A stretch of 64,000 nt of DNA. Origin: Octopus sinensis (taxonomy: Eukaryota). The notes beneath the pieces were generated by a model. The model was not told the origin of the DNA. It searched no databases and saw nothing but the letters and a program-made list of their open reading frames with translations. The stretch spans positions 1,736,001-1,800,000 of the forward strand of contig NC_042997.1 in NCBI RefSeq assembly GCF_006345805.1, given 5' to 3'. The position numbers and the translations under genes are program-made. The first letter of the stretch is position 1, and every line of letters starts with the position of its first letter. Positions 1 to 64,000 of the stretch are shown here, piece by piece.

Positions 1-1473
1 TGGAAATGGAAATAGAAAGATAGCCCATAGTTGAACAAGAAAGGTGCATCACTTAGCTGTTATGGATTGGAAAGAAACATTGAAAGTAGGCATGTTATAT
101 CTCATGTTGAAAATAATATCACTGCTGGTGCATTTGAAACGGTGTCTCTTCCATTTGGGGTGACAGAGTATGTGGAGTGATATAGGTTATCTTGAAAACT
201 GAAAATGGGATGAAAGACAAGGAAAGATAGATTGACGCTGGCCTGTTTCATACCTGAATAGTTGGAGGAACGCGAAATTCATGATAGAGCACATCAGGGA
301 CTACATAGATACATGGACTTTAATTAACTTTGTAACTCAATACTGCCTTTTGTTAAATTCCTGCGTACGATATGGGCATATATGTCTTCATTTCACCGCG
401 TGGCTGCTGAGGAAAAACCTATGACTGATTATCTAAGACGGAAACGCCAGCTGGTGGAAGTAAAATTAATTTCCGCACATTAAGTTTGAGAGGAGGAAAA
501 CAACAAAAGTTACCAATGGCTGTTCCCTTGAGACAGTACTAGGTGCACCTCTGGTGTTCGAGTGAGGTAAAGCTCTTAGCTTCTCATTTAAGAAGCCACC
601 GACGACACCAAGAATTTTCCTTCACTAGTAATAATAAACAGGAACGGAAGGAGTGATGAGAACCACTGTAACAAATATGCATCATAAATGGAATTATATT
701 AAAGAGACCCTTACGAGGATCAGGTAGCGAATGAGGTAGATTAGCAGGCTTTTGTGAAGAAAAAAACGCAAGATTCTCAGAAAAACACATAATCAGAATG
801 CGTGAAGCGCATCTCCTGCGCAACAGCTACTTCATCTGAAGAAGAATCTCCTTCTAGTATAGTGAAAAGCCTCAATCGAGAGCAACCGTCTCTCACAGGT
901 GAAGATGAATCACTTGGTCCTCGACAGACCTGAAGTTCACAGACAACTACATAACAAATAAAGCGTTGATGCATGACAATTCTGAAAGGCTTCTTCCTGA
1001 CAATATACTCATCAGTTAGAAGAGACTGTGGTTAAAAGAAACAATATTCGCTACGTTTAGAGAAGTCATCGGTGAAAATTCTAGAATCACTAATTGTAAA
1101 TACATATTGAGAAGTTATGATGGTTCTGTAATTAGTAATCTGGAGGACAAATGTAATCAAAACTGTTTGATTACCTTATCAAAGAATGAGGGAAATTCCC
1201 ACAATGAGTCATCGATTTGACTTCTCTTTGCTTTAAATCTTGTTTACATATTTTGTCTTTTAATATACTCTAAGTAATATACACATTTATTTATATGTCT
1301 TTCATAAAATTTTGCCGCAACATTTACTTTATAACATTTTCACACCTCATCTCAATTATAAGTAACATGTTTGTCCAACTCCACAATCATTGTTAACCTC
1401 ATTTGAAGGCTTCAAGTTTTGCATGTCCGTTTGATGTATATAAATATCCTCCGTGGCTAAAAAAGCAAATGCT

Positions 1474-1548
1474 TGTTATTATAGTTGTTGTTGTTATTAT
1501 TATTATCATTATTATTATTATTACTATTATTATTATTATTATTATTAT

Positions 1549-1580
<32 letters not shown>
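1474..1580. repeat. (ATT/TAT)n trinucleotide microsatellite
   Basis: Direct reading of ttattattatt runs; explains the poly-Ile/poly-Tyr ORFs at 1399-1822. Confidence 0.97.
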
Positions 1581-1581
<1 letters not shown>

Positions 1582-2739
1582 AAAACATTTTCTGACGTTG
1601 ATAGTGTTGGATTCGCTGATGGCATTATTGGTGATGATGGTGATAGAAGACGTGCTGCTGTTACCGCTGTTCTTGATGGTTGTATCGATGGCGATGACGA
1701 TGATGATGCTTACGATAATGATAAATCTTATTTGGCAAGAAACGATTGAAGCAAAATACACATCGAAATGTTCCCAACATTTCCTGTCAACTATTTACTT
1801 CGTCTTTTTCATAATATTATGACATTTCCTATGTGATATTTTTCACTGTATTTGTATTATTTCTGTCTTATGGCTGCCATATACAAAATCACTTTTGTAG
1901 ATTGTTCATTCATCTACATATATCGTTAAAATATTTGAATGACACAAACTGACACATTCAGATGTGAATAGCAGCAAATGTTTAATCCTAAACAAAACAA
2001 AAAAAATAGTTTATTTGTTATGCTGTAATCTTTTCTCATCATACTCCCCCTTCCTTTCTCTCTGTGTTTCACTTACTCGTTCTCTTCATCTCTCTCTCTC
2101 TCTCACCATTCCTTCTTCTCAGGCTTTGCTTCACACTCACTCATTCACTTACTCACTCAGTCATTTAGTCACTCATTCATTTACTCCTCTTCTCTCACAG
2201 ACCACATGTTCACAGTTGACAGGAGATTGCAGACTTGAATTTTCATACATTTCCAACACTTCGTCAGAATATTTTATTTAATGTTTAATGGAAAAATAAC
2301 GTGCAAATAAAACCTATATTCTATCAATAACTACGCCGTTTAATTGACTGTTTTAAAATATCTATTACATTATGTAGTATAAATGACAGAGGAACGGCCG
2401 ATGCTTTTGCAGTATTCTGCTGCATTCTCTCGGGTGCTTAGTTCAAATCCATTACTATTAGTATGAAGAAATACCAAAATGACAAAGAAAAATAAATATG
2501 AACAACAACAAACAACTAGGAGTTTTATGTGTGCTTAATTGAATGATACAAATAATGTATCTATGTAAACATCAAAGAAAACTTGAATTTTATTTCAAAT
2601 TGTGGTGAAAATATAAATTAGAGAGATTTATGATCAATGTACTGAAACGTCACTGCAGGCACACAAGAGAATATTAAAATCGAAAATTTTTGGAAGCGAA
2701 ATGAGTCAGAGAATACCTCTGATAAGTTGACTATTCTGT

Positions 2740-2949
2740 TAATAATCCTTTCTAATAAAGGTACAGGCTCGAAATGTGCGGGGAGGGGATTAGTCGATTA
2801 TATCGCCCACACAAATTTCATATTTCTTCGACTCCGAAATGATAAAATGCAAAGTCGACCTCGGTGGTATTTGAACTTAGAACATAAAGGCAAACTAAAT
2901 GCTGCTTAGAATTTTCCTTCCATACAAACGATTCTGCCAGCTCACCGCA
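2740..2949 (-). mobile_element. Degenerate SINE, family C (ggcggcgagctggcagaa... head)
   Basis: Shares caaagtcgacctcgg...atttgaact and attctgccagctc with the intact copy at 45633-45865. Confidence 0.8.
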
Positions 2950-3526
2950 TTCTAGTGTGCTAATAATGAAATTACAAAACTAGATAATAACAACAACAAA
3001 AATATTTATTCCAGACAAGATAAACAGATTAAAGTACAGTTTAGGGATCCAAGTCATTAAATCTTATGCTCTTCTCATTCTTGAATAATCTGTTGATGGG
3101 CGACTAAGTGGTAGTGAGAAATATTTAAAATTACAATTTTGCTTTAACTTTCCGGCTGAAGTTATGTTACACAGTTGAATTATGTAACACTCCATTTACA
3201 TAACTTCAGATTAAACACCATATTAACAACTGTGTGCTTGAGAATGCATGGCCATGATAAATTTCTTCAGTTCTTCTACACTTCCACTCTGCTCATGAAA
3301 CGGAACTGAAAGAGAATCGAAAATAGAAGACCACAATCTCACGTAGATGTACATAAAAAGAAGTTTTTTTCATGACATAAGTAGCTTACACATGCGCTAT
3401 TTCCTTATATTTCTGTCTCACTCAGTTGGAAACCTGGTCCGGTGTTCATTTCTATTTTCACACATATTTAGTTTTCTTTCAATCAGAAAATCGCACCGTA
3501 GATGAAAATGGCTATTTATTGACAGT

Positions 3527-3911
3527 GTTGGAAGCCCTCCGTCGGTTACGACGACGAGGGTTCCGGTTGATCCGATCAACGGAACAGCCTGCTCGTGAAA
3601 TTAACGTGTAAGTGGCTGAGCACTCCACAGACACGTGTACCCTTAACGTAGTTCTCGGGGATATTCAGCGTGACACAGAGAGTGACAAGGCCGGCCCTTT
3701 GAAATACAGGTACAACAGAAACAGGAAGTAAGAGGGAGAGAAAGTTGTGGTGAAAGAGTACAGCAGGGATCACCACCATCCCTGCCGGAGCCTCATGGAG
3801 CTTTAGGTGTTTTCGGTCAATAAACACTCACAACGCCCGGTCTGGGAATCGAAACCGCGATTCTACGACCGCGAGTCCGCTGCCCTAACCACTGGGCCAT
3901 TGCGCCTCCAC
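3527..3911 (-). mobile_element. Full-length tRNA-derived SINE (head A + tail X)
   Basis: Minus strand starts tggaggcgcaaTGGCCCAGTGGttagggcag...GGTTTCGATTCCcag (Pol III A and B boxes). Flanked by an 11-bp TSD ttattgacagt at 3516-3526 and 3912-3922. Homologous to 23075 and 24081. Confidence 0.93.
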
Positions 3912-6629
3912 TTATTGACAGTAACCATTCTGCGAAGTTTCAGTATCTTCGGGGTCCATGGACCCTGGGCGATACTATGTCATCAGCAGTAATTTCTCAA
4001 TGGATTTTCTTTATACAGCAATATATAAATTTGCTTCAAGATTATATGCAAATTCAAATTTTAATAGTTATTGAATAACAGCTCAGTACAAAACTTGTCA
4101 AAGATTTACATAGACCAAAGGCGATCCGTGGATTAGATAGCGGTGTATAAGAGCAACCTATCTGATATTCTATGAAGACAATGGGGGAAATGAACAACGA
4201 TATCCTGAAGATTGATTTGGATGTTTGCCAGGCATCTGATAGTTTCAATAACAATAATTTTTAAATATGCTTAAACAAAATGTACACTAACACTAGTCTC
4301 TGTATATATATATAATACTGAAGTGTAGTATTGTTTAAGTTGCTGCTTGGTATACGCTAAACCTCTCACTAAATAATTAAGTTTCTCCTTTCCATATCAA
4401 CACTCTAGGCTAATACTGAGATAACTAAATAATTTGTTGTTTATTATCTTATTATTTTTAAAACTAAATTCTACTTTAATTATTAAAATTATGTGTCTAT
4501 ACTCTCGCCTCTTGAACTTTTCATTCACTTGTTTACATTTTATTTTGTATTGTTCATTGTTCTCTAATCTTTCCAAGCTTGCTTTTACTTCCGCTTTAAT
4601 TGTTTCTTATGCAACACTATGTTAATATATATATATATATAATTTTTTTCTTTTCATGTTTACCCAAAAGTTTTACTACTCTGCGTCTTATTCATTTCTC
4701 TCATACATATCTATATTTTGTAGATTGCTGCAAATCTGGTTTCATTATTTACAATGTATTTCTTGATGTCGCACATGTATTTAATTCTTTTTTATAATTT
4801 GTATTCATATGGGATATGACTTAACATGCTAGAGAAAATTTTCAGCGTCAAAATCTTTGCAGTAAGAAGGGCTCCTGACGATATGAGGTAAAATCTTTAT
4901 AATTAACTGTATTTTTTTATAATTCTGAAACAAAATATACCGCATTGTATCATTTATTTTTTACTAGCGGGATTCTTGAATAGTTCACGGAATTAATGGT
5001 AAACTTCGTGGGTTATTTCTGGAAATATTATCCAAAATACCTGAAAGCGCAGCTTGTGTTTTGCCTGCATCAAAATAGTCTCTCATCTGCTAATGATTAA
5101 AAAGTGAAGGAAATTGGAATACGATGATTACTTAATTCACTTTATAGATACATTTTATATGCCTTATGCACAATTTTATACATTTAATACACATCACTCC
5201 CCGTCTTTCTCTCTCATTCTTTGCTTACCCTCTTTCTCTCTCTCTATTCTTTCGCTCTTCGCCTTTATCTTCAACTAAACATGTAAATTCATTACAGAAG
5301 GGCTAAGTAACGAAACAACAACTACTTAATAAAAAAAAAAGAAAAATGGACATTTCACCAACCACTGTCTCTACGTTCCCAACACATCCTCACCTGCTCT
5401 CTCACCTCCCCTACCCTTCTCTCCTACACCTTTCACCTTCCCCTATCCTCCCAATCCTTACTCTTTCACCTACCCCTCATCTCCTTCCCCCAGTCATTTC
5501 CTTTCTCCCTTTCAACTATTCACGTGGAAGCTTTATGGATAGGCTATGTAACGGAGTGACAAGCAGAATTATTATAAGTTAATATTTATAATGGCTGTAA
5601 CTTACTCATGGTTAATTATATTTGCATGAAAACACTAATATACGAATTCTGATAATGTATCGACAAGAAATTGAAACTCATCCTTATTTTGCTTATAGAT
5701 TTTTGATAACTTTCTTCGTAGTTGGTTTTTACAACCATATCAGTTGTTCCAGCATCTTTTCTACTCCCAAGGATATATGTTACCTTTTTTGGTTGATGTG
5801 TCGGTCTTTGCGATTTTCTTGAATTTAAGGACGCTTAAGCTGTAGAAAAGCAGAACATGGTTATGTAGATTTTACAACTTGACGTTTCTTTCAACTTGGA
5901 GATGAAGATTTTCCATTTGCGAGCCAGCACAGAATATATTTCAGATCCTTCAGTACTTCCTTAAATATGTTTCACTACAACATATTGTCCTTTTAAATAT
6001 TTAAATCAGAATTTTGGAATTGTAACGATTGCACTTTTTCCAGATGATTTTCGTTTAGTTGGTACATGATAATGCATATTGTTTATACGATTTTCGGTGA
6101 TTTTTCAGGGGTGGTATTCATTGTTTGAGAATATCATTTATGGCAATTCCTAAGCATTTTTTCCGTACTTGACAACGCCTACTTCTGTTGCATTGATTTT
6201 TATTTTATTCATACCTAAACATAGTTTTTGATAAAATCGTTTTCCACTGGAAAAAAAAAAATAGGCTGTTTTGTGCAAAGAAACGTCGTCACTTTCACAC
6301 CAATATATTCTTTGTGTTTTACCGGGAACTTTTGTTTCAGGCGTGATGTGACTACATTTTGCTTTTGTTTTTCTTTATATTCGTGACATTTGTTCTCCAG
6401 CCTCTTTATTTTTATTCATTTATCCAATGGTTATTGATTTCATTAAGGACTGATATAGTTTTCACTTTATATATTTTTCATGCTGTTTGCTGGCGCTTGC
6501 ATATCTGCACGAAAGAAAATCCGTAGAAGTATTCATATTCTTTCTAACAACTATGTCGATGCATATATTATTTTATTTGTCCTGACGGTATTAATATTCG
6601 ACATTGCTCTGTTTATATATGCAGTGACC

Positions 6630-6955
6630 GTGAGGGCGCGTGGCTTAGTGGTTAGGGCATTCGGCTCATGATCGTAAGGTTGTGAGTTCGATTCCCAGCG
6701 ACGCGTTGTGTCCCTGAGCAAGACACTTTATTTCACGTTGCTCCAGTCCACTCAGCTGGCAAAAATGAGTTGTACTTGTATTTCAAAGGGTCAGCCTTGT
6801 CACTCTCTGTGTCACGCTGATTTTCCCCGAGAACTACGTTAAGGGTACACGTGTCTGTGGAATGCTCAGCCATTTGCACGTTAATTTCACGAGCAAGCTG
6901 TTCCGTTGATCGTATCAGCTGGGACACTCGTCGTCGTAACCGGCGGAGTCTTTAA
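6630..6955 (+). mobile_element. Full-length tRNA-derived SINE (head B + tail X)
   Basis: A box tggcttagtgg, B box gagttcgattcc, central tgtgtccctgagcaagacacttt. The 3' half from ~6772 matches the tail of 3527-3911. 13-bp TSD atatgcagtgacc at 6617-6629 and 6956-6968. Confidence 0.93.
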
Positions 6956-9900
6956 ATATGCAGTGACCAGGTTTGCATCGTCAATTGTTGCTATTAGAGT
7001 TACCTTCGAGAATTACTGTCATATGTCTAGAATAAGATGTTGTATTGAATTTAACACTTTCATTATTTCCATTGTTTTAAATTTTGACTATTTTCATGTT
7101 TATATTTCAAATTCAGACTTACGTATTTTGTTACTTTCAGCATATCCCTCACTTATAAAGAATCCTTTTCTTACATCTTCAAAATTTTCGATGACTAATA
7201 TCTTACATTTCAATTTTGGTTGTTTTATTTCTTATTTCGTTTGCTTTAAAAGTGTTATCCTCTTCGTTATTAGCATTTGTAGCTGCTGTTTGACTTTTTC
7301 GTTAGCCATTTGTGTATTAATATGAGTTTTTTTTTAGAAGTTCTGTTACCAGGATTTCTGATACTTAGCTCTGAAATTGTATTTTTGTTTTGTTCGATTA
7401 TATTTTAGTACTAAACGTTATGTTTACTTCGTTATTTTTTCCTAAATCCCGACAATTTTCAATTACATAAATAGTGTCTAAATTTCGGTTTTACTGAAAA
7501 AATGTGTAACTGTAAAATATCCTTCAAAACAAATGTCTATAGACAGTACGTAAATTTGGCTTAGGGATACCACACTGTCTGTTAGTGATATTTTCGATTA
7601 AGCCGACATGCATTCCTCTACATAAAAGTATCTATTCCAGTATTCTTGACCCTTCTGCGCATGTTGTCATTCAATGCCATACAATTGTGTGCTTGTTATA
7701 CATCGTTTCTTCTTGGTATTTATATTTGTGTCGAGGTATTTATATTTATATCTCTAGATATATTGTTTTAATTTGAAACGCCAACACATGAGCAGAATAC
7801 TATTATAGTTAATGTTGTGGGAGACGTTGGTCCAAGAACAATTCTGAGCTCGTCTGTTTCATCCAAGTAGTCTATTCCAAAGGATGGTGTAGAGCGAATT
7901 TATGAATGCATTTCTAGCATACATGCCTATCCAAAATATTGATTAGATTATTTATTCGAGATAAATACAACGCACAAGGCAGTGCTGGAGATGCTAGTTA
8001 TTTGAGCTATGTCAGCCTGGTTCAACTAACGCTCGTGAATAATCAGCTTTTCTTCCGAGTTGTCAGTTTAGCGACAGAAATTTGCTATGGATCGGCTTGT
8101 AACATTTGAGAACTATGTTTTGTTGGGTCAAGCTCATTAAATTACATATGCTTTATTTGTAGTGGCCGTTAATGCTAGAGAAAAAGGCGATGCACTGTGG
8201 TTACTGTGATTAGTTTCACTAAATGGACCTAATGTTACTATGCATCTGTAGACATGCAGCAATCCTACAGAGGCACGGCACTTAGCCTGTCAACTTAATT
8301 TGGGGATTTGAATGATGTTTTTATATCTAAACAATCTGAGTTTGCTAGACTTTGGAAGCTGTCTTTGTCGGTACTTATGATTATGATTATTAATTTTTTG
8401 TTTCCTTATATGTTGATATGTTTGTGCTATTACTCTGTTACTGTTGAATTCTCATTGCTATATAGTTTAGACAACTCTCTACCTTTATCTTTCCACAATG
8501 AACCATCTTTAAACGTTATTACCATGTGCCTAATTTTGTAATAACTATATTTCTCGCATTGCGCCCACAAAATTTGGATTCTCCGTGTGCCAGTACTTTG
8601 TTTAAATGTTTGCGTGAACTTATTTTATTGCATGTACAGAGGAAAATTCTGGGGGTAATTATTAGATATATATGAATATATTTGTAGATATGGAGAAATC
8701 TTAAAATATGCGGAGACATTACAAGTTTAGAAACATTTTTGATGTGTCGGTAACTCATATAATAGTAGGAAATAAATAAAACCCTTGTACGAAATCTGCG
8801 TTTGGGTATAATAAGTGCCATCCGAATGGTAAAATATGTATCCTAGAAACAAATGAAGCTGCTATAATATTATAAAAATACAACTTTGTATATTATTTGA
8901 GAAATTGATAACTTTCTGAGTAAAATTTACGCTAAGATAGGTTGTTTATTATCCGTACTATCAAAATATTCATCATTGCATTCCTAGGCAAGTTCCTTGT
9001 TTGCATTTCTACCCAATATTATATTCATGAGATATCCACATCAAATTTTAAAAATTTATAGATATTTTGCGCATATGAATAAAATTTTGACGATGTAACC
9101 TCATGAGAAATTATCAAGATGAAATGGGAAGTTATCTGAGCTATTAGTTTTGTACTTTGTGGAAATTATTCTAGTTTTTATATGAATGATTTCGAGAAGT
9201 ACAGTACATAAGTGCCTAATACATTACGCATTTTATAAGATATCTTGTCTACAATAGATTTGCGAATTTATCGCGAAAATTATATAACTTTCAGCGATTT
9301 CAACCATTGGAATGTTAATTAAAACTGCATTAAACTAAAACAATTACTATACGAAACTGTATGAACAACGCGAAATAATTTGAATGTATTGTCAAACGAT
9401 TTGAACTATTTGTGTACAATTTAATTTGCGGTTTGAAAAACGCGTCCTAAACGACACACCTTCTTGCCTCAAGTCAAATTCTACGAACAGCACAATTACA
9501 GAAACAGCGAAAGCTCCAGTAAAAATTATAGATAATGAATGGGAATTCGGCATAGTAATTAGTAGTTAGATACAATGATTTTGTCAGTTCGACATCATCA
9601 TTCTTGGATATATTCTTCATTTTGATTCTTTGAGGAATCATGGCGATGCTTCATTACAGGAAATGCTTTTCATATTTGATGCCATTCAACAACAGGATAT
9701 TAAATTGCCTAAGATTTTCTAAGGGCTCTTAACATCATCAGTCTTAAAACTGACTTCTCTCATTTGTTGTTGAGTTTCTAAAACAAGAGATGCTTATATA
9801 CGCATGCACATATAAACATACTAATATTCATTTATTCACATATTTCAGAACATTTATAAAATGACATGTAGACAAATAAACATATATTTGTAAGCAATTC

Positions 9901-9990
9901 TAGTCACTTGTTGTTACGTGTATGCCTAAATATCTACACAGATATATATATACGCATTTTCATATGCATATACAAATACTTACATTCCTT

Positions 9991-10037
<47 letters not shown>

Positions 10038-11273
10038 ATGACCAATATATAACATTTGCGTATATGTGTGTGCACTCCTGTGAGGAAGTAAGAGTAAAAA
10101 CAAATATAAAAAAGAATACTTAATGCACAAAGTCAAGTGATTATATTATATTATTGGATGCAGAACACAACAGAAATTATTACCGCGAATTTCACCATTC
10201 TGAGCTTGCAGCAATATTGATGAATAGACAAAACAATTTACGATGTATAATAAAGGAACACAAGAAAAATGCTCAACATTGTAAGATATTATTGGATGCC
10301 GAAAAATCCCTTAAACTCACGTGCGTTGTATTCCCTCCACTTTATATGTAAGACCTGGCATATAAAGGGTGATATTGGGTGATAAATTATCGGTATCAAC
10401 CTACGGCGCCAATAATACATAATAATCTCTCTAGAAAAATTGCTTCATGACGGAACATTTTTCTAATTTATTACAATGATTGAATTAAGAGTGGATGTGA
10501 TGAAATTGTTAGCAAATATATTAAACACTCAAATAATAAATAACTTATTTGAATCTGTATTCGGGAAATCTCAGTTGAAACGGATGTACGATATAGCGTG
10601 CCCAAGATATAAGAATATGTTCATTTCAACTATTGTATTTTGCATATTGAAATAAATTACATCAGAAAATAAGAATGATTAATCACTAAACCACCACCAC
10701 ACTCATAGACATATACGCATAATAAATAATGTGTAACAAGCATAGTTGCACAATCAAACACTTCCTCTTTTACGAGAAGATGCTAGTGGAAGGCGTTTGA
10801 ACAAAGCAAACGAACAACATACGGGTTAAATACTTCATCCATTGAAATTATCACCGATTCTCAGAATGCAGGGAAAATCGCTTGGTAGCAATTATGTCTA
10901 ACGGCAAATGAGAATGAAAGACAATTTAAACACACAGAATTCTCCATAACTGACTTGACACTAAAGAAGAGTCAATCTGCTTGACTGGAGACTAACTTTG
11001 CACTTGTAAATACGAGCCTCTGCTTTAAGACGTGACATCAGCACATCATGCACGACATTATATCCAGAAAACAGGGCAAAAAAAAAAGACGCAAAATGGG
11101 TGGAAACTTTTTATGGCACAATTATCTTATATAACTAAAAGAAAAATTAACTTAAAGCGCCCATTGACATATACTGTACAGCAAAAAAGGACTCTATTTA
11201 ATAGCACAACAGATAAATTATTGAAATATTGAAGAATGTTAGGAGAGTCGCATGTTAGTAGTTGAAACAACGT

Positions 11274-11553
11274 GCGGAAGCACATAGCCTAGTGGTTAGA
11301 GCAGCTGACTCGCAGTCAAGGGATCGCGGGTTCGAATCTCAGACCGGGCGATGTGTGTGTTTATGAGCCAAAACTCCTAAGCTCCACGCATCTCCGACAG
11401 AAGTTAATGGCGAACTTCTACTGACACTTTCGCGACAATTTTCTCTCACTCTTTCCTCCTGCATCTTGCAGCTCAACCGCGAAGGACCGGTGTGCCGTCC
11501 AGGTGGGGAACCTATATGCCAAGAAACCGCATGGCTCGAGAAGGAACAAACAA
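11274..11553 (+). mobile_element. tRNA-derived SINE (head A + tail Y)
   Basis: tagcctagtggttagagcagctgactcgc...gggttcgaatctc. The head matches 3527-3911 but the 3' part differs. Decayed TSD gttgaaacaacgt (11261-11273) / gatgaaccaacgt (11554-11566). Confidence 0.88.
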
Positions 11554-12230
11554 GATGAACCAACGTATATATGAGAAAAGCAAATACTCTTTAGAATCGA
11601 GCGTTATCGAAACTGACATTCAAGTCTATATAATAATGGGAGATCTGGAAGCTTTATTCCATGGATTACCTCTATTTTTCCTATAGATTTTGTCCCGCTC
11701 GCCAAGGAGCGATTATTTTGATATATCCCTGAAACATAATGTCAACAATCAAGAATCTATTTACATTGTGCTTGATATAAAATACTTCGTCTTTCCTGTT
11801 TGAATACATGTCCTAAGGCAAACTCAATTACTTCCTCTTAGTTAATTTCGTTTAAGTTAAGCATTTAACTACGTCACAAATGTGTTTCCAATCTTCGTCA
11901 TAAATGTTTAACATACTCATATACTTCATAATATAAGAAAACCACCAGCAGCATAATGATGCCTGCTAATTTTGTACGTAAACTGAGTATACGACACAAT
12001 CATTGGTGTAATGAGATGTGCAAATTTATATTAGCCGCTTTGACAAGAATTAGACAATATACACTCAATTCGTGCAAGTTCGAAGGAATTCAATGACTTT
12101 TAAATTATAATAGTGAAGTACAAGAATGTAAACGCATTTTAGTTGTAAATTCTACTGATTAAAAGTTAAATATATAGGCAGATAAATATAGATAGTTAAA
12201 TATATACATACACACATACATACGTTCGTA

Positions 12231-12272
12231 CATATATATATATATATGTGTATACATACACACACACACACA

Positions 12273-12315
<43 letters not shown>

Positions 12316-12352
12316 CTGTGTGTGTGTGTGTGTGTATGTATACACATATATA
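12231..12352. repeat. Compound (TA)n/(CA)n/(TG)n microsatellite
   Basis: Direct reading. Confidence 0.95.
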
Positions 12353-15300
12353 TGAAATGAATACAAAATTCAAAAATTAAGAGATACAAGATAATAAAAA
12401 TAAAAAAAAACAATAAAACAGATAAATAAAATTTAAGGGATAAAATAGAAATTAATACAGTGAGTGTGCGTGTTTGTGTGCTTGTGTGTGTGAATTTGTG
12501 ACGGAGGGTGAATGCATACGTTAATATGTGTATGTACGTGTATGGAAATGTTTATTTAAATACATGGGATTCGAAAGTATTTTTTACTTAAAACCGGGAA
12601 ACGAGACTATCTTTCATACGTGTTCCATTTATCTCAGGTAATTTGACTGTTTTGACAATGTAAATATATGCCTTCTGTCTCGCACATGATTTTTTTCTTA
12701 CAAAAGCTGATACATTGATATGTCAGCAAATACTGTATTTGTTCTATTTTTAAGCCGCCTGTTAAATCTAAATATTGGTGTGTGCAAACATGACAGAATG
12801 TCAAATAGCAAAAAAAAAAAAAAAAAGACTAAAGTTGGGGGTACATGTAATGTTTATAAACATCCTTCATATGCTATCATACATGCCTCCAAATTAGGAA
12901 GAATTCTCTAGAATGAATGGTACTTTAGTTCTGAAATTACTCATAAATACTGGCTAGGAGTAGAAACAGTGTGCCATGCAGCTTTTGATATTAAGCTTCT
13001 TGTAGTTAATGGCTCGGAGTCTCATAAAGGTATCTTAATCATGTAATGTTATGTTACTTGAGCAGTAATACGATTTGAACCCACTAACTTTAAACCGAGT
13101 GACGGATGAACGGAAAGTGTATATTCAGTATCGGGCCACGGATCTACTAAGATATCTCAGGTTCATTCGGCTGGTGAGATTTCACAAATATATGCGTGAA
13201 GTGGACATGCATACTTCTTAATGGGAATCTTAGATAATTAAAGTAATATCGCGGTTAGAGCTGTTATCCGTCCGTAGCTCAGGGACGAGTTACCATGCTG
13301 TATTGCTAACAGATTAGCAAAATTGAGGCTTGCTGAGTTTCCCTCCATTTGAACTTATACATTAAACACCCATAAGGAATTAGTGATGACAATTGATCTT
13401 CATAGCGAATATATTAAAATCCGTGGAACAGTTAATGGCACTTCGTATTTCAAAGAATAACTGAAATATTCATTTTCTTTGATCCAGTTTTACACATAGC
13501 GAGAGATACTAATGACGAATAGAATTTTGAACTCAGAGCGACTTGGATGCATATAAAATATAGTTATGGCACTTACTCCTCTTGGCATTTATTCGTCGTA
13601 ACGATATACAAGATGTATTTAAAGTGCTGTCTTTGAAAAACGCAGAATGATTAACAGACGGTCATTTGGTAGATCAGCAACGTGTAATATAATGTTGGTA
13701 TTTCATTGTGGTGAAACAAATTTAGTACATACGTTTAGTGAGCTATTCTCAAAATAATAAAAGCCTTCATTGTAATAACTATAACTATAGGGTATTTGGT
13801 GTGACAAAAATTTCAAAATTCACAATTTCAGGCTGTTCGTAATTCTGCAGGAGTAGTTTAAAATGCGTGTGTGCTTTGCTTTCAAACCGTGTTCTAGCCG
13901 GGCACATTCTAGATTTAGCCACATAAAATGCGGACAATAAATTCAAAATTCGATGAAAGAAGTTCAAGGCGCAAATTTCGAAACGTACAGTAGTTATGAA
14001 ATATATAAGGGCGAAAAGATATTGTGACGGAAGACGATCAGAAGTTCGAGGAATAAATGATAGCCTATCTGGAAAGTATAAAATTTGAAAGCTGTTTCCA
14101 TTGCTTGTACGAAGAAGCTGCGAAAGATAGAGGGAACCTCTTTGGTGATATTTCGTTTCAGGTATCTGAAATCTATATAATCCATATATAGATCAATATG
14201 CTGATAATTTTTATGTATTTGAAATCTATGTAGTCTATATTTTTGCTTGGAAATCTATATTCAACTACTGTTTTTTCAGCTATGAAGTATAGTTTATTTT
14301 GCAACTTACATTTTACAAAAAATATCGGGTACAGACATTATATTATATATTGATGGCAACAGTTTGTAAATAAATATAAGAGTATTTTAAAAAAATAGAA
14401 ATATGCTGCAACATAGTAATATGTTTACTTATCATATCAATATGTTCATATAACAATATAAAACGTGTATATTATTAAATGTGTAATTTCTCAGTTTTAT
14501 GTTTCTTTGCATAAAATTGAGATATTGGGCAATTTAAATTCCATAAGTCAGGAAATTCATATTTCTGTGATACGAGACCCGCGCTCTCTCACACCGGTTG
14601 GTAGATATCTTCTGAATAAGCAGTGACATCTAAAAATTTAATGTCTGTTATTCGTGCACAATTCCTCCATATTTCTGCAGTATTCCCGAACCATAATACT
14701 TAATAGCTTTTATGCAGATTTTCATGTTATAGCAACCGGTAAAACTGTTGCTATTAATAGTGCATATAATAGATATAATACTGTGAATAAGGTATGTAAC
14801 TTTACATTCCTTATTCATCCATGCTACCTCTACGGTTGTGAATCAATTGCGTTGTAACGATATTATCTACTTCCATGACAAAATTACTTTAGATATCTAA
14901 GCAGAAATTCACATGACCTTAATGATCAGTTGTTAAACCTCGAAACGCGTTGAAAGGAAAATAACATTTATGACGAATGTTCAAACAGAAAAAAAAAGAC
15001 GGGATTATCAATCGAAATGCAAAACCCGTAAATGATGTGATGAATACAAATCTCGTGTATGTATACAAATTCCATAAATGTGAGCTGAGGCCATATTCAG
15101 CGACGTTTTGAAAGGAAGCGTAAAGAACATATTAACAAACCTGTTTAATTTAAAAGATTATTAGAACTAATTTGAAGACAGCATTCAACAACTGTAAAAG
15201 TAACAACTAATTCTGATAACAAAAATGTTATATTTGTATCTTATGGTATGTCTCTTTTAACAGACAAAGAGTAAAAAATAAATAATGTTTAACAGCGACA

Positions 15301-16519
15301 AAAATAATTGTACCTGGTATCAAAGCGATTAATTCTTTAATACATACCGATCAATTAGCAAATTATTATATGATTCCATTAATAAAGCCTCCCTGTAAGG
15401 TGACTAAAATAATCTAAATCTTATTATGAATTGAGTAAAAGAACTCAGCTAATAAAACAGTGTTTAAAATCAGTATTGTCCTTTACAGTTACTAAGCGTA
15501 CGAATATTTCTAACCGTGTCGTTTTATGTGCGTTATTAATAGTATGAAATTGGAGGTTCATTTAGTAACGATTTCCTGTGTTGCTAATTATTGCCAGTAA
15601 ATACATCCTGTAAGTCTACTTTTAATGCTTTGAAATATCTTATAATTGTAAATGAAATTGGGTGAGAAAAATATATGTAGTATACACGGAGGCCTTCTTT
15701 TGCACATGAACTTTCAACCTGAAGACATATATTCAAAATTGCGTACAGTTCTCTAGATATTTTCCATGGTACAATCCAGTAGACCCGAGATATCTCTGCA
15801 GAAAATACAGACATTTCGAGATTTCTTAACATAACTTAGTATCTAATGCATCTCTACAGCCCACTATGTATAACTTCTGTTGACATCATTTTAGAGCAGA
15901 ATGCAGAAGTAAAGAAAATGGCATATAAGCAAACACACAGTCATGTTCTTCTTCATATGTGGTCATTATGACGCATCAGGCTGCCACGCCCAAAGGAAAC
16001 TCTAAACGATATACCAACTGTACACCCTCTCCATAAATTCATCAAACGATATCGGATACATGGTTCATTAGTTGAAAGCCTTCATGAAGTTAATAAATAT
16101 AATGGAAGCTGAAACACGTTATTCTACAAATTTTTCTGAAATTGCCACGAAATGAAAATATGATATGCCTTGACAAAATTTGGAGGATGCGCTTCTTCGG
16201 ATATCTTTGCATTCTCTTAGCCAGCATATGTGACAGTATTTTCCTGCAAGTCAGAGAGAAAAAATTATTTAGATGTCACGACAGTATTGTCAGTCGTCAG
16301 AGCTCTTGTAAATTTGCATCAGTGAAATTATGGCAGGGATTGCGTCTGTGCTATTTATATTTTAAAAATCAAGGAAATCTAATTCCTAATTTTTACCCAT
16401 AATACTATCAGGTTTCAATAAAATTTTATAATACCAAACATTTTCTTGGAGTCTATCGTAGGTACGATAGTTGAAAGCACCTCCATATTCGGCTCGGCAG
16501 TGACTACGTTCGTATATAT

Positions 16520-16571
<52 letters not shown>

Positions 16572-16790
16572 TGTGTGTCTGTGCGTGTGTGTGTGTGTGT
16601 ATGTATGTGTAAGAATATGACTGTGTGTATGTGTGTGTCTGTGCACGTGTATGTTAGGATATTAAGTGAAAATTAGTTTACTGAGAAATCAATAAAAGTA
16701 GTGTCAACTTTATAAAAGAATCTGAGTTAACAGCGACTTCAAATTTCTCCAATTGCCTTACTAAACGCATGCAGACACACACACACGCGC

Positions 16791-16831
<41 letters not shown>

Positions 16832-16854
16832 CAAACACAAACAAATAACATGCT

Positions 16855-16992
16855 CTGGTCCTTAATTTATCGACCCCGAACGGATGAAAGGCAAAGTCGA
16901 TCTTGGCAGGATTTTCAATCAGAATGTAAAGACAGACGAAATATCGCTAAGCATTTCGCCCGGCGTGCTAACTATTTTGCCAGCTCGCCACC
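16855..16992 (-). mobile_element. 3'-truncated SINE, family C
   Basis: ttaatttatcgaccccgaa...gcatttcgcccggcgtgctaac...tgccagctcgcc is nearly identical to 45730-45861. Confidence 0.9.
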
Positions 16993-17236
16993 ATATTTGA
17001 AACCAATATTTTAGAAACTCTCCATGTCTGACCTCGAATTCATGAATGATAGATGCTTCATTTAACGAGGAGAATATAGCCTCGAGAGAGAACAATTGAT
17101 TTAAAAAAATAATTAGAATAACTTTTCACTTTTCTCTCATCAAAAATCGAGGCATTTTTCACGATGTAAAGTTATTCTAGATTTCTGGAATAATTTTTAT
17201 TCTAGTCTTGCAAACTCCAACGCCATAAATTTTATT

Positions 17237-17242
<6 letters not shown>

Positions 17243-17302
<60 letters not shown>

Positions 17303-17345
17303 TGTATGTATGTATGTATGTATGTATGTATGTATGTATGTATGT
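17243..17345. repeat. (TA)n followed by (TATG)n microsatellite
   Basis: Direct reading. Confidence 0.97.
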
Positions 17346-18489
17346 GTGTATATGTCTTCTAAGCAGTGTCATTGAACGTAGAGCAGCGATGTGCAATTTA
17401 AGGCAATTCAAGCAGAAACATGCATTCAGAGCTTCCCTCCTGGCTTCAGACAAGAGTACGACTGAGTTCATTTCGAGAATTTTTGTTTATTCGCTAGAAT
17501 GGTCGTTTCCCAGAATCCGTTTCTCACTAGAATCCGTTTCGCGGATTTTGCTTCCGTTACTTTCGACGAGAAGATGATTTCGACAATCGGAGAACTGCTT
17601 TTGTGTGGCATTTAGCATAAATCTTTTTTCAAATTCATGTTATGCGCACTTCTGAATTATTGCTCTTAATTCAACTCTGCCAGTCATCTGTTTTAGGATG
17701 GATTCACTAGAACAATCGAACGTTATTTATATTATGAATGTGTCAGAAAAATCGACTAATAATTGATATTGTTTAAATAAATTAATATTCTAGCAAATTT
17801 CTATCTGAATAAGAAGAATAACATAATCAAATATTTTATCGACAACCAATATTTGTAATATAATACATCATTTTCTTTTTAGTGGGAATATGAAATTATT
17901 ATTCTCTTAATTGTTTGTTTAATTATTCTCTCACTTATAGCAATATATTTTAGAGAAGAAATCAAAATTGTTTGTTATATCTACTTGTGTCACGAATTTG
18001 AAAGTCACGCAATATGTAAATATATTTGTTAAATATTCGAGGTAGAAATTGATATTGTGTCTTCGTATTTTTTTTTACTACATATAAAAAAAAAACCTTT
18101 GTTGATATATATTGCTGGAATATAATTAAATATTCTTCCAACACGATTTTCAATATAACTATTAGAAACGAAAGTGTTTTATGACTTACATCCCCAAAAC
18201 ATTTTAAGATAGTTCTGGGACATGTTAATTCATCATCCTTAATTTTACATGATGTTTTACATATATCAAGATAACATTTATGTGAGAGTTAGATTTTAGT
18301 CAAACATACTAATGAAGGCAGGTACCCCCATTCTGATAGAAGTTGCGTAAATGTGATCACATTTATTAATGTTTTTCGGAATAAATTGGAATATATGAAC
18401 TCTCCCGTTACACACCACCACTTCCTGGCGTTTCAATAAATTACAATATGACATAATGTGAAGAAGCTTTTATACCAGATGTATGCATG

Positions 18490-18672
<183 letters not shown>

Positions 18673-21600
18673 CTGCGGACTAATGTACATATCTCTATGA
18701 ATAGTGTTGATATATGTTTCGTTCTTAATACATATAATTGGATGTATTGGAATTTTCACAAAAACATTACAGTTATTGCAAAGAATTGTGTATAAATCAG
18801 GGATGCAAAATTGGCATCAATAGTAAGAGAAGATAAGATTATTGGCAAAAAATACTCAATGAAGAAACAGAAAGGAGATGCATTTGGGATGTACGGTTAT
18901 TAGCCCAGTGATTGAAGATTCTTTTGTATAAAACAAATTGAGCACATTTATATATCTTGCTTATAGTGGGAGAGGTGCTTGCATTGTATTTATATTGATC
19001 AAATAGAAACATATGCGAGTAATATCGTAGGAACAATACTTGATTTAATTCTTCTCTGAAAGAAAATTAAGAAAAATCTTAGAATGTAAAGACTTTTCTA
19101 TATTCATAAGTATAATATAACATAAGTAAAAAGACACAAATATCAAAAAAGAAAAAAAATATATACCCTGAATAACTGATGAAGTAAAACTTTTGCCTTG
19201 CTAAAACTTTTGATTCGAATGTGAGGCCAGTTTTTAAATTATAATTTCAGTAGCCTTGTGTCGATCTATATTATGTGAGTAAAACTATATCCAGAAAGTC
19301 TATAGAGGCACGGTAGATTGATTGTATATATAACGGAAGACATTTCCTCGCACCTTCACACTTCTACTGCCTGAAAATTACAATTATGTTAAATCCACAG
19401 TAATTTTGAAGTTAAAAGATACATGGAGAGAAAAATTTCGTATGTTGAAGAACTGAATACTCATCGAATTTACCGAAGACATCCCAAGTGTGTTAGTCTG
19501 CTGTTTTTTTTTTTTATATTACAGAACAAACGACTCTTACCCCTGCAATATCTATATATCCCAGTGTTCATATCACTGCATAGTGCAGTGCATTATTTAT
19601 AATGATTAATAAAATATTATATTAAATAGGCAGTGCAATGCCAGTTGCATATAAACGTGAGAAACGAGTAACAACAAATAAACCACTTGTCTACCTTTTA
19701 GACTTATTGGGATTTAACCAATTAAGCGAAACTATAGAATACTGAGAAGCTGGCAACTTGTCAAAGATATGTGTGGATGAATGTACTGTAAATTTAATAA
19801 AGTGGTTGAGGTGCAATAGCCAGTGAACCTCTTGCTGTTGCTATGTTACCTGCTGTTTACATTTGCACCGTGATGACTTGGATATGACATATTATCAGAC
19901 GTTTCCCGATTGGGACTCAACCAACGCACAGGATTAATACTTTAACATTAGGTAACGTCACTACCTAAAATGGTCATGTGCTTGAAGGCTTATGTTGAAG
20001 GCTAAAGTTTGAAATAATCGCTGTCCGTCCTACCTGACGTAACTGCGCAAGATCTGTTCAGAAGCAGTTGAGTGATTATCACAACTATTTTGTTTTTACC
20101 ACGAATGATAAGTCGATTCAGTTAATCACTGAAAATTAAGTTCGCCATCATATTTCATATACTAAACCCATCAGATATCAAGTAGCCTGAATTATGAAGA
20201 TTGTCGGTTATATAGCTATATCTGTCAGTGCAATACTCGGAACCCTCTCTTAACATTTATTCAGAAAGCTTATTCATCGCCATCATTTTTTGTTTCTATT
20301 TACAACGGAGTTTTAGTCCAGAATTATCTAAACTTAAGATTACATCTGAAGACTATTGGTACAATTATTTTTTACGCTGAAATAAATGCATAGAAGTCCA
20401 TTAATTTAACTACAAGTCAATGCCTCAAGCTTCTAAATTAATCAGCCAATTGTCTATGCGTATAAATATCAGTCCATAAATCCACTTTAAGATGTCGGGT
20501 ACTAAATATCAACGGCAAATGAAAAAAAATTCAGTGTCGTTATTTACTTCAGTATATTGTGTACTTTAATATAATAAGTAAGACGCAAGAAAATAATTTT
20601 AGGTAAACAGCTATACAGAAAATTAACATCAACAATCTCAATTTATTCAAAGTTAAAATGTCTTGTTGAAAGAAAGGAAATGACCAGACAGCTATGGTTA
20701 CTAAGAATCTACATATCTGATTGAATGATTTCGATCCTATACATATATGTGATATAAAAATATTTAATAATAAAGAAAAGAAAGCATATGAATTGAAACG
20801 TGAAGATAATTGTTTAAAACAAGTAAATACAGAAAGCGCATGTGGATTCTCATGTATATTCATTAAAACATATAGAACGAGCAAGTCAAAATTTAATTTA
20901 GCTAAATTCTCATTTTCCATCAAAATGTAATATTCATAATTGTCTTCTCTAGCATCTCAAATCTTTATGATTAGTGAGTTTTCCAATAATTTCCTACATT
21001 TTCTTCTCACTCACCCTACCACAATCTAAGCACTGTTTACTTTTGTACATACATTTCATTTAATTCTTAAGTCATTTTTCTTCTGTCAAAATTCCAGAAA
21101 TTTGGTTTTGTTACTATTTATTATTTTTGTGATATTTCATGTGAAAGTAAAATACTTCTTTTGTCTTTAGTATACGTAGTGTACACCAACAACAGTTGTG
21201 CATGTGTGCGTGCGTGGGTGTGTGTATGTGTGTTCATATATTCATATATAGGTGTGTATATGTTTATGTACTTGAGTGTGTGCGTGAATACAAATTTTAA
21301 TGCACGAACGCACACCATATACACGCACAAACAAATACATACATACACACACAGATATATACATGGTTCTCTTCTATCTTTATTTATTTGAAGGCTTCCT
21401 GTAATGAGGAAGCTCTTTTGTAAACAAAAGTACAAAATCTTCTCGTTGGAATGTAGATAACAAGAACAAAATCACATTGTGAACTTGAGACAAGTTTTGC
21501 GTTTTTTTACTCTATCTTCTACAGTTTGTACTTGTAATGAGGGTGTTAGCTGGTTGACTTCTTTATCTGACACCCTAGCTTATATAGATTGTCGCTTAGG

Positions 21601-22695
21601 AATTTCGTCACAAATCCTGGTGCATTGTTTATTATCGATATTAATGCGAATTTATAATCTGGGCATATAATTGAGTGTTTTCGATGCAGTGGCCACGAGT
21701 TATTCTCTTTGTTTTTGATTTTCGAAGAGTTATTACAATTAGCAAGGCAGTTAGTCTGTTGACGGTACAAGATATTTCATCTTAGTTCCAAACAATCATA
21801 TCCAGCCAGATATATTTGCACTTGTTTTGAGGGGAATATAGCACATTTATTCCTTGTATCAATGCTTATACATGTATTTAATAAGGACGGGTTTTCAATA
21901 TTCTTTTCATTCGGGTGGCATTATATATTGTTTTAGCTGCAATGTCATATCATATTGGGAAGTGGGACCTTGGTGGTATTTGTGGCCTGCTGCTAGTGAC
22001 ATGTACTATGTGATCCACAGAAATGCAACGCTTTCGTGATATGTGTATGCATAAGGTAAGTAGTGTAAGGAATTACCGGCTTCTTACACTAAACGAAACG
22101 AATGGAAGAGGGAGAACAGGCTGACGTATGAAAGAGATAGGTGGTGTACAAGGAGATCCATCTGACTATGGGTGAGTTTCTTTAAGTATAATGGGTGTCA
22201 AACACCTGATGTTATTGATGCAGATGATATATATATATATATATATCTAACTTGCTTCTTCAGCCATTGATATTACCCAAGTGTATGATTACGGCCTTTT
22301 TCTCATCCAATTTCTCCAGCCCAGACAACTGTGTGTCTTCTGTGAGACATTTAACATTGACATCGATCCCTCATTCTTAACTTTATCACCCGGCCTATAT
22401 ATACCATAATCTTAGAATTCCCCATTGTACCTCCGTTTCATCTCCTCATACTTAATTTCTTGTAAAATTTCGTTCTGCACCGTGTCTCAACATCAGCAAA
22501 TCCTTCGATATTTCTTCTAGCACTTAACGTATTCTGCTGTTCAAATTGATAATATTACAACCTCATACGACAAAAGGTTTCGTAACGCAATGTATATAGT
22601 GCAAGTCAATAATCAATTTCGTTCCCCATTTTATCGCACCCTACATACACACACGCGCACACATACACACACACACACCCACACCATATATATAT

Positions 22696-22776
<81 letters not shown>

Positions 22777-23074
22777 AGGTGTGTGTGTGTGTGTGTGTAT
22801 AAGAAATAATGATAACGATATTAAATATGGAGATTTGTTCATCCTCAAAATTTCTTTCTTTTTTATATACAATTTCATACAGCATATCCTTATGGCTAAT
22901 ATGACCTACACGTGTTCTCGCTGCACAGAGTATGGTCTGTTGCATATACAACCGGGCAGTTCGTTCAGGATATGTCCATTAGCTACTTTCGACTTGAACT
23001 GAATGGAGTTAGATGATTTGGGTTTGGATCCGCCATATTCTATATCAGTAAATCATTGTTGATATACACTTTAA

Positions 23075-23453
23075 GTGAAGGCTCAATGGACCAGTGGTTA
23101 GGGCAGCAGAGTTGCGGTCGTAGGATCGCGGTTTCGATTCCTAGACCGGCGTTTTGAGAATTTATTGAGCGAAAACACCTAAAACTACGAGAACCTCCGG
23201 TACGGGGTTTTGTTGAACACTGCTGTACTCTTTCACCACAACTTTCTCCCTCTCTTTATTCCTGTTTCTGTTGTACCTGTATTGCGTGGGTCCAGTCTTG
23301 CCACACTATGTGTCACGCTGAATCTCTCCCAAAAACTACGTTAAGGGTACAACTATCTGTGGAGTACTCAGCTATTTGCTTGTTAATTTCACGAGCAGAT
23401 TGTTCCGTTGGTCGGATCAACTGGAACCGTCGTCGTCACCAACAGAGTGTTAC
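23075..23453 (+). mobile_element. tRNA-derived SINE (head A + tail X), diverged
   Basis: tggaccagtggttagggcagc...ggtttcgattcc; colinear with the reverse complement of 3527-3911. Confidence 0.9.
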
Positions 23454-24080
23454 GATACACATTAGATTATACTACTATCCAGAGAAGCGAACAAAGAATT
23501 ACGCTTTGAAGGAATTCACAGCGTGGGTGACACCACATAGTAGTCATAAAAGTTAAAAAGTAATCGATGCGATAAGAGTTAATCTGGAACATAACTGAGA
23601 ACCACCACGGTATCCGCCCTCCAAATTCATGTACATATATACATACATACATGCATATATATATGCATGCATGAATACATACATACATACATACCTACAC
23701 ACATACATACATACATACATGCATACTTATATATATATATATATGTATATAAATATATATATATTATATATATATAAAGGTGTTGTGTGGTGGTGTGTGT
23801 ATAAGAAATAATGATAACGATATTAAATATGGAGATTTGTTCATCCTCAAAATTTCTTTCTTTCTTTTATTATACATTTCATACAGCATATCCTTATGGC
23901 TAATATGACCTACACGTGTTCTCGCTGCACAGAGTATGGTCTGTTGCATATACAACCGGGCAGTTTCGTTCAGGATATGTCCATTAGCTACTTTCGACTT
24001 GAACTGAATGGAGTTAGATGATTTGGGTTTGGATCCGCCATATTCTATATCAGTATAATCATTGTTGATATACACTTTAA

Positions 24081-24459
24081 GTGAAGGCTCAATGGACCAG
24101 TGGTTAGGGCAGCAGAGTTGCGGTCGTAGGATCGCGGTTTCGATTCCTAGACCGGGCGTTTTGAGAATTTATTGAGCGAAAACACCTAAAACTACGAGAA
24201 CCTCCGGTACGGGGTTTTGTTGAACACTGCTGTACTCTTTCACCACAACTTTCTCCCTCTCTTTATTCCTGTTTCTGTTGTACCTGTATTGCGTGGGTCC
24301 AGTCTTGCCACACTATGTGTCACGCTGAATCTCCCCAAAAACTACGTTAAGGGTACAACTATCTGTGGAGTACTCAGCTATTTGCTTGTTAATTTCACGA
24401 GCAGATTGTTCCGTTGGTCGGATCAACTGGAACCGTCGTCGTCACCAACAGAGTGTTAC
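24081..24459 (+). mobile_element. Duplicate of the SINE at 23075
   Basis: Same sequence, inside the second unit of the 1 kb duplication. Confidence 0.9.
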
Positions 24460-24950
24460 GATACACATTAGATTATACTACTATCCAGAGAAGCGAACAA
24501 AGAATTACGCTTTGAAGGAATTCACAGCGTGGGTGACACCACATAGTAGTCATAAAAGTTAAAAAGTAATCGATGCGATAAGAGTTAATCTGGAACATAA
24601 CTGAGAACCACCACGGTATCCGCCCTCCAAATTCATGTACATATATACATACATACATGCATATATATATGCATGCATGAATACATACATACATACATAC
24701 CTACACACATACATACATACATACATGCATACTTATATATATATATATGTATATAAATATATATATATATATATATATAAGGGAGGTGGCTGTTTGTACG
24801 TACACAGGTGAACACACACATACACATGTATTGCGCGTTGCCTGTTTCCAGCAATATATATTGATCGAAAGCAAAATCGTTAATAAAATGTTTACCCTCC
24901 AAATTCTGAGATGTTCATTTCAACTCTTTTGTAGAAATAAACATCCATTA

Positions 24951-25033
24951 TTCCATCCCCCCATCCATCCATCCATCCATCCATCTACCCATCCATACAT
25001 CCATCCATCCATTCATCCATCCATTCATTCATT
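24951..25033. repeat. (CCAT)n/(TCAT)n microsatellite
   Basis: Direct reading. Confidence 0.93.
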
Positions 25034-25169
25034 CAACTGTTTCTCTCTTCTCGCTCTCGCTCTCTCTTTCTGTATCTGTCTATCTGTATATCTGTCTATC
25101 TAGAGTCTAGATAAACAGAGTCTAGATTCTAGACACACAAATAATCATTACCATAAATATGTATGTATG

Positions 25170-25204
<35 letters not shown>

Positions 25205-25209
25205 ATATG

Positions 25210-25244
<35 letters not shown>

Positions 25245-25359
25245 GGCATTATTACACATAAATGCCTCACACTAAGAGGGACAAAGTCATTATTACCAAA
25301 ATTATACTAATCATACCTAAATGCAGTTTTTCAAAGCAAGACATTTAAAAAATGAATTT

Positions 25360-25417
25360 AGTTCTGTATCACCGTGATTTCACATTCAACTTACGTCTTA
25401 TGATCATCAGCAGAACT
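25360..25417 (-). ncRNA. Type I hammerhead ribozyme motif
   Basis: Minus strand reads agttctg CTGATGA tcat-aa-gac-GTAA-gtt-ga-atgt GAAA tcacggtga TA cagaact. Stem I is 7 perfect bp, the core is canonical, stem III is atca/tgat and the triplet is AUA. The stem II closing pair is U-U. Confidence 0.8.
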
Positions 25418-25944
25418 GATTCTGAACACATCATAAATAAACAACCAACCTTACGTAGCGAAGACGAACAGACAACTGGCCACTCCGGCCAAGCACATGG
25501 AATGTTTATAAATCATATATCCGGTAAATGGCGGGCTTTTTACGAACTGCATGTCGGGTAATGAAAAGTATTTCGGAATAAGTTTAACAATTAAGGATAA
25601 TCTCTTAATAAGGGATCTTAACAAGAAATTATCGGGTAGTTAGCCGATAATATAGATATAATTAATTTGTTCAAAAGAAAAAAATTATTTTCGAATTCTT
25701 TTCTTTTATGAGGTTTTCACGCTAACTACCCGATAATTTCTTGTTAAGATCCTTTTAAGAGATTATCCTTAATTGTTAAACTTATTCCGAATACTTTTCA
25801 TTACCCGACATGCAGTTCGTAAAAAGCCCGCCATTTACCGGATATATGATTTATAAACATTCCATGTGCTTGGCCGGAGTGGGCAGTTGTCTGTTCGTCT
25901 TCGCTACGTAAGGTTGGTTGTTCATTTATGATGTGTTCAGAATC

Positions 25945-26001
25945 AGTTCTGCTGATGATCATAAGACTAAGTTGAATGTGAAATCACGGTGATACAGAAC
26001 T
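25945..26001 (+). ncRNA. Type I hammerhead ribozyme motif (second copy)
   Basis: agttctg CTGATGA tcataagactaagttgaatgt GAAA tcacggtga TA cagaact. Has a 1-nt deletion in loop II relative to the minus-strand copy. Confidence 0.75.
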
Positions 26002-26303
26002 AAATTCATTTTTTAAATGTCTTGCTTTGAAAAACTGCATTTAGGTATGATTAGTATAATTTTGGTAGTATGACTTTGTCCCTCTTAGTGTGAGGCATTT
26101 ATGTGTAATAATGCCCTCTATACAATATAGATATATTAATAATTTGTTCAAAAGAAAAAAATTATTTTCGAATTCTTTTCTTTTATGAGGTTTTCACGCT
26201 AACTACCCGATAATTTCTTGTTAAGATCCCTTATTAAGAGATTATCCTTAATTGTTAAACTTATATATATATATATATTGTTATATATATATATGTATGT
26301 ATG

Positions 26304-26354
<51 letters not shown>

Positions 26355-26617
26355 TCTATATATATATATATATATATACATACATACAGTAGTAACTATA
26401 ATCAAATCTGGGGGAAAGCAAAAAATTGTGCAAGAAATATTCTATTAGAGTAAGCAATCCAATTATAATGAATACAGGTTTATTTTATTTATTCTCAGAA
26501 GTAAATCTGTCAATAAATCTATACATATTTACTTCCAATACGCGCACACACACACACCCACACTCACAATCACTCACACAGAAACACACCTTTATATATA
26601 TATAAGTTATATGAAAT

Positions 26618-26931
26618 AGTGGCTGTGTGGTAAGTAGCTTGCTAACCAACCGCATGGTTACAGGTTCAGTCCCGGGCCGACCAATGCCTTGTGAGTGGAT
26701 TTGGTAGACGGAAACTGAAAGAAGCCTGTCGTAATATATATATATATATATATATATTATGTGTGGTGTGTGTGTGTGTGTGTGGTGTGTGTGTGTGTGT
26801 GTCCCTAGCATGCTTGACAACCGATGCTGGTGTGTTTACGTCCCCGTCACTTAGCGGTTCGGCAAAAGAGACCGATAGAATAAGTACTGGGCTTACAAAG
26901 AATAAGTCCCGGGGCTTACAAAGAATAAGTC

Positions 26932-26932
<1 letters not shown>
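26618..26932 (+). mobile_element. tRNA-derived SINE family D with internal TA/TG microsatellite
   Basis: agtggctgtgtggtaagtagcttgc...ggttcagtccc head; body gcttgacaaccgatgctggtgtgtttacgtcccc. Has an internal deletion relative to the copy at 63690-63827 and ends in a 23-bp duplication (gggcttacaaagaataagtcc x2). Confidence 0.88.
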
Positions 26933-26962
<30 letters not shown>

Positions 26963-27542
26963 GTACACAAACACACTGTGACATACGTACACACACAGCC
27001 AAACACACACACACACATTCACACACACACCACGCACACACACATACACACACACACCACGCACACACACGCGCGCACATATAGTTTAACTTTGTTTCAG
27101 GGAAATAAAGCTCCTAGTCTATTATGCCGGTCACCGTCTAATGAAGCTGACTAGCGAACCAGTTTGTCGGGGTCGGATCAAGATTTGCGCATATAATGAA
27201 GCATAAATAATTCTTTGATGGAATTTATAAACATTTAATTGATCGCTTCGCGGGGTACGACAAATCTCATAACTCTTAAGATCCTAGTCCGCATTTCTTG
27301 GATGATTACAATGTAGTCTGTAGTATCCGTGGACATCCAGTTCATCATCATTTTTTATTCCTTTCTTCGGGCGATATAACATCAGTGGACGTACCACAGA
27401 AGGATGTTTGTCCTTTTTTTTTTTACCAGTATGAAGATCAAGCAAGTTATGTGGATATTTCTTTGTGTATCTGGTGTGGAAAAGGGGAAGGTGGCGGACA
27501 TGGAGGAAAGAATGGTAGTAATATGGGGATGGAGGTGTTTGT

Positions 27543-27790
27543 CGTCTACGAAATCATCTCCCAGCATTTTCGTATATAAATAAAAGACACTCCAATCCTT
27601 TATCGAAACTCTTCCTGAGACACAAACAATATGGAGTGGAAGATACGACCCACTGGTCCATTATAAAAAATGCTGCGCCATATAACGGAATATCACAGAT
27701 ATGCAACCTATACCTAGAAGAAACCCTGGAAATAGTCACATCCAGGTAAACGTGGTAAATAGCCACTCTGAGGTAAAGATTAAAAAAACT
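27543..27790 (+). pseudogene. Relic of the C-terminal GIY-YIG endonuclease region of a Penelope-like retroelement (Naiad/Neptune-like)
   Basis: Manual translation RLRNHLPAFSYINKRHSNPLSKLFLRHKQYGVEDTTHWSIIKNAAPYNGISQICNLYLEETLEIVTSR*, then after a frameshift NVVNSHSEV. Fits the recalled PLE pattern R..NH..SF....ST.LSK...WSI...A.Y......CNLCL.EK..I....N.RSE. Confidence 0.75.
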
Positions 27791-27796
27791 TCATAC

Positions 27797-27876
27797 CTGG
27801 AGTTTGAAAAATTATTTTAAAAGGAAATAACACATAGCTGGAGTTTGAAAAATTATTTTAAAAGGAAATAACATAG
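27797..27876. repeat. 41-bp tandem duplication
   Basis: ctggagtttgaaaaattattttaaaaggaaataaca(ca)tag occurs twice. Confidence 0.95.
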
Positions 27877-28647
27877 TATACGACAGCAGAGGAAACCAAA
27901 CAAATAAACAAACCAATCAATATTCAAGATGCTATACACTATACGAACAGAAACAATTGAAAATGTCACCATCGTAATGTCGCATTTATCAATTTAGTCA
28001 ACAAACCCCACTGTTAAATATAGCAGTAGTACCTGATGACCTACTGAGATCAGAATTTATTGAAGTTAGTCATGCTTCAAGTGAAATCAAACAAAATAAT
28101 GTACTACACATCCTTAACATCCGCTGAATGAATGGCAAAATAAATCCAACACCACCACACACACCTCCATCCAAATATAAGTCCAAATCTTTCCTATATT
28201 TCTATCACTTTCCACTCCTCCCAACGCAAACAGGAAAATAACATTGATATCTCTTTTTAACAGATATAAGTTCCTATGTTACTTAAAATTTTATATGATG
28301 AACGTCAATTTTTTTACGATGAACTTTCCACCGGAAGAACTCTCCGTGGCCATCCCCTCTGTCGATGCAATGACTAGCTGGAACAAAGCTTAAAATTGTC
28401 CGGAATCGATCTCAACGCCTGAGAGATTGAAAGTCAGACAGCCCCGGCTGGCATTATCCAATGTACACATTTTGAAGCTGAACAACAGAGGAAACAAGAG
28501 AAATGGTTAGAAAGAAAATGAAGAGCCTTCGCCACTGATCGTTGCCACTGACTATGCCATCAGAGACATAAACATACGCAGAGGGGATACATCAGTCGGG
28601 AAGCCAAATAAGTTATCTGACAAACGCTAAAATGCCGAAGATATATT

Positions 28648-28876
28648 TGGTATAGTGGTTAAGGTGTTGCACTCACAATTGCGAGATCGTGGCTTCGATT
28701 CCAAGACCGGAGTTGTGTTCTTATTTCGACATCTGAAACGTGCCACTTGTTGCACCTGTACAGGTAATGCCGATCTGATGGAGGGAGCGAGCTTATGTCA
28801 ACACAAATAAATCATCTATGTGATTGTTCACTAAGAAATTGGCGAACGCTCATACATCGTCTAAGAACGGGAGAGT

Positions 28877-28883
<7 letters not shown>
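28648..28883 (+). mobile_element. Degenerate tRNA-derived SINE (head B-like + tail W)
   Basis: tggtatagtggttaaggtgttgcactcac...ggcttcgattcc A/B boxes; runs into (TA)n. Confidence 0.7.
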
Positions 28884-28907
<24 letters not shown>

Positions 28908-28918
28908 CGGGAGAGTCC

Positions 28919-28999
<81 letters not shown>

Positions 29000-30554
29000 T
29001 ATATGACTGTTCTTTACAATTTGATTTTTTTTTACTTATATGGCTCTGATTCACATAAACAGAGATCTGACACTACCTGTGTATATTTCAGCTCAATGAT
29101 TCGAATTTGTATCGAGGGTGAATCGAGTAGAAATTACTGGGAAATCAGTTTATCCATTATTTTCCTTCAACTCTCGGGGTATTTGTTTCGCCTGGTTTTG
29201 AAATATATTGTGTTTATATTTTTAAGACTGTACATTTTCAGAAGGACTCTCGTCGAAGTACCACATCTTAAAAGTGTTTAACATCAAGAAAACATTTAGT
29301 GTGTGTCACTGATATTATATATATTATATATATAATATATATATTATATAATATATATATTTATTTATTAACCGATAGATAGGTAGATAGATAGATCTAT
29401 ATGTTCTACATATAAATATATAGAACAGAATGCATGCAATTATATACATTTACTTACATATCTATCAACATACGTAGTTAAACATACGCATTCATCAATT
29501 TTGTTTGATTTTTTTTCCTTTAAGAAGTAAATAGAAAAATGTTTTAAACACAATTTTTTTTATATCTCCCTGATCTTAAAATTTGGGATCGATCTCATTA
29601 TTTCCCAGTCTGTTTAGGCTTTCATCTCTGTGAAGATATCCATCGCCTGAACACGTAAACACACACACACACACACACCAAACGCTCAAAAAAATGTAGT
29701 GCAGCTTTCAGGAATTTATTCGCTATATAAAATAGAACACAGTGAAACTTCTCTATCTTGTTTACTTAACACTACAGGATCAGATGTGTGGTTCATTGAT
29801 TTATTAATGACGCACTGCAGAGTTGTTTTGAAATGTAATCTAATGTATCATTTTCATAAACGTACACTTTTGGCTTAGGCATGAAAAACATCTTTAGTGG
29901 TTCACGTGTAAGAGTTTATCTTCCTACGTGTAGAAAAATAGAATCACTCTCACTAGTTTCCACTTCATCATATCATTTAACATACTTCATTGAGAGTATA
30001 CCTAACTTCTGTTCACAGAAGGATTCAAGTATTTATACTATATATAAAATTGGTAGGTGTTACACTGCATCGTCTTTTGGAAATAATCTTGTATGTAATT
30101 ATTTCATACCTTAGTAAAAAAATGTACATGAACGTGCATTTAGCTAACTTGAAATAATCATCTAAAATAATAAGTTAGTTATGCTGTTTAGATATTGAAC
30201 AAGTTATCCCACACTGAAATATAAAAAAACAAATGTTTATACCCGCCATTCTTAGTTGTGCATGCGTTTGTAAACATTACAAAGTTCTTAACCATTTAGC
30301 CTTCCTTTTTTCAAACTACAACAATTCCTTTCTGCTTTGAATGTTATACAAGACGAAAACCAGTATTTTGGAAGCTACATTTTTTGAAGATAAATATCTA
30401 TACAGTTTACTTTTTAATGCGGAAATATAATTACACTATTATCATAAATTTTTAACGGATATTACATTTCAAAGTACACATATTCGTAATATCTCATCTC
30501 TCTCTCACTCACTCACAAACACGCGCAAGCACATACACAGACACACACAGACAT

Positions 30555-30585
<31 letters not shown>

Positions 30586-31097
30586 CACACACATAATCTA
30601 GTCGTTCGAATTTCGCGCTCCCTAATTTTACTAAAAACGAACGTAGTACTTAACAGAGAATTGTTACCAAGGAAATAAGTATATTGTCTCTGTGAGAATC
30701 TTCTCAAAAGAAACATTCTATTGGGAGTAAAATTAACAAGCACAAAGTATGATTAGTAAATGATACACATGTATATAAAACTGGTACTTGTGAATTTCGA
30801 CAATGAAAATACCGATATTGAAAATAGTAATCGATATGTATATGATACTAAGAAACATAGGAATACTCAAATACATAATGAGATTGACTGTTGATGACGA
30901 TTGAATTGAAGGCAAAGTAATATAATCTTATAATTCTTTTCGATACCATGTTTTCAAATTTGTACAGTTAAAAATTAATTCGAAAATATATTATGAACTA
31001 CTAATGAGGTTTTTGATATAACATGTAAACTAAATACATGAATCAAGCATTAACCCCTTAACCAAATACTCAGGTTTCATATAAGTGTAAAAGCATG

Positions 31098-31151
<54 letters not shown>

Positions 31152-31919
31152 TGTGTGTGCATATAAGCTTAGATATCCCACATATATTTGATGCAGTCGA
31201 TAATTTAATTTAGGTGTAAAATATAAATTAATTTCCTTTTTTTCCCCGTGTTTGGTGGATTGTCTGTTCTTCATCAATAATTTATGCAGTCAAACCTTGT
31301 TAGTGTTACATAAACTATACTTAAGTTTAGCTTAAATTCAATTACTAGAAATTTCCATTGCAGCTTGTATAGAAATAGTTAAACTTCCTTAAGAACTAAA
31401 CATGAAAGGTGTTTGGGTGATGTTTTATGTATGTGTACATATACAGCTCATAAATATAGACGATGATTTCTTTTCAAATAGTCGCAAAGAGATGGAAACA
31501 AATATATATGTAGCTAACTTGACAGATACGATAAAATGAAGCTGTAATAAATTGATGTCTAGCGGATGAGGCAATGTAATTAATACACAAAATATATAAA
31601 GAACAAACAAGCAAACATGTTTCTTTAAATAGAATTTGGTGAAGTGTTATTTCCGTTCATACATAAATGTTATCAAACAGATTAATAAAATAAAATAAAT
31701 AAATACATAAGTTTTAAATTCTGCGAGTAAGGAAATTTAAAATAGATTGAATTGCCTATTTTAAATTAAAGCAGGAGCAATCAGAGAGCGCGCACCTCCG
31801 CCAAAATAACACCAATATCCCCTCAACGATTAGGCACAGATGATTTTTTAAATAAGAATATCTGAAATAAACACGACTGCTCATACAAACGAGCATAATA
31901 ATAATGAACCAGACCGCTC

Positions 31920-32360
31920 TTAAAGGTAAAAGAACAGAAGAATATGGAGGATTTCTTCAAGTCTCCTATCCTGATTCTGTGAGCTTTTGTAGTTTCCTCC
32001 CGGAAACGTGCGGTTGAGCATTGTCATAAAAAATAATTGAACCACACCGATTAACAGTGCATTTTGCTCAAGTGAAGATACATTTCTACCGGTTGCTAAA
32101 AGTAAATTTCCTATGTAATGAGCATATGTAATGTTAGGTTTAGAAAGCTGTATTGTTTTCAAATGCTGATCATCAAGGGTGGATGGGCATCCTCTACCGT
32201 CTTGATCAACATGGTTCCCATGTCCACTACGGAATCTCTCAAACCACCGTTGCACCGTCCGACCTCTAGTGGAACCTTCACCCCATGCTTTGCTGATATT
32301 GGCGGCTGTTTTGGAAGCATTGTGTCCAAGTTTTAATTCATGCACAAAAGTAAACACATT
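31920..32360 (-). mobile_element. Mariner transposase relic (Mos1/Hsmar1-like), internally deleted
   Basis: HTH region HELKLGHNASKTAANISKAWGEGST..RTVQRWFERFRSG. Another frame reads VNRCGSIIFYDNAQPHVS..KLQKLTESG*..PPYSSVL, matching the mariner HDNARPH and YSPDL motifs. Confidence 0.9.
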
Positions 32361-33921
32361 TTTGCTTTTTCAAGCTTGAATTTAAGGATTTCTACTATCT
32401 AAAATTATATTTCGAAAGAAATTAATAAAAAAATCATTAAAGGGTACACATCAACAATTAAGTAAGTAAGATTTTCTCTAAATCACTTCAAATATAACGC
32501 CTTAAATTGAATTTGAAAAGCAAACACGATACTGAATTATTCTCCGTCATACGTCTACGACCCTACCTCTTTTATTTTAAAAGTAAAGATAAACACTTTT
32601 TAATTGCGATAATGAAACAAGTGGTTGAGTTCTTAGCGCCAAAATCAATTTCTCGTGCAGAAGAGAGGGTGACATGTTCTCTCTTTTTCAATATTTATTG
32701 GAAGAGAGAATATGTTGTTATCAAAAACGTTGGGATTAATCCAATGAATTGGCAGCAAGGTATGTAAAAGTACTTTTCTCATCAAAACTTCTGTGTACGA
32801 TCCTGTCGCGCGCGCATTGACTCCAACACTTACAAGCAATTCTTGCTTCCAAATAAACATAATTGTGACGGGACCAAAATTTGGGACATATCTACAATAA
32901 CAACATGCCCACTAAAAACTAACCTTAACTCTATCCCTAAACCATAAACGTGTTTACAGCAAGGCCGGCGCTACGCACCTGTCACCCCTTCAGTTGCAGG
33001 GTTTCTCCGTGAAGAACTGGAATTACTATAATGTAAAACTTAAAATTCGATGTTAGACAACGTAATTTTTATAAGAAAAAAGTCGGAAGGTTTCTAAATA
33101 ACGAAAGCATTTCATACGGACGCCCGACCGATAAAAACTCTTATTACATTGATATAAGTTATTTATTCATTAGGTTCTTTAGTTAATATACACTGTAGGA
33201 TATCTTTCATTTTAATAAATTTTAAATTTCAATATTCCCGTGACATTAGTTAGATATGTCGACATGAGTTGTTTCAAATAATTGTTCGTGGGATGGACCT
33301 AATAATATTAGCTAGTGTACACTCGATATTTCAGATCTAAATTCGATAAGACTATTTCTACTTGCATAGGAATTACAAAATGTTATATCTTGATAAAATT
33401 CCAATACATATTTTTGGGTATTTTTGAAACAACTCGCCTTGTTAACACTTGATATTTCACATTTAAATCTGATGTGAGTATTTATTCTTGGATATGGATT
33501 AAAAATTAATATATGCTGATAACTTACATTCCCTATTTTAAAATTCTTCGAGCAACTCGACTGATTATCACTGAATATTTCTATTTTAAATCAAATGTGA
33601 ACAACCATACTTGGATAGAGATATTAAAAAATATTGTATACTAATAACTAACATTACATACAACTCGGTAAAGGAGGGGACGACACCTTCCCTCCTAGAC
33701 GGGTGGCTGCGGCACCTTTCTATACACTTCCCTATACCTTTCTCAGTTATACCACCGGTTAAAGTGGAAGGGTTTGAGGAACCTCTCCCCTACCCTTCCA
33801 ACCACCCCTCAACCTCTCATGACCATCCACCTTAACCCTCCTATTACACGCCCTCCATGGTAGTATTTCGTTACGTCGATAGCAGAAAGCGAATGAAAGG
33901 AGAAAGAGAAAGATGGACGTG

Positions 33922-33955
<34 letters not shown>

Positions 33956-34099
33956 CGAGAGAGAGAGGGAGAATTTGAGTGAGTAAAGGTGTGTTATAAT
34001 GTGTAAGTGACACACTCTCTCTCCCTCTGTCACACATACACACAAAAGCTGTGTGTATATGTATCTATATATGTACCTGTATATGAAAGGTAGTGTGTG

Positions 34100-34560
34100 C
34101 GTGTGTGCGAGTTAGAGTGAGTGCCACTTACACATGCATGCAAAACAATACATAGATGACAACACCCATCTTCACTCACTCTCTCTCTCCCTCCCTCTCT
34201 CATACACATATACGAAAAAGATTTATGCATATGTAGTGATGTATGTACGTTTATATGAAAGACAGTGAATGAGCGAGAGAGTGCCACTCATATATGCTTG
34301 ACAACACACACCTTCACTCTCTCTCTTCCTCTCTCTCTCACTCTCTCTCTCACACACACAGAGCACATACAAAAAAGAAATACGCATGTACGTGCATCTG
34401 AAAGATGAGTATGTGCGAAAGACAGGGAGAGAGAGAGAGAGTGCCATTTACACATACATGCAGAAATATACATGACAGCACCCACCTTCACTCACTCACT
34501 CACTCACTCCCCCGCTCACTCTCTCTCTCTATCTCTCACACGCACGCAGACTTCCATTTC
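34100..34560. repeat. Degenerate ~160-bp tandem repeat (3 units) built from GA/CT/CA tracts
   Basis: gagtgcca(c/t)t...tgaca(a/g)cac...cttcactc recurs at ~34119, ~34279 and ~34439. Confidence 0.7.
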
Positions 34561-35039
34561 ATATACACTTACATACATCTTTTACTTTCCCCTCTGACTA
34601 TCTGCTCTCACATCAAAGAAAATGTCGCCTTCCAAAGAGATTAAAGAATTAACATTTTTTCATAGAAATTCACGAAATATGATTCCACATGATCAAGCTT
34701 CACATCTTTTCTCTTTGTTACGAAGACATATCCCCACACCCACACCGGTCTAAAGTTGTACATGTACATACTTGTCTTTGGAAAGGCTTACAGGCAATAC
34801 CATGCACCCTTCACGAGCCAAGATAACTTAATTTTTCTTGCAAAAGCGACAGTGGCATTTTATCTCTTTTTTCAATATTTAATTAGAACAGAGAATATGT
34901 TGTTAGCAAAAGCATTAAAACCGTACGAACGCAATCGATATGTCACTGAACCAGGATTTTAATTTCATTTAAAACACAATTTGTTATCATTTATATGGAG
35001 AATTGTAACAGCAACACAAGCTACACTGTGGTGAGAGAG

Positions 35040-35700
35040 TACCATCTGTAAATGATCTCAAAAAGCAGGTGTTTCCAAACATTGCACAAAACTTTAGCAA
35101 CAGTCTATGGCTAAGCGAGCGAACCATCTTAGTTCTACGTAATGATGCTGCCGACAGAATCAATTAGAATCGCTTGCAGCTGTTGCCAGGACCAGAACAG
35201 TCTTTCAAATCCATCGACACTGTCATTTATTGGGACGAAGCTGTAATTTTGTAAACTGTATTCCTGAACACACAACAGACATCCGGGATACCAACACACA
35301 AATTAACACTGAAATAGGAGCCCCAAACATGCTGCTTAGAAATCTATATCCACTTCGTCTTTGCAATGGCACCAGACTGGTGGTGAAATCTGTGTAACAT
35401 CAAGTCCTAGGAGCAGCAATTATTACTGGGAAATATAATGGAGAAGATGTCTTCATTCCACGGATCCTGTTTATCCCACCTGATCTCCCTTTTCAATTTA
35501 AACGATTCCAATACCCACTGAAACTGAGTTTTGCTATGACGATAAACAAATCTCAAGGACAATCTCTCAAGATTGTTGGACTTAATCTTGCTTCTCTTTG
35601 CTTCTCTCATGGAGAGAATATTCGTGAGTTGGAGGTCCTAGAGCTCATTTTAGGCGCATCCCAATTATAGAAAACATTGTATATTTAGAAGTTCTACAAA
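35040..35700 (+). pseudogene. Helitron PIF1-like helicase C-terminal relic
   Basis: WLSERTILVLRNDAADRIN; SGIPTHKLTLK/GAPNMLLRNLYPLRLCNGTRLVVK; VFIPRI..PDLPFQFKRFQYPLKLSFAMTINKSQGQSLKIVGLNL...FSHG; RNIVYLEVL. Contains stops and frameshifts. Confidence 0.92.
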
Positions 35701-35741
35701 ATAAAACTGTGATTGATTTCAGGATTTGTTTTAATAACTGT

Positions 35742-35821
35742 TTATTTTAACTTCATGTGAAGTTATTTTAACTTCACATTGTGAAGTTATTTTAACATGA
35801 AGTTATTTTAACTTCATGTGA
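35742..35821. repeat. ~21-bp minisatellite, 4 units
   Basis: Variants of ttattttaacttcatgtgaag in tandem. Confidence 0.9.
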
Positions 35822-35920
35822 TAGAATTTTTCTGAATATATATTTTCTATCAGAATATATATATTTCTTACTTTTAACATTCTTCAAACTTCTGAGCAAT
35901 GCAAAAATATTAAAAAGGCT

Positions 35921-36299
35921 TATTAGCAATTAAAGCCTGAAATTAATAGAGATCGCAAAAGTGACGGAGGGTGCTGACTAGCACCGCTTATGCTACAATA
36001 AAAGTTACATTAATTCCAAAGCCACTAAAGCGCTATACCTAATGACTGACAAAGGGAGGTAAAGCCCAAGCATATATAGCCATATCGCGATTTCGAATTT
36101 TGGTCTAGATCTCTTCAATTCTCCTCAGCGGATGTTAACGCCTAGGGATTAACTCAACTTCCTTTTTTAATCCTATAAGAAAAGCTGTTGAAAACATATG
36201 TTGATTTTCAAACGGTAGAAGTGTAAAAAATAAATAAAGAAGGTGGCATATTAGCAATTAGAAACTAAAGGCAAACTTAATAGTGGTCACAAAAGCGAC
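35921..36299 (-). mobile_element. Short hammerhead-bearing PLE pseudo-LTR-like element with terminal redundancy
   Basis: tattagcaatta...ttaatag..g.tc.caaaag.gac occurs at 35921-35965 and 36249-36299 (period ~328 bp), with an HHR in between. Confidence 0.65.
36078..36133 (-). ncRNA. Type I hammerhead ribozyme motif
   Basis: Minus strand reads atccg CTGAGGA gaatt-(17 nt)-aattc GAAA tcgcga TA tggct. Perfect CUGANGA/GAAA core, 5-bp stem II closed by G-C, palindromic stem III (atcgcgat), stem I with one mismatch. Confidence 0.8.
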
Positions 36300-37170
36300 A
36301 TACATATGTATGTGTGTGAAGGTGTGTGTGTGTGTGCGTGCGTATATATGGATATGCATGTGTGTATGTGAATGACATACGTGTCTATCATCATACAATA
36401 CATCCGGATGTAATAATATGAGGATTTTCTGACAAATTATTTACAGTAATGAAATTTTTATTGGTGCAATATTTTATTTACCCCCCCCCAAAAAAAAAAA
36501 TGCGTAAGTTGAAGATTTCTGAAAAATTGTCTTTCATTTAACTGTATCATTCAGCTCCCATCTTGCCTACGCTCAATTAGAAATCGAGCTGATATCATCC
36601 AAAAGCATTATAGGAAATCCCCTACAGTAGCAATACTTCGCCTTTTATGCGACCTTCATTACTCCTTCAACCCAAATCCTTCAACCAATGGAATTTTAAC
36701 GCTGAACGTGACACATCTTCCACTTGACCTCATGTACGAGTTTACTCCTGACATCTTGATTTATATACACCTGATTGAATTCAAACTATCATAAATTTCC
36801 TTTAGCAAGCCGGAAAATTTTCTGCACTCAGAATTTGCTCTTCTGTCATATTCTAACTACAAAATCACAAACACTTTCTGCGCAGAACTACATTTATACC
36901 GCAAGGTCTTCCAGTATAGTTAACAACATGTGGAAGATTCATTACAAGAAGTCATACAATCAAATTGAATGTGCTCTGATAATGCGTAGTAAGCTGGTAT
37001 TTAAATCACTGAGAAATGCATTTTTTTTAGGGACAGTGCTAATACTATCCTAGACATGGTCTCATGGGAATGACGTCGTTATTATCTAATTGTGCTTAGC
37101 GTTACTATTATTCAAGGTACTACTAAATTGCTGCGATGCATTCTCATTAAACATCTGCTGTCGTATAGGC

Positions 37171-37198
37171 AGTAATCTGCTTTTAATTGAGTATATAT

Positions 37199-37273
<75 letters not shown>

Positions 37274-37311
37274 CATATATATATATACATATATATATAC
37301 TATATATATAC

Positions 37312-37379
<68 letters not shown>

Positions 37380-37503
37380 TATATATTCACACACACATAT
37401 ATATATATATAACGACTTATAGTTTGTGAATTATATAAAAATTAGCAATCTACTTTTAATTGAGTAATATATATATATATTATATATATATATATAATAT
37501 ATC

Positions 37504-37557
<54 letters not shown>

Positions 37558-37559
37558 CA

Positions 37560-37600
<41 letters not shown>

Positions 37601-37615
37601 TATACATACACACAC

Positions 37616-37652
<37 letters not shown>

Positions 37653-37696
37653 CTATATAACGACTTATAGTTTGTGAATTATATTAAAAAATGAGC
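37171..37696. repeat. ~270-bp tandem duplication enclosing (TA)n tracts
   Basis: aatct(g/a)cttttaattgagta at 37174 and 37447; taacgacttatagtttgtgaattata at ~37410 and ~37658. Confidence 0.9.
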
Positions 37697-39209
37697 ATAC
37701 TCTCATTTTGGCACGAACCTACCCGTATACTCAGTTTTGATAAATTTTAATTCAAGTGTCAAAACATTCAGAGGATTGACATTCATTGATTCTCACTGGA
37801 AAAAAGTGTTTTCTATTACATCATTTCGAGTTATTATATTTGTAGTGTTCTTATCAGCTGTCTAGAAAAAAAGAATATTAAACCTTAGATACGTTTTAAG
37901 AAAGCTTTATCAACCAAAAGAAAACTCCATGTTCTATAAGTTGCGTTAATGAAACAAAATGGCCATTTTCAATATGTATTATACTCTTACCTTAGAAAAA
38001 GGATTCACATTTTGTTGTCATGATAATATTCACTCTCCAACAGTATGCTAAAATATATTTTACTTGACATTCATCCTACGCCGTCCTACATTCAAAAACT
38101 ATTATCAGCTAAATTCGTCTCTGCCCCTGTCTCTATACGTATGTGTGTATGTATGTATGTAGTTTTATAATTGTCTGAGCTCTAACTCGTGCTACACTGG
38201 ACCAGTCATTTAGCCCGTACATTATCAAATATTTCCTCATAAAATACTTTCGTCTACATTACTGGATAGTGCATACAAACTATTTACTGCACAGCGTTTA
38301 CTATGGTTACTATTTCTTTTTCTTTGTCATATAAAGTAAGATTATTTTCCCCCGGGGATATATAAAGTGTTTAAGAAAGGTATTAACAGCCTAATGCGTG
38401 TAGATTTTAAAGAATTTTTTGCATGACCATTAAGAGATTAGATACGATCTTACCTGGGACAGAAAAATGACTATTTGAAAGAATCACACCGGCAGTGGTG
38501 CCTAAAATTCATTTGAAAGAAGTGTGTGTACGCACGTGTGTGTTCGTGTGTGTGTGCGTGTGTGTGTGTATCGATTAGAATGTAACATTATTCGACGAAT
38601 AGATAAGGTATGTTTTTTGTATGAAGCTACTACCCTTCACCATAAAAAGTACGCTGGAAACATTAATGTATTATTATACCACAAAATTATTTCATGTATG
38701 AAAAATTCAGCTTATCAATTTACTTCGATCTTGTACGTCTTTTATCGTACAATCCTGTTCTATCCTTGTATATTAGGACATGACTGAAAATATAACACAT
38801 CATCGCCTACTCTCTAATTCTCCGACAACATTGTGTCTGCAGGCGCGATCAGATTTTAGAGAAACATTCTGAATATATTATCCAAGGCACTACTTGAAGC
38901 AGCAGCTTATGTAATATAGTCCAAGGTGCCCACGCCTACGCTCTTGAATTCATGCACAAACGCATTTTCCATCTCGCCTTTTCTTCATTCATACTTATCA
39001 ATGTTTCCAACAGCTTCCCCATACATCAACCCCCATTCTATATAAATTCAACTAGTCATGTTGGGTATGTATGTAAGTACATATATTTATGTATAACATT
39101 CTAAATAATTATATATGTATGAATAAATATATATGCCAATGTATGTACATATATATATATATATACATAAATACTTACATATATGTAGGTATATGTATAT
39201 ATGCGTATG

Positions 39210-39248
<39 letters not shown>

Positions 39249-39272
39249 ATGTATATATATTATATATATATA

Positions 39273-39369
<97 letters not shown>

Positions 39370-39384
39370 TACACATATATACAA

Positions 39385-40290
39385 TTTCTGTCTTGTTTTA
39401 TCCTGCCATTTGTTTCAGCCAGCCGACAGCGATAATGCTGGAGCACCGCTGTGATTTTGTATTTTTAGATATCGTTCTTTTCTGGTAGATTTTTTTGCAG
39501 GGAGGTGTGATTTCGTATCACCACTGCTGCATGTTGTTTTCCCCTTGGTTATTGGTTCAATTGTTTGATGACAGAGTTTGACACTACTGACCTCACCTAT
39601 GCATGATACCAGCAGTTGATTCATCCGATAACGTGGATGGGAGAATGTTCAGTTCCTTTTTGAGAGCATCCGCGTTCACATTGTTTAGATTTCTTCACAT
39701 TTTTGATGCGCAATGAAGAGTTATGACCCTTTTAAGGCTAACATTTTAACGCTAACCTACATGGTCCTGACTGTACATGGGGTAGACAGTATCTTTCGTA
39801 CGATGCAATGGCGTCCTGTTTCGCCGTTTTCATAACACTTGATGCCAAAATGAAATACTAATCCTTCCATAATTTCGTACATGTAGTTCAAATCACATGT
39901 GTCACGTCTTCTCTCCAGGAAATAAGTAGTTCCTCTGCTGCATTGTTACAATCATTTCAGTACCCTGACGTTGGACCACTTTCAGCGCTGCTGTTATTTT
40001 GGTGCTTTGTGATGACCAGAGATGATAACAGTAGTTCAGGCAGCTGATAAAAAAAATTAACCGCTAGGTCAATTAGATTTCTTGGCCTGTTGCCCTGAAG
40101 GACATAATATTCATCATGACTGTTATCTGTACTTTGTTGCCATATTATAAATGTACATATGAAATCACTCACTACCTATAACTCTGGGATCGCGATATGT
40201 TCTCGTCCTCTATATTTAGAATGCAGTGCATTTTTGAGCTGACAGCACAGTGCCTGAAATTTCCGAGCATTAAACTGAATGTTAGTCTAA
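39385..40290 (-). mobile_element. CR1-group LINE 3' relic (ORF2 C-terminus + 3' UTR)
   Basis: Minus-strand peptides NIQFNARKFQALC, ISCLNYCYHLWSS...LKVVQRQ, FLERRRD..LNYMYEIMEGLV..FGIKCYENGETGRHCIVRKI. Colinear with the fragment at 62990-63385. Confidence 0.8.
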
Positions 40291-40579
40291 CTGCACATCA
40301 GACCATCACATTTGGGCTGTGCAGTGGTATTTGGTGCAATTCTTTCGGATTTTCAAGATCTTAATAACAATAGTTCTATTGATTAACCATGCCATTGAGA
40401 TGAAAATGAGCTTCATAACTCATTAACAAAATGAGGTTGAGATTTACCTAAAAAATTGCTTCCATCTAACGTACGAAGTTAAGCCACTGTGTACAGTGCC
40501 ATGGTTTCAACTGTTGCCTAATGACCGATTTGTATGGGTCGCAATGCAGGTCTTAATGCATATTACGTCATATTGATAG

Positions 40580-41026
40580 ATTACCGATGCCAGGGTCATT
40601 GGAATGCTTCTGAGCAGAGTCGTTCGGACTCTGTACCTAACCTTCTCTGAAGCCTTCAACAATTCTCGAGGTCTGTACCTTTTGTGGTGCCCCCACTCGT
40701 CTCCCATTCATTATTGTACCTCGTGTAATGAAGTGCGTTCATCCGAAGTAAGATTGTGTTATGGGCGGGAATAACCTGATTTCGGTGAATGTTGAAGTGA
40801 CGATGTAAATCACGCTGAACTGATGTGACTGACTCATTATCCTTCGCGAAATTGTCGTAGGCAAACACACGATGCTCTATCATCCACAGAAACTTTGCTT
40901 CACCTGAAAACAAAAAAATAGTGCTAAAACACCGCAGACAAAATAGTAGCTGTCCGACCCAGGTTCGTCCCCTCGGAGCTGAGTAATAGCTATTTTAAAA
41001 ACGTCCACCTCCTCTGTTCTACCCTG
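40580..41026 (-). mobile_element. Tc1/mariner-superfamily relic (DUF4817-type HTH transposase N-terminus) with probable TIR
   Basis: W.IEHRVFAYDNFAKDNESVTSVQRDLHRHFNIHRNQVIPAHNTILL, then RVRTTLLRS. The minus strand begins CAGGGT at 41026 next to a TA run. Confidence 0.8.
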
Positions 41027-41055
41027 CTATATATATATATATATATATATACATT

Positions 41056-41261
41056 AGAGAAAAAACGCTATTATGCTATTCAAACAATGATAGACGTAAA
41101 CCAAATCATAAATAAAAAATAAAATATATTTTAAAACATATAACTAGGTCACAAAAAGTACAAAAATGAATAAACAATATATATCAAGTAAAAAGATTAC
41201 GTACGTTTCATGGTTATAATTTAAATTCGAATTACAATTAAATTTAAATTTAATCGATTAA
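41056..41261 (-). mobile_element. Truncated PLE pseudo-LTR-like fragment with half hammerhead
   Basis: Minus strand has GAAA cgtacg TA (palindromic stem III) at 41197-41209. The CUGANGA half is absent, cut off by (TACA)n. Lies between microsatellites. Confidence 0.4.
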
Positions 41262-41273
41262 TACATACATACA

Positions 41274-41303
<30 letters not shown>

Positions 41304-41304
<1 letters not shown>

Positions 41305-41688
41305 CTCTCTCTATATAAACGGCAGTTTGTCTGTGCGTGTTTCTGTGTGTCTGTTTGCTTGTACCCTCACCCTGATCACGGCTTTCAACCGATTCAGATG
41401 AAACTTGACACACACATAGCCCAATGTCATAATTCAAAACTAACGCAGCGAAAATTTTGAAAAGTTCCCCCAGTTCTGAAAAAAATCGATAAATTCGACA
41501 TGGGGTCGAGAATCAGGAACACAAACCACAAACTGTGTAGGGGACGCAACTCCACCTTTTTTAACTATCAAAAAAAAATTTACCATCATTTTTTCCCATT
41601 TTTTTGCTGTTTTTTGGCTATAACTCTCTAAAAATGCTTTATAGTTATTTCCCTTACAAACCTGAGCAACGCCGGGCGATACTGCTAG
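41304..41688 (+). mobile_element. Intact non-autonomous Helitron (~385 bp)
   Basis: Inserted at A|T. 5' TC (tctctctctatataaa), subterminal (GTCT/GTGT) tract and aaccgattcagatgaaacttg motif. 3' hairpin cctgagcaacgccggg followed by CTAG (41685-41688). Confidence 0.88.
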
Positions 41689-41735
<47 letters not shown>

Positions 41736-41934
41736 GATGTATAGTTATATTTCCGGCTGATCAGTTTTCTTGTCTAACTTCTCAAATGCACTGTATATTC
41801 GGATTGAATATATAGTAAGTAATTAAATAAGTAAATAAATGAACAATAGACCATCCAGAATTATAACAATATCTGTATCAACACACGATTTAAAATCAGG
41901 AATTATGCAAGACGAATACATAAACCTATATATA

Positions 41935-41973
<39 letters not shown>

Positions 41974-42236
41974 CATGCACTGTTTTTATTAACTTGTATT
42001 GGTGTTATATTTATCTGTACCAAATGTAATTTTATACGTATGTGTAAATCACGTAACTACTATCCCTTCCTGATCTTCCTTCGTTTCCCTCTTTCTCTTT
42101 TATTTCCTCTCTCCTCCTCTCCCCTCATACACCGTTGTCCCCCTCCCTCTCCTCTCCCACTCTCTCTTCTTCACACCATCCCTCTCATCCTGTTTCTCTC
42201 TGTCCCTTCTCTCTTTTGAATATTGATCTATAATTA

Positions 42237-42400
42237 ACATGCTGAGACACACCTTCAAGTATTTTAGTGAAATGAATCGACCCAAATACTTTGTTGCAAA
42301 TACTGATACTTATTCTACCAGTCATTTTAGGGTAACGGAACACCCCAATACCGGTTATCAAGCGGTGCGGCGGGATAAGAAAAGACACAATGACAAACAC
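42237..42400 (-). mobile_element. Degenerate 3' half of SINE family D
   Basis: Reverse complement reads ccgcttgataaccggtattggggtgtt...tagaataagta...gggtcgattc...ctcagcatg, matching 26810-26915 and 62780-62900. Confidence 0.65.
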
Positions 42401-43365
42401 ATGCACATGTGTGTGTGTGCATGTCCATGTGCATTCGTACTATATATATAAAAAACAAATACCGGAGAATGATAATTGTACGGGTATTGATATTGATATA
42501 TATCAAAAGCATGTATTAGACCGTCATTTTAGTCGAAAGCCTGTAAACGGAATAAGAATATGGATAAATCTTTCCTGCTTACGGGTTTCAATTCCATTGA
42601 ATGAGATTTATTATGAGAATTTGCTCTCTCGGTTGCTTTTCGAGTAGAACTGCCATTTAAATGAATTTCAATTAAAATTTTCCCATTAATTTCAGCATAG
42701 GTGTATGGAAGAATTTATTGTATTTGCATTTTTTAAAATCTCAACTTTTATATCTCAACATTTATATCTCCTAAGATGAGTACATAGTGCTGTTAAAAAT
42801 TTTAAAACTGAGCGTAATTTAATGAATTCAATACGGTGCAAGCTTTCATTTCCCGAGAAGAAAACTTGCACGTTCCTTCATGCAACCCCACAGATTATTA
42901 CACTGGTGCTACGACTCGAATTTGAAGTTTTATTATACATAATGCTAATATGTTTCATATTTCCTGTATGTATAATATTGTGGGATTTGTTTGATGTGAA
43001 TTTGGACATGATATCCGAAGCAATCTTATTATTACGATAACAGATTCACTAAGTGACGAAGAGTGATCTTATATTTATTATCTGCCAGACCATAACAGCA
43101 AATATGTTAATATATGTTTCTGAGTAATTTCATCCAGAACGGAAATGCAGAGAAGTAGACAAATCCTCTAGCAACGGAAAATTACTACTGATAAAGCATC
43201 TTAAGTAAGGAAACCTAATTGCAAATTTTTGCAGCATTTAAGTTCGACGTGCGAAGGCATTATCCCATTTACCAACAGAGTTTATATGACATTGATTCAT
43301 AAAACCTGCAAAAAACTGTCATCAACAACACATGCACTCATACACAAACAATCAGCTCATACATG

Positions 43366-43436
<71 letters not shown>

Positions 43437-44292
43437 ATATTCCCATGTGTCTGTGTGTGTGTTTGTGTTTGTGTGTGTTAGTGGGATTTGTTTATGTGTG
43501 TTTTGAGTGTTAGCCTTCGTGATATGATGACTAATAGTTGTCGGTAACTAAGAGCTCATCAGATTGCTATTTGGTGGTTTTTCAATTATGGTTTGTTCAA
43601 TTATGCTTTTCAGTTGTGCTAGGGCCCATGACAGTAGCAATACCTATCTGCGGACGGTTAAGTTGAAACCGTTATCATCACGTTTAAATTGTGGCAATAA
43701 ATCATGTTTGGCTCGATACTGTTCTCCTGATAGGAATATGATCGAAATTGTTTTTAAGGCATTTCTTGATATGAGTACGTTGTTAAAAGTTGAGAAGGTC
43801 TCACTTGTGCGTATGTATATGTATATATATATACATATATAGGAATTAGAGGAAAGTGAGATGAGGGAATAGGGGGCATAGTAATGTTGTAGGATCGAAA
43901 AAGACATTGTTTTAACGGTGGTAGTGGTAGGGGATCATGAGGATTAGATTTCTATGAGAGATGTTGATGATGCGGATTGATTCTGGTTAGGTGCAGTGAA
44001 ATGATGAAAATTGATGATGATCATGATGCTGATGATTCTGATTATAGTACGAATATCTGTTGTAGAATCTAAATTTGAGGGGCACGGTTGTGGTTATGGT
44101 GTTATGGAGTATATAAGTCGTCAGTGTTGGTGTGCCAGTACAGTATTGGTATTGGCAATGATATCTATTGTGAAGGTGATGATGATAATGCTAACACAGT
44201 ACAGTGATGTTTCGTTTTTTTTTTCGGTTGGAAACTGTCAATAAATGGTCAAACGTCTATCTATCAGCAGATAAGTAAAGGCTTCTACACAG

Positions 44293-44340
<48 letters not shown>

Positions 44341-45274
44341 CACGCACACATGGGCATACATACTGAACGTTGTAGGTAGGGCTTGTATCAGTAGTGGGAA
44401 ACATAAAAGTACATTCATGCATGCTACAACACATATATGTATATATTCATTCTTAGACTTCTTTAAAGAGAAGAATTCTTCTAGCATATACATGCACATC
44501 TCTCAACATGCAGTGCTTACTGCATCTTTCGGCATATATCTCACAGTTATCTACCTATCTATCAAACTAACAGTCAATTCATCTATCTAACCCCCTGTTT
44601 CTGTGTATATCTACATGTCCGTCTTTCTATCAATCTAACTCTGTGAATTCATCTCTTAACATATTATTTACTTACCTACAGAGCTACTTAACACACTGCC
44701 AAAATAGTCATCTATCTGACGACATAGCTATCAATTTGGATGTCATTTTGTCTGACACTCTAGCTATTTATTTATGTACATCATCCACTCCATGTTATTT
44801 TGTTTCTACATCTGTCCATTTATCTACGTCTCCTGTCTATTTGCCTATGAATTCAACAATCTATGTATCTAATGGTCTTGTTATTTATTCATATATCTAC
44901 AAATCAATCGCTACAGAAACGTACAAAAGAGACCAGTCATATTTTGGTTATCGTATGGATGACTGAACCAGACTGAGAAGCCATTTTACAGATATCTCTT
45001 TCAATCTTACTTTCTCTTTTTCTGTTGCTAGTGTATCTATGTATGTTTATCCATCTATCAGAGTAGGTCTATGAACTATATGCCCATCTACTTCTGTAAA
45101 TGAACATATGAAATAATCCAAAATCTCTAACGTAGTAAAAGATGCAAGCCCTATCAAATTATGCGTCAGTCTGCGTATCTCTGTCTGATGAACGAAGCTT
45201 CTGTCTATGTAACTGTTTATTCATCTACCATCCACTATTATAATTCATAGATCAAATTATGTAATATCCCATGT

Positions 45275-45325
45275 ATCTATCTATTTATCTATCTATATAT
45301 CTATCTATCTATCTATCTATCTATA

Positions 45326-45394
<69 letters not shown>
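45275..45394. repeat. (TCTA)n microsatellite
   Basis: Direct reading. Confidence 0.97.
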
Positions 45395-45395
<1 letters not shown>

Positions 45396-45607
45396 ACGGG
45401 AAGCTTTATGAAAATAGACAAAAGACGAAGGCAGGTGGAAAACAAACAAACAATTGTATTAGTATGGCGCTCAGGAAATATAAGTAAAACAAGTCTTTAA
45501 CGTTTCGAGCCTACACTCTTCAACAGAAGGATACACAGAGAGAAAAAAAACACAGAAAGAAGGAGAGAAAAAAAATGCGTGCAGTAACTAACGAATCAAC
45601 ATGGCGA
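45394..45607 (-). mobile_element. PLE pseudo-LTR-like fragment with variant minimal hammerhead, inserted in (TCTA)n
   Basis: 45394-45536 is the reverse complement of 49479-49620. Minus strand 45494-45531 reads tcctt CTGTTGA a gagt-gtag-gctc GAAA cg TT aaaga. Confidence 0.7.
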
Positions 45608-45632
45608 TCTATCTATCTATCTAATTACCTAT

Positions 45633-45865
45633 TTCTTTATTACCCACAAGGGGCTAAACATAGAGGGGACAAACAAGGACATACATAGGTATTAAGTCGA
45701 TTACATCGACCCCAGTGCGTAACTGGTACTTTAATTTATCGACCCCGAAAGGATGAAAGGCAAAGTCGACCTCGGCGGAATTTGAACTCAGAACGTAACG
45801 GCAGACGAAATACCGCAAAGCATTTCGCCCGGCGTGCTAACCGTTCTGCCAGCTCGCCGCCTTTA
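45633..45865 (-). mobile_element. Full-length SINE family C
   Basis: Minus strand ggcggcgagcTGGCAGAACGG...GAGTTCAAATTCcgccgaggtcgactttgcctttcatcctttcggggtcgataaa. 10-bp TSD aattacctat at 45623-45632 and 45866-45875. Confidence 0.93.
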
Positions 45866-47109
45866 AATTACCTATGTCTGCTTGTCTGTCAGTCCATCTG
45901 TTTGACTGTGTGTCTGTCTCTGTTCATTCGCCTGCCGTCCATTTGTCTGCTTGTCTATCTATATAGCTATCTATCTATTTATCAATCTATCTATCTCTCA
46001 TTCTATATGTCTGTCTATCTGTCTCTGTCTCACTCTCTCTCTCTCTCTATTTCTCTCTCTGCCTGCCTGTCTCTCTACCTATCTATCTGTCTGATTGCCT
46101 GTCTGTCTGTTCATCAATGGAGCATGAGATTGTGAAACAGATTAAATATCAAGTGTTGACACTAAATGCGGCAGGAGCAAGATATAGGCAGCGCCTGAAA
46201 ATTGAATGCGCTATGGTAGTTTCATTCGGGTGGTAGAAAGTGATAACTGTAGTGCGGGAAATATTTGTGATGGTGATAGTTGCGATGGCGACAGTGATAA
46301 TGGCATATGCACATGCGCTGACATACACAAGCACATAGTTTTAACATGTATTCATAAGCGATACATATGTGCGTGTATCAATAAAATCATATATACATAA
46401 AATCTTACTGCACTCATTAATAAACAAAAACGATAATACCTATTCACATGACTATAATTAATATATGAACAATTATATCTACATGCTAAGAAGAAATAAT
46501 ATATTGCATATAATATACGGACATATATCTGTGCACATTGTATAAATTATACATAAACACATTTACACCCTCACATGTACATCTCGTAAACACATATACA
46601 GATACGTACGTTCTATCTCTTTCTCCCGCTCTCTCTATATTTCTCTCTTTTATGTCTCTCTCTACCTCTCTCACTCTTTACTGATATGAGTAAGATCAAA
46701 TACTTTGTATACGCTCGTCTGTGTCTCAACATTCATCCTTCGTACAACCATTAGACTCCCAAACCTATTAGTTATTCTTTTTTACGTTCACCTTCTTCTT
46801 TAACCCTTCTCTCTATGCATTAGTTATACTTTCAATTACTGTAATACACCCTATACACATTTTACAGTCAACGTTTACACCCAAAATCTACGTTGCATAT
46901 ATATATCTTACAATTTCTATGCTATCTGTTCCGTTGCATTTTGCTATTTGTCATGTAGTTTATCCCAAATGTAGTTGTATTGATGCTTGCGCCTGTTCTG
47001 ATGTTGGCATACGTTTACCTGTTTTTTTGTAGCCTTGCTTTATCCAAATAGGTGTATGTGTCTGTTTCAGAGATGCTTATGTGTGTGCGCATATATATAT
47101 ATATATACG

Positions 47110-47249
47110 CATCTAAACTAACTATGATTTAACTATCCTCCCACACCGTCTTCGATGAAGCGATATTATTAATAAATATCATAAAAACAGCTGTAAAACC
47201 TAATATCTACATAACCTTGGTTTTTTTGTTTTATTACGCAAAACATTCT

Positions 47250-47250
<1 letters not shown>
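47110..47250 (+). mobile_element. Degenerate hammerhead-bearing PLE-like fragment between (TA)n tracts
   Basis: 47148-47199 reads gtct tcGATGA agc gatatt-attaata-aatatc ata aAAA cagctg TA aaac. Stem II and palindromic stem III are retained; the core is mutated. Confidence 0.5.
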
Positions 47251-47281
<31 letters not shown>

Positions 47282-47296
47282 ATATTATATATATAT

Positions 47297-47349
<53 letters not shown>

Positions 47350-48244
47350 ATATCATTTTTATACATATATATATATATATATTTATATATCTGTCTGTGT
47401 GTTTCTATATTTTTTACAATTACAGAGTTGTACATGGGTTTCATATATTATTGAAGCATTATTTGTAATTTATGTATGTATGTGCGTGTTGGCTGAGCAT
47501 TTGCCTCTATATGAGTGTGTATGTGTCTGCGTGCTTGCGTAACAGAAACATACTCTGTTTTAATATGAGACGGATGAATAGTGTCATGAACGCAGATTAA
47601 TAGCCATTCTTTGTTGTCAAACATTTAAACACCTTAAGAGTAACCGAAGCTGCACATGAAGGCTTGGGATATACAGTCAGAAAAGGAGTCGTGAATAAAG
47701 GAGTAGGTCATAATCGAATTCGATAGACAGCCGGACGCAAATAGCATATATATTTATGTATATTATATGCACACATGCTAAATCCACATACAAATCTTAC
47801 CGCATACAGATATATGTAGTATGTGTGGGGTATATGCAATGTGTGGGTATATATCAGCATTCAAATAGTATATACAAATGCCGAAGTTAATTTATCCAAT
47901 AGTTAGTACTCTTTAATGCAACCTGAAACATTATTTGTAATATAACTTGTTTATCATGTTACCTCACACTGTATTTATATACCCTTCTAGCAATGCAATT
48001 TGTATTTGTAGAATAACCGTTTTATCATCATTAAGTTAATTACATTCTTTACCGAGCCATATTATTCGAAGTTCTGGTGTCCTAAATAAATACACTTACC
48101 AATAACTACTCGGTAAACCTGGAAAAATCTATCAATCAGTTTAATTAGATTTTCTTCTAAAAAAGTGAAATGAATAACATGATAAAATAATTGGAATAAT
48201 CTCGCGTATTGGATTGGTGGAAATACATCGGCAGTGGATGAGAG

Positions 48245-48279
<35 letters not shown>

Positions 48280-49421
48280 AGAAGGAGAGAGCGATAAGAA
48301 AAGAGAGAGAAGTGAGGGATAGAGATATGGAAGAGAGAGGGACATAGAGGAAATTAGATTGAGAAAAAGAGAAAAATAGATATGCTGATTAAAAGTGAAA
48401 AATGACTTGCTACTTATGGAGTAGTTTGGAAAAAGCAAATATATTGCTAATAGGAAGAGGTATAATATTTTAAAATTTTTATCTTGAATGAAAGGTTGAC
48501 ATTTAAAAATATCATGTTCCAGTAAGCAAGGATATTTTCCTTGTAGAAATACAGAATTGATGTCTAAATTGTATCTAAAATCTTTCATTTTAATCAATAT
48601 TACATTTTGATGGAACGTTTTGGCCAGGTGCTATATCAATTTTTTAGTTCTCATTCGCCTGAATCATTATATTTGACATTTTTCTTTAAACATTTAACGG
48701 ATTAAAGAAGTTATATTCTGGTAGGCAAAGTCATGTACTCCACAGAATACAGCACAAATATTTTACTGCAACATTTACTGTGATTTAAGTACTAGGTAAA
48801 AGGTTTCTGTTCGCTTACAACGTGATTAATATTATCATGCTATAAACGACTAATGTTATCATGTGACTATATCTCGTTGCATGATACCTATTTCCGAATT
48901 GATTTTATACACATACTGAAACTCCATAATCAATTTACAATACATCTGTAAGACAACACATTTACAATTAATAACTTTCTTGAAGTCTATTCCAAAAGGT
49001 TTTCTGATTTGACAGCTATTTCAAATAATATTTTTGTCTATGACACCTACATTTTTGATTGATGCCTAATATTCATGATTGACAAGGATTTACATCAATT
49101 TTTCTCTTAACTCAATTTCTATAAGTGTTTTCGATCATATGTATGTACGTGCGTACGAACATATGTATGTATTTTTCTATCTATCTATCGACGTATCTTT
49201 CTCTCTTTCTGTCTATTTCTCGATACATGTGTGTGTGTGTGTACAACATGATTCCACACAGATACATTCGACCATCTTTGAGTCTTTTTGCGTATACTTT
49301 TCACTGATTCTCTTTTAAACTCTTTCCTTCCCGTTCCTGATTTCCTCCCACGCGCTTGTCATCGTTCTCCTTCTCCCCTCTTTACATATATTACATCTCT
49401 CTTCCTCTTTACATATATTTA

Positions 49422-49467
<46 letters not shown>

Positions 49468-49478
49468 TTTATATATAT

Positions 49479-49620
49479 GTGTATCTTTCTGTTGAAGAGC
49501 GTAGGCTCGAAAAGTAAAATACTTGTTTTATTTATATTCCTGAGTGCCATACTAATACAATTGTTTGTTTGTACTCCGCCTGCCTTCGTCTTTTGTTTAT
49601 TTTCATAAAGCTTCCCGTTA
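49479..49620 (+). mobile_element. PLE pseudo-LTR-like fragment (same family as 45394), inserted in (TA)n
   Basis: 49484-49521 reads tcttt CTGTTGA a gagc-gtag-gctc GAAA ag TA aaata. Confidence 0.7.
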
Positions 49621-49639
49621 TATATATATATACATAGAG

Positions 49640-50029
49640 AAAGTTGCACACCGCCACTACCGCCGCTTGCCACTAGCCGTCGCCTAACATATACATACAT
49701 ACACACACACGCACACACTCACATACACACACTCTTCATCTCACTCATTGTGTTTTTACCTTCCTTCTTTTTCCGCTCTCCTGTCTTTGAAAACCTGTCC
49801 CCTCTCGTCTACGACTTCCGCCTTTCAGTATGTTAACCTCGTGAAGACCACTCGCGTTTTTTTCCCGCTGTCCTCCCACCTCGGGACCTTCTTTCTCTTA
49901 TGTTTCCGACGAAGAGCTCCGCTCGAAACGTCATACCCTCCTTCTTCCCTTTTTTCCTGAGCGCCTAATAATACTTTAATTGTTCCACCTTTTGCGTTGT
50001 TGTCTTTTTTGTTTTCTTGTTTGGATTAA

Positions 50030-50032
<3 letters not shown>
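49640..50032 (+). mobile_element. PLE pseudo-LTR-like element with minimal hammerhead relic
   Basis: 49901-49937 reads tgttt CCGACGA a gagc-tcc-gctc GAAA cg TC atac. Downstream sequence is related to the reverse complement of 55000-55140. Flanked by (TA)n. Confidence 0.6.
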
Positions 50033-50092
<60 letters not shown>

Positions 50093-50118
50093 TATATATA
50101 TATTATATATATATATAT

Positions 50119-50217
<99 letters not shown>

Positions 50218-50280
50218 GTAGATAGATATATACATAGATACATAGATACATAGACAGATAGATAGATCGATAGATAGATA
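50033..50280. repeat. (TA)n + (GATA)n microsatellite
   Basis: Direct reading. Confidence 0.97.
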
Positions 50281-51612
50281 GGCCCGTATTCACACGTATA
50301 ATCAGGATTATTACTTCACACAAGTACATACAGGAAAAAATTCGAAATGGCATTTTTGCATCATGTTTTGGCGAAGTCGATTGATACCTTGGAAGATTAT
50401 GTCTCTTGATAACATAATAAGGACGAGTGATTGCCCTTTCACTTCACAATAGTATGTTGCTGTACCAGCCTTTGGAAAGTGAGGAAGTTTATAACCCCCT
50501 GATTGTAGTGTATATCATATTCTTAAAATCCTTGGATGTGCAATGTCTGGTATTTTACTTATGAAGTTACCAGCATTATATGTTATCATTCCAAAGACAT
50601 ATTCGTATGAGAATTATTTCTGTTTGCCAACTGCATTGTAATTTTCATTACTTTCAGATACAAATATTTCAATAGAAGCTTCTTTTCTTTTACAAACAAT
50701 TTTTTGGGACCTGAGAAATCGTATATCGAAAAGTAGAGATCAATTGCGTTAGTTTCCAGATGAATTGCATTACTTTCTATGTACGGTATAATCAGCATGT
50801 TTAGAGTATTACCAATTTGTTTTCCTGTACTTGTCTACGTTGATTCTCTATCTTGTCTCTAGGTAATATGTCATTGCATGCTATTGTTAAAATCTGGATC
50901 AAGATTTTCGTTGTGTTTCTCACTTAGTGCTCAGGTTTTTATTAATGTAATTTCTTTTTAATTAAGCTGAATCCTGACAGTTAGTTGGCATGTTGTCATG
51001 TTTCTTGTATTTTGTATACTTAATAAAATTTAAATCTAGTTAGAGTTCTGTGCATTTTATAATTCGTTTATCACTTTTACTATATTATTATATTAGTGGG
51101 TCTTATTAGATTTACTCGCATCAATGTAGGTTTGCTGTATTTTAAAATGAATTTAACCTCTTTCTAGTTTACTGTTTCTGTGTGTACTCTATGTGCGAAT
51201 AAGTTGTTTACCATCTGCAGTCGATAAATTGATATTATTTATATTCACTATACCGTTGATTCTGCTCTCATACTTTTTGGAATTTCAAACCTCATGCAAA
51301 ATGTTGAATAAATGGATTATTGAAATATAGGTTCTTCAAGAGGGTTAGCTTTCATTTTGATTGTAATTCTTATTCTGTCTCTAATTATCTTTCTCTCTCT
51401 ATCGCTCTATCGCTCTCTCTCTCTATCTCTCACTCTCAGTTAATTGTTTGTTTTGTGCAGAATTGATTAATGTTTTAAATTACATAGTTGCTCCACAATC
51501 TTGCTTTCTAATCAAGTCCTCAAATAATTTACTTGTCTTAACTGAAATTGCTAAAAAAACTCATTCATATTACATGCAATCACTTCTAAAAGAAATGGAC
51601 ATATTGTTTAAT

Positions 51613-51826
51613 ATAATAACGGTTCCAATTTTGAAACAAGGCCGGCACCTTCGGGTGAGGATGTATGTCGATGTAATCAACACCAGTACTCAACTAGGAC
51701 TTAGTTTCTCGATCCAAAATTATGAAAAGCAAAGTCGACATTGGCCGCATTCGTACACAGAACGTAAAGATGGACGAAATGCAATTCATCACATGGCGTG
51801 ATGACGATTCTGCAAGCGCACCGTCT
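51613..51826 (-). mobile_element. Old degenerate SINE family C
   Basis: gcaaagtcgac...cagaacgtaaaga.ggacgaaat...gacgattctgc aligns with 45633-45865. Confidence 0.7.
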
Positions 51827-54800
51827 TATATTGGATAAAATACAGAATAAGAAAGTGTTTTTGTACCACAAATTTTTCCATATCAACTACATTATGAGTA
51901 GGTAGTCAATGTGGATATGACTGTTCGCGATAATTACTCTTTGGGGTTGTTTATTGATATGCAATGTCGCCGAGATTCATTAACGAAAGAGAAGTATCCA
52001 TGATCTTCCTGTCTTTGTTGAATAATGTGATGGAAGGTTGCCATAAGTATTGTACGATACGATGATCAATTGCCGCACGTAAAGTATGGCGGTTATGTAG
52101 GTATTTGCCCAAACGATTTGGAATATCTAATGAATAAAAATCACAGCAACAGTAGCTTCCAGACGTTGCATTAATGCCACTGGAGCAAAGGAATTCTTAA
52201 TGAGATAATAGCATCTGCGATAAAACAAATGAAAGGAGCTGGATTATGAGTACTACATATTTCGCAATATTCTTCGATAATAAGCGCCAAACCATCATCT
52301 TGTAATAATGGAGAAAGAACGAAAATTAAGTGACGATGGCCAATAGCTTGTGAAAGCAAAAAAGGGGAAAACGCACAACTCGATAATCTAAATGAGAATT
52401 TAGAGAAGGAATCCATTTCTATTCATGTTGCAGTGAAGTTTTCAGATTTGTTGCGGAAAGGAACAGCTAGTTGAACTAATGAATGAAATGAAAGAATACA
52501 AAAGTATTTGCAATAAATTGTATGAAGTATGTAGAGCATTTGGGTTTCAAATTAATGGTGATTTGGCACTAGCATTAATGAATATATCTGAACTATGCTG
52601 TGCTACTCTTTTGTAATGTTGTCCCTGATATGAGATATTTTTTGCCTAGTCCGAAACAGCGGATGCTCAGCTACACTGTCTGATCTAGTGATATGGATTT
52701 GTTACATGTGATCTCTATTATGGAATACCTTTATTGAGTCTAGCCGGTGGACATCCGTACATTTGTAAATGAAACTAAAGGATTTCAGTACTATTGAAAT
52801 GTAAGCGTACTTTGTTTCAATTACTAATTTACATCATGTAATCTGGCAGCCACATAAAAGACTAGTTTTATTAAAGTTATCACCTTTGATTTTATTAATA
52901 TTGTTATAATCATTATCAGAAATCATTGTTATTATCAGAAACCAATGTTATTATCATGGTTGCATCGACAACAATGCACATTAGTTTCTTGTTTTATAAT
53001 ATTACTCTAGTGCTTGTAAATGTCTATTGATCAGATGAGGCTAATATCAAAATTTCTCTCGCAGCTTTCCAATGGCAGTCAGATTTCATATTAGTTACCA
53101 TTCTCTCAGTCTAGTCTGACAGGATATCTACTATGGAGAATTTCATTTGTACGTATATTTTTGGGTGGTTGCGTGGTTGTATTGAAATCATATTTTTATC
53201 TATATTTATACCTTTGCTGTAGCTGTTGTTTATGACGTTATTATATTTGTTGGTATATATTTTACTGCTGTTCACTTTGTTGCTGTTGTAGTTGTTGATA
53301 TTGACGTTGTAGTGGTTGTTGCTGTTGCTACTCTTGTTACTGCTTTTGTTATTCATGTTGCCTTAGCCTTAGGTAAGATTTTATCGAGAATATCTATGGT
53401 ATGATGGCAGACACTGGAACCATTATTGAAGCAGCATTTCAGTTGTCACCATAAGTTAATTGCTTTCTCACATAATATCTCCAGGACTGCATTATCAACG
53501 ATTTATTTCTTTCAAAAGACTTAAGGGCAGATTTTTAGAATGGTTTTGCCGTTGTTTTTATGTTTTATTATTTTGTAATTCTTAGGCCAACTGACATAAC
53601 GCGAAGCTATGATCATATGCATGCTAGCAGAAACATTCTATTTTTATTTATACTATCAGCGTTCGCTATATAAGAACCATGCAATGTATCTTGTACAAAG
53701 TATGCACAAGGTACATTTTTCAGCTATTTCAAAAACGCCTAGCAATACCTTAGACGTTGCAATACTTGTTAACTATATCATATCTTCAGAAAACGCCCTT
53801 TTCCTTCAAATGTCCTTTCTTTTCTCAATGAAACAACTCGTCTCACAGTAGTTCACTTCTTGTGTATAAGTTTGTATTTTTTGTTTGTGCGAAGCTGCGC
53901 CCACCCACATTCTCTCTCTCTTTCTACTATCACTTGAATCATGGACATTTTCTTCTCGCTGTTCTACTTCCTTTCTCATCTGGCCCTTGATTCGATCGGT
54001 AACATTTCTCCCTTTCCCCTTTTTTACCTTCAACACGGTTTGCTTCTTTTCAACGTTCATCTTCTTTTCGCATTTCGTTCTGATTTTCCACCTTTTTCCA
54101 TTGTTTGTTTCTGGTCGTATAGGACATTTTCTTTCGCGTTACTCATATACTGTCCTTGTCTTAAAGCTGTATGGCCTTTTTTGCATCATATATATTTTAT
54201 TTTATTTGTATTTTCTCATTTGCCTCATGTGTGTTTTCGGCACTGTCTCCAAAGTTATTTCGCTATTCCCGGCAGCTTCTCGCCGCTGGCGCTACCAAGG
54301 GAGAACACTATTATCGTCAAAGGAATGAAATTGTAAAGATGATTTGGACGATAAGTGACGAGGAAGTAGCAACGTCCCAGTTTGCGTGCGTGCTTTCTGT
54401 TTCTTTATTGTATTTCCATTTAAATTTTGGAACATGAATAAATGCTTTGGTTTTGTAATGGTATCTCATTATACTAAACAGTCATCTATTTCTTGCTTCT
54501 CAGTATCCTATTAGACACACTGCTGTTAGATCATTACTATATATTTTGCTGTACACCTACTCTCAAGCTAGATTCTGCATTTTTAGGAGTATTTCTCTCA
54601 GATCAATTCTTGTGAGAGCCTTTATAGATTTTACTTTATTTTATATAGAGACTATTATGTATATGTGTTCATATTTTCAGTCTTAATTTTAACACTGTGT
54701 TCGGCTTGTAATATTTAATTTTTAAGTAATTTTCCATGTAGGTATAATTTTCCATGTAGGCGTATTGTTATTGTTATTGCAATTATACTAAATTATATCA

Positions 54801-54928
54801 GTGTAACTTGATGCAATCTCAAAAACATGCCTCCTCACTAGTAAGCATCATTAGATGATGGCCAGCATAATGGAATGGAATAGGAGCTTTATTTTCATAT
54901 TCGAAACGTTACCATAAACAAATTTAAA

Positions 54929-54966
<38 letters not shown>

Positions 54967-54967
54967 T

Positions 54968-54999
<32 letters not shown>

Positions 55000-55199
55000 G
55001 TAAATCCCTAAAGAGAAGAACAAACAAAAGAAAAAAGCAACAACGCGAGGACGTGGTCCATATAATATATTAGGGGACGCTGAGGGAATGGAAGAAACAT
55101 TGTTTAACGTTTCGAGCAACGATTTTCTTCAGAAACAGAGAGAAGTCAAATAGGAAAGGAAGACGGGGGTACAAAATCGCCAACAACACACATGTGGCT
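55000..55199 (-). mobile_element. PLE pseudo-LTR-like fragment with minimal hammerhead relic
   Basis: Minus strand 55101-55137 reads tgttt CTGAAGA a aatc-gtt-gctc GAAA cg TT aaaca. Stem I and core are perfect; stem II has decayed. Abuts (TA)n. Confidence 0.65.
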
Positions 55200-55899
55200 A
55201 TAATTGTAAGTCACTAGTTTGAAGACAATTTTGATTATAACATGAGATATTTTTGTTTTTGCGTTTTCTTGTTAAAATTTACTTATTTCTTCAACAAACA
55301 TGCCTATGACATTTCTCATTTTGTGAAACGAATGTAATGTACAATACTTGCCTTTTCTTCTTTAGATCTATTTGTTTGAAGGATATTGCTATGTATTATA
55401 GGTTCGACCTATATTTTCTTCGATAATGTCATGGTAACTGATTTAATCCAGTGTTTACCCTATTCATGATTGTATCAGTTTTGGGGTATTACATCCTCTG
55501 TATGTTTGTTTACATGCAGTTTGAGAGGTATTTCCTTTTATTGACCTGGGTAGGTTAGAGTTATAGGCAATTGTTTTTTGTTATATTTCTGCTATATTTT
55601 CCTTTTGTTAATCTGCTGAATCTTGTGAATTATATGGTTTTATTATCTTTATTGCTATGCATGCTGTGCGAGTGTTGTTGACAAGTGTTTGCATGATTGC
55701 TTGCGTGTGTCATAATTGTCATCATTTATTTTTTCTTCTATTTTGTTTCATGTTGTATGGTGTCGGAGTTTTATGCTATGCAGGCGCCATTTTGATACTT
55801 TCATTGGTTCCTGGAATACGATCTTTGTGTAAGTGTTTTGTTGGTTTGCTTTATTTGGAGTGTATTAATTCTTATATTCTTATTTTGAAGCAGTTTTAT

Positions 55900-56600
55900 T
55901 TACTAGGGATATGTATACATTCCCCAATAAATATAGATTTTTTTTCCACCAGATCTCATAGATCAATATTATGGTTTTTGTGTCTATTGGGTAGGAAATA
56001 GATGTTAATAATGTGTGTACAATTTCTAGGAAGTGGTCTTTGATCCATCGATTTCTTCTCGTTTATTTGGATTTTCACAGCCGCTGACAGTAGAAACAAG
56101 CCTTTGTGTTTTGAGTAAAACAGATTAGAGAACACAGCTTGGGGAACACAGCTCTATGTACTTTGTTGCCTGATAATTTTAAACTAAAAGAGCAACATTC
56201 CTTAGAGATAAAATAAAGACGAAACAAAATATTTCTTTTCTATCATTGTTTGTTTTTATCAGTGTTTATTTTCTGACCTTCTGAAAATGTTTTGAAATAA
56301 TATTTGTTTTGTGATATGTGCAATTGTCTCTATAACTGTGTGTATAAGTTCTGTAGTCTTAGGTGTTATGTTCCTGTTCCTATATTCGAGTGATTCAATT
56401 GAGTTTATGCCTCTTTTGGAAGGTAATTATATATTTGTAACTTCAATATATTTCATCTAAACTTTAGTCGTGATATTATCTCAATATTTTTTAAAAATCT
56501 CTTTTGTAAACATATTTGGCAATATCGATATAGCTTTATATATTTTGGAGTTTCGCCCGTTCAATACTCTACAATTGAAGTTTCCCCTTACATTTGCTGT
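55900..56600 (-). mobile_element. Possible very old LINE reverse-transcriptase relic
   Basis: A-rich minus strand with IYKAISILPNMFTKEIFKK (resembles NYRPISLL..SKIFEK) near 56540 and VPQ(G)CVL..NLF (resembles GVPQGSVLSP.LF) near 56140, in the correct order. Confidence 0.4.
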
Positions 56601-58063
56601 TGGTGCTCAATTAGTTTGTATTTAAATTTTATTTATATTCATTCATATCATAGTCCTTCATAAAATACATTTTAGTTTGGTGCTGACATAAACGCTTTAC
56701 CCACTTCTTGGCGGTTACTTTTACTCAATATCGGTAGCATTCTCACGATCGAATGAAGATTATATTCGACTTTAATGAGTTTTTATTGTCTTACATTTCC
56801 TCTTCTTTTCTTTCTTTCATATAGATTTAAGGATTGATATATATTTTGATCTGAGTTTAACACGTTCTTTCTTTCTGTCTTGTTATTTTAATATAACTGT
56901 ATTTGTAGGTCAAAAATATTACATGTTTCTATCTTATCACAATGGCTGCTGCAAATATAAGTTTAGTGATTTCGAAGATTGCGTATGTTTTTACTAAGTT
57001 ATGATGTAGAAAATAACGTATTTTACTATGGTTACTATGGTTACTATTGTTTTAATATCTTATTGCTCGGCAGACATTTGATTTGTAAGTTGAAAGATAT
57101 ACAGTTTTATTTTTATAACACATGTTCGATTTTATTAGTTCAAACATAGTCAAAATTTCTAGACCTAGAAATTTTCATTGTGAAAACTATACAATATTAT
57201 CAAATATTTGCATATCTCATTGTTATGTTCCGATTCGAACATTGTTGGTTCGTATTCAGTATGGTTTCCCGGCTAGGAATTGCTGTATTTCTGATTTACT
57301 GCGTAATGCTTGCGTTTGGTTAGACATTTCAACGTTTACGTTCCAGACATCTCTATTATAATTGTGCTATTTAAGGTCTGTGTGTAAATCTGTGTCAAGG
57401 TTTTGTTACAAAACTCCTCCGCAACCACTGGACCTGTTTTCACCAAATTTGGCATGGGGAACCGTGAACACCGGGACAGCGTCCACATCTATATTGGGAT
57501 TCCCGAAAATTAAACGGTACGCTTCCATTCTGAGGGGACCGCATTCAAATACTAAGTGTATGTGAAACCGATCCCTGTGGCCTCTTTGCTTCTGCTTAAC
57601 CGACTTTGACCAAATTTGACATGGGGAACCGTGGGTACCCGGAGAGTGTCAACATCGGTATGGGATTCACGATTATTAACCGGTCCGGTTCCAGTCTGGT
57701 AATTGCGATAAAACGAACTAATCCTCCCTCACTACTCAATGATTCACCTACTATTCCTCATGTTTACTACCTCTTTCTCTTATTGAAAGCTGTAGTGTGA
57801 GGAATGGTAATTGGCAGAATTGCATACAATGCTACTTCTCATGACTCAATCTCTCCCTTCTACATATTTACTACGTCTCTTAACTCACTCTGTCTTAACC
57901 AGTTGCGCTCTTTTCCGTGTCTCCTTCGATATTACTTTGATGTCTCTCTCTCCCTCCCACACACATACACACATACAAATATAAATATAAATATATATAT
58001 ATATATAATATATATATATATACATACTTATACACACACTACACACACACACACACACACACA

Positions 58064-58119
<56 letters not shown>

Positions 58120-58121
<2 letters not shown>

Positions 58122-58415
58122 GTAAAGACCCCCTTCGGTCATGAATGACCATGGGATTGCACCTAAAAAGTTACCCTCCTAGACACAAGTCCGGGCAAGG
58201 TTGTTTATGGAAGGCCTGCAGTCGCCCATGCATACCGGCCTCCCCTCTCCATGCCACCAGTGTTATCCAAGGGAAAGACAAAGGTCGATACAGCTTGGCA
58301 CCAGTGACGTCGCAACTCATTTCTACAGCTGAGTGAACTGGAGCAACGTGAAATAAAGTGCCTTGCTCGAGAACACAACACGCAGCCCGGTCCGGGATTC
58401 GAGCTCACAACCTCA
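58120..58415 (-). mobile_element. 5'-truncated SINE (head B + tail Z) nested in the Helitron
   Basis: Minus strand gagctcgaatccc...gagcaaggcactttatttcacgttgctccagttcactcagctg...aaatgagttg matches 6680-6772, then diverges. Flanked by (TA)n. Confidence 0.88.
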
Positions 58416-58612
58416 TATATATATATACACACGTATTGAAGTCACTCTCTCAAGCAATGTTACCTCTCATAACTCTAGTTCTCTCTTTCTTTCTCTCTCA
58501 CACACACACACTCTTTCTCTCCCACATACATATATACTACTTGCGTTCTTTCAAATGCTTCTATCAGTGTCATTTTGACAAAAAAAAAACACATAAAAAC
58601 ACTGTTATTCTT

Positions 58613-59083
58613 CGGTAAAAATTACAATTACGCCATACTTGCTAAACACTCTCGTAAAGTGCTATTTTTGTATTATTGAATTTCTCTAAACGAATTTGAC
58701 CATGACAATTTTGGAGATTTAGTATTTTTTAAAATAATAATACAATTTGTCGGACCTATTTTGATGCCGTCGGCCGTCGGTGTTATCGTTATACCTGTTT
58801 ACGCCATTGTGTGTATGAATATGTTTTTGAATGTACTTTTGTCTGAAGTTTAACGCATGCGTAGAATTCTGAAATAGCAGGCGTAACAAAAATATGTAAC
58901 ATTCGGAAACTTTGTATATTCGACTGTATGAAAATAGGTTCGAATAATTTTATTATTACCTTAAAAAATACTAAATTTCCGACATTTTTATGGTCAAATT
59001 CGGTTAGTGCAATTCATCAACATAAAAATCTCACTTTAAAATAATAGGATTAACAATAGTGGTGTAATTGTAAATATATACCC
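58613..59083. mobile_element. MITE / foldback element with ~160-bp imperfect terminal inverted repeats
   Basis: 58613-58773 aligns with the reverse complement of 58920-59083 (e.g. ttacaattac.cca, cgaatttgaccat, atttagtattttttaa, acctatttt). No clear TSD. Confidence 0.8.
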
Positions 59084-59249
59084 ATTGTAAATATTTGCAA
59101 TAAATACCATGAAATCTTCCTGTTCAGAGAAATTAACTCAAATACTAGCTGAATCGTCCAAAAACTTTCACTATATATTTGTCATATATATTCACGCTTT
59201 CAAAAGTACACTATGCCCGGAAAAGGCAACAACCTGTCCCGAAAATTTC

Positions 59250-62200
59250 CCGTTCAAAAAAGATCACTGTGCAAAGACAACAGACGCTAAGTGAAGAAAA
59301 CAGATAAGGACATAGCTCTTCTCAGTATCCAGAAATAAAGCGATGGAGAATGCAAGAAACCCAGGCAATGGTAATACCAGAAGAAGCAGAGGCATGGAGA
59401 AATGCAGATCGGCTGATGAGACAGGTGACATGTGCAATGGAAAGACCAGAATATTCAGAAGCACGGAGGAATGCGAATCAAATGAGAACCCAGGAAACCC
59501 GGGCAATGGAAAGAGGAATACTGATCGGCTGAGGAAGCAGGACTCTAGAGAAAACATATCACTGCCACAAATTCGGCAGCGAAAAGCAAACAAACAACTA
59601 GGCACGATACCAATCGAAACTTCGTCACCAAAGAACTGACACTGAGAGAACAGCTATGTAAGTTGATGTGGCATATTTTCATGAGAAAGAATGAAACCCA
59701 AGCCTTATGTTGTACTACTGTGGAAACATTTTTAACAGAACATGCCCTGACTGCAAAGCTTACCTTTGGAGGCTCCTGAGAAAGTTACCTTCTGATGTAG
59801 CAAAGGTAAAACTAGCAATGACAAAATTCTACAGATACAAAAAGCCCCCAGAATTAATAACTAAGTTCTATGATGTTAATCTCTGCAGTCACTTAGACTG
59901 GATTATCCACCAGTTGAACTACCGGGTGGTAGAACTTTTATGCTAACTTTCAAGATTCAAGAATAGTTGTACCACCGCATAGGCTGTCCCTACTAGCAGT
60001 AAATAGGAAGCCCATCTATGCACAGCTCTATTTCGTTGACGCTGAAAATGAAATGAGAAAGAGTCTGTCATTTAGAGGAGCTGACAATGACCCTGACGAC
60101 AACATCCTGCTAGACTTGCAGAGAGTACTGCAAATGCACAATCCGTATGTCAAAAGTTTTAAACAGGCTGTTGATATAATTAAGGAATACTCTGCACCAG
60201 GAAAAGTTTATACCGACGATATTATCATAATTGATGACAAACGGCTTATTCCTGCTGGGTCACATGTGAGAACCTATAGTCTATTAACTGCATCAGACGT
60301 TGCTGTGATTATGCTGGGAATGATACCAATAATCCAAACATTAAACCTCTGGATATTGTTGTGCAGTACAGAGAGAGCAATGGGAAGTTAGACTACATTA
60401 ATCAAATCCACAGAAGTTATGACCCTTTTTATTATGTACTTCTTTTTCCCTATAGGTACAATGGCTGGAATGTGCTCTTGACGGACAATGAGCGAAGCAA
60501 AAACAGTGATGAAAAGTACCAGGGTTTTCTGGATGCCATTGCAAATGGTAACACGAATGGCCTTGGGTAGGTTCTAAAATCATTCCTCTGCCATCACATA
60601 CTGGTTGTTCTCGGTTTTACAGGGTGTGTTTACAAGATGGTACGGCTCTGGTGAGAAAGTTTGGAAAGCCAGGATATTTCATCACTATGACAACAAATAC
60701 AAAGTTGACTGAGATATTGGAAGCCCTGTTTGAAGGTGAACAAACACAGAATCGACCTGATATTACAGCTATACTGTTTAAAATGAAGTACGGCTCCCTG
60801 AAATAAGATCCATTAAAGATGGGGAAAAATAGTAGAACATGTCTCAACAATTGAATGGCATAAGAGAGGTCTTCCCATGTCCAACTATTGCTCTCTATGG
60901 CTGCTTCAGATAAGCCAAGAACGTCAGAAATCATTGATCGATTTGTATGTGCGGAGATACTAGATAAGGATACGAATCTAGAACTATTGGATATTGTTGT
61001 AAAAAACAACGTTCACAGGCAATGTGGATGCCATAGTCCAAATAGTTCATACATGGATTGTGATCCACCAAAACCCAAAAACCATTCCCAAACAATGCAG
61101 ACGTACCACATTTGTGAGTGAAGAGTACAATCCAGAATACAGAAGTCGGTCACCAGCCTCTGGAGGCAGGCTACACATTAGAACTACTCGGATATCTGCT
61201 GAAGTAGAAAATACATCATAGTGCCATACAAACCGTTCCTATTCGATACAACTGCCATCTAAATGTTGACGCTTTGCACGCTGTTCTGGCGGTGAAATAA
61301 CTTTTCAGGTACCTCCCTAAAGGATCTGGTAGAGTCACTGTTGAAATCCGGCCCTAGTACTGAGAAATCAATTGGAATACCAGAAGTATTAAAGTGGTTG
61401 ACAATGAAATTGACACTTACCAAAATGCAAGATACATCACGTGTTTTGAGGGAATTTGGAAGATATTCAAATTTCCAATCCATTCCAGGCAACCCACTTT
61501 CATAAATCTTTCATGCCCTTTGAAAATTCATGATCTCTTACTTTTGATGATGAGCTGCCCGAAAATCTTCAGCTTGCTGCAAAAATAACTTTTTGTTATT
61601 CAATTAAATGAATATGACTCAGACGCCAGAGGCAAGCTATATACTGAAAATCGAAGGTATTACACTTAGAATAAAAACGAGAAGCGGTAAAAGAGGGAAA
61701 GGGAACAATCATGGAAGATGGCAACTATGAAACCAGTACTATTGGTCGCCTCCCCATTGTCGCTTACAATGTCCGGCAGATGCTACATTGTCGCTTACAA
61801 TGTCCGGCAGATGCTACATCACGTCAAAGTTCCCCAATCATACGCTGAATTACGGAATGTAAATGGTGATCTATCTTTCAACTAGGAAGACGTCAGAAAT
61901 AGGTGAATACAACATATCTATTCCTCCACCGCATTTGATTGACTCTACAAAGCTACAAGACCTTTGTGAAGTGGTATTCAGGGCTTTTGATAAGAGATAT
62001 AGAGAGGGACTATGGATGAACTGCAGATTCGTCAATATTCCTACAAGCAAGGCTGCTGAAGAAGTGAATACACTTGTCATGCCGAAACTAGTACAAGGGG
62101 ATAGTAAAACTTATTCGAAGCTGTAAAAATTTACCCGAAAATACGCCTAAGTTCCCACTGGAACTGATCTATGATCTCAATCCATCACGTTTTGGTTTTG

Positions 62201-62625
62201 GAGAAGCCCTCTTCTATTATGCTGCTCAGAAACCTTGATCCAGCAGGAGGTCATTGCAACGGAACAATACGTATAGTCTTGAATCTGCACAACCACCTTA
62301 TTGAAGCAGAAGTTGCCAATGAAACACATGCTGGAACCTTAATAACGGTACCATGAATTCCACTGACCATCACTGAAGACTATTCGTTCTCATTTTCCAG
62401 GAAGCAGTTTCTCGTGAAGCCGGCTTTTGGAATGATATCCAAAAAATCCCAGGGCCAGGCCTTAGAGAAAGTTGGAATTTACCTGCTAATACCCATGTTC
62501 AACCATGGCCAGTTCTATGTTGCCAACAGCAGGGTTGGATCTAGAAACAATATGCATATATTAGACTCAGAGTATTAGGTTTCAAATATTACTTTCAAAC
62601 TACGAACAGTAGTATAGATATGTAT
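59250..62625 (+). pseudogene. Helitron Rep/Helicase pseudogene
   Basis: IYAQLYFVD (60014), HNPYVKSFK, HRSYDPFYYVLLFP, FGKPGYFITMTTN, TIEWHKRGLP/HV (HUH, ~60847), K*LFRYLPKG (~61295), NEIDTYQNARYI..EGIWKIF, MLLRNLDPAGGHCNGT, RKQFLVKPAFGMISKKSQGQ..HGQFYVANSRV. Many stops and frameshifts. Confidence 0.95.
61755..61819. repeat. 31-bp perfect tandem duplication
   Basis: cattgtcgcttacaatgtccggcagatgcta x2 + cat. Confidence 0.95.
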
Positions 62626-62769
62626 TATCAGAATCGACTGCCCGGAGAGTGGTGGTTCAGCTAGTGTATATGAATGTAACAAAATCAACATGTGAATGAA
62701 TGCGGGTGAATATGCATGTGTGTGTATACACACATAAGCGCGTGTGTGTGCGTGTACACACATAGGCAT

Positions 62770-62935
62770 GTATGTGTGTCTATTTGTCCCTGTTTGTCCT
62801 GCACCACCGTTTGATAAATGATGTTAGCGTGATTACAACCTGGCAAATAAGTCCGCAGATCGATTTCTTCGACATCAATGCAGTGCCCCAGCTTAGCCGC
62901 AGTCAAATAACTGAAGCAAGTAAACGACAAATAAT
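62770..62935 (+). mobile_element. 3' half of SINE family D including its LINE-like tail
   Basis: tgtttgtcc..caccaccgtttgataa...aataagtcc...gatcgatttcttcgac...gcagtgccccagcttagccgcagtcaaataactgaagcaag. Confidence 0.7.
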
Positions 62936-62989
62936 AATATATACCTACACACACACACACACACACACACGCACATATATATATATATA

Positions 62990-63385
62990 TATATCTGGAA
63001 TCCCTGGAAGGAATTGTGCCAAATTTTGGCATTGAAAGCTACACCAATACCAGAACGGGACGACGCTGCATAGTGCCAAAGATCACAGCAACACCACCGC
63101 ACTTCAGTACCAGTTACTGCAACAGCCAGAGTTTCAGGGGCCCACAACCTTTTATTAAGAGCCTGAGGAACCTGCACAAAGTAGATGTAGGTATTTTAAA
63201 ATCAAAGTTGCACCTCTTCCTGTCGAGAGTTCTAGATGAACCTACCTCACGGCAAGAGGCGCAAATGAGGGTACCTACATAAAACACCATTCTTCACTGA
63301 GTACCACATATTAGAGGAGGCTCTCAGTAATAACAGTGTAGCAAAACGGCTGTGCATCAGCATGACCTCAACTCTGAATGGAAAG
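62990..63385 (+). mobile_element. CR1-group LINE 3' end
   Basis: LEGIVPNFGIESYTNTRTGRRCIVPKI...SFRGPQPF..LRNLHKVDVGILKSKLHLFLSRVLDEPT is typical of the ORF2 C-terminus; homologous to 39600-39880. Confidence 0.82.
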
Positions 63386-63402
63386 TACAGTATATATATC
63401 TA

Positions 63403-63452
<50 letters not shown>

Positions 63453-63534
63453 ATATATATACATACATACAAATACATACATACATATATATATACATAA
63501 ATATACTATATATGCATACATATATATAAATAAA

Positions 63535-63569
<35 letters not shown>

Positions 63570-63689
63570 TATATAGATAGATAGATAGATATATAGATAG
63601 ATAGATAGATAGATATAGATAGATAGATAGATATATAGATAGATAGATAATAGATAAGTGGATACACCCCGCACACACACACACATATA

Positions 63690-63827
63690 TACGGCGGGAT
63701 CCATTCACAAGTGTTTGGTCGACCCGAGGCTAGAGTAGAACACACTTACTCAAGGTGCCATGTAGTGAGACTGAACCCCGAACCATGTGGTTGTTTAGCA
63801 AGATACTTACCTCATAGACGCTCCTGC
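63690..63827 (-). mobile_element. 5' half of SINE family D
   Basis: Minus strand gcaggag...ggtaagtatcttgctaaacaaccacatggttcggggttcagtctcact...cgggtcgaccaaa.acttgtga.tggat matches 26618-26700. Confidence 0.85.
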
Positions 63828-64000
63828 ATATATATATATATAACAATAAGTAGCATAATTCACTAAGTAATGCTATTTAATCGGCTATTATTCGTAGTGT
63901 CATTGAAAGCATTATCCCCTGTTACTTATGTTCTTGTGTGGGTAGATAGTGTCGACTCGTGATTATTTACTACACGTCTTTGGTGGAGCGCAGGAAGGCC

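What the first reader, a model, noticed from the sequence alone, without database searches (positions are those of the whole stretch)
25241..26263. ORF-less ~1 kb foldback element with a hammerhead ribozyme on each strand
Seen: ~400-bp inverted arms (25241-25644 / 25721-26119) around a 76-bp spacer, followed by a partial tandem repeat of spacer plus arm start (26125-26263), all inside (TA)n/(GA)n. Each arm holds a complete type I HHR (7-bp stem I, CUGAUGA/GAAA, AUA triplet). Established: Penelope-like elements carry HHRs in their pseudo-LTRs and often integrate as partial tandems with an inverted segment, and non-autonomous retrozymes are HHR-delimited RNA units. Inference: a young non-autonomous ~470-bp PLE/retrozyme unit. 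Read-through in either direction would give a 400-bp dsRNA hairpin containing one sense ribozyme, a potential ADAR or small-RNA substrate in which hairpin formation competes with self-cleavage.
Basis: partly seen in the sequence, partly recalled or inferred. Interest (0 to 1): 0.78.

Follow-up and report, generated by a model that had tools for sequence, protein, structure and literature searches.

The report
Penelope-type retrozyme insertion, twice-primed palindrome
This palindrome is one ordinary copy of a young, repeated 480-base jumping sequence with a hammerhead-ribozyme motif, and its sibling copies suggest that the two mirror arms are likely copied separately during insertion, probably by a borrowed Penelope-type enzyme.

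Summary
The structure is real. The arms are 396 of 404 columns identical, and each holds a type I hammerhead motif whose stems covary across related families.

It is not a stand-alone foldback element. It is one insertion of a young, ORF-less family (A) whose unit is 480 bp; the 'spacer' is part of that unit. An exact hammerhead pattern has 201 genomic hits (families A and B), control 0.

Of 48 sampled family-A loci, all sit in (TA)n and 28 are head-to-head inverted. All 28 pair one 'long' with one 'short' fixed 3' end, the known Penelope-like tandem/inverted/tail layout. In 14 of 52 inverted loci neither arm lies inside the other, which favours separate priming over pure fold-back.

No autonomous element shares the unit (five Neptune-type families checked), but two chimeric insertions join an older relative directly to Neptune-type ORFs.

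This copy is probably a dead end: one hammerhead per strand, always transcribed after its antisense arm, with a U·U pair closing stem II. Cleavage, circles, editing and small RNAs remain untested. New member of a known kind; the value lies in the family-level mechanism data.

The parts
25153..25240 (.). Left target microsatellite, (TA)n/(TG)n ending in (GA)n; the arm joins (GA)n directly and lacks the family's usual TA-rich bases beyond unit 480
25241..25644 (-). Inverted arm: unit positions 77-480, 5'-truncated, 'short' 3' end pointing left
25245..25266 (-). Short-end hairpin (GGCAUU...AAUGCC) just 5' of the short end; conserved in 15 of 15 aligned copies at its core pairs, almost without compensatory change
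25360..25417 (-). Type I hammerhead motif, predicted cut after 25367; U·U at stem II base, GUAA tetraloop, near-palindromic stem III
25628..25651 (+). Inversion junction (25644|25645) with an 8-bp micro-hairpin ATTATCGG/CCGATAAT and a 4-nt templated-looking insert (25645-25648)
   Evidence: sequence directly
25649..26119 (+).
25945..26001 (+). Type I hammerhead motif, predicted cut after 25994; a 1-nt deletion turns the GUAA loop into UAA (1 of 79 aligned segments)
26094..26115 (+). Short-end hairpin, internal copy
26120..26264 (+). Partial next unit (1-143) = the 'tail', ending at the family's fixed 'long' 3' end
26209..26246 (+). Long-end hairpin (-15.2 kcal/mol as folded on the family-A unit); hairpins also fold here in families B, C, D
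   Evidence: not recovered by RNAalifold
26265..26386 (.). Right target (TA)n; no target-site duplication can be read in it

Best explanation
This is one 5'-truncated insertion of a young, repeated, ORF-less 480-bp unit with a hammerhead motif (a non-LTR retrozyme), likely copied from RNA into a (TA)n microsatellite by a Neptune-type Penelope reverse transcriptase/GIY-YIG enzyme supplied in trans. SHOWN: repeat unit, tandem arrays, (TA)n sites, two fixed 3' ends, variable 5' ends, head-to-head inversion with one long and one short end, same haplotype in both arms. INFERRED: the enzyme nicks both target strands. One TA-rich 3'-OH primes at the long end (unit 143) and the other at the short end (unit 480 plus a few TA-rich bases), each just 3' of a hairpin. 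The two cDNAs stop at variable points and are joined by microhomology, giving a palindrome with a ~135-nt tail on one side only. A minority of loci look like cDNA fold-back instead. INFERRED: templates are uncut multimers or circles, since no 5' end maps to the ribozyme cut. PREDICTED: the ribozyme is weak alone and works best as a dimer through its near-palindromic stem III. This locus is likely a dead-end copy. It has one hammerhead per strand, so it cannot release a unit-length RNA, and read-through would zip the ribozyme into a 400-bp duplex. Odds: identity as a PLE-mobilised retrozyme copy about 0.9; Neptune-type enzyme about 0.75; separate priming as the main route about 0.55.
For: Family: 159 matches from 40 scored of 1111 candidates, full-length ones 90-100% identical; 201 exact hammerhead hits for A+B against 0 control; arrays of up to 10 near-full units (L254). 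Layout: of 48 family-A loci (all A sites in the first 100 of the 201 rows, this locus included), 28 inverted (28 of 28 long+short), 10 single long, 10 single short; 20 of 29 junctions show 1-21 nt microhomology; 0 of 78 5' ends at unit 353-357. This matches Craig et al. 2021 Fig. 2 (PMC8557442, passages). Same template family: opposite arms differ by 0.88% substitutions (23 pairs) against 2.42% between loci (3072 pairs); locus-private variants are shared across both arms in several loci. Separate priming: neither arm fits inside the other in 14 of 52 loci, 11 of them by more than 20 nt; here the long arm begins at unit 5, next to the short-end site. Hammerhead: 94.4% of cells paired over 19 variants, 8 of 15 pairs change on both sides, covariation 0.55 against 0.03-0.09 for slid controls; core columns invariant except position 7. 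Enzyme: Neptune-type RT+GIY-YIG ORFs of 775-781 aa exist and end in (TA)n. Two loci join the older family C to Neptune-type coding DNA with no TA run between: L380, a C short-end arm head-to-head with a truncated N5 arm that ends in N5's own tail; and L381.
Against: No autonomous element with the unit as pLTR: families N1, N2, N4, N5, N6 have other 3' ends in the copies read. The two chimeras involve old family C, not A, and are 2 of 6 sites where a unit lies within 450 nt of a PLE ORF; the other 4 have a TA run between. 12 of 52 junctions are mirror-like within 10 nt (p = 0.006 and 7e-5 against uniform), which fits fold-back; in 28 of 52, this locus included, the short arm fits inside the long arm, so fold-back is not excluded here. 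The hammerhead fold lies 4.6 kcal/mol above a misfolded minimum, and the shuffle control did not separate the number of covarying pairs (98 of 500) or of pair types (483 of 500). RNAalifold did not recover the long-end hairpin. No expression, cleavage or circle data. In Li et al. 2026, 8 of 9 Xenopus retrozyme dimers did not cleave.
Confidence: 0.78

Rival explanations
1. Same element, but every inversion is made by self-priming fold-back of one cDNA (or of an antisense template), as proposed for rotifer Penelopes; the second arm would be copied from the first.
For: 12 of 52 junctions mirror within 10 nt; 38 of 52 have one arm inside the other; an 8-bp micro-hairpin sits at this junction; hypothesis in Arkhipova et al. 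2013 (PMC3846280, passages).
Against: 14 of 52 loci have neither arm inside the other; in L380 the two arms are different elements. Trimming after copying could rescue some cases.
Confidence: 0.25
2. These are only truncated terminal repeats of an autonomous PLE not yet found, not an independent retrozyme.
For: Same layout as PLE ends; L381 shows ORF, UTR and unit in that order; only 150 of 5029 GIY-YIG candidates were scored.
Against: Head-to-tail arrays of up to 10 ORF-less units; none of the 48 sampled A loci has a unit running into a PLE ORF; close relatives of L381's ORF end differently.
Confidence: 0.1
3. The palindrome at this locus is an assembly artefact from fold-back long reads.
For: Five 1-nt gaps in the middle copy; run contigs carry three of the missing bases.
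Against: Arms have different ends and flanks and 3 substitutions; 27 of the other 47 loci show the same rule with their own junctions; 1-nt deletions are common in all copies (mean 0.76 per 100 nt).
Confidence: 0.04
4. The locus is a selected hairpin-RNA gene (small-RNA or ADAR substrate) in which the ribozyme acts as a switch.
For: Predicted -728 kcal/mol hairpin on either strand.
Against: Such hairpins arise in 58% of sampled copies as a by-product; the copy is under 1% from its nearest siblings, so young; no host-gene Pfam hit among 88 window frames scanned; no A>G excess in family copies.
Confidence: 0.05

Closest known systems
Metazoan non-LTR retrozymes (Cervera & de la Peña 2020, PMC7229834; Li et al. 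2026, 10.64898/2026.07.22.740005)
   Same: Low-GC, ORF-less tandem units, one type I hammerhead per unit, monomers to multimers, co-occurring with PLEs. A U·U pair at the base of helix II is described for axolotl HHR_Amex2 (22% monomer cleavage).
   Different: 480 bp is above the 150-450 bp of the 2020 paper, within the 51-972 bp of 2026. The passages read describe no inverted arms, fixed double ends or (TA)n targeting for retrozymes. RNA circles not shown here.
EN+ Penelope-like element insertions, Neptune type (Craig et al. 2021, PMC8557442; Arkhipova et al. 2013, PMC3846280)
   Same: 5' truncation, partial tandems, head-to-head inverted copy, tail on one end only, microhomology junctions, (TA)n bias, hammerhead in the repeat.
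   Different: No RT/EN ORF; tail about 135 nt rather than 30-40; no autonomous family found sharing the repeat.
Non-autonomous Chlamys PLEs such as MRC1 (Craig et al. 2021)
   Same: Non-autonomous, multicopy head-to-tail insertions with pLTR-like ends.
   Different: Those resemble their autonomous partners at the 3' end and mostly lack hammerheads.
L1 twin priming (recalled, not read here)
   Same: Two target nicks prime on the RNA and give an inversion with 3' ends facing outward.
   Different: Here both priming sites are fixed, the template is tandem, and one case joins two different RNAs.

Membership tests
Non-LTR retrozyme | Type I hammerhead in each unit | tested here: met
Non-LTR retrozyme | Tandem units of a few hundred bp, dispersed, GC under 50% | tested here: met
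   480-bp period, arrays up to 10 units; 159 of 480 positions G or C
Non-LTR retrozyme | No protein coding | tested here: met
   longest internal frame 70 aa; no PLE protein match in the window
Non-LTR retrozyme | 'Active' copy: two consecutive units with complete hammerheads (Li et al. 2026) | tested here: not met
   This locus has one per strand; other family loci do meet it
Non-LTR retrozyme | Self-cleavage in vitro | not testable with these tools
   folding energies only
Non-LTR retrozyme | Linear and circular unit-length RNA in tissues | tested here: inconclusive
   Only contigs, RNA status guessed; a circle junction equals the tandem junction
Canonical hammerhead | G10.1-C11.1 pair | tested here: not met
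   U·U in family A, A-U in B, G-C in D
EN+ PLE insertion | 5' truncation, partial tandem, inverted copy, tail on one end | tested here: met
   28 of 28 and 52 of 52 long+short; tail longer than published
EN+ PLE insertion | Microsatellite target bias | tested here: met
   TA-rich flank at the 3' ends of 48 of 48 loci, by inspection
Autonomous PLE | RT plus GIY-YIG ORF | tested here: not met
Non-autonomous PLE derivative | Repeat shared with an autonomous family's pLTR | tested here: inconclusive
   Not shared with N1, N2, N4, N5, N6; two chimeras; search covered best candidates only
Foldback or MITE DNA transposon | Fixed terminal inverted repeats in all copies, with a TSD | tested here: not met
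   20 of 48 loci have no inversion; junctions vary; the two ends differ

The most novel reading that the evidence does not exclude
Penelope-type integration uses two independent priming events, each set by an RNA hairpin and able to use two different RNA molecules. The retrozyme would then be a generalist parasite of several Neptune families without sharing their terminal repeat, and able to carry a full-length 5.3-kb LINE as cargo to new sites.
Probability: 0.3. Interest if true: 0.68.

Novelty: new member of a known kind. Interest (0 to 1): 0.4.

Why it matters
How Penelope-like elements make tandem/inverted insertions with a one-sided tail is an open question (Craig et al. 2021), and the claim that they mobilise retrozymes rests on co-occurrence and pLTR similarity. 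This family gives dozens of young, short insertions with a strict rule (52 of 52 long+short), cases that pure fold-back cannot give, and two retrozyme-Neptune chimeras. A 480-nt RNA with two mapped priming sites is a small substrate for an in vitro assay. The single locus itself is ordinary.

Tried and rejected
Rfam: nothing at gathering; generic hairpin hits only.

Partner search: the unit against 30 GIY-YIG loci and 10 longer regions gave no hit better than E 0.1. Long gaps inside arrays were LINE insertions, not PLE ORFs. 50 loci with the conserved tail motif gave only the two chimeras. Relatives of both chimeric ORFs have their own 3' ends. N6 shares only a 21-nt patch at E 0.01. A larger fetch of N5/N6 regions could not be made, so N5 ends rest on short flanks plus two complete ends.

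Independent support for the junction: no listed contig of 4 runs bridges 25644|25645; inconclusive, as the animals may differ and records are filtered.

Contigs of X1 and X5 cover family sequence, which is no proof of transcription.

ADAR signature: A>G 20 on 138 A positions against G>A 24 on 85 and C>T 23 on 74, 205 segments of 60 loci; none.

Circle versus linear multimer template: arrays share haplotypes but are partly mosaic; undecided.

Lünse et al. 2017 was not held and is not used.

Literature: 'octopus+Penelope+hammerhead', 'retrozyme+cephalopod', 'Octopus+Penelope+Neptune+transposable elements' and 'Penelope-like+twin priming+inverted', listed no description of this family or of twin priming for PLEs. 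Repbase and Dfam were not searchable, and supplements were not read, so the family may be catalogued there.

Full report
Observation. The arms differ by 3 substitutions and 5 one-base gaps. Two hammerhead descriptors in the window exceed all 60 shuffles. Rfam does not see them.

What it is. The window is G000:C1:1736001-1800000 of a 2.72-Gb genome. The arm belongs to a young dispersed family, here called A. Its true unit is 480 bp, and the 'spacer' is the start of that unit. The locus reads: unit 77-480 on the minus strand, a 4-nt insert, unit 5-480, then unit 1-143. An exact hammerhead pattern has 201 hits and 0 control hits, covering A and a sister family B (474 bp, about 75% identical). Leads from run contigs gave two more relatives: C (777 hits of a 25-nt motif, older) and D (46 hits, canonical G-C at stem II). 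The units of B, C and D were ORF-less in every copy read.

Architecture across copies. I took every family-A site in the first 100 of the 201 pattern rows: 48 loci, this one included; a local duplicate in L118 and a family-B part in L110 were dropped. This sample needs one intact hammerhead, so it under-counts short copies. There are two fixed 3' ends in ribozyme sense, a long one at unit 136-144 and a short one at 480, both running into (TA)n. 28 loci are head-to-head inverted and all 28 have one end of each kind; 20 are single-arm, 10 long and 10 short. 20 of 29 junctions show microhomology, and 0 of 78 5' ends fall at the ribozyme cut. This is the Penelope-like layout of Craig et al. 2021 (passages and Fig. 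2 legend) and Arkhipova et al. 2013 (passages), with a longer tail. The regularity, and arms with different ends, argue against a fold-back read artefact. Independent reads did not settle this locus.

How the inversion forms. Both arms come from the same sub-lineage (0.88% against 2.42%; private variants shared across arms). In 52 simple inverted loci (27 from the sample, L073 left out as complex, plus 25 best-scoring extras) all are long+short. In 14 neither arm fits inside the other, 11 by more than 20 nt; in 12 the junction is a near mirror. Pure fold-back cannot give the first group without later trimming; separate priming alone does not predict the second. I infer separate priming at two sites as the main route and fold-back as a minor one. 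Each end lies just 3' of a predicted hairpin. The short-end hairpin is conserved with almost no covariation, and RNAalifold missed the long-end one, so their role is a lead only.

Which enzyme. The genome holds several RT+GIY-YIG families with the CxxxxCxxC linker that Craig et al. give for Neptune and Nematis; 'Neptune-type' rests on that motif, not on a tree. Five were read to their 3' ends or 3' regions, and none shares the unit. Two old loci are chimeric. In L380 a family-C arm with a short end is joined head-to-head, without TA, to a truncated N5 element (79% over 415 nt) that ends in N5's own tail (77% over 110 nt). In L381 an N4-like ORF end and UTR (83% over 605 nt) run into unit C and its long end. 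Four other sites near PLE ORFs have a TA run between and are likely independent insertions. This is suggestive, not proof, and concerns C rather than A.

The ribozyme. Over 19 variants from all families, stem I and the base of stem II covary and the core is invariant apart from position 7; two of five shuffle measures were not exceeded. In family A, stem II is closed by U·U, as in axolotl HHR_Amex2 (PMC7229834, passages). Stem III is unstable alone but self-pairs at -11.9 kcal/mol, and the hammerhead fold is 4.6 kcal/mol above the minimum. This fits the dimer model (PMC4209133 and PMC7761336, passages). A circularised unit folds well (z = -4.6 against 40 shuffles). At this locus the antisense arm precedes the sense arm on either strand and there is no second same-strand hammerhead, so I expect neither cleavage nor circles from it. 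No host-gene domain was found in 88 of 105 candidate frames scanned; short exons would be missed.

Comparison. It works like, and by sequence criteria is, a non-LTR retrozyme inserted in Penelope fashion. The link of retrozymes to PLEs is already proposed (Li et al. 2026, parts 1-3 of 5 read), and non-autonomous tandem PLEs are known. The searches listed under Tried and rejected found no account of this family. Supplements and repeat databases were not seen. Two unchecked notes of this scan describe similar insertions in other genomes; none covers this sequence or genome.

Verdict. Real; a new member of a known kind; the single locus is ordinary. The family-level rule, the chimeras and the LINE-bearing arrays make a testable case on an open mechanism. 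Interest 0.4.

Noticed in passing
L101:2061-7350, L151:1395-6688, L152:1496-6650; also L273, L275, L276, L279, L289: A ~5.3-kb LINE (ORF1 zinc knuckle, APE, RT) sits antisense at the same position (unit 452) of family B in 8 of 30 LINE 3' ends read (56 matches), with a 13-bp TSD in the two loci read at both ends. It always lies in the 5'-most partial unit, and in L151 the inverted arm carries 170 bp of the LINE's end. The 8 copies are not one clade (25 of 30 rows, p-AU 2.5e-5). Either cargo transport by the retrozyme with later LINE escape, or repeated targeting.
   Followed up: partly
L102:2344-4040 and L325 after 2227: A second LINE-like element is inserted in sense at unit 258 of family A in two loci.
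   Followed up: partly
L380:1358-5508 (G000:C1:1611000-1620900) and L381:2514-4400: Chimeric insertions of retrozyme family C with Neptune-type elements; L380 was later interrupted by a mariner-like element.
   Followed up: yes
L065, L063, L413, L426, L454: At least five Neptune-type families ending in (TA)n; ORFs of 772-782 aa are open in N1, N2, N4 and N6, while the N5 copies read are broken. N1 and N4 have a separate upstream ORF of ~480 aa (no Pfam hit for N1's). N1 and N5 also show two 3' ends. No canonical hammerhead was found in N1 or N2.
   Followed up: partly
L063:7012-7060: An unrelated small hammerhead-bearing insert in (TA)n with a palindromic CUCGAG stem III; a similar motif in L034.
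   Followed up: no
L331, L351, L376, L347, L336: Further, older relatives of the unit with longer stem II, so the lineage has many subfamilies.
   Followed up: partly
L004/L005 (G000:C23), L118, L138, L169: Whole insertions, junction included, are duplicated locally; segmental duplication or assembly duplication.
   Followed up: no
window 35146-35394, 60552-60803, 31923-32369: Helitron (Pif1, Helitron_like_N) and mariner (HTH_48) fragments.
   Followed up: no
window 26600-26930: A common short interspersed repeat seen in many fetched flanks, here with a 23-bp tandem end.
   Followed up: no
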